Assembly: GCF_003334335.1 (NCBI RefSeq) | Contig: NZ_QOWQ01000106.1 | DNA from: Escherichia coli | GTDB lineage: Bacteria; Pseudomonadota; Gammaproteobacteria; Enterobacterales; Enterobacteriaceae | Strand: one strand, 5' to 3' | Length of the DNA stretch: 1,460 bases | In this document: positions 1 to 1,460 of the stretch, one piece after another | How positions within the stretch are numbered: position 1 is the first letter of the stretch | How the letters are laid out: each line of letters begins with the position of its first letter | The notes under the pieces: model-generated | Told to the model about the DNA's origin: nothing | The model's input: the letters and a program-made list of their open reading frames with translations, nothing else | Database searches by the model: none | Program-made: the position numbers and the translations under genes

Positions 1-173
1 GCCTGCCGGGGCAGCAGTATGATGAGGAGTCCGGCCTGTATTACAACCGCCACCGCTATTATGACCCGCTGCAGGGGAGGTATATCACTCAGGATCCGAT
101 TGGGCTGAAGGGGGGATGGAATTTTTATCAGTATCCGCTGAATCCGGTTCAGTATATAGATTCAATGGGACTG
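1..173 (+). other. Rhs core C-terminal hyperconserved region, including the DPIGL motif (codons at 93-107) and the terminal PxxxxDxxGL-type motif [10 protein letters not shown] (144-173) that marks the core/CT boundary
   Basis: Direct translation. GC-rich (about 60% by hand count over 1-120) compared with the rest of the window. Confidence 0.85.
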
Positions 174-632
174 GCATCAAAATATGGACACTTAAATAAT
201 GGCGGATATGGAGCGAGACCCAACAAACCGCCTACGCCCGATCCAAGTAAATTGCCGGACATAGCGAAACAATTAAGACTGCCATATCCTATTGACCAGG
301 CCAGTAGTGCGCCTAATGTTTTCAAAACATTCTTCAGAGCATTAAGCCCTTACGACTACACACTGTATTGCAGGAAGTGGGTAAAACCAAATCTGACTTG
401 TACGCCACAGGATGATTCCCAGTATCCAGGGATGGATACAAAGACAGCAAGTGATTACCTGCCACAGACAAATTGGCCAACAACTCAATTACCACCAGGA
501 TATACTTGTGCAGAACCCTATTTATTCCCAGACATTAATAAACCCGATGGGCCAGCAACAGCAGGGATAGATGATTTGGGTGAAATTTTAGCTAAGATGA
601 AACAGAGAACATCGAGAGGAATAAGAAAATGA
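1..632 (+). CDS. Rhs-family (YD-repeat) polymorphic toxin, 3' end only (5'-partial; reading frame begins at position 3; stop TGA 630-632). Encodes the end of the conserved Rhs core plus a variable C-terminal toxin domain of unknown activity. May correspond to an orphan rhs fragment such as E. coli K-12 ybfO, but this cannot be confirmed from the window.
   Basis: Frame 3 is open from position 3 to 632 with no stop. Translation begins [57 protein letters not shown], which is the hyperconserved Rhs core terminus (YYDPxxGRYxxxDPIGLxGGxNxYxY...PxxxxDxxGL). The six-frame track starts this ORF at ATG 165 only because that is the first Met; the conserved Rhs sequence upstream shows the gene continues beyond the 5' edge of the window. 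Confidence 0.92.
174..629 (+). other. Variable Rhs C-terminal (CT) toxin domain, about 152 aa, activity unknown
   Basis: Sequence after the DSMGL boundary: [152 protein letters not shown]. It is rich in Pro, Tyr and Thr, has 3 Cys, and shows no nuclease (HNH, His-Me), deaminase or ART motif that I can recognise by eye. Lower GC than the core. Confidence 0.7.
614..620 (+). promoter_or_regulatory. Shine-Dalgarno sequence (GAGAGGA) for the downstream immunity-like CDS
   Basis: GAGAGGA at 614-620, 8 nt upstream of ATG 629; lies inside the 3' end of the Rhs CDS. Confidence 0.55.
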
Positions 633-685
633 AAAGAGTTTTGTTCTTTTTGCTGATGATATTTGTTAGTTTTGGTGTTATAGCT
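629..685 (+). other. Predicted signal peptide (19 aa) of the immunity-like protein; probable SPase I cleavage after VIA
   Basis: [19 protein letters not shown] followed by DCE. No canonical lipobox, because the residue before Cys is Asp, so a lipoprotein is unlikely. Confidence 0.6.
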
Positions 686-1198
686 GATTGCGAAATACAA
701 GCTAAAGATCATGATTGTTTTACTATTTTCGCTAAGGGTACTATTTTTTCCGCGTTTCCTGTCTTAAATAATAAAGCCATGTGGAGATGGTATCAGAATG
801 AGGACATCGGTGAGTATTATTGGCAAACAGAACTGGGTACATGTAAAAATAATAAATTCACACCAAGCGGGGCGAGACTCTTAATTCGCGTCGGGTCACT
901 ACGCCTTAATGAAAATCATGCCATCAAAGGAACGTTGCAGGAGTTGATAAATACAGCAGAAAAAACGGCGTTTCTCGGCGATCGGTTTAGAAGTTATATA
1001 AGAGCGGGTATCTATCAAAAAAAGAGCAGTGATCCAGTTCAGTTGTTGGCAGTCCTTGATAATTCAATCATGGTAAAATATTTTAAAGATGAGAAACCAA
1101 CTTATGCTCGAATGACAGCACATCTCCCGAACAAAAATGAGTCTTACGAATGTTTAATAAAGATACAGCATGAACTAATTCGTAGTGAAGAGAAATAA
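629..1198 (+). CDS. ybfC: Putative Rhs immunity protein (RhsI-like), 189 aa, with N-terminal Sec signal peptide; predicted periplasmic. Resembles E. coli K-12 YbfC in length and context (tentative).
   Basis: Complete ORF ATG 629 to TAA 1196-1198 with an SD 8 nt upstream. The start overlaps the Rhs stop (ATGA at 629-632), the usual arrangement of toxin/immunity pairs. N-terminus [21 protein letters not shown] has a positive n-region, a hydrophobic h-region and a V-I-A signal peptidase I site. Position immediately 3' of an Rhs CT domain. The gene symbol rests on recalled length (189 aa) and neighbourhood (rhs fragment upstream, H-rpt transposase downstream), not on a verified alignment. Confidence 0.8.
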
Positions 1199-1357
1199 AA
1201 TCTCTTCCTGAGAAAACAAATTAATCATTGTGAAAAATTATATAACTCATGGAATAGGTGTTTATTTTGCGTTCCATTTGCAGGGAAAGATCACGTAACG
1301 CTACTTTTTTGTACTAAATAATTCGAATTTTAAGTTCAACAATTGAGATACTACTTA

Positions 1358-1388
1358 TTGTCTAAAGCTGTTTTTCATAGCTTATACA
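1358..1388 (+). promoter_or_regulatory. Candidate sigma70-like promoter upstream of the transposase gene (speculative)
   Basis: TTGTCT at 1358-1363 (4/6 match to TTGACA) and TATACA at 1383-1388 (4/6 match to TATAAT) with about 19-bp spacing, in an AT-rich spacer. Weak match; this may simply be AT-rich sequence. Confidence 0.15.
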
Positions 1389-1412
1389 TGATCAAATACT
1401 CCTTACATAAAT

Positions 1413-1418
1413 AAGGTG
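1413..1418 (+). promoter_or_regulatory. Shine-Dalgarno sequence (AAGGTG) for the transposase CDS
   Basis: AAGGTG at 1413-1418, 5 nt upstream of ATG 1424. Confidence 0.5.
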
Positions 1419-1423
1419 AACAA

Positions 1424-1460
1424 ATGGAACTTAAAAAATTGATGGAACATATTTCTATTA
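1424..1460 (+). CDS. H-repeat-associated (ISAs1-family) transposase, N-terminal start only (3'-partial, runs off window)
   Basis: ATG 1424 followed by MELKKLMEHISI, which matches the N-terminus of E. coli H-rpt / ISAs1-family transposases (YhhI, YdcC, YbfD-type) as I recall it. Good SD upstream. Only 12 codons are visible, so the identification rests on a short recalled match plus the known association of H-rpt elements with rhs loci. Confidence 0.65.
   Translation, partial: MELKKLMEHISI

Follow-up and report, generated by a model that had tools for sequence, protein, structure and literature searches.

A stretch of DNA from Escherichia coli (NCBI RefSeq assembly GCF_003334335.1, contig NZ_QOWQ01000106.1; 1,460 nucleotides, referred to as a whole as the window) encodes the end of an Rhs core that reads DSMGL instead of the canonical DPxGL, and raises the question whether the missing proline marks a tolerated variant of its family or a self-cleaving module in decay. 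The C-terminal plug of Rhs proteins is described as an aspartyl autoprotease; it contains two DPxGL motifs with a spacing of 17 residues and is cut behind the second (PMC8636562). In Rhs1 of P. laumondii, whose cleavage site lies after the second DPLGL, processing is abolished by D1338N (PMC8636562); the same effect was documented for D1324N and D1346N in P. protegens RhsA (PMC8765631) and for D1141A and D1164A in Tse5 of P. aeruginosa, which is cut at Leu1168-Ile1169 (PMC10684867). The published cleavage-abolishing mutations all hit aspartates; mutagenesis of the proline was not found in the searchable literature.

The window represents the tip of the long-known rhsC region of E. coli, i.e. 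the core end, a C-terminal toxin domain (CT), ybfC and the start of ybfQ, all on the plus strand. Positions 3-173 encode the final 57 residues of the Rhs core, comprising the C-terminal plug and its aspartyl autoprotease region; the Rhs-CT toxin domain follows at 174-632 (152 amino acids and a TGA stop), and the ATG of the presumed cognate immunity gene ybfC (629-1198; annotated protein YbfC) overlaps the CT stop codon (ATGA). ybfQ, which encodes a fragment of an ISAs1-family (H-rpt) transposase, begins with the last 37 bases (1424-1460; annotation L001 10424-10660). A constitutive RpoD promoter was reported for the spacer between ybfC and ybfQ by genomic SELEX (PMC3946193); its hexamers were located at 1372-1400 (TTTTCA-17-AATACT, plus strand; reported for ybfQ), a site missing from a consensus promoter scan of the window, and promoter-like and terminator-like sites in the window were no more frequent than in shuffled sequence. 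Short minus-strand open reading frames across 85-325 were dismissed as unsupported. Chromosomes of E. coli match the window at 100% identity; among 5426 complete genomes, 3510 cover 80% of it or more. In the K-12-type genome ER1709, the gene order is ybfA, rhsC, ybfB, a 5'-truncated RHS core fragment, ybfC, ybfQ, ISAs1 remnants and ybgA; the encoded core fragment is N-terminally truncated and annotated as a pseudogene.

The terminal motif and the recombination boundary

Positions 3-632 (plus strand, frame 3) form a single open frame that reads DSMGL followed by ASKYGH and ends with GIRK before the stop codon. The first-pass annotation had described a canonical first motif, DPIGL at 93-107, and a terminal motif at 144-173 with serine in place of proline; the former was borne out by translation and codon arithmetic, the latter by translation, codons and the ends of the HMM matches. 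Asp 93-95 of the first motif is the predicted first catalytic aspartate, the homologous residue being needed for cleavage in P. protegens RhsA (D1324N) and Tse5 (D1141A). In the terminal motif, Pro is encoded at 144-146, Asp at 159-161, Ser at 162-164 (TCA) and Gly-Leu at 168-173, the codons of DSMGL being GAT TCA ATG GGA CTG. Residues 1-57 of the window protein matched model positions 1205-1261 of 1261 in NF041261 (RHS_core; E 7.7e-32; the full-protein cut-off of 2000 bits is out of reach for a fragment of 57 residues) and positions 20-76 of 76 in TIGR03696 (Rhs_assc_core; E 2.5e-20; 72.7 bits versus a cut-off of 32.5). Since both models extend exactly to the Leu of DSMGL (residue 57), this motif is the terminal one of the core. 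The consensus given as PxxxxDPxGL and the choice of the terminal copy were likewise correct, as the literature describes two DPxG motifs with cleavage after the second. Because Rhs1 and Tse5 are cut at the equivalent position, the predicted scissile bond of the window protein lies after the Leu of DSMGL (173/174).

The literal consensus is absent from the window protein (the regular expression P.{4}DP.G[LWF] gave no match); the two-aspartate architecture, in which the Asp motifs are 17-18 residues apart, is present as DPIGL, a spacer of 17 residues as in the characterised Rhs proteins, and DSMGL. Both aspartates and the distance between them are preserved, as are the Pro at 144-146 and the Gly-Leu pair (168-173). 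In comparison with Rhs1, P. protegens RhsA, Tse5, A. dhakensis TseI and TcC, the boundary takes the same position at the end of the core HMM and shares the spacing of 17 residues between two Asp motifs, a Pro at the fifth position ahead of the Asp, Gly-Leu preceding the junction, and the succession of an unrelated, low-GC toxin tip and an overlapping immunity gene. It differs in the residue after the second Asp, which is Ser and not Pro (DPxG is found in every solved Rhs/Tc structure aligned).

The exchange of Ser for Pro is a residue-level reading in which no statistical pattern is involved. That the serine is an artefact of sequencing, of assembly or of a wrongly read frame is extremely improbable: five independent complete genomes share the same codons, a protein cluster at 90% identity with DSMGL comprises 2339 member sequences, and the HMM-matched core runs on uninterrupted in this frame.

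A comparison with main rhsC, which belongs to the same K-12-type locus, placed the boundary between core and cassette to within the terminal motif. Window positions 1-146 are 97% identical to main rhsC at the nucleotide level, whereas positions 147-260 reach 33%; the GC content drops from 0.58 to approximately 0.40 across positions 100-200, and the main RhsC protein continues after its core end with a different CT, starting ETLKC. The low-GC variable tip cassette is accordingly delimited to positions 147-632. Since the similarity breaks off directly after the Pro codon 144-146, VQYIDSMGL is inherited with the toxin cassette. Judged by this break, the serine is no mutation of the E. coli core and belongs to the variable side of the boundary: the xxxxD(S)xGL stretch would travel with the low-GC toxin cassette rather than with the conserved core, and the exchange itself (a single-base change, CCA to TCA) would have arisen within the enterobacterial branch of the CT family and been kept since.

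Intact and displaced copies of the tip in E. coli

In the strains E2865 and 300709, the same 1460 bases terminate intact genes for a 1399-residue "RHS element core protein" (both 100% identical over the full window; the E2865 locus, whose protein is WP_126347089.1, was compared base for base). These full-length genes are situated between ybfA and ybfC, i.e. at the rhsC locus, are free of internal stops and encode the N-terminus MSGKPAARQGDMT. The YD-repeat shell and the PAAR-type N-terminus, both beyond the limits of the window, are present upstream of the identical sequence in these two strains and absent (truncated) in ER1709. Intact 1399-residue Rhs proteins with this tip were also found in O157:H7 strain 9234 (rhsC locus; 98.4% nucleotide identity) and in EC21Z-151 (rhsB locus beside nikR; 96.3% nucleotide identity). 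All four read DPIGL, 17 residues, DSMGL and then ASKYGH, with the codons GAT TCA ATG GGA CTG, and DSMGL was the sole form found with this tip in the E. coli copies examined. In a sample of 54 genomes, evenly spread among those with full coverage of the tip, it was annotated on a full-length core protein in 14 and on a fragment in 40; the displaced K-12 arrangement is present in approximately 2538 genomes, as compared with 3509 that carry the tip.

These distributions bear on the second reading that had been offered for the serine, namely that it cripples the autoprotease, that the toxin is not released and that the module is a degenerating remnant. The K-12-type tip is indeed an N-terminally truncated fragment with the annotation of a pseudogene, and damaged copies exist: one protein of 174 residues (P0025; E. 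coli, on a 4.7-Mb contig) carries an in-frame deletion of 26 residues including the first catalytic motif, which makes it a copy of this tip that has truly decayed, and one of the Phytobacter loci (L005) has a frameshifted CT end. Against this stands the fact that full-length, undamaged genes from several lineages, at two different loci, carry the same DSMGL. The K-12-type tip resembles the published orphan rhs-CT/rhsI modules (Jackson 2009, Poole 2011, Koskiniemi 2014) in its position downstream of rhsC-ybfB, in the missing N-terminus, in the immunity gene and ISAs1/H-rpt remnants that follow, and in its attachment to the main gene in other strains. The window itself lacks the features that define an orphan; as the same bases terminate full-length genes in E2865 and 300709, orphan status cannot be read from the window alone.

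The coexistence of displaced and attached copies fits the published model of displacement and re-fusion, in which a newly acquired Rhs tip pushes the attached one downstream (PMC2935791) and orphan tips can re-fuse onto the main gene, as shown for a Salmonella orphan (PMC3967940). In K-12-type genomes, the tip would have been displaced downstream by a newer one (the main RhsC-CT and ybfB) and would persist as a silent orphan that may be re-attached by homologous recombination.

Further rearrangements were observed around the tip. A chimeric open reading frame of E. coli (P0003, 284 residues) joins the N-terminus of an ISAs1/H-rpt transposase (PF13808) in frame with the core and the DSMGL tip; in some strains, an IS element may thus have inserted into the core fragment. 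In O157:H7 (L012, 6370-7426) and EC21Z-151 (L013, 6268-7518), genes annotated as "NTF2 fold immunity protein" and "DUF6258 family protein" follow the attached tip and ybfC; these small genes look like stand-alone immunity genes without toxin fragments.

Conservation and selection in the toxin and immunity pair

The CT belongs to a small family (26 matches) with an invariant SPYDYTxYC..W block and three invariant Cys residues; it gave no match in Pfam and none in NCBIfam beyond the core, and YbfC matched no family in either collection. An AlphaFold2 model of the CT fold based on an alignment of 13 sequences reached pLDDT 63 and pTM 0.40, and a Foldseek comparison with the PDB yielded no hit with E <2. 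Among the CT homologues of approximately 70% identity, DSMGL was found in Salmonella enterica (P0011), Phytobacter (P0017 and L005) and metagenomic sequences (P0007 and P0018), DSLGL in P0008, DALGL in P0012 and Phytobacter L004, and DPMGL or DPKGL in S. salamae (P0009, P0010). The Rhs of Phytobacter locus L004 is intact (1383 residues) and shares 66% identity with the E. coli protein from end to end. More distant CT relatives (35-52% identity) mostly carry DPxGL, including a full-length Rhs of Burkholderia diffusa; proline also occupies the boundary in P0151, P0153, P0155, P0158 and P0175, and DSIGL was found in P0152. The first motif varies as well: DPIRL, with Arg for Gly, was observed in the intact Phytobacter Rhs (L004, 9920-9934), in P0125 and in P0152.

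A search of genome contigs with the CT profile returned six loci. Two of them, on short contigs of MAGs labelled "Candidatus Nanosynbacter" (L002) and "Flavobacterium psychrophilum" (L003), carry a tip 99-100% identical to that of E. coli and are almost certainly E. coli contamination of the respective bins. A YbfC homologue was kept at every CT locus with flanking DNA: it lies directly 3' of the CT homologue at two Phytobacter loci (64% and 60% identity) and follows it in Burkholderia diffusa (27% identity, E 8e-19). The arrangement, a variable CT followed by a small co-inherited gene, with ybfC overlapping the CT stop, corresponds to the layout of polymorphic toxin/immunity systems. The ratio dN/dS (Nei-Gojobori) amounted to 0.10-0.30 for the CT and 0.10-0.26 for ybfC. 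Based on these low ratios and on the YbfC homologue that follows the CT, the two genes represent a constrained toxin/immunity pair. The N-terminus of YbfC (window 629-700) resembles a Sec-type signal peptide, and those of the Phytobacter and Burkholderia homologues are similarly hydrophobic; this signal-like segment, together with the three Cys residues and the SPYDYTxYC..W block of the CT family, suggests that the toxin may act in the periplasm.

For a degenerating module, the persistence of the serine would be unexpected: it survives a synonymous divergence of approximately 0.8 between the Ser-bearing copies of E. coli and Phytobacter at a dN/dS of approximately 0.2, and the cognate immunity gene has been retained wherever it was looked for. 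The purifying selection on tip and ybfC (dN/dS 0.1-0.3) does not support the decaying orphan module that the first-pass annotation had considered.

Non-proline boundaries in other Rhs tips and their possible meaning for cleavage

The residue after the second Asp was compared among 107 distinct tip starts with a two-motif boundary, drawn from the best 150 matches of an exhaustive search of 1.84 billion representatives and from earlier matches (a word-indexed protein search with the 95-residue core end returned only fragments of up to 170 residues, so that the exhaustive search of representatives was used). In this sample, which leans to enterobacterial cores and whose counts ignore relatedness, Pro occurred in 97 tip starts, Ser in 6, Ala in 2, and Val and Phe in one each; non-Pro residues thus account for 10 of the 107 tip types (approximately 9%). 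The clearest parallel is the RhsH tip of E. coli (strain 120899; ext-h1), an intact RHS element core protein of 1421 residues that reads PVRFIDSLGL and then KFHVNG, with "dsORF-h1" following its gene. This tip is present in 1083 genomes, in 1027 of them with an identity of at least 99%. It shares with the window tip an intact Rhs with Ser after the Asp and an aromatic residue at position -2, and differs from it in the unrelated sequences of CT and immunity protein, in the Ser codon (TCT versus TCA) and in the chromosomal locus. Intact Rhs genes thus include an established minority with Ser behind the catalytic Asp.

The predominance of proline, which occupies the position in about 90% of the sampled tips and in each of the aligned structures, can be cited in favor of a crippled autoprotease; the intact RhsH and the intact Phytobacter Rhs, both non-Pro, argue against it. 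In view of the intact genes, the selection on the tip and the conserved immunity gene, degeneration is considered very unlikely as an explanation of the serine.

The non-Pro types have a further property in common. At position -2 of the Asp, 8 of the 10 non-Pro types contain an aromatic residue (F, W or Y), in contrast to 25 of the 100 DPxGL types (Fisher p ~0.0009, with relatedness ignored); in the window this residue is Tyr (153-155), and the non-Pro proteins examined at this position include P0051, P0152, P0159, P0190 and P0247. Position -2 may hence be a compensating position. It is conceivable, albeit unlikely, that non-Pro boundaries are cleaved with altered kinetics or under other conditions (more slowly, or upon a trigger), the aromatic residue restoring the packing of the turn. 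The enrichment and the origin of the non-Pro state in approximately seven unrelated tip families are consistent with such tuning; on the other hand, the sample is small, a single CT family contributes several of the ten types, relatedness was ignored, and an aromatic residue at -2 is common with Pro, too (25%). The more specific proposal that the D-S/A/V/F-x-G-L motifs constitute a distinct subclass of Rhs boundaries, whose autoproteolysis is slowed or conditional and in which a co-evolving aromatic residue at -2 compensates, appears doubtful; if true, the proline would serve to tune the self-cleaving plug instead of being strictly required for it.

Taken over all copies, DSMGL is probably the native terminal autoprotease motif of the YbfO-type CT/YbfC tip, and a tolerated, cleavage-competent variant. 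Its tolerance within the family, which had been raised as one of two readings, gained support from the four intact 1399-residue Rhs proteins, from the Ser-bearing homologues of Salmonella and Phytobacter and from DSLGL in the intact RhsH. The proposed alignment with the C-terminal ends of full-length Rhs proteins identified DSMGL as the family standard; the documented processing that was sought along with it was not found for an Rhs with D-S-x-G-L, as the searchable literature yielded no cleavage experiment on an Rhs with Ser or another non-Pro residue after the second Asp, and literature searches for DSMGL, DSLGL, ybfO and ybfC gave nothing on Rhs processing. That intact genes conserve the motif speaks for a functional protein, without proving that cleavage is unchanged. 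Sequence, genomic context, distribution and selection signal are direct observations, from which we infer that an Rhs with DSMGL is most likely cleavage-competent: on the full-length protein, the plug would then still cut after the Leu, i.e. between Leu1247 and Ala1248 of the 1399 residues (window 173/174), and would release a toxin of 152 residues inside the YD shell.

DSMGL is therefore best described as what it is in E. coli: an ordinary natural variant, normal for this tip and not a sign of decay. The biological weight of the substitution is small, since it is apparently a tolerated one in a well-understood self-cleaving motif. A practical consequence concerns the delineation of toxins by regular expression: one Rhs pipeline applies PxxxxDPxG[LWF] with the fallback DPxG[LWF], and on the window protein this fallback would pick DPIGL and set the toxin start 22 residues too early; approximately 9% of the sampled tip types would be equally mis-cut. 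With regard to the mechanism, the natural Ser, Ala, Val and Phe variants in intact genes suggest that the proline may be dispensable, and they represent a free mutational dataset for the dissection of the Rhs autoprotease.

Follow-up and report, generated by a model that had tools for sequence, protein, structure and literature searches.

An AT-rich putative toxin/immunity cassette behind a GC-rich Rhs core end at the RhsC element of Escherichia coli K-12

The window analysed here, a 1,460-nucleotide stretch of Escherichia coli DNA, is 100% identical to K-12 and very probably represents the downstream end of the K-12 RhsC element, made up of an orphan Rhs tip, ybfC and an H-repeat/ISAs1 remnant. 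The annotated gene order at this locus of K-12 is rhsC - ybfB - partial RHS - ybfC - ybfQ, and all features described below lie on the forward strand. Positions 1-176 hold the 3' end of the Rhs core and belong to an orphan rhs fragment (the ybfO/rhsO pseudogene, annotated in K-12 J53 as a partial RHS core-domain pseudogene) that spans 8112-9632 of the K-12 locus sequence L001 and is partial, lacking the N-terminus. The core end encodes 57 residues in frame 3, and residues 1-57 match the NCBIfam models RHS_core NF041261 (E 7.7e-32) and TIGR03696 Rhs_assc_core (E 2.5e-20). Change-point analysis delimits a GC-rich portion (1-115, 60.0% GC); the last 60 bp or so of the core (116-176), defined by the change-point position and by alignment, are AT-rich (39.3% GC) yet conserved. 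The core closes with a ten-residue junction motif (147-176), a one-residue variant of PxxxxDPxGL that reads DSMGL, with P, D, G and L retained and S in place of the second P. This motif varies among homologues of the CT family (DPMGL, DPKGL, DSLGL, DALGL), and we therefore regard DSMGL as natural variation.

Behind the motif lies the C-terminal tip (CT, 177-632, 151 amino acids plus the stop codon), a putative toxin domain recognised by translation, composition and homologues. Its stop codon overlaps the start codon of ybfC in the sequence ATGA (629-632). We are confident that ybfC (629-1198, 189 amino acids) is translationally coupled to the CT, and the list of open reading frames, annotation and co-inheritance with the CT mark it as a putative cognate immunity gene. 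The first 21 residues of its product (629-691) resemble a signal peptide in sequence. A short tail 3' of ybfC (1199-1238) travels with the cassette and carries the right boundary of the shared module, as judged from homology limits: homology with O157 and ST2747 stops at approximately 1237-1241, and the downstream contexts there differ. Outside the cassette, repeats and annotation identify 1281-1460 as the left end of an H-repeat/ISAs1-family element, within which ybfQ, annotated as a partial ISAs1 transposase, starts at 1424. This segment is found in three copies in the K-12 locus (L001 10281-10460, 10661-10840 and 11952-12107) and is also present after other rhs loci.

Base composition falls along the window much as the initial annotation had described it from a hand count (about 60% GC over 1-120, 40-50% in the CT and about 30% over 629-700): the computed values are 59.2%, 43.3% (174-628, with 100-bp windows of 36-51%) and 29.2%, together with 52.6% for 1-173 and 36.7% for the whole of ybfC. 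Mononucleotide shuffling of the window (10,000 replicates) never reached the GC content of 1-120 and matched the contrast between the core and the rest in 0.03% of replicates. For the orphan open reading frame together with ybfC, taken from the wider K-12 locus, the log-likelihood ratio of a one-split test was 51.9, against a maximum of 7.6 in 200 shuffles. A break at the core/CT junction, as proposed from the hand count, is thus real but misplaced. The best change point falls at window position ~115 (support interval 36-123), still within the conserved core end; the last codon of the junction motif follows 57-97 bp further downstream in the six core ends tested. Because the change point is equally far upstream of the homology break, composition alone does not set the cassette boundary. 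Fitted on the window alone, the change point moves to ~566, a position that is uninformative without the upstream core because GC falls in several steps.

The cassette, which extends from approximately 147/177 to 1238 of the window, was found in three contexts. In K-12 it is orphaned behind rhsC-CT/ybfB; in S42 and O157:H7 it is joined to a full-length rhs gene at the same locus, between ybfA and ybgA; and in ST2747 and NMBU_W05E18 it is joined to a full-length rhs gene at the nikR-yhhJ locus, with 96% identity. The full-length Rhs protein of S42 comprises DUF6531, RHS repeats and an RHS core domain. In O157:H7 the sixth codon of ybfC carries a 1-bp insertion, and the full-length toxin gene is intact. 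The ybfA-ybgA locus itself exists in four states, since Nord122 and TUM1886 carry a different tip there and strain C4 has no rhs. Flanks are therefore not identical in all relatives, and the three cassette contexts support the earlier view of a foreign CT/immunity module set on a conserved core and exchangeable by recombination in that core. The cassette is present in 3,615 of the 5,426 complete E. coli genomes (67%), the K-12 tip with ybfB in 2,779 and an rhs gene adjoining ybfA in 3,693. The CT and ybfC are co-inherited as a pair in K-12, S42, O157 and ST2747, that is, at two E. coli loci, and also in Phytobacter ursingii, and every CT homologue recovered (29-76% identity) follows an Rhs core end.

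The core end is a multi-copy sequence, occurring in a median of eight places per E. coli genome and sharing 93.6-97.5% identity with the core ends of the main rhsC gene and other rhs copies. Rhs copies with unrelated CTs match the window only to 160-170, and in their alignment conservation extends to about 146-160 and collapses after 176, so that the limit of core homology first estimated at 173 was about right. A search for an upstream full-length rhs gene sharing this core found rhsC, 1.87 kb upstream of the orphan fragment, with a common repeat of 1,045 bp at 97.2% identity that ends at window position 170 and contains an identical run of at most 224 bp. Segment 1-173, which had been proposed as the recombination handle, does belong to one, but the handle measures 1,044-1,045 bp and window positions 1-170 are merely its tail. 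The K-12 and S42 loci differ in length by exactly 1,871 bp, which is one repeat unit, flanked by core direct repeats of 1,044 bp. The many private differences of S42 led us to set aside its derivation from K-12 by simple deletion; its alleles are roughly chimeric, main-type as far as about position 327 of the fragment and orphan-type from 552 onwards, and polymorphisms among copies of the core repeat are mosaic and shuffled. Searches for the cassette on mobile elements gave 0 matches in phages and none on a true plasmid, four of the five 'plasmid' matches being records of 0.28-4.8 Mb. CP088628.1 (10.2 kb) was considered as an excised circle and rejected: it holds the whole rhs gene with the cassette, in the order of the ST2747 chromosome and with unrelated segments in between, and since it has no replication gene we took it for a chromosomal contig labelled wrongly. 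No circular intermediate was thus seen among the plasmid and phage matches, and the absence of cassette copies from true plasmids and phages leaves a mobile donor pool hypothetical.

Taken as a whole, the evidence makes us highly confident that the GC drop is the seam between a GC-rich, multi-copy Rhs core and an AT-rich toxin/immunity cassette of different history. The orphan consists of a partial core without an N-terminus, a core-end domain with its motif and a co-inherited small open reading frame; it shows the GC contrast, and it occurs fused in other strains. We propose that such AT-rich, rare-codon-rich cassettes come from a pool common to the Enterobacteriaceae and would bring along a stretch of core, here 1,044-1,045 bp. 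Homologous recombination in this stretch could attach a cassette to a full-length rhs gene, whose toxin would then be encapsulated and deliverable; alternatively, the same recombination may shunt the prior tip downstream as a silent orphan. Under this scheme rhsC-CT/ybfB would occupy the expressed position in K-12, leaving the ybfO-CT/ybfC cassette as the orphan, and the latter cassette would be the expressed one in S42 and O157:H7. The composition, the limits of homology and the alternative arrangements are observed directly, and they would be compatible with either direction of exchange, an insertion displacing the earlier tip or a deletion joining it up again.

The drop in GC might instead reflect the proteins encoded, a CT rich in Pro, Thr and Ser followed by a hydrophobic signal peptide, and not where the DNA came from. 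This is correct for the step between the CT (43%) and 629-700 (29%): third-position GC is equal on either side (0.344 in the CT and 0.339 in ybfC, p = 1.0) and it is the second position that differs (0.49 in the CT, 0.34 in ybfC, 0.21 in the signal peptide). At synonymous sites the CT and ybfC are a single compositional unit, not two steps. Measured against the composition of the window itself, the GC of 629-700 stands out only slightly (p = 0.05) and is due to signal-peptide codons, with their second-position GC of 0.21 and 44% T; the further drop at the start of ybfC, once read as a foreign signature, therefore keeps its value but not its meaning. At the core/CT break, however, the contrast persists at third codon positions, where GC falls from 0.732 (orphan core) to 0.344 (CT; Fisher p = 6.5e-16), and it is therefore not an amino-acid artefact. 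Codon usage across the locus behaves likewise, rare codons making up 3-4% in the core and flanks (3.4% in the core), 16.6% in the CT and 10.1% in ybfC. Computed profile and third-position GC alike confirm the contrast, leaving no uniform GC across the locus, and protein composition, holding for the step into the signal peptide and refuted for the core/CT break, is a highly improbable explanation of the whole. It is less improbable, though still rather doubtful, that the core is the compositional alien, GC-rich and foreign, and the whole Rhs element an accessory island. Third-position GC in flanking chromosomal genes is 0.594, with 151-codon windows of 0.49-0.70, all of which the core exceeds (0.73, p = 3.8e-7), and about 1,730 of the 5,426 genomes have ybfA without a neighbouring rhs. 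Yet the tip is equally deviant in the opposite direction (0.34 against 0.594, p = 2.6e-9, under the flank minimum of 0.49), and rare-codon use in the core is at host level. Both partners, core and tip, therefore depart from the host background; the description of a foreign module on a conserved core is borne out for the tip, but the core (0.73 against 0.59) is itself atypical. An alien core complements the seam between partners of different history and does not replace it.

Low GC could also be a mark of decay, a silent orphan pseudogene drifting towards AT under mutation bias. The K-12 fragment is indeed an annotated pseudogene without its N-terminus, and in several strains IS1 or IS5 has inserted into it. 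We nevertheless consider this the least probable of the alternatives, close to negligible, given that the cassette is 98-99.9% identical where it is fused to intact full-length rhs genes, that the CT and ybfC reading frames are both intact, that 45 alignment columns of YbfC are invariant from genus to genus, and that the expressed tip rhsC-CT/ybfB is just as low in GC. The same sawtooth of core and tip recurs at rhsC-CT/ybfB in K-12 and in P. ursingii, where the homologues (76% protein identity for the CT and 60% for YbfC) are equally AT-rich within a locus of 55% GC. Somewhat better placed, but still improbable, is the notion that the orphan cassette is a self-contained module resembling a type II toxin-antitoxin system and expressed from a promoter inside the core end. 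For Salmonella rhs a P2 promoter has been reported 89 nt ahead of the sequence that codes for the motif, and stated to occur in E. coli too (PMC7043789), and an in-frame ATG within the motif (DSMGL) opens a reading frame at 165-632. At the equivalent positions, however, the window has ATGATG-17 nt-TACAAC where Salmonella has TTGACG-17-TACAAT, so that the -10 element lacks its last T. The conserved P2 promoter (-35 TTGACG, -10 TACAAT) is thus absent from the window; the site was not picked up by a promoter scan, and scanning the window for promoters and terminators gave no excess over shuffle expectation (5 promoter-like sites against 4.4 expected). An export signal on YbfC, moreover, fits a cytoplasmic antitoxin poorly.

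The K-12 Rhs elements were reportedly described by the Hill laboratory in the 1990s as composites of a core of about 62% GC, an AT-rich core extension, a downstream open reading frame and H-repeats, each component being said to have its own evolutionary history. Nothing in our data differs substantively from these descriptions; what we add are population-scale counts and the exact position of the change point. Compositional breaks and cassette swapping in Rhs loci are likewise already published: Jackson et al. 2009 (PMC2935791) set out how core and tip contrast in GC, as well as the displacement model. As in that study, we find a GC-rich core next to a low-GC tip, tips common to several loci, and a downstream fragment composed of partial core, hyperconserved end and variable tip, the core part resembling the upstream full-length gene. 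Clade I loci of E. coli were stated there to be generally without downstream dissociated tips, whereas one is present at the K-12 RhsC locus, in an arrangement common to about 2,500 genomes. In Salmonella Typhimurium LT2 (Koskiniemi et al. 2014, PMC3967940; PMC7043789) a full-length rhs gene is similarly followed by an orphan CT/immunity pair with a common core repeat, and recombination in the repeat, seen experimentally, fuses main gene and orphan tip. At 1,045 bp and 97.2% identity, the repeat described here is longer and more similar than that of Salmonella (522 bp, 95%), a further difference being that the fused state already occurs among E. coli strains in nature. The internal P2 promoter of Salmonella rhs, reportedly present in E. 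coli too (Starsta et al. 2020, PMC7043789), is degenerate in the window, and the LT2 locus is linked to a type VI secretion system whereas no such linkage was seen at the K-12 locus. In other bacteria orphan rhs-CT/rhsI modules also occur fused to full-length genes (Poole et al. 2011, PMC3150448). The cdiA-CT/cdiI and rhs-CT/rhsI orphans of that work share with ours a motif-demarcated variable CT, a small immunity gene directly downstream and some retained upstream coding sequence, but the present CT family is found behind Rhs cores only, and its motif is DSMGL, not DPxGL.

The locus is a classic case of how toxins evolve as modules: a conserved shell for delivery would swap warhead and antidote by way of a shared handle. 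To this picture our analysis makes modest additions, namely the presence of the cassette in two thirds of complete E. coli genomes and in at least three contexts, the single repeat unit separating K-12 from S42 and a GC change point located inside the core end and not at the junction. For the putative warhead and antidote encoded here, in the best-studied bacterium, a literature search on ybfO, ybfC and rhsC found no functional study, and no experimental data on ybfO or ybfC. Neither the CT nor YbfC matched known toxin or immunity families in Pfam, NCBIfam, PADLOC or the PDB, the search for the CT extending to folds, and the CT family was found in no toxin scaffold other than Rhs. A toxin role for the ybfO-type CT and an immunity role for YbfC are accordingly what their arrangement leads us to infer. 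The family has a conserved core, SPYDYxxYCxKW...LxC...DYxP...GYxCxEPYxFP...DD, with three conserved cysteines. In YbfC, Cys21 is invariant and forms part of lipobox-like sequences (LASC, IAAC or MASC) in distant homologues, and the putative export signal suggests a periplasmic site of action. Tentatively, and as a possibility we rate below even, the CT may represent an undescribed toxin fold acting in the periplasm or envelope of the target cell, and YbfC an exported beta-sandwich protein, lipoprotein-like in the Kluyvera, Citrobacter and Salmonella salamae homologues and in E. coli apparently a substrate of signal peptidase I. If so, an envelope-targeting CT with an exported YbfC would constitute a new activity in the Rhs repertoire, unstudied in E. 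coli K-12. Delivery in K-12 itself is doubtful because no vgrG adjoins the K-12 locus and because K-12 is not known to have a type VI secretion system. The S42 and O157 loci have no vgrG nearby either. In two metagenomic contigs (L010 and L011), a homologous CT lies downstream of vgrG-like and DUF6531/RHS genes.

The stretch is identical over all 1,460 bp to K-12 and many other E. coli genomes. In K-12 J53 (locus L001), where ybfA and ybgA flank the RhsC element, it sits at that element's downstream end; the genes are annotated in the order full-length rhsC (4,194 bp), ybfB, a partial "RHS repeat-associated core domain" pseudogene without an N-terminus (the orphan), ybfC and three remnants of the ISAs1 family (H-repeat). 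The end of the partial rhs ORF occupies 1-632 by translation, and its residues 1-57 match the NCBIfam RHS core models to the models' last position; ybfC is listed as the ORF at 629-1198 and ybfQ starts at 1424. We refer to the Rhs C-terminal tip, a putative toxin, together with ybfC, the putative immunity gene, as the cassette (177-1198). Left ends of the H-repeat (1281-1460; three copies in the K-12 locus) recur in tandem-like fashion downstream of ybfC in J53 (L001 10661-10840 and 11952-12107, at 95.6% and 90.4% identity) and are also found downstream of the rhs loci of O157:H7 PNUSAE145590 (L002) and ST2747 (L003) and of a further locus (L005). In several strains IS1, IS903B or ISKpn26 is inserted inside the window and splits the match in two, which indicates ongoing erosion of the orphan cassette.

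The compositional break is confirmed. Recomputed by segment, GC content is 59.2% over 1-120 (a value matched by none of 10,000 shuffles), 43.3% over 174-628, 29.2% over 629-700 and 36.7% over the whole of ybfC, and the hand-counted values of the initial annotation were accurate. The full K-12 locus displays the same sawtooth twice, from rhsC core (59-67%) to its own tip (42-47%) and ybfB (31%), and again from orphan core (59-66%) to orphan tip (43-49%) and ybfC (33-42%), between adjoining chromosomal genes of 50-58% GC. For the orphan ORF and ybfC together, a one-split likelihood test gave an LLR of 51.9, with no shuffle above 7.6. Such a break is a real, well-documented and already known feature of the Rhs elements of the best-known bacterial genome; reportedly, the Hill laboratory described K-12 Rhs elements in the early 1990s as a GC-rich core, an AT-rich extension, a downstream ORF and an H-repeat. 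The interpretation of a foreign, swappable cassette is supported with four corrections, which concern the position of the break, the unity of the cassette, the length of the homologous handle and the atypical composition of the core itself.

The break had been placed at the core/tip junction, and its position does not coincide with the end of homology. The orphan and the main gene, rhsC, share 1,045 bp of homologous DNA (97.2% identity), up to window position 170; the recombination handle proposed at 1-173 had about the right end and fell far short of the true length. Matches to rhs copies with unrelated tips in other strains are confined to 1-160, and a multiple alignment of rhs copies shows near identity to about 146, partial conservation over the motif-coding 147-176 and no similarity thereafter. 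In six core ends, which bear four different tips, the compositional change point is instead located 57-97 bp upstream of the motif's final codon, and its support interval stops short of the junction in all six (positions include 80-123 in the window, L001 7185-7251, L005 15259-15346 and L003 13749-13797). AT-rich sequence is thus already present in the final ~60 bp of conserved core: window 116-176 is conserved across rhs copies, yet has only 39.3% GC. This segment may historically have been part of the tips, or may be constrained by the N-, F-, Y- and I-rich peptide it encodes. The junction motif itself (147-176; canonically PxxxxDPxGL) reads DSMGL here instead of DPxGL, a variant that accompanies the tip in K-12, S42, O157 and ST2747; homologues carry DPMGL, DPKGL, DSLGL or DALGL. 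The Met codon of DSMGL starts an in-frame ORF (165-632) whose predicted product is almost exactly the free tip. On the right, the cassette ends at about 1238, some 40 bp past the ybfC stop, beyond which K-12 and S42 differ from O157 and ST2747.

The proposal of a swappable module on a conserved core is upheld by the occurrence of the same cassette in different contexts. It is present, as a single copy, in 3,615 of 5,426 complete E. coli genomes; 2,779 carry the K-12 tip and ybfB, and 3,693 an rhs gene adjoining ybfA. Between ybfA and ybgA, the cassette is orphaned behind the rhsC tip and ybfB in K-12, fused to a 4,200-bp full-length rhs in S42 (99.93% identity to the window, with the same H-repeat junction downstream), and fused to a full-length rhs followed by other genes in O157:H7; Nord122 and TUM1886 have an unrelated tip and small ORF at this site. 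Between nikR and yhhJ, ST2747 and NMBU_W05E18 carry a 96% identical cassette fused to a full-length rhs, with a second orphan fragment further downstream. The difference in length between K-12 and S42 is exactly 1,871 bp and corresponds to one unit (core repeat, K-12 tip, ybfB and spacer) bounded by 1,044-bp direct repeats, as expected if one homologous exchange had taken place in the core. Among copies of the core repeat, polymorphic sites are shuffled, and the copy in S42 roughly follows the main type upstream of the repeat's longest identical run (224 bp) and the orphan type downstream of it; many private differences leave the direction of the change not callable.

Several of these sites also hold strings of small genes. 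The ybfA-ybgA site of C4 lacks rhs and has only three small genes (L007 6945-8085), one of which carries the annotation contact-dependent growth inhibition immunity protein; the site may therefore hold a leftover orphan immunity array. Downstream of the cassette in O157 (L002 10294-11350) and ST2747 (L003 10266-12403), there are further small genes that have no toxin next to them; annotated as NTF2-fold immunity, DUF6258 and pentapeptide-repeat proteins, they look like arrays of the same kind. A 10,245-bp circular record labelled plasmid (CP088628.1) contains a whole rhs gene, the cassette and downstream immunity genes, and is collinear with the ST2747 chromosome (97.8-99.4% identity) except for two non-matching segments of ~1.3-1.5 kb that interrupt or flank the match. 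It contains no replication gene and is probably a mis-assigned chromosomal contig, with an excised element as a residual possibility.

These data fit the published displacement model, in which a tip with a piece of core would be recombined into the rhs gene already in place, whose own tip would be left downstream as a dissociated fragment. Jackson et al. delimited dissociated tips by the GC peak of the core fragment (PMC2935791), Poole et al. defined orphan rhs-CT/rhsI modules that are fused to full-length genes elsewhere (PMC3150448), and Koskiniemi et al. observed main/orphan recombination in evolving Salmonella cultures across a 522-bp repeat of 95% identity (PMC3967940), compared with which the E. 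coli repeat is twice as long and more similar.

Codon positions provide a means of telling DNA composition from protein composition, which could by itself lower GC. Third-position GC is 0.732 in the orphan core, 0.344 in the tip and 0.339 in ybfC, against 0.594 in flanking genes (0.49-0.70 in 151-codon windows). Core and tip differ sharply (Fisher p = 6.5e-16), tip and ybfC do not (p = 1.0), and the latter two therefore form one compositional unit. Protein composition accounts only for the step from tip to signal peptide: the second drop noted by the initial annotation, to ~30% at 629-700, is due to the N-terminus of YbfC, which is hydrophobic and signal-peptide-like (second-position GC 0.21, T 44%). 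Codons rare in E. coli (AGA, AGG, ATA, CTA, CGA, GGA, CCC and TTA) account for 3-4% in core and flanks, 10.1% in ybfC and 16.6% in the tip. The cassette falls below the flanking-gene range in third-position GC (p = 2.6e-9) and the core above it (p = 3.8e-7); the core is thus compositionally atypical as well, and the view that the core is the alien element is partly true and complements the main explanation.

The near-identical cassettes found on intact genes contradict AT drift of a dead gene, as do an expressed tip that is equally AT-rich and conservation of the cassette across genera. Nor is a stand-alone toxin-antitoxin role with internal expression, as described in PMC7043789, supported: the Salmonella P2 promoter is degenerate in the window (ATGATG/TACAAC), promoter signals there are not above chance, and a putative exported immunity protein fits such a role poorly.

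Beyond E. coli, homologues of the tip occur in Salmonella and Phytobacter (66-76% identity) and of YbfC in Salmonella, Escherichia albertii, Pseudocitrobacter, Kluyvera and Citrobacter (58-92%). The Phytobacter ursingii pair (tip 76%, YbfC 60% protein identity) is orphaned as well, following an rhs that carries a different tip, and displays the same sawtooth in a locus of 55% GC. On two metagenomic contigs a homologue lies downstream of vgrG-like and DUF6531/RHS genes. An exhaustive profile-free search recovered distant tip relatives at 29-46% identity, and an Rhs core end precedes every one whose sequence reaches upstream of the tip. The family shares a conserved core of ~95 residues with nine invariant positions, including two cysteines; a third cysteine is kept in more than 90% of sequences.

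The one point of some remaining interest is the uncharacterised pair of putative toxin and immunity proteins encoded here. The 151-residue tip and YbfC have no match in NCBIfam, Pfam, PADLOC or PDB, and no relative with a known function was detected for the tip. AlphaFold2 models the tip only weakly (pLDDT 61), and this weak model matched no solved structure. YbfC is modelled as a beta-sandwich (pLDDT 74) with only generic Ig-like structural matches. It has four invariant cysteines, and its N-terminus is basic, followed by a 16-residue hydrophobic stretch and the invariant Cys21. In distant homologues the lipobox is canonical (LASC, IAAC, MASC), whereas the residue at -1 to Cys21 is Asp or Asn in E. 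coli and Salmonella (VIADC, VIANC), and the E. coli VIA|DC fits a predicted signal peptidase I site. The sequences thus suggest that a single immunity family has switched between being a lipoprotein and being a soluble periplasmic protein. If YbfC is an exported immunity protein, the analogy with type VI secretion effectors that act in the periplasm would point to the envelope as the putative toxin's site of action. In O157:H7 PNUSAE145590, ybfC (L002 9453-10023) has a 1-bp insertion in a T-run at codon 6 and bears a frameshift annotation; the cognate tip there belongs to an intact full-length rhs. The remaining ORF is intact and could restart at Met10, in which case the signal peptide would lack its basic N-region. 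H64, another O157-like genome, has the same match length of 1,023 bp.

Follow-up and report, generated by a model that had tools for sequence, protein, structure and literature searches.

Few weapons used between bacteria are as widespread as Rhs effectors, and almost every one characterised so far has its target in the cytoplasm. A stretch of 1,460 nucleotides from Escherichia coli, hereafter the window, raises the question of where the toxin at the tip of such an effector acts when the gene coupled to it encodes a predicted exported protein. An earlier note on this DNA had set the locus against the usual situation of cytoplasm-acting Rhs toxins with cytoplasmic immunity proteins, a description with which the literature agrees (PMC3482391; bioRxiv 10.1101/2024.02.26.582050). 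The location of an immunity protein serves as an indicator of the compartment targeted by the effector (PMC6833914), and surface-acting toxins are accompanied by secreted immunity proteins (PMC3482391). With moderate confidence, we read the window as a polymorphic Rhs effector tip with a cognate exported immunity gene, the C-terminal toxin domain (CT) of which would be delivered to the periplasm and find its target in the envelope.

Composition and boundaries of the module

The stretch is the rhsC-locus module of E. coli, in which the ybfO/rhsC toxin tip is followed by its partner, ybfC; both ybfO and ybfC are pre-existing gene names. A functional study of ybfO or ybfC was not found in the literature, where ybfC had been labelled 'putative secreted protein' (PMC6033998). 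The sole literature treatment is an in-silico paper on EDL933, with weak threading matches (VipE, TM 0.574; TPR motif, E 0.21).

The translations and family matches bear out what the earlier note described, at the coordinates that it gave; the Rhs core end, the CT and the overlapping ybfC are all on the plus strand. Positions 3..173 hold the 3' end (57 codons) of the Rhs core reading frame, including the aspartyl autoprotease or core-end motif DPIGL (93-107) ... DSMGL (159-173). Window residues 1-57 correspond to positions 1205-1261 of 1261 in NCBIfam RHS_core, and positions 20-76 of 76 were matched in TIGR03696 (Rhs_assc_core) with 72.7 bits (cutoff 32.5). Since both matches stop at the leucine of DSMGL, the CT begins at nucleotide 174. 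The GC content is 55% in the Rhs core part, compared with ~44% downstream. The CT extends over 174..632 (152 aa plus the stop codon at 630-632), and ybfC is a 189-aa reading frame at 629-1198. The two are joined by a translational-coupling junction (614..632), in which the Shine-Dalgarno sequence of ybfC (GAGAGGA, 614-620) falls inside the last CT codons and the ybfC ATG (629-631) overlaps the Rhs TGA (630-632) as ATGA.

Downstream of ybfC lies an AT-rich, module-specific spacer (1199..1280, GC ~30%) that is single-copy. When 1199-1423 was searched by megablast, a full-length match was found in 2,736 genomes, and other copies matched only from query position ~82. The spacer is followed by the 5' end of an ISAs1-family (H-repeat) element on the plus strand (1281..1460), assigned from the annotations under the match and multi-copy from ~1281. 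According to the same kind of annotation, its transposase gene ybfQ/ybfD starts on the plus strand at 1424 (MELKKLMEHISI...). This element is outside the toxin/immunity module and marks its downstream boundary. Scanning the window for Rfam families, promoters and terminators, and repeats gave nothing above chance.

The module is common in E. coli and occurs in both K-12 and EHEC: of 5,426 complete genomes, 3,510 (65%, about two thirds) have at least 80% of the window covered. Homologues of the CT and YbfC at 20-45% identity retain the features described here, and this conservation, taken together with the wide occurrence of the window in E. coli, makes chance reading frames unlikely. In E2865, the exact CT is carried on a full-length Rhs CDS of 1,399 aa, with matches to DUF6531 (E = 4.5e-17) and RHS_repeat in the first 500 aa. 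The CT of EDL933 is probably on a full-length Rhs as well, a placement based on an EDL933 primer that matches window positions 215-234. K-12 has the gene order rhsC-ybfB-ybfO-ybfC; its RhsC bears another CT paired with ybfB, and the ybfO CT is paired with ybfC, with ybfO being a displaced orphan that lacks the Rhs N-terminus and is annotated as a pseudogene.

In the E. coli carrier, the PAAR match at the N-terminus (residues 2-20) was no more than vestigial (E = 0.24), and no vgrG was seen next to Rhs in the E. coli locus; for these reasons, delivery of the protein by a type VI secretion system (T6SS) is something that we infer. The distant homologous locus L002 adjoins VgrG-like (Gp5_trimer_C), DUF2169 and PAAR-like genes, which constitute a T6SS neighbourhood.

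The C-terminal toxin domain

In the alignment of homologues, the first part of the CT (about 174-290) is a Pro-rich linker that is not conserved, followed by a conserved core of some 115 aa (about 288-629); both parts are on the plus strand. The core contains the conserved cysteines C66, C76 and C112, W69 and two carboxylates, D/E61 (18/18 sequences) and D134 (19/19), and many aromatic and Pro positions are also kept. The whole domain has 3 Cys, 13.8% Pro, 6.6% Tyr and one His that lies outside the conserved core, and no conserved His column was present in the alignment. Conserved catalytic-type polar residues are few. Neither a hydrophobic segment (maximum 19-residue Kyte-Doolittle mean 0.14) nor an N-terminal translocation or transmembrane element was found in the CT. 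The domain is basic in all six divergent loci surveyed below (pI 8.2-9.1), and its predicted C-terminal helix (132-149) is amphipathic, with a hydrophobic moment of 0.53 and a conserved basic R-K tail at the end. Three Cys is an odd number, and a metal site is just as conceivable for them.

Among 1.84 billion representative proteins, the CT family was seen only at Rhs C-termini, with hosts in Enterobacteriaceae, Comamonas and Dentiradicibacter. Single-sequence searches of the CT against Pfam, NCBIfam and PDB gave no match below E = 0.01, and PHROGs gave nothing significant. Across the CT and YbfC searches, profiles from broadened alignments, compared with PDB and, member by member, with Pfam, retrieved only noise (MAPK1, E 1.5; Defensin_RK-1, 0.056; Phytase, 0.1). 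When nine divergent CT carriers were searched with PHROGs and NCBIfam, the matches were confined to the Rhs core part. Composition and null family searches thus uphold the earlier description of the CT as a Pro/Tyr-rich domain with three Cys and no recognisable catalytic motif. No nuclease, deaminase or ART family or fold was matched by any method, with an AF2 model of the CT that is poor (pLDDT 59, pTM 0.38). Assignment to a cytoplasmic nuclease fold, the outcome that the earlier note had named as speaking against its own proposal, did not arise in these family and fold comparisons, the latter made with that poor model.

Predicted export signal, cysteines and modelled fold of YbfC

The first 19 codons of ybfC (629..685, plus strand) encode a predicted signal peptide with two basic residues (MKR), a hydrophobic core of 10 residues (mean Kyte-Doolittle 3.46) and, by rule-based measures, V-I-A at positions -3 to -1, so that signal peptidase I (SPase I) is predicted to cleave before D20-C21. 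Cleavage before DC, as proposed earlier, is therefore supported by these rules and by conservation: conservation was read across 24 close and six distant YbfC homologues, and the pattern is common to 21 close and six distant full-length ones and persists at 20-35% identity. Residues 1-18 have pLDDT <50 in the AF2 model of YbfC. Judging from the rule-based measures and this conservation, YbfC is almost certainly exported to the periplasm, with Sec and SPase I as the predicted route.

Mature YbfC (686..1198, plus strand, 170 aa plus stop) is a candidate immunity protein. It contains four Cys, C21, C30, C72 and C175, in agreement with the count given before. Among homologues, C30 and C175 never vary and C21 and C72 occur either both or not at all, a pairwise co-variation that fits the disulfides suggested by the earlier note; the bonds that we infer are C30-C175 and C21-C72. 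The AlphaFold model of the protein is an Ig V-like beta-sandwich, and its tentative likeness to immunoglobulin V-set domains, for which a two-sheet sandwich with a Cys-Trp-Tyr-x-Cys pin is characteristic, is structural only. Searches with YbfC against Pfam, NCBIfam, PHROGs and PDB gave nothing significant (none below E = 0.01 for single-sequence Pfam, NCBIfam and PDB), and fold searches returned generic Ig-like sandwiches and uncharacterised AFDB relatives only, with no known immunity or inhibitor family. In agreement with the earlier note, which saw no function assignable from sequence, Pfam, NCBIfam, PHROGs and PDB give none for either the CT or YbfC.

Pairing of the CT with YbfC

The pairing was surveyed in six divergent CT loci of Gamma- and Betaproteobacteria. 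A YbfC homologue is located immediately 3' of the CT in all six, with a 4-base overlap in four loci, a 14-base overlap in one and a 1-nt gap in one; the identical ATGA overlap recurs in L002, L005 and L010. No third gene common to the six loci, as an alternative immunity candidate, was found. As the only conserved neighbour, usually with a 4-base overlap, YbfC is on this comparative evidence the cognate partner of the CT. One locus (L005) carries an additional YbfC paralogue, a second copy of the kind typically seen with orphan immunity genes. The identities of CT and immunity protein across the six loci are not correlated (Spearman rho 0.13, p = 0.65), so the survey provides co-occurrence only and no further signal of co-evolution.

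Proposed mechanism and site of action

Because YbfC is predicted to be exported, the cell envelope, and not DNA or RNA, is the probable target of the CT. That an exported partner points to a toxin acting in the periplasm or on the envelope, as the earlier note already argued, gains computational support from the pairing, the kept signal peptide and the paired Cys. In the mechanism that we propose, the Rhs shell would enclose the unfolded CT, an aspartyl autoprotease would cleave after DSMGL, and the T6SS would carry the Rhs cage into a neighbouring cell. Set free in the target periplasm, the CT would fold there, probably with a disulfide formed from the three conserved Cys by the target's Dsb system, and harm an envelope target. 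YbfC, exported by Sec and cut by SPase I at VIA/DC, would be oxidised to its predicted Ig V-like beta-sandwich, pinned by C30-C175 and with C21-C72 as an accessory bond, and would block the CT arriving from sibling cells through 1:1 binding in the periplasm.

With regard to activity, we suggest with low confidence that the CT may be a soluble periplasmic enzyme or binder directed against peptidoglycan or a lipid-linked precursor, with carboxylate-type chemistry; this guess is drawn from the exclusion of other chemistries and from residue composition only. The combination of conserved Cys and carboxylates with no conserved His or hydrophobic segment argues against His-dependent nucleases, amidases, lipases and helical pore formers, and a nuclease, Cys-His amidase, Ser-His lipase or pore former is the less likely activity. 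Several specific candidates were rejected. Tae, Tlde1, Tle and metallopeptidase assignments would need a conserved His for Cys-His, Ser-Asp-His or HExxH, which the CT does not have; a pore former of the Rhs or colicin type would need a hydrophobic segment of transmembrane length; and nuclease types (HNH, REase, EndoU, Tox-55) gave no sequence or fold match, the latter with the poor CT model.

An envelope target could also be attacked without enzymatic activity. A small, basic, disulfide-stabilised domain with an amphipathic C-terminal helix could attach to the inner membrane from the periplasmic side, or to a membrane protein, and collapse the membrane potential in the manner of Tse5, Ssp6 or defensin-like peptides. 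The size and pI of the CT, the moment and R-K tail of helix 132-149 and the rarity of conserved catalytic-type polar residues would all suit such a toxin, and a precedent exists in the Rhs effector Tse5 (PA2684) of Pseudomonas aeruginosa, the CT of which forms pores and acts on the envelope (PMC10684867). However, the CT has no membrane-spanning segment, YbfC is predicted to be a soluble beta-sandwich, and the conservation of the terminal G-x-R-K is partly due to the overlapping Shine-Dalgarno sequence and start codon of ybfC. The immunity protein against a pore-forming T6SS toxin is in most cases an integral membrane protein, which also counts against a membrane-active CT, and we consider it unlikely. 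If the CT instead had a cytoplasmic site of action, with a target or a nuclease- or NADase-like fold that escaped recognition, YbfC would have to intercept it in the periplasm before its passage across the inner membrane, or to have a role other than immunity. The poor model of the CT leaves room for this, and one database source names a Phytobacter CT homologue 'putative deoxyribonuclease RhsC', a name for which no support was found. On the other hand, the nuclease, deaminase and ART searches were all null, a conserved His and an N-terminal translocation or transmembrane element are absent, and the arrangement, a coupled and strictly conserved exported partner and, in the E. coli locus, no cytoplasmic candidate, is the one seen with periplasm-acting effectors. 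Altogether, a cytoplasmic CT appears decidedly unlikely.

The remaining alternatives concern the state of the module and of YbfC. An orphan tip and a leftover gene held by linkage might be a functionless evolutionary relic, as the K-12 ybfO pseudogene without an Rhs N-terminus and the different CT on K-12 rhsC could suggest, along with the IS1 or IS5 insertions within or adjoining the module in several genomes and the abutting ISAs1 element. We regard this as very unlikely, given that the CT and ybfC frames are unbroken in the window, that a full-length Rhs carries the CT in E2865 and probably in EDL933, that the module persists in 65% of complete E. coli genomes, that motifs, cysteines and signal peptides are kept in distant homologues, and that differential expression of the rhsC and ybfC transcripts has been reported for STEC (PMC6033998). 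The least probable alternative is that YbfC is an outer- or inner-membrane lipoprotein, lipidated at Cys21 after SPase II cleavage. Some close homologues do have lipobox-like sequences of the type A-[SA]-A/S-C at the cleavage region (for example AMASC, AIAAC, VISAC, SALAC), but V-I-A-D-C departs from the lipobox [LVI][ASTVI][GAS]C, with Asp at -1 in E. coli and Asn, Thr or Tyr in other homologues, none of which is allowed there. Moreover, the Cys at this position is missing in four of the six distant homologues, where an AxA site lies 5-10 residues ahead of the first Cys and so indicates SPase I rather than a lipobox, and Cys21 co-varies with Cys72 like a disulfide partner.

Relation to known systems

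The architecture of the module is that of the Rhs/RhsI modules (E. coli RhsA-E, Dickeya RhsA/B, Enterobacter cloacae RhsA, Salmonella Rhs-main/orphan). These share with it a GC-rich core that ends in DPxGL...DxxGL, a variable, AT-richer CT with a small coupled gene, orphan copies displaced downstream and an H-repeat/ISAs1 element at the end. In contrast to the characterised modules, in which immunity is cytoplasmic and the CT is a nuclease, NADase, ART or deaminase, the CT is here outside the described families and its partner is predicted to be exported. A periplasm-delivered CT with YbfC as its exported immunity protein would instead follow the logic of the Tae/Tai (amidase), Tge/Tgi (glycoside hydrolase), Tle/Tli (lipase), Tlde1/Tldi1 and VgrG2b pairs, in which exported immunity goes with a periplasmic target (PMC6833914; PMC6899460; the Tae5/Tlde1 preprint). 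The conserved CT cysteines likewise fit folding in an oxidising compartment. However, no sequence or fold relation to Tae, Tge, Tle, Tlde1 or VgrG2b was found for the CT, the model of which is poor, and the conserved His required by Tae amidases, L,D-transpeptidases, lipases and HExxH peptidases is absent. Those effectors are Hcp or VgrG cargo, whereas the CT would travel in an Rhs cage.

An envelope-acting CT is uncommon among Rhs toxins, yet it has precedent, since the envelope-acting CT of Tse5 means that Rhs cages can deliver envelope-directed toxins. Tse5-CT places hydrophobic helices in the inner membrane, and the cognate immunity protein is likewise embedded in the membrane. The CT of the window differs in having no hydrophobic segment, and YbfC in being predicted as a soluble beta-sandwich. 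If the CT acts in the periplasm, it would represent a new toxin activity against the cell envelope and a tractable case of an Rhs cage carrying a soluble periplasmic toxin, and the role of the orphan ybfC in K-12 would be protection from rhsC-type attack by other E. coli. In practical terms, the locus offers a clearly defined lead that can easily be tested in a model organism, with no conceptual surprise.

A further proposal, tentative and in our view rather doubtful, is that the CT founds a new class of periplasm-acting toxin: a His-free, disulfide-dependent domain of ~115 aa, novel in its fold and in its envelope target, delivered by an Rhs cage and countered by an Ig V-like periplasmic immunity family. 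Were this true, Rhs cages would supply the periplasm with soluble toxins, and this might reveal a new weak point in the Gram-negative envelope. At the level of predicted structure, the YbfC-like family reaches Comamonadaceae, planctomycetes and Lentisphaera.

Rhs core end and gene junction

The frame read from nt 3 comprises an Rhs core end followed by 152 codons up to a TGA at 630-632. Its residues 1-57 correspond to the last positions of NCBIfam RHS_core (1205-1261 of 1261) and to the extreme end of TIGR03696 (72.7 bits against a cutoff of 32.5), and the sequence places this ORF in the Rhs family. Because both matches end there, the boundary between the core and the C-terminal toxin domain (CT, 174-632), which the earlier note had set at nt 173/174, is exact. 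The ybfC gene (629-1198, plus strand, 189 aa) starts with an ATG overlapping the CT stop TGA, and its Shine-Dalgarno sequence GAGAGGA (614-620, plus strand) lies within the last CT codons. GC content is 55% in the core, ~44% in CT and 30-37% around the ybfC start and beyond, a composition break that is classic for Rhs elements. The module has the same architecture as classical enterobacterial Rhs toxin/immunity modules.

The CT family

The CT forms a small family that is confined to Rhs carriers. Word-indexed searching returned 28 proteins, all from Enterobacteriaceae, and exhaustive profile searching among 1.84 billion representatives likewise gave 28, about ten of them distant (33-39% identical); profile-search matches occur in Betaproteobacteria (e.g. 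Comamonas and Dentiradicibacter) and metagenomes. Matches reaching upstream of CT lie at the C-terminus of Rhs fragments that have a DPxGL core end, and the others are short CT-only fragments. A weak match to the 2,084-aa protein P0098 (E = 2.8e-4) was judged spurious. Searches of Pfam, NCBIfam, PHROGs and PDB (single sequence, profile and nine divergent members) matched the Rhs core only. This bears out the earlier view of a domain with no function recognisable from sequence, as does the count of three Cys, 13.8% Pro and 6.6% Tyr its description as Pro/Tyr-rich with three Cys.

In the alignment, the first ~40 residues of CT are a non-conserved Pro-rich linker, and the conserved core of ~115 aa contains C66, C76, C112 and W69. 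Many aromatic residues and prolines in it are conserved, as are carboxylates, among which D/E61 (18/18) and D134 (19/19) are invariant. P0011 from Salmonella enterica (29 member sequences) has Tyr (…KPNLIYTPW…) in place of the otherwise conserved Cys76; either this Cys is not essential or the toxin of that lineage is inactivated. Two Phytobacter homologues, P0015 and P0016, lack the conserved C-terminal helix and end in ...LDAPRRTSNGRDR, probably through deletion or frameshift. For one of them the source gives the name 'putative deoxyribonuclease RhsC', for which no support was found in this analysis.

YbfC as the cognate partner

The encoding contigs of five distant CT members were retrieved, giving six loci with E. 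coli. In all five, the next gene after CT encodes a YbfC homologue of 188-207 aa. Three loci show a 4-base overlap between this gene and the toxin stop codon and one a 14-base overlap, and in another the two are separated by 1 nt. By all-against-all BLAST of the neighbours, the YbfC homologue is the sole gene common to these loci; YbfC is a translationally coupled and co-conserved partner of CT.

In four of the six loci the codons of the terminal G-x-R-K of CT contain the Shine-Dalgarno sequence and the A of the immunity-gene ATG, forming the ATGA overlap (window 611-632; contigs L002 4957-4981, L005 4714-4738 and L010 746-770). As these codons serve twice, the conservation of G-x-R-K may partly be a dual-coding effect. 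A basic R-K or R-R end is kept even in the two loci without an ATGA overlap.

Contig L005 (Comamonas sp. BIGb0152) encodes a second YbfC paralogue (5404-5976) immediately downstream of the cognate copy; the two share 47% identity, and the second copy, which carries a signal peptide of its own, looks like an orphan immunity gene. The L002 CT locus adjoins VgrG-like, DUF2169 and PAAR-like genes. In the same array, another Rhs C-terminus (L002 1-2425; L004 3-1611) is followed by a 259-aa ankyrin-repeat protein with a lipoprotein-signal-like N-terminus (…LALPFVGAC), and the two may be a further pair of Rhs toxin and exported immunity protein. On the Dentiradicibacter-like contig L008, an ORF at 3545-4867 starting MGRSAARLGDGVSHG... 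resembles the PAAR-type N-terminus of the next full-length Rhs, which hints at PAAR-Rhs carriers for the module outside E. coli.

Predicted export and fold of YbfC

E. coli YbfC has the N-terminal signal peptide, with predicted cleavage before DC, and the four mature Cys that had been ascribed to it. In all full-length homologues, a basic n-region precedes a hydrophobic core whose mean hydropathy is 2.35-3.5. Four distant homologues have cleavage-type sites (ASA|M, AIA|N, AFA|E and LYA|E) located 5-10 residues before the first Cys, and the residue preceding Cys21 in E. coli is Asp. These features exclude a lipobox as the family rule and fit cleavage by signal peptidase I.

C30 and C175 occur in all full-length members, while C21 and C72 co-vary, being both present in E. 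coli-like, L002 and L010 proteins and both absent from L006, L008 and the two L005 paralogues. This co-variation points to disulfides C30-C175 and C21-C72, a signature of an oxidising compartment. C30, W54, Y173-x-C175 and a few other columns are invariant in the broad alignment; the named residues correspond to the Cys-Trp-Tyr-x-Cys pin that is canonical for V-type sandwiches. A Foldseek search of AFDB returned uncharacterised relatives only, from Salmonella (one named 'Periplasmic protein'), Paracidovorax, Delftia, planctomycetes and Lentisphaera. A transcriptome paper lists ybfC as a 'putative secreted protein' (PMC6033998).

Predicted activity of the toxin

The earlier interpretation that YbfC export would place CT action in the periplasm or on the envelope is supported in silico. 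From established knowledge of Rhs and T6SS effectors, CT would be encapsulated in the Rhs cage, with autoproteolysis after DSMGL and T6SS delivery. The present analysis suggests that CT would fold oxidatively in the target periplasm and act there, and that YbfC would be exported by Sec, cleaved by signal peptidase I and bind CT in the periplasm. Rhs and PAAR-Rhs effectors have been predicted to act 'almost exclusively intracellularly' (bioRxiv 10.1101/2024.02.26.582050), and the partner, predicted to be exported, is the unusual part of the module. A cytoplasmic CT target, with YbfC intercepting the toxin in the periplasm, is a less likely possibility.

No conserved His was found in the CT alignment, the E. 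coli core has no His, and no membrane-spanning hydrophobic segment was detected (maximum 0.14). These alignment features argue against HNH/His-Me and His-dependent RNase chemistries, against a Cys-His amidase, L,D-transpeptidase, Ser-Asp-His lipase or HExxH peptidase, and against a helical-hairpin pore former. Carboxylate-based chemistry (e.g. glycosidase-like), a Cys-built metal site or non-catalytic binding are possible. With low confidence, we favour a soluble enzyme or binder aimed at peptidoglycan or its precursors. The main alternative is membrane perturbation by a basic, amphipathic CT C-terminus; CT is basic in all six loci (pI about 8.2-9.1). It is conceivable, though less likely than not, that CT represents a novel periplasmic toxin fold that is free of His, depends on disulfides and acts on a new envelope target.

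Literature searches turned up no functional work on ybfO or ybfC, and the single in-silico treatment, in an EDL933 paper, yielded only weak threading matches. The pair comprises an uncharacterised CT family and an uncharacterised Ig-like, predicted periplasmic immunity family. Periplasm-acting T6SS effectors with exported immunity proteins, as proposed for CT and YbfC, are a well-known kind, and Tse5 is described as an envelope-acting, pore-forming Rhs toxin (PMC10684867). The pair offers a good starting point for experiments in E. coli; with these systems and the Rhs architecture already known, it is no categorical surprise.

Distribution in Escherichia coli

Many E. coli chromosomes match the 1,460-base window at 100% identity in their rhsC locus, and at least 80% of it is covered in 3,510 of 5,426 complete genomes. 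In strain E2865, this sequence forms the exact end of a full-length 'RHS element core protein' of 1,399 aa; next come ybfC and the remains of an ISAs1 (H-repeat) transposase gene, and kdp/ybfA and ybgA/phr flank the locus. This carrier protein has DUF6531 and RHS repeats and only a vestigial PAAR match (E = 0.24). In K-12 MG1655, the window sequence takes the form of a displaced orphan, ybfO, with a pseudogene annotation, together with ybfC; both lie downstream of rhsC-ybfB, which has a different toxin tip. The rhsC-specific primer of the EDL933 study is the reverse complement of 215-234, so EDL933 'RhsC' probably carries the same CT; 'RhsCI' (z0853) is probably YbfC.

The match to the window is split in two by an IS1, IS903B or ISKpn26 insertion in several E. 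coli genomes (hits H1-H10), making the module a recurrent IS target. From ~1281 on, the DNA is the 5' end of ISAs1/H-repeat and occurs in multiple copies in E. coli, and 1199-1280 is module-specific. The arms of a 16-nt inverted repeat (88% complementary) lie at 1265-1280, just before this boundary, and at 1421-1436, spanning the ybfQ start codon. Another of 13 nt, at 476-488 in CT and 1038-1050 in ybfC (92% complementary, 549 nt apart), is probably due to chance.

Follow-up and report, generated by a model that had tools for sequence, protein, structure and literature searches.

Overlapping genes are common in prokaryotes: in most groups about 15% of co-directed gene pairs overlap, and four nucleotides is the commonest length of overlap (PMC6728339). 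Four-nucleotide overlaps of the ATGA type can link translation of the two genes to very different degrees. Among five native E. coli ATGA pairs studied by Huber et al. 2019, three were strongly coupled, one was coupled to ~60% and one was uncoupled, and the contribution of the Shine-Dalgarno (SD) sequence to coupling differed between pairs (PMC6728339). For orphan Rhs modules, previous work indicates that immunity genes are generally expressible and that orphan toxin fragments come without initiation signals (PMC3150448; PMC3967940). Transcription of Rhs modules can begin inside a toxin gene. In S. Typhimurium, toxin tips and their immunity genes are transcribed from P2, a promoter within the rhs open reading frame whose transcription start site (TSS) lies 89 nt upstream of the cleavage-motif codons (PMC7043789), and internal promoters precede the autoprotease site in rhsF and rhsG of EHEC (PMC7618764).

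Here we analyse a window of 1,460 nucleotides of E. coli DNA (contig NZ_QOWQ01000106.1), the whole stretch under study, in which the end of an Rhs reading frame meets ybfC. A 2014 promoter survey lists the unit "ybfOC" (PMC3946193); in the main texts of the papers examined that mention ybfC or ybfO, we found no TSS, ribosome-profiling or reporter result for the pair. A sequence-only reading of the window had described a toxin gene and an immunity gene joined by an ATGA start/stop overlap, and had proposed that this arrangement enforces their co-expression.

Results

The Rhs toxin frame and ybfC share an ATGA

A single frame, open from base 3, encodes the end of an Rhs core followed by a tip, and runs for 209 codons to a TGA stop at 630-632. 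Its first 57 residues (positions 3-173, + strand, continuing past the left window edge) are the end of the core, matching NCBIfam RHS_core at 1205-1261 of 1261 (E 8e-32) and TIGR03696 (E 2.5e-20). The core closes in a cleavage-type motif at 141-170 that ends IDSMGL, where DS replaces the canonical DP of PxxxxDPxGL; related loci read IDPMGL, IDPLGL or IDPKGL. The remainder (174-632, + strand) is the variable C-terminal "toxin tip", 152 aa long and closed by the TGA stop, and a core that closes in a cleavage motif, here a variant one, and gives way to a variable tip is the organization of the toxin in an Rhs toxin/RhsI pair. Three cysteines are conserved in the tip, GPATAGIDD is among its motifs, and its homologues were found only at Rhs C-termini in Enterobacteriaceae. 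Profile searches of the tip against Pfam, NCBIfam and the PDB returned zero matches and its AF2 model was poor (pLDDT 48) and unfit for structure search; none of them gave a clue to its activity.

Positions 626-635 read aaaATGAaaa. The start codon of ybfC (ATG, 629-631) shares bases with the stop codon of the toxin frame (TGA, 630-632), and the two together form one ATGA (629-632, + strand), as the sequence-only reading had described and as both direct reading and the ORF list bear out. Its placement of the SD of the immunity gene within the toxin frame holds as well. This SD, GAGAGGA at 614-620 (+ strand), falls in toxin codons for Arg-Gly, has a conserved core, lies 8 nt before ATG 629, and pairs with the 3' end of 16S rRNA at -6.0 kcal/mol, which ranks third by duplex energy among the 72 start-like + strand triplets of the window. 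It is as good as the SDs of rhsC (-5.2 kcal/mol) and ybfB (-6.1 kcal/mol), and is weaker than the -8.4 kcal/mol used elsewhere as the cut-off for a "strong SD" (PMC6728339). The tetranucleotide ATGA is by itself uninformative, since the window holds 22 copies against 18.5 +/- 3.8 expected; what exceeds chance is where this copy lies and how it is conserved. RefSeq annotation already carries the identical 4-nt overlap between the Rhs fragment and ybfC. The junction is a genuine and ordinary gene overlap, conserved in related bacteria and previously annotated.

Two further features of the base sequence can be recorded here. The strongest anti-SD complementarity of the window lies in the Rhs core, at GGGGAGG (74-80, -12.5 kcal/mol) and AAGGGGGGA (108-116, -11.3 kcal/mol), and neither site has an in-frame start codon at a usable distance. 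GC content is 0.55 in the Rhs core (1-150), 0.42-0.45 in the tip, ~0.31 over the junction and signal-peptide codons (526-750) and ~0.29 in the spacer between ybfC and ybfQ (1126-1425), a drop typical of toxin/immunity cassettes that are exchanged horizontally.

ybfC starts at 629 and probably encodes an exported protein

The ybfC frame (629-1198, + strand) encodes 189 aa plus a stop. YbfC is presumably the cognate immunity protein of the tip, a role suggested by synteny and co-inheritance. Its family is narrow, comprising 21 full-length homologues at 59-92% identity in Enterobacteriaceae, and searches of YbfC against Pfam and NCBIfam gave zero family matches. An AF2 model (pLDDT 74) is a beta-sandwich with generic Ig-like matches only, and residues 1-18 fall below pLDDT 50. 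These first residues belong to a stretch (629-685, + strand) that is patterned like a Sec signal peptide, with a hydrophobic core and small residues at -3/-1 among the homologues, and that is followed by D and an invariant Cys21. This pattern suggests that YbfC is probably exported, and export of an immunity protein in turn hints that the Rhs tip may act outside the cytoplasm, in the periplasm or the envelope.

Cys21 (within window 686-694, YbfC residues 20-22) directly follows the signal-peptide-like region. Several homologues have a lipobox-like LASC, IAAC or IGAC at this site, while E. coli has IADC, which is no lipobox. From these motifs, members of the family may once have been lipoproteins, or may in part still be.

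An in-frame ATG at 656-658 (+ strand), which encodes Met10, offers a second candidate start, one that the sequence-only reading had named as a possible refutation; its use would do away with the overlap. O157:H7-type genomes (L022 733-1303, L023 5955-6525) lend this alternative some support. There the tip sits on an intact full-length Rhs protein (WP_000015262.1) and ybfC is annotated "frameshifted": the T-run in ybfC codons 5-8 (equivalent to window 641-652) reads GTTTTGTTTTTTTTTG, in which a C to T change and one extra T give T9. The resulting +1 frameshift between 629 and 656 leaves a 13-codon ORF from the 629-type ATG, and the remaining ybfC can be reached only from the 656-equivalent ATG. 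Among the 21 aligned homologues, however, M1 is invariant, K2 is present in 19 and residue 3 is basic in 20 (R in 18), whereas Met10 occurs in six (the E. coli-like group and one more distant sequence) and is missing from the other 15. The SD before 656 reaches -2.2 kcal/mol, compared with -6.0 kcal/mol before 629; a start at 656 would cost the putative signal peptide its charged n-region and half of its hydrophobic core; and RefSeq starts ybfC at 629. We therefore reject Met10 as the normal start of this sequence and consider it extremely improbable that the real start lies at 656-658. As for the O157:H7-type frameshift, slippage on T9, use of Met10 and loss of immunity are all possible explanations. 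With a 70-nt junction query, 688 of 3555 genomes fell in the 95-99% identity band.

The overlap is conserved with the YbfC module

We compared 11 distinct loci from E. coli, E. albertii, Pseudocitrobacter, Citrobacter portucalensis, two Kluyvera, S. enterica subsp. salamae and metagenome or read-assembly contigs. In all of them, the ATGA that opens the YbfC homologue lies on the TGA stop of a homologous tip, the SD core is AGGA, AGGG or AAGGAG, and the junction reads AGAA(A/G)ATGAAA. The toxin tail RGxRK* is likewise kept in all 11, across YbfC identities of 59-92%. Seven of these overlaps stand behind a full-length or near-full-length Rhs (L004, L007, L009, L012, L015, L016 and L017, the last with its Rhs cut by the contig end).

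The toxin tail upstream of the junction is variable except for Q-R...R-G-x-R-K, and the kept residues are exactly those encoded by the ribosome binding site (RBS). In the variable stretches just upstream, pairwise amino-acid identity drops to 11-25% at several positions. Identity at synonymous codons is 0.906 in the last six toxin codons compared with 0.69 over the whole tip, and the three six-codon windows of the junction rank 2nd, 3rd and 5th of 342. This suggests constraint on the junction at the nucleotide level, although the sequences are related by descent and the ranks are thus indicative and carry no formal P value.

Tip and YbfC are inherited together. Among the loci compared, wherever a YbfC homologue directly succeeds an Rhs frame, the tip of that frame is homologous too (63-96% identity for the tip, 59-92% for YbfC), so that the small downstream ORF is co-inherited with the tip type as in Rhs toxin/RhsI pairs. 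The toxin/immunity relationship put forward in the sequence-only reading fits this joint inheritance in 11 loci. Other Rhs/immunity junctions in the same loci are not 4-nt overlaps (-1 for rhsC/ybfB, +8, and +13 before an Ank-type immunity gene), and the EHEC rhsF/rhsFI junction is at +17. Because other Rhs toxin/immunity pairs do without it, the ATGA overlap is a trait of the YbfC module family and not a requirement of Rhs systems.

Some loci carry extra ybfC-like copies downstream of the first (L015 6545-6643, L018 1358-1456 and L012 7059-7415). In L015 and L018, the frame upstream of the extra copy has only 32 codons, the final ~16 of them left over from the 3' end of the toxin gene; the SD is kept and the start reads GTGA (GTG at L015 6640 and L018 1453). 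In L012, a 118-codon truncated tip precedes the extra copy and ATGA is kept. The immunity-only extra copies of L015 and L018 preserve the SD within ~50 nt derived from the end of the toxin gene, which suggests that the piece of toxin tail holding the RBS moves together with the immunity gene.

ybfC lies behind an orphan fragment or a full-length Rhs

The window matches the rhsC locus of E. coli, which lies between kdp and ybgA, at 100% identity. In the K-12-type order (L001), a full-length rhsC (1397 aa) is followed by ybfB, which overlaps it by one base (TAATG), then by an Rhs fragment (ybfO), ybfC and ISAs1/H-rpt remnants. RefSeq places the Rhs fragment of L001 at 8112-9632 and ybfC at 9629-10198. 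PGAP labels the K-12-type ybfO a pseudogene, "missing N-terminus", and the first in-frame ATG of the fragment (L001 8199) has a weak SD (-3.2 kcal/mol); judged by these features, K-12-type ybfO is without a credible translation start. A fragment that lacks its N-terminus and lies behind rhsC-ybfB with a shared core is the arrangement of an orphan rhs-CT/rhsI module, and it is found in the K-12-type locus and not in all carriers.

The same 1460 bases close a complete 1399-aa Rhs in strains E2865 (L019) and 300709 (L020), from which rhsC-CT and ybfB are gone. This full-length arrangement is the product expected of recombination between the main and orphan genes. A full-length Rhs stands upstream of ybfC in these two strains and in six other taxa, an orphan pseudogene does so in the K-12-type locus, and the window is 100% identical to both E. 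coli contexts. The module of tip and ybfC is present in 3518 of 5426 complete E. coli genomes, and the junction from ybfB to the orphan in 2649 genomes against the 3518 with the module; among 40 evenly sampled carriers, 10 are annotated with an "RHS element core protein". Roughly 75% of E. coli carriers thus have the orphan and ~25% the full-length gene. The upstream Rhs gene of the sequence-only reading is therefore complete in no more than about one in four E. coli carriers; in the K-12 type its place is taken by the orphan fragment ybfO.

The TAA stop of ybfB (L001 8079-8082) is in frame with the orphan Rhs fragment, which is open from the very next codon. This adjacency is probably due to chance because E. 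albertii (L014) is without it.

A promoter inside the rhs frame is possible

The sequence-only reading had taken the overlap to mean that ybfC has no obvious promoter of its own. This does not follow, since Rhs pairs of Salmonella and EHEC are transcribed from promoters within the rhs ORF (PMC7043789, PMC7618764). In a consensus scan, no sequence ahead of 629 made a convincing sigma-70 site: the scan gave five hits on both strands compared with 4.4 expected, and its two weak + strand hits (171-200 and 1056-1084) are no more than shuffled sequences yield. Positions 3-107 (+ strand) are homologous to the internal rhs promoter P2 of S. Typhimurium, with 76 of 105 positions identical, ungapped, to the 108-bp P2 (PMC7043789). 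The equivalent hexamers are ATGATG (~19-24) and TACAAC (~42-47) at a spacing of 17, with a TSS equivalent at ~52-55; they lack the near-consensus character of TTGACG-17-TACAAT in Salmonella. No locus of the YbfC family has the conserved T that ends the -10, and our promoter scan did not flag the site. Judged by these hexamers, a P2-type promoter within 3-107 is possible, and a strong one is unlikely. The comparison with EHEC rhsF and rhsG yielded no promoter that could be transferred, as the core is too diverged and the text of PMC7618764 gives no TSS coordinate.

At the other end of the window, TTTTCA-17-AATACT (1372-1400) corresponds to the RpoD "constitutive promoter" that Shimada et al. 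2014 place between ybfC and ybfQ (PMC3946193). Shortly after it comes the transposase start of ISAs1/H-rpt, MELKKLMEHISI (ATG at 1424).

A hairpin over the RBS is not a conserved feature

One way in which the overlap could make coupling obligate is by unmasking: the SD would sit in a hairpin, paired to the U-rich codons of the signal peptide, and be freed only by a ribosome in the toxin frame, which would leave orphan ybfC silent. The minimum free energy fold of 570-690 is consistent with this, as it pairs GAGAGGAAUAAGA with UUUUGUUCUUUUU (z-score -2.3) and leaves the SD an unpaired probability of 0.01, and ancestral Salmonella under-expresses its (unrelated) orphan rhsI, making too little for protection (PMC3967940). 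The comparison among loci speaks against it. RNAalifold found no conserved consensus structure (-1.1 kcal/mol, covariation term -0.15), the pairing partners vary by locus, and neither the SD nor the AUG is paired in two of the loci. Furthermore, the energy needed to open -17..+13 was not above that of 200 synonymous recodings in any of the 11 loci (the fraction at or above the natural value was 0.44-0.94), and the pairing is a trivial outcome of placing a purine-rich RBS beside U-rich hydrophobic codons. A search of Rfam gave no match at E <= 1. We reject the RBS-sequestering hairpin as a selected feature, given the missing consensus and covariation and the opening energies that are not raised in 11 loci, and regard obligate coupling by unmasking as very unlikely.

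Translation of ybfC may follow two routes

We propose that the RBS of ybfC, written into the last six toxin codons (R-G-x-R-K-stop) as the SD GAGAGGA, an A-rich spacer, the AUG and an AAA second codon, would serve in two ways. Where the upstream gene is full length, ribosomes ending the ~1,400-codon Rhs frame would halt at the UGA directly over the ybfC AUG, and those held by the SD would reinitiate, so that toxin synthesis would entail YbfC synthesis. This termination-reinitiation would apply in about a quarter of E. coli carriers and in Citrobacter, Kluyvera and S. salamae. The same SD would permit ordinary de novo initiation, the likely route in the K-12-type context and for the immunity-only extra copies; if the orphan upstream frame is untranslatable, ybfC in K-12-type genomes must be initiated de novo. 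We assign a probability of about 0.6 to this reading as a whole, in which the ATGA is maintained in evolution, YbfC is made by termination-reinitiation behind a full-length Rhs and by de novo initiation in the orphan context, and the protein is a presumed exported immunity protein. Within it, termination-reinitiation is the most likely route behind a translated full-length Rhs and translational coupling is plausible there, and coupling in the orphan context is probably idle. The proposal that the overlap enforces co-expression therefore survives in part: the absence of intergenic space makes co-transcription unavoidable, but enforcement at the level of translation cannot hold in the K-12-type orphan context.

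The overlap could instead be a mere by-product of compaction, with YbfC made solely by SD-dependent de novo initiation and upstream translation irrelevant. An SD of -6.0 kcal/mol at 8 nt is good, well spaced and strong enough to support initiation unaided, and the overlap may thus be of no consequence. In ~75% of E. coli carriers the frame before ybfC is an untranslatable orphan, the immunity-only copies keep the SD and a GTG with just a 32-codon remnant before them, the natural RBS opens as easily as its synonymous recodings or more easily, and coupling is absent from one E. coli ATGA pair, bioBF (PMC6728339). Yet none of the 11 loci departs from ATGA and the TGA stop, even though tail stretches upstream fall to 11-25% identity, and most of the E. 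coli ATGA pairs that have been tested are coupled (PMC6728339). On balance we consider the by-product explanation possible but doubtful, and retain termination-reinitiation behind full-length Rhs genes. Even there, tight stoichiometric coupling is evidently dispensable in O157:H7, because a full-length Rhs precedes a frameshifted ybfC in these genomes.

At the opposite extreme, YbfC might be made only by ribosomes that come from a translated Rhs frame. The overlap would then be a switch that gives immunity only together with the toxin; the ~75% of carriers with the orphan would make little or no YbfC and could be killed by the ~25% with the tip on a full-length Rhs, and the T9 frameshift of O157:H7 would be a second, slippage-prone layer of control. 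We think this unlikely.

Discussion

ATGA overlaps with an internal SD rank among the commonest gene junctions in bacteria, and RefSeq already annotates the ybfC overlap across thousands of E. coli genomes. As the upstream frame is usually an orphan pseudogene, coupling should not be assumed from the overlap. Other useful outcomes of this analysis are the start codon at 629, the probable export of YbfC with its hint at a periplasmic or envelope target of the tip, and the link to internal rhs promoters, which are documented at a position homologous to the 5' end of the window. If coupling were obligate after all, it would bear on whether orphan immunity genes protect their carriers.

With the ATGA pairs that use termination-reinitiation (PMC6728339; review PMC12548453), the ybfC junction shares the tetranucleotide geometry, an SD within the 3' end of the upstream gene and the host species. 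Those of PMC6728339 are pairs of intact operon genes, whereas in most genomes the frame upstream of ybfC is a fragment without an initiation signal. With the sub-genic transcription of Rhs genes (P2 of Salmonella, PMC7043789; rhsF and rhsG of EHEC, PMC7618764), it shares in window 3-107 the homologous core just upstream of the cleavage motif. A transcript from the P2-equivalent site would carry the tip frame and ybfC jointly, although the -35 and -10 equivalents (ATGATG/TACAAC) differ here from those of Salmonella (TTGACG/TACAAT).

Our searches with YbfC linked it to no characterised immunity family, either by sequence or by a specific fold, and its export is a prediction. Periplasm-directed T6SS immunity proteins of the Tsi, Tai and Tli types carry Sec or lipoprotein signals. 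YbfC resembles them in its signal-peptide-like N-terminus and conserved cysteines, and some of its homologues have the lipobox-like LASC or IAAC. Genes for VgrG flank some of the loci homologous to the ybfC locus. K-12 is not known to have a T6SS.

The closest relatives in organization are the orphan rhs-CT/rhsI modules (Poole et al. 2011, PMC3150448; Koskiniemi et al. 2014, PMC3967940). As a putative toxin/immunity pair, ybfO/ybfC belongs to other tip and immunity families than the pairs of Salmonella. Like those modules, ybfO is a fragment of core and tip without an N-terminus, lying behind rhsC-ybfB and with a core near-identical to that of rhsC. In natural E. coli recombinants, ybfB is gone and a full-length gene ends in the orphan tip, which parallels the outcome of the evolution experiment in Salmonella.

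Follow-up and report, generated by a model that had tools for sequence, protein, structure and literature searches.

The DNA analysed here, a 1460-nt stretch of Escherichia coli (the "window"), most likely encodes a real and conserved toxin–immunity pair that belongs to an unclassified family and acts in the periplasm of a rival cell. With a probability of roughly 70%, nt 174-629 (the "CT") form an Rhs toxin tip, the next gene, ybfC, encodes the cognate immunity protein, and the toxin acts in the target periplasm or envelope after delivery by a type VI secretion system (T6SS). The genes ybfO and ybfC, found in roughly two of every three complete E. coli genomes, have long been K-12 genes of unknown function. 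In the literature searched, no paper characterises YbfO-CT or YbfC or reports a toxicity or immunity test; the only remarks on the pair are in silico and assign no function (PMC7216683). A conserved, periplasm-aimed pair gives both genes testable roles: YbfC would shield the cell when kin attack it with a T6SS, and the CT would serve as a weapon when borne by a full-length Rhs.

The window covers the E. coli locus ybfO(rhsC)-ybfC-ybfQ, and many E. coli genomes match it at 100% identity in their ybfO/rhs-ybfC-ybfQ region. The window harbors the following features:

3..173, + strand: 3' end of the Rhs core (NF041261, TIGR03696), with DPIGL at nt 93-107 and IDSMGL at nt 156-173, the latter marking the core/toxin boundary
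174..290, + strand: Pro-rich variable linker of the CT (CT residues 1-39), carrying its sole His (H6)
291..629, + strand: conserved putative toxin core of the CT (CT residues 40-152; alignments A2 and A4, dN/dS, AF2)
369-371, 399-401 and 507-509, + strand: Cys codons of the CT (C66, C76 and C112, respectively)
453-455 and 573-575, + strand: Asp codons of the CT (D94 and D134, respectively)
614..632, + strand: translational-coupling junction, with the SD GAGAGGA (614-620), the ybfC ATG (629-631) and the CT stop TGA (630-632)
629..1198, + strand: ybfC, predicted immunity gene, 189 aa (RefSeq "protein YbfC")
1199..1423, + strand: AT-rich spacer (GC about 0.28), which holds the ybfQ promoter
1424..1460, + strand: start of ybfQ, an ISAs1-family (H-repeat) transposase remnant (MELKKLMEHISI…; RefSeq), outside the toxin module

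In frame 3 of the + strand, the end of the Rhs core (QDPIGL…YIDSMGL) is followed by the 152 codons of the CT and a TGA stop. The NCBIfam RHS_core model (NF041261) and TIGR03696 both stop at residue 57 of the translation, which corresponds to nt 173, and the NF041261 match spans model positions 1205-1261 of 1261. These model ends set the boundary at IDSMGL/A, so that the CT start at nt 174 given by an earlier, sequence-only reading is exact; the 152-residue length, the three Cys and the basic 12-residue C-terminal tail that it had described are also all present in the translation. The tip of K-12 rhsC differs from the CT of the window and is paired with ybfB. The Rhs of O157 and of strain 746 align to K-12 rhsC over nt 1-3729 and then become the K-12 orphan sequence. 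The tip thus varies between otherwise homologous Rhs proteins, as is typical of Rhs-CTs (O157 and 746 versus K-12 rhsC). The CT itself is composed of two parts. The linker cannot be aligned between the enterobacterial and betaproteobacterial branches, has a pLDDT of about 45-53, and contains about 8 of the 21 CT prolines (those within the first 40 residues), which are not a conserved feature in distant relatives. The core displays the motifs SPYDYTxYCxKW, PGxDxKTxxDYxP, LPxGYxCxEPYxFP(D/E)L, and TAGIDD.

A YbfC homologue is found at every locus with readable downstream DNA. Distant CTs, sharing 31-40% identity, occur in Acidovorax, Ralstonia, Paracidovorax, and metagenomes; downstream of every one lies a YbfC homologue (20-34% identity) that usually overlaps the toxin stop, and the identities of CT and YbfC drop in parallel (98/70/36% vs 93/65/31%). 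An SD-like purine run lies 5' of the immunity start in 11/11 loci, and in 10 of them start and stop also overlap as ATGA. The same junction encodes the conserved G-x-R-K tail of the CT. The basic tail, first described as a protein feature, does exist, but it largely overlaps the ribosome-binding site and start codon of ybfC; it is partly dual coding, and the embedded SD and start explain its conservation at least in part. Such a dual-coding tail illustrates that conserved toxin C-termini can mirror the translation signals of the downstream gene and not protein function. Further downstream, the published constitutive sigma-70 promoter of ybfQ (TTTTCA-17-AATACT; PMC3946193) is located at nt 1372-1400. 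A promoter/terminator consensus scan of the window, which did not list this published promoter, gave no excess over shuffles, and therefore no internal ybfC promoter is claimed.

YbfC possesses a predicted signal peptide at about residues 1-19 (nt 629-685), followed by DC, as judged from sequence rules. By the same rules, 22/22 YbfC homologues harbor a basic n-region and a hydrophobic stretch (12-aa Kyte-Doolittle maximum of 1.7-3.1), with small residues before the cleavage site in all 22. YbfC contains four cysteines (C21, C30, C72, C175), of which C30 and C175 are invariant in the 22 aligned homologues; C21 and C72 are both present in 16 and both absent in 6. The signal-peptide-like N-terminus and the invariant Cys pair point to a Sec-exported, periplasmic immunity protein and to a periplasm-acting toxin. 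This signal peptide, absent from the sequence-only reading, is the most informative clue to the site of the toxin. A lipoprotein was considered and rejected: a lipobox-like xSAC/xAAC precedes C21 in some homologues, but K-12 YbfC has an Asp at -1, and C21 is kept or lost together with C72, its putative disulfide partner.

Linkage to the T6SS is observed in relatives. The gene order in Phytobacter ursingii (locus L016) is VgrG (TIGR03361, 603 bits), Rhs, CT, and YbfC homologue, with vgrG directly upstream. The PAAR motif is matched only weakly (E = 0.036). Metagenome CT loci have VgrG, DUF2169 and PAAR-like genes, or SciN/VasE, in their vicinity; VgrG is encoded upstream at L004, and T6SS genes are found nearby at L008 and L011. 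No vgrG, PAAR or T6SS linkage is seen at the E. coli rhsC locus itself. Delivery of the CT by a T6SS in E. coli is a proposal. In strains with a full-length Rhs, the toxin would be packed within the Rhs shell, cleaved off at IDSMGL/A by the core autoprotease, and fired into a neighbour on the VgrG spike. It would act in the target periplasm or cell envelope and not in the cytoplasm. There, the Cys/Pro-rich core of roughly 110 residues would fold, probably stabilised by a disulfide, and then damage or block an envelope component. C66-C112 is the favoured bond, although any disulfide scheme for a CT with an odd number of cysteines (three) is a guess. YbfC, as a Sec-exported, disulfide-bonded, soluble periplasmic protein, would bind the toxin and thereby guard sibling cells.

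The CT does not resemble characterised toxins. With the CT and YbfC as queries, the Rhs core is the only match in Pfam, NCBIfam, PADLOC, and PHROGs. In Pfam, the CT query has no match at E <= 10, and 0/26 CT family members matched at E <= 0.001. No significant Pfam or NCBIfam HMM match was obtained to known toxin families (HNH, AHH, and WHH nucleases; deaminases; ARTs; Tae, Tge, and Tle; Ntox/Tox), and comparison of the PDB sequences with the single CT and with the profiles A4 (CT) and A5 (YbfC) returned chance matches only (E > 0.07). The family motifs are also absent from the supplements of a Salmonella T6SS effector catalogue. The earlier claim that the CT bears no detectable catalytic motif is thus upheld against Pfam, NCBIfam, PADLOC, PHROGs, and PDB sequences, with the single CT and with the 26-member profile. 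AF2 modelling of the CT reached a pLDDT of 54 with 10 close homologues and of 62.6 with 26 diverse ones; the core, at about 75-85, displays three strands and a C-terminal helix, and this helix is predicted in both models. Foldseek found nothing at E < 1 in the PDB, and only family members in AFDB50, with TM-scores <= 0.48 even to identical sequences; the public CT models are therefore no better defined than the AF2 models obtained here. The CT appears, from its sequence, to be a new and unnamed toxin family on a canonical Rhs toxin/immunity module. Of the novel toxin fold suggested previously, the new family holds (no profile or fold match), while a new fold goes beyond what the low-confidence CT models show.

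Relative to approximate E. coli average residue frequencies, the CT is rich in Pro (13.8%, about 3.1x), Tyr (6.6%, 2.4x), Thr (8.6%, 1.6x), Asp (7.9%, 1.5x), and Lys (7.9%, 1.8x). The enrichment in Pro, Tyr, Thr, Gln, and Asp read from the letters is hence correct except for Gln (4.6%, about 1x). The CT contains 3 Cys, 1 His, 2 Glu, and 12 Asp, and has a pI of 9.1. P107, C112, A130, and D134 are invariant across the family, and C66, W69, C76, D94, P97, G109, and F118 are near-invariant (counts vary with the alignment). Further acidic positions are D61, D88, and D/E120. His is conserved in none of the CT alignment columns, and most members have no core His at all. The lack of acidic signatures stated in the sequence-only reading needs correction: with 12 Asp, an invariant D134, and a near-invariant D94, the CT is not poor in acidic residues and may have an acidic catalytic centre. 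The lack of a conserved His rules out Cys-His peptidases, HNH-type nucleases, and deaminases, and because of it a carboxylate-based activity (D94/D134) or a stoichiometric binding to the envelope would be favoured over a Cys-His or metal-His enzyme. Among the candidates rejected, a Cys-His peptidase or amidase (papain-like, NlpC/P60, Tae, or L,D-transpeptidase-like) would find its Cys in the invariant C112 but has no conserved His to pair with it. A helical pore-former was also discarded: the CT has no hydrophobic or glycine-zipper transmembrane segment, its maximal 19-aa Kyte-Doolittle mean is 0.14 and its GRAVY -0.82, and the toxin domain is predicted to be soluble.

Within the periplasmic reading, two activities may be considered. 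The CT might be a carboxylate envelope hydrolase, such as a peptidoglycan glycosidase or a phosphodiesterase of lipid-II/undecaprenyl-linked precursors, with D94/D134 catalytic and the cysteines structural. The predicted periplasmic immunity, the conservation of D134 and D94, and the additional acidic positions would suit this view, and a core devoid of His is compatible with a mechanism based on two carboxylates or on Asp-Mg (general enzymology). Yet neither sequence nor fold matches lysozyme-like, lytic transglycosylase, colicin-M-like, or other known envelope hydrolases, and the fold model is too weak to reveal a cleft, leaving this activity a rather unlikely proposal. Doubtful, too, is a non-enzymatic envelope toxin, akin to the binding toxin offered by the sequence-only reading; its small, disulfide-stabilised core would bind an essential periplasmic or membrane component, or its basic amphipathic C-terminal helix (~130-150) would perturb the inner membrane. 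The small size of the domain, its basic pI, and the absence of a motif of any known catalytic class are consistent with it, as are the C-terminal helix of both AF2 models and the TAGIDD-helix segment, the best conserved part of the CT between distant members. Immunity proteins against pore-formers are usually integral membrane proteins, whereas YbfC looks soluble, and the CT is devoid of a hydrophobic segment; moreover, the embedded SD and start codon account, at least in part, for the conserved basic tail, and the invariant D134 and near-invariant D94 would suit catalysis as well. A more specific version of the periplasmic reading, in which the ~110-residue core is a new fold endowed with a His-free, disulfide-dependent envelope activity that becomes active after oxidation in the target periplasm, is possible but tentative. 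If true, it would define a new class of periplasm-acting Rhs toxins, in an Rhs cage normally carrying cytoplasmic ones. As the toxin family is small and unnamed and is without the residues of the common toxin classes, identifying its target might uncover a novel mode of attack on the Gram-negative envelope.

It is very improbable that the CT is instead a divergent cytoplasmic nuclease, deaminase or ADP-ribosyltransferase, the hydrophobic N-terminus of YbfC being no export signal. Most characterised Rhs tips, it is true, act in the cytoplasm (PMC12994826), and a periplasmic Rhs toxin would therefore be a minority case. The enterobacterial C112-A113-E114 resembles the first deaminase motif, and one homologue bears the RefSeq-derived name "putative deoxyribonuclease RhsC". 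However, C112-A113-E114 is restricted to the enterobacterial branch, E114 becomes K, S, T, I, R, N, H or D in relatives, and PCxxC is absent, so that a deaminase was rejected. The lack of a conserved His speaks against HNH, His-Me, and metal-His sites, none of the 26 members has a Pfam or NCBIfam match, and the name "deoxyribonuclease" was taken over from the source and is backed by no domain match here. Furthermore, 22/22 immunity homologues keep a signal-peptide-like N-terminus, and their Cys pairs co-vary as is typical of proteins oxidised in the periplasm.

The CT+ybfC module is present in 3,615 of 5,426 complete E. coli genomes, in 2,768 of these at a minimum of 99% identity. The dN/dS ratios of E. 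coli, Phytobacter, and betaproteobacterial copies are 0.14-0.32 for the CT, which is therefore under purifying selection, and 0.10-0.26 for YbfC. The genome scan for relatives used a 6-sequence alignment. In a set of 1.84 billion proteins, the CT family has 28 representatives; the match to P0098 (E = 3e-4), a Bacteroidetes-type repeat protein of 2084 aa, was judged to be spurious and due to low complexity. Many CT database entries are partial. The CT is the primary tip of a 1399-aa full-length Rhs in O157:H7, strain 746, and GCM74-1-1, and the YbfC protein accession of the last is identical to that of K-12. In K-12/J53, the Rhs fragment upstream of the CT is annotated as a pseudogene missing its N-terminus and lies behind rhsC-ybfB, an orphan-module layout (5'-truncated rhs fragment plus immunity gene after a full-length rhs-rhsI). 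The K-12 module is an orphan cassette, usable only as a recombination reserve and a stand-alone immunity gene. The window is equally 100% identical to strains with the tip on a full-length Rhs and fits both contexts. In O157:H7, the CT is on a full-length Rhs, yet ybfC is frameshifted, which would be unexpected of an active toxin, except with a non-working T6SS or if cells seldom deliver it to themselves. In a Phytobacter orphan (L005), the CT is frameshifted and the immunity gene is interrupted by a stop codon, and Citrobacter youngae has CT fragments only. A decaying, functionless remnant hitch-hiking with the Rhs element, the "degenerate inactive orphan" of the sequence-only reading, would accommodate the K-12/J53 pseudogene, these damaged copies, and the partial entries, but is hardly credible, as it is contradicted by the dN/dS of the CT, by a 152-codon ORF intact and near-identical in ~3,500 E. 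coli genomes, by the identical sequence tipping full-length Rhs in several strains and the CT doing so in several genera, including on VgrG-linked Rhs, always with a co-diverging immunity gene, and by residue conservation that persists down to 31% identity.

Several known systems share parts of the proposed scheme. Colicin M is a lipid II phosphodiesterase, and its immunity protein Cmi is periplasmic and disulfide-containing. YbfO-CT would resemble this pair by a small, His-poor, Asp-reliant catalytic region and a periplasmic immunity, but the colicin M signature DxYD(x5)HR is absent, sequence and fold do not match, and the delivery route is wholly different. In Pseudomonas aeruginosa, the immunity protein of Tse5 is membrane-embedded. 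The Tse5 (RhsP1)-Tsi5 pair is also Rhs-delivered with a target outside the cytoplasm, but Tse5-CT is a hydrophobic pore-former (PMC9637101, PMC10684867), whereas YbfO-CT lacks any hydrophobic segment and YbfC resembles soluble proteins of the periplasm. Tse5 and YbfO-CT show no similarity in sequence or fold. Tae, Tlde1, and NlpC/P60-type enzymes require a catalytic His, which is absent from the YbfO-CT family. The T6SS effectors Tae/Tai (amidases), Tge/Tgi, Tlde1, and Tox-Act1 obey the same logic, a signal-peptide immunity protein facing a periplasm-acting toxin, but these toxins are mostly stand-alone cargo (PMC12994826), whereas YbfO-CT is an Rhs tip and has no HMM match. Unlike the usual Rhs-CT/RhsI modules, YbfO-CT belongs to no named family, and YbfC is predicted to be exported, hence a periplasmic and not a cytoplasmic site. 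Those modules likewise display a variable CT right after the core, followed by a small immunity ORF (Poole et al. 2011, PMC3150448; Jackson et al. 2009, PMC2935791). As in their orphan versions, the tip of the window follows a full-length rhs as an orphan in K-12, whereas other strains have it fused to full-length rhs, and the orphan retains roughly 1 kb of homology to the core that can serve in recombination.

The 1460-nt window matches the rhsC locus of the E. coli chromosome at 100% identity; after CT come ybfC, then an AT-rich spacer and the first part of ybfQ, an ISAs1/H-repeat remnant.

Features of the window
up to nt 173, + strand: Rhs core, last 57 codons (NCBIfam RHS_core, TIGR03696)
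nt 174-629, + strand: CT, the Rhs C-terminal domain, 152 codons by frame-3 translation, last Lys codon 627-629, TGA 630-632
nt 614-632: toxin/immunity junction, Shine-Dalgarno and ATGA start/stop overlap, also at compared loci L004, L007, L008, L011 and L016-L020
nt 689-691, 716-718, 842-844 and 1151-1153: codons of YbfC C21, C30, C72 and C175
nt 1372-1400: reported constitutive RpoD promoter TTTTCA-17-AATACT, in the spacer shortly before ybfQ, which starts at 1424 (PMC3946193)

In K-12-type strains such as J53, the Rhs piece is the 5'-truncated orphan ybfO, located behind rhsC-ybfB. In GCM74-1-1, the same CT tips a full-length 1399-aa Rhs at the rhsC locus, with an identical YbfC accession (WP_000832338.1). 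Since the sequence is the same in both contexts, the window alone fits either an orphan or a working gene. GC falls stepwise from 0.53 in the core to 0.43 in CT, 0.37 in ybfC and 0.28 in the downstream spacer. The AT-rich extensions of Rhs elements typically show such drops, and this one is consistent with a horizontal origin of the tip cassette. An in-frame ATG inside the last core motif (IDS-M-GL) opens a 155-aa ORF (window 165-632), with no obvious Shine-Dalgarno before it in the window; it may explain short "hypothetical protein" gene calls in databases, such as the 155-aa AFDB A0AAX2KDW8. A promoter survey handles ybfOC as a single unit and maps the constitutive promoter in the ybfC-ybfQ spacer (PMC3946193); this promoter is absent from the output of our own consensus scan of the window.

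Both RHS_core and TIGR03696 stop at residue 57 (…YIDSMGL, nt 173), and the start at 174 is thus the true core/toxin boundary. The sequence-only reading had described CT as rich in Pro, Tyr, Thr, Gln and Asp, with three Cys and a 12-residue basic C-terminal tail. Enrichment holds for Pro (13.8%), Tyr (6.6%), Thr (8.6%) and Asp (7.9%) but not for Gln (4.6%); Lys is also enriched (7.9%), and the domain has one His, two Glu and a pI of 9.1. The three Cys are borne out by residue count, and the tail is present in the translated CT. That reading also detected no catalytic motif, correctly at the HMM level: neither CT nor YbfC matches any family in Pfam, NCBIfam, PADLOC or PHROG, and none of the 26 CT family members matches a Pfam family. 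PDB sequence searches with the single CT and with profiles of the CT family (26 members) and of YbfC (22 members) yield chance-level matches only. Its statement that acidic signatures are lacking is unsafe, as D134 is invariant and D94 nearly so in the CT family. With these two corrections, on Gln and on conserved Asp, the observation is confirmed.

A word-indexed search retrieves CTs of 66-76% identity in Salmonella, Phytobacter and metagenomes. When 1.84 billion representatives are searched exhaustively by HMM, only 28 proteins emerge, 31-40%-identical ones included. A genome scan places copies of the 31-40% type in Acidovorax, Ralstonia and Paracidovorax, and also turns up another copy in Phytobacter and a remnant in Citrobacter. 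Where upstream sequence is readable, the scaffold is an Rhs core ending …IDPLGL, and no other delivery scaffold is seen. The first ~39 residues of CT form a variable Pro-rich linker. The conserved core that follows displays the motifs SPYDYTxYCxKW, PGxDxKTxxDYxP, (L/I)PxGYxCxEPYxFP(D/E)L, and TAGxDD followed by a helix. P107, C112 and A130 are, like D134, invariant, and C66, W69, C76, P97, G109 and F118 are near-invariant. Not one alignment column of the family holds a conserved His, and the core is His-free in most members. Short contigs of two MAGs labelled as members of unrelated phyla ("Flavobacterium psychrophilum", L014, and "Candidatus Nanosynbacter", L015) each contain a copy of the E. 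coli ybfO-CT region at 98-100% identity, most likely through E. coli contamination or mis-binning. The same vgrG-rhs-CT-ybfC-like locus occurs in three JGI metagenome assemblies (L002-L004, 4400-11300), where VgrG and Rhs are split into ORF fragments that differ between assemblies; these breaks look like assembly or long-read indel errors and not true pseudogenisation. The YbfC homologue is frameshifted near residue 114 in all three.

The interpretation offered by the sequence-only reading is partly supported: an uncharacterised toxin family stands, and a degenerate orphan is not borne out, given its wide presence, full-length Rhs tips and low dN/dS. Among 5,426 complete E. coli genomes, 3,615 carry the CT+ybfC module (at least 99% identity in 2,768), and full-length Rhs proteins of O157:H7, strain 746 and GCM74-1-1 bear CT as their primary tip. 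In the rhs genes of O157 and 746, the first 3.7 kb match K-12 rhsC, and the sequence from nt 2695 on matches the K-12 orphan; the orphan therefore retains ~1 kb of core, a substrate for recombination. The K-12 layout equals the published arrangement of orphan rhs-CT/rhsI modules (PMC3150448). Comparisons over the conserved 116 CT codons (Nei-Gojobori) give a dN/dS of 0.14-0.16 among E. coli copies, 0.24-0.32 with Phytobacter-type copies and ~0.2-0.3 with distant ones; for YbfC, it is 0.10-0.26. Decayed copies do exist (an orphan in Phytobacter, fragments in Citrobacter youngae and, in one E. coli strain, a copy truncated at its 5' end), which is normal for Rhs arrays. In E. coli O157:H7 PNUSAE145590 (L006, 9456-10026), an intact full-length Rhs bearing this CT precedes a ybfC frameshifted by an extra T in a T-run within the signal-peptide codons (TTGTTCTTTTTG to TTGTTTTTTTTTG). 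The toxin would then lack an intact immunity gene, a state perhaps tolerated because the EHEC T6SS has been described as degenerate (PMC12981562).

CT co-occurs with its YbfC partner, a point that the first reading had asked to check: a 188-205-aa homologue lies next downstream at every locus with readable downstream DNA (E. coli, Phytobacter, Citrobacter, three metagenome loci, Acidovorax, Ralstonia and Paracidovorax), its start codon usually inside the toxin stop codon. Identity to K-12 YbfC drops in parallel with toxin identity (93%, 65%, ~20-34%). At 10 of 11 loci the toxin ends in (R/K/S)-G-x-R-K-stop, and the tail DNA carries AGAGGA, GGAGGA, AAAGGA or CTGGAG, then A-ATG-A 5-8 nt later; in the eleventh (L012), the immunity gene starts at an upstream GTG with its own AGGAG. 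Because these codons hold the immunity-gene Shine-Dalgarno and a start overlapping the toxin stop, G-x-R-K is at least partly a translational-coupling constraint, and need not contribute to toxin function. This dual-coding arrangement is conserved from E. coli to Ralstonia. A metagenome locus (L011, 7404-7976) has a second YbfC paralogue, and Ralstonia (L018, 2270-3072) a second YbfC-like gene together with a CT tail fragment. In Citrobacter youngae (L019, 5983-7062), an intact YbfC homologue is flanked by CT fragments only, a case of immunity kept after toxin loss.

Each of the 22 aligned YbfC homologues has an N-terminus made up of a basic n-region and a hydrophobic stretch, and K-12 YbfC has a predicted 19-residue signal peptide followed by |DC. 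C30 and C175 are invariant, and C21 and C72 are both present in 16 homologues and both absent in six, a pattern that suggests two disulfides, one clade-specific, in an oxidising compartment. A lipobox-like xSAC/xAAC precedes C21 in several homologues; K-12 has Asp at -1. From the signal-peptide-like N-termini and the Cys pairs, we infer that YbfC is probably exported to the periplasm, where the toxin would act.

AlphaFold2 models CT with a pLDDT of 54 from 10 close sequences and of 62.6 from 26 diverse ones (~75-85 over residues 61-120). In the prediction, residues 49-57 form a short helix, 65-72, 87-91 and 111-116 are strands, and 132-149 make up a long C-terminal helix. C66 and C112 sit on strands of this predicted core, and both are retained in one Salmonella cluster that has Tyr in place of C76; these two features suggest that a C66-C112 disulfide may form once the toxin reaches the periplasm. 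Two readings of its activity carry roughly equal, low weight: an envelope-directed hydrolase using the carboxylates D94 and D134, and a stoichiometric binder or peripheral membrane perturbant. A deaminase is rejected, as the C112-A-E triplet is confined to the enterobacterial branch, its Glu is lost in relatives and PCxxC is absent. The missing conserved His rules out Cys-His peptidases/amidases as well as HNH/His-Me and HExxH-type sites. A helical pore-former is ruled out by the lack of any hydrophobic segment (maximum 19-aa hydropathy 0.14).

T6SS delivery of the CT family is well supported by gene neighbourhoods. Phytobacter ursingii shows the order vgrG (TIGR03361, 603 bits), Rhs (DUF6531, weak PAAR match), CT and YbfC homologue; VgrG lies directly upstream in one metagenome locus, and other loci have nearby VgrG, DUF2169 and PAAR-like genes, or SciN/VasE genes. 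No vgrG is adjacent to the E. coli rhsC locus. A literature search found no experimental work on the CT/YbfC pair. For EHEC Rhs proteins, an in-silico analysis came up with a function neither for the RhsC tip nor for its putative immunity protein (PMC7216683). Transcripts of rhsC (log2 fold change 8.5) and ybfC (4.2) have been detected in STEC, higher in HUS-associated strains (PMC6033998), and ybfC acquired a nonsynonymous mutation when a W3110 derivative that makes salicylate underwent adaptive evolution (PMC11954222). The points of note are the putative action in the periplasm, a conserved core free of His, and the presence in K-12, which makes the pair directly testable.

The architecture, an Rhs tip followed by its immunity gene, is entirely canonical. 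In a Salmonella survey, PAAR-Rhs scaffolds usually bear cytoplasm-acting toxins (PMC12994826); against this norm, a periplasm-acting tip would be of a minority type, though not unprecedented. Tse5 is another Rhs tip of this non-cytoplasmic minority.

What the first reader, a model, noticed from the sequence alone, without database searches (positions are those of the whole stretch)
1199..1460. H-repeat (ISAs1-family) transposase gene immediately downstream of the toxin-immunity pair
The CDS starting at 1424 (MELKKLMEHISI...) matches the N-terminus of H-rpt-associated transposases, which are classically found next to rhs elements. Its position 225 bp after the immunity stop suggests the IS element bounds the CT/immunity module and may have been involved in its capture, truncation or mobilisation. 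The left IS end should lie in 1199-1423 but I cannot delimit it.
Basis: partly seen in the sequence, partly recalled or inferred. Interest (0 to 1): 0.4.

Follow-up and report, generated by a model that had tools for sequence, protein, structure and literature searches.

The report
Dead H-repeat insertion sequence beside RhsC
The end of the window is the first 180 bases of a long-known, decayed insertion sequence (the "H-repeat", ISAs1 family; pseudogene ybfQ) that follows the orphan Rhs toxin/immunity pair in the E. coli RhsC locus, so this is ordinary and already described.

Summary
An ATG at 1424 opens MELKKLMEHISI, identical over 12/12 residues to the ISEc1 (H-rpt) transposase. Window 1281-1460 matches positions 1-181 of a complete 1291-bp ISEc1 copy at 91% DNA identity.

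The whole window is 100% identical to the E. coli K-12-type RhsC locus:
- 1-632: tip of the orphan Rhs toxin gene (ybfO in K-12).
- 629-1198: ybfC.
- 1199-1280: 82-bp spacer.
- 1281-1460: H-rpt.

The inverted repeat is CAGGGAAAGATCACGTAA and matches the right end at 15/18.

The gene is not functional. In 2440 genomes, about 89% of the 2737 carrying this junction, the copy is cut after IS position 381 by a second H-rpt copy. That leaves an 84-codon ORF, the ybfQ pseudogene. The other versions inspected carry an in-frame stop, and one also a 313-bp deletion.

I found no support for the IS having captured or truncated the toxin/immunity module:
- No target-site duplications.
- The same module exists without an adjacent IS.
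- The homology break lies roughly 25-43 bp before the IS end.
- The IS lies 37 bp inside the island's right edge.

Verdict: real, correctly identified, already known (H-rpt of RhsC). Low interest.

The parts
1..632 (+). 3' end of the orphan Rhs fragment (ybfO in K-12, from own knowledge): end of the Rhs core followed by a variable C-terminal (presumed toxin) tip. Context, not part of the IS.
   Evidence: Annotated as an 'RHS repeat-associated core domain-containing protein' pseudogene missing its N-terminus. 98% identical to the 3' end of the full-length Rhs core gene of O157:H7. The tip has no Pfam or NCBIfam hit.
629..1198 (+). ybfC, the presumed cognate immunity gene (189 aa). Its start overlaps the toxin stop by 4 bp. 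Context, not part of the IS.
   Evidence: ORF found and annotated 'protein YbfC'. No Pfam or NCBIfam family. The immunity role is inferred from position only.
1199..1280 (.). 82-bp spacer between the ybfC stop and the IS end. The first ~40 bp (1199-1238) travel with ybfC in other loci. 1239-1280 is specific to this junction and its origin is unknown.
   Evidence: Ungapped identity to the O157 and MLI109 ybfC loci is 33-34/40 for the first 40 bp and 15/42 for the rest. No terminator-like site, no + strand promoter-like site, and no Rfam match.
1281..1460 (+). Left 180 bp of a defective H-rpt / ISEc1-like (ISAs1 family) insertion sequence, cut by the window end.
   Evidence: The multi-copy alignment shows homology among seven copies in unrelated flanks beginning exactly at CAGGG. 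blastn maps a 1291-bp ISEc1 copy, positions 1-381, to L001 6083-6462; L001 6083 corresponds to window 1281. Identity is 91.2% over the first 180 bp.
1281..1298 (+). Left terminal inverted repeat (IRL), CAGGGAAAGATCACGTAA.
   Evidence: Matches the reverse complement of the right end of complete copies (CAGGGCAAGATTACGAAA) at 15/18 by my manual comparison of the sequences. Both ends begin CAGGG. The right repeat itself lies outside the window.
1299..1423 (+). Untranslated leader of the IS, with a weakened Shine-Dalgarno (AAGGTG at 1413-1418; intact copies have AAGGAG) and a 1-bp deletion before the ATG.
   Evidence: Alignment A1. No sigma-70-like site on the + strand.
1424..1460 (+). First 12 codons (plus 1 nt) of the transposase pseudogene (ybfQ in K-12-type genomes; annotated ybfD in O26-type genomes).
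   Evidence: The extended K-12 ORF (84 aa) scores 65.1 bits to NF033564 (ISAs1 family transposase), covering profile positions 1-51 only and falling below the 70-bit cutoff.

Best explanation
Window 1281-1460 is the left end of a decayed copy of the H-repeat (H-rpt, ISEc1-like, ISAs1 family). This copy sits downstream of the orphan toxin/immunity pair in the RhsC locus of E. coli; it is the copy I recall Hill's laboratory naming H-rptC1, and the ORF at 1424 is the pseudogene ybfQ. Intact relatives are 1291 bp long. They have ~18-bp imperfect terminal inverted repeats beginning CAGGG, a 143-bp leader, and one 378-aa DDE transposase. That transposase has an N-terminal DDE_Tnp_1-associated domain and a DDE_Tnp_1 catalytic domain. 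This copy cannot make that enzyme. In most genomes it is cut after IS position 381 by the left end of a second H-rpt copy, so the ORF runs 79 IS codons plus 5 codons of the neighbour's inverted repeat, which supplies the TAA. In the rest it carries a premature stop, and in one form also a 313-bp internal deletion. Shown here: identity, boundaries, defectiveness, and distribution. Inferred: today it acts only as a passive repeat. It is a substrate for homologous or microhomology-mediated recombination among H-rpt copies, which would account for the three alternative array forms seen behind the same ybfC junction. The orphan status of the toxin/immunity module more likely comes from displacement by a newer tip at its 5' side than from the IS.
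For: The window is 100% identical to K-12-type RhsC loci, annotated RHS / ybfC / ybfQ 'ISAs1 family transposase'. The left end at 1281 comes from the seven-copy alignment and blastn against the 1291-bp ydcC ISEc1 copy. Full-length YdcC scores 413 bits to NF033564 (ISAs1) and hits Pfam PF13808 plus PF01609. The K-12 array is C1 = IS 1-381, C2 = IS 1-1291 (annotated with an internal stop), C3 = IS 21-911 + 1225-1291, and the ORF stops at codon 85. The C1|C2 junction 60-mer is present in 2440 of 5426 genomes, against 2737 that carry window 1199-1460. Alternative forms behind the same junction are a single deleted copy and C2+C3 without C1. A mosaic identity pattern between copies suggests recombination or conversion. 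The same module without an adjacent IS is seen.
Against: The window stops 37 bp into the ORF, so which downstream architecture belongs to this particular source cannot be read directly; both main types are 100% identical over the window. I inspected only five loci with this junction, so a rare genome with an intact copy here is not excluded. Passive behaviour is inferred, not shown. I found no published transposition assay or expression data; one paper notes that transposition of H-rpt has not been observed (PMC3032704).
Confidence: 0.93

Rival explanations
1. An IS-driven rearrangement (adjacent deletion from the IS left end, or recombination between H-rpt copies) removed DNA between ybfC and the IS. 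On this view the IS did shape the 3' boundary of the module, though it did not capture it.
For: In O157:H7 about 1.4 kb of orphan immunity genes (NTF2-fold, DUF6258) separates a 98%-identical ybfC module from an intact H-rpt at the same locus. In the window that stretch is absent, and the homology break lies within 43 bp of the IS end. H-rpt copies sit co-oriented just downstream of Rhs/PAAR/VgrG genes or immunity-like arrays in 8 of the 12 loci sampled.
Against: A transposase-made adjacent deletion should break exactly at the IS end, but window 1239-1280 matches nothing in the O157 or MLI109 loci. The K-12-type and O157-type IS copies are only 86.7% identical over the first 180 bp. Their right-flank junctions also differ (37 vs ~100 bp from the island edge), so they are not the same insertion. 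No target duplications are present.
Confidence: 0.15
2. The ORF at 1424 is an intact, active ISAs1-family transposase gene that continues beyond the window.
For: The N-terminus and the left inverted repeat are intact. Intact 378-aa copies exist at other sites and at the RhsC locus of O157:H7.
Against: All inspected loci with this exact ybfC-IS junction are annotated and verified as pseudogenes. 2440 genomes carry the truncating C1|C2 junction. The Shine-Dalgarno is weakened relative to intact copies.
Confidence: 0.03
3. The 84-aa YbfQ product (the N-terminal 'DDE_Tnp_1-associated' part only) is a retained, functional truncated transposase. It might, for example, bind H-rpt ends as a trans-acting inhibitor.
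For: The ORF keeps its start codon and most of the region that corresponds to PF13808 in YdcC (residues 8-94). The junction is ≥99% conserved in 2338 genomes.
Against: The conservation is equally explained by vertical inheritance within a young lineage. Other lineages have a stop at codon 18. The Shine-Dalgarno is weakened and there is no promoter-like site. Nothing tests expression.
Confidence: 0.03
4. A coincidental short match to a transposase N-terminus.
For: Only 12 codons are visible in the window.
Against: 180 bp of DNA homology, including the 143-bp non-coding leader and the terminal inverted repeat, is shared with thousands of annotated copies.
Confidence: 0

Closest known systems
H-rptC1 / ybfQ pseudogene of the E. 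coli K-12 RhsC element (Hill laboratory; Zhao et al. 1993, J Bacteriol, cited from my own knowledge because the paper is not in the held library)
   Same: The sequence is 100% identical over the whole window to K-12-lineage chromosomes, with the same neighbours (rhsC, ybfB, orphan Rhs, ybfC, ybfQ, two more H-rpt copies, ybgA).
   Different: Nothing detectable. The O26/O111-type locus is also 100% identical over the window, so the exact source lineage is undetermined.
ISEc1 (intact H-rpt, e.g. ydcC in the RhsE region; yhhI at RhsB from own knowledge)
   Same: Same left inverted repeat, leader, start codon and N-terminal 12 residues. 91.2% DNA identity over the 180 bp in the window and 93.4% over 381 bp.
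   Different: ISEc1 is 1291 bp with an intact 378-aa transposase. This copy is a truncated or deleted pseudogene. It falls below the ~95% identity I recall ISfinder using for 'same IS', so it is ISEc1-like rather than ISEc1.
ISAs1 family (ISAs1 of Aeromonas salmonicida; IS1358 of Vibrio cholerae O-antigen loci; own knowledge)
   Same: One DDE transposase ORF matching NF033564. CAGGG termini. Size about 1.3 kb in intact relatives. Association with surface and competition loci: two sampled E. coli copies lie in O-antigen clusters.
   Different: Those named elements are in other genera and some have demonstrated transposition. For H-rpt in E. coli, transposition has not been observed (PMC3032704).

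Membership tests
ISAs1 family insertion sequence | Sequence homology of the encoded protein to the ISAs1 transposase profile (NF033564; Pfam PF13808 + PF01609) | tested here: met
   The full-length relative YdcC, identical over the 12 visible residues, scores 413 bits and hits both Pfam domains. The extended K-12 ORF of this copy scores 65.1 bits, E 5.7e-18, on profile positions 1-51; it falls below the 70-bit cutoff only because it is truncated.
ISAs1 family insertion sequence | Terminal inverted repeats beginning 5'-CAGGG (family hallmark as I recall it from ISfinder) | tested here: met
   IRL is at window 1281-1298. It matches the IRR of complete copies at 15/18 by manual comparison. The IRR is outside the window.
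ISAs1 family insertion sequence | Complete element of ~1.2-1.5 kb with one intact transposase ORF | tested here: not met
   This copy is a 381-bp stump (K-12 type), a 977-bp internally deleted form with a stop at codon 18, or a full-length copy with an internal stop. It is a defective remnant of a family member, not a functional member.
   No direct repeats flank any of the 7 copies or arrays compared. This is not disqualifying for the family.
ISAs1 family insertion sequence | Demonstrated transposition | not testable with these tools
   PMC3032704 states that transposition of H-rpt has not been observed.
ISEc1 (same IS / isoform) | About ≥95% nucleotide identity to the reference ISEc1 (ISfinder convention, own knowledge) | tested here: not met
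   91.2% over IS positions 1-180 and 93.4% over 1-381 against the ydcC copy annotated ISEc1. It is therefore 'ISEc1-like'. The ISfinder reference itself could not be consulted.
H-rpt component of an Rhs element (Hill laboratory definition) | H-rpt homologue located downstream of, and co-oriented with, the Rhs core and tip ORFs inside the Rhs accessory island | tested here: met
   Gene order is rhsC-ybfB-orphan Rhs-ybfC-H-rpt array-ybgA. The island is absent as a unit from 1310 genomes, and the IS lies 37 bp inside its right edge.

The most novel reading that the evidence does not exclude
H-rpt/ISEc1-like elements may not be random passengers. They may insert preferentially, in one orientation, at the 3' end of polymorphic-toxin/immunity and O-antigen gene arrays, perhaps relying on read-through transcription because no promoter-like site is visible in the leader. 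Their decayed copies could then serve as recombination handles that add or delete immunity cassettes. Related to this, IS position ~381-384 may be a recurrent breakpoint, since it is used in two different rearrangements.
Probability: 0.06. Interest if true: 0.4.

Novelty: already known. Interest (0 to 1): 0.07.

Why it matters
It matters little beyond correct annotation. The segment should be labelled as the left end of a defective H-rpt (ISAs1-family) copy starting at 1281, with ybfQ as a pseudogene, not as a transposase gene. For anyone studying the orphan Rhs toxin/YbfC pair, the module's 3' limit is about 40 bp past the ybfC stop. The adjacent IS is a dead repeat that can still promote recombination among H-rpt copies.

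Tried and rejected
(1) A 400-bp query across the K-12 C1|C2 junction was uninformative. The search tool joins permuted pieces of any ordinary IS copy, so 5211 genomes appeared to 'cover' it. I replaced it with a 60-mer at E≤1e-10.

(2) Target-site duplications: flanks of 7 copies compared, none found.

(3) Structured RNA, terminator or promoter in 1199-1460: there was no Rfam match at E≤1 and no terminator-like site. The only promoter-like site is on the minus strand, at a frequency below the shuffle expectation. The fold z-score of -2.2 is unremarkable.

(4) I looked for the origin of window 1239-1280 in all fetched loci and found only chance-level 11-16-nt matches.

(5) Simple-insertion and adjacent-deletion models relating the K-12-type and O157-type loci were rejected, because both flanks and the IS copies themselves differ.

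(6) Pfam and NCBIfam searches of the Rhs tip and YbfC found no family.

(7) Literature: the original H-rpt paper is not held. Open-access papers mention H-rpt only briefly.

(8) Locus L009 (strain NWU_1; Rhs fragments flanked by rRNA and phage genes) looks like an assembly artefact and was ignored.

Full report
**What the window is.** The full 1460 bp is 100% identical to many complete E. coli chromosomes. There it is annotated as the 3' end of an RHS repeat-associated pseudogene, then ybfC, then ybfQ (or ybfD) 'ISAs1 family transposase'. In a K-12-lineage chromosome the gene order is rhsC, ybfB, an N-terminally truncated orphan Rhs gene, ybfC, ybfQ, two further ISAs1 pseudogenes, then ybgA. 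The window corresponds to L001 4803-6262. This is the distal part of the classical RhsC element.

**Checking the observation.**
- The ATG lies at 1424-1426 and the frame reads MELKKLMEHISI to the window end.
- The 12 residues are identical to the N-terminus of the intact 378-aa YdcC protein, annotated as ISEc1 family transposase.
- That protein scores 413 bits to NCBIfam NF033564 (ISAs1 family transposase). It carries Pfam DDE_Tnp_1_assoc (residues 8-94) and DDE_Tnp_1 (residues 102-343).
- The match is not just 12 codons. Window 1199-1460 finds ISAs1-annotated places in 5332 of 5426 genomes. Matches from unrelated sites all begin at query position 79-83, which is window 1277-1281.

**Delimiting the element.** I aligned the window with six other copies that lie in unrelated flanks. 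Homology begins exactly at CAGGGAAAGATCACG. blastn of a complete copy (L003 2501-3791, 1291 bp) places IS position 1 at L001 6083, which is window 1281.

The left terminus CAGGGAAAGATCACGTAA (1281-1298) matches the reverse complement of the right terminus of complete copies (CAGGGCAAGATTACGAAA) at 15 of 18 positions, by my manual comparison. Ends beginning CAGGG are, as I recall from ISfinder, the hallmark of the ISAs1 family.

The anatomy inside the finding is therefore:

| Coordinates | Feature |
|---|---|
| 1199-1280 | 82-bp spacer |
| 1281-1298 | left inverted repeat (IRL) |
| 1299-1423 | leader, with a weakened Shine-Dalgarno AAGGTG at 1413-1418 (AAGGAG in intact copies) |
| 1424-1460 | start of the ORF |

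No + strand promoter-like site, no terminator and no Rfam family is detectable. The predicted fold is unremarkable.

**What lies beyond the window.** Three architectures follow the same ybfC-IS junction.

1. K-12 type: C1 = IS 1-381, directly abutted by C2 = IS 1-1291 (annotated with an internal stop), then C3 = IS 21-911 joined to 1225-1291. The ybfQ ORF then reads 79 IS codons plus QGKIT, and stops at the TAA inside C2's inverted repeat.
2. O26/O111 type: one copy, IS 1-911 + 1225-1291, with a stop at codon 18.
3. A C2+C3 form without C1. Its IS part is only 98% identical to the window, so it is not the source.

A junction-specific 60-mer for C1|C2 occurs in 2440 of 5426 genomes. That compares with 2737 genomes carrying window 1199-1460 at ≥80% coverage. 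About 89% of carriers therefore have the ybfQ stump.

None of the inspected versions encodes an intact transposase. Identity between copies is mosaic. The O26-type copy is 100% identical to C1 over the first 180 bp, but only 93.9% over 181-380 and 97.7% to C2 overall. The C2/C3 joint shares a 3-nt overlap. Both features point to recombination or conversion among tandem copies rather than clean transposition.

**Did the IS capture, truncate or mobilise the module?** The evidence is mostly negative.

- None of seven copies or arrays has flanking direct repeats.
- The CT/ybfC module exists without an adjacent IS. In O157:H7 it is the resident tip of a full-length RHS core gene at the same locus, 98% identical over window 1-1237. 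In strain MLI109 it sits in a second locus next to yibA, at 96%. In both it is followed by NTF2-fold and DUF6258 immunity-type genes.
- Homology to those loci is 33-34/40 in the first 40 bp after the ybfC stop and falls to 15/42 thereafter. The break therefore precedes the IS end by roughly 25-43 bp. Window 1239-1280 has no identifiable origin.
- 1310 genomes have ybfA directly next to ybgA. Comparison with that empty site shows the island's right edge lies 37 bp beyond the IS right end in K-12, and ~100 bp beyond it in O157. The IS is inside the island, not its border.
- The K-12-type and O157-type IS copies are only 86.7% identical over the first 180 bp and have different junctions on both sides.
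- The orphan's missing N-terminus is at its 5' side, away from the IS. It fits the C-terminal displacement model of Rhs diversification (PMC2935791).

A role for H-rpt in removing the 1.4-kb immunity stretch remains possible, and I give it about 0.15.

**Comparison with what is known.** This is the H-repeat that I recall Hill's laboratory describing in the early 1990s as a component of Rhs elements (cited from my own knowledge, because the paper is not held). It was later listed as ISEc1 in the ISAs1 family.

The E. coli W genome paper notes that H-rpt-containing regions are annotated as insertion sequences although transposition has not been observed (PMC3032704). A K-12 mobilome study detected no clear circular DNA from ISAs1 elements (bioRxiv 10.1101/2024.07.17.603846).

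On membership, the transposase homology, the CAGGG inverted repeat and the Rhs-linked position are all met. 'Complete element with intact ORF' is not met, so this is a defective remnant. Identity to the ISEc1-annotated copy is 91-93%, which makes it ISEc1-like.

**Broader context sampled in passing.** I sampled twelve H-rpt left ends from different sites.

| Context | Number |
|---|---|
| Downstream of Rhs, PAAR/VgrG or immunity-like arrays | 8 |
| O-antigen clusters | 2 |
| ydcC site | 1 |
| Next to unannotated genes and a group II intron | 1 |

The immediately upstream annotated gene is co-oriented in 9 of 12, which is suggestive but not significant.

**Verdict.** The feature is real and correctly recognised. 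I located its boundary at 1281. The 'gene' is a pseudogene, the causal role proposed for it is unsupported, and the feature is already known. Interest is low.

Noticed in passing
L013 (empty site), L001 8640-8784, L007 6400-6573: 1310 of 5426 complete E. coli genomes have ybfA directly adjacent to ybgA, with no RhsC island and no H-rpt. The island sits between the ybfA terminator and 'CGTCTACACTTACTCCTG', 35 bp before the ybgA ATG. Its last ~25 bp are shared by K-12-type and O157-type islands even though their H-rpt junctions differ.
   Followed up: partly
L014 (strain A65EC) 607-1369: The whole Rhs region is deleted. About 60 bp of the island's left edge is joined to IS position ~384 of the internally deleted H-rpt copy. 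That breakpoint is 3 bp from the K-12 C1 truncation point (IS position 381), so it is either coincidence or a local hot spot (sequence ...GTATCCTGTATCAG...).
   Followed up: no
window 629-1198 (ybfC) and 3-629 (Rhs tip): YbfC begins [21 protein letters not shown], which looks like a signal peptide with a possible lipoprotein cysteine. That would suggest an exported immunity protein and hence a toxin acting in the cell envelope. Neither YbfC nor the Rhs C-terminal tip matches any Pfam or NCBIfam family.
   Followed up: partly
window 1239-1280: The 42-43 bp just left of the IS end has no counterpart in the other ybfC loci or in any fetched locus. Its origin is unexplained.
   Followed up: partly
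L001 6463-8706 (outside the window): The second H-rpt copy (C2) is complete at both ends. It is flanked by C1 cut at position 381 and by C3 starting at position 21, with a 3-nt overlap. This is not a simple insertion of one copy into another. C3 and the O26-type single copy share the same 313-bp deletion (IS 912-1224).
   Followed up: partly
L017 2502-4890; L020 2501-3791: H-rpt copies also lie inside O-antigen gene clusters (galF-wzx of O15; O2/O50 cluster), co-oriented with the flanking genes. This agrees with the known link between ISAs1-family elements and O-antigen loci.
   Followed up: no
L015 2079-2408: A SymE family type I toxin gene lies on the opposite strand between an Rhs immunity-like array and a truncated H-rpt copy.
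   Followed up: no
L009 (strain NWU_1): The ybfC / H-rpt fragment is flanked by rRNA genes, lambda-like red genes and an rhsB fragment. This is probably a chimeric assembly.
   Followed up: no
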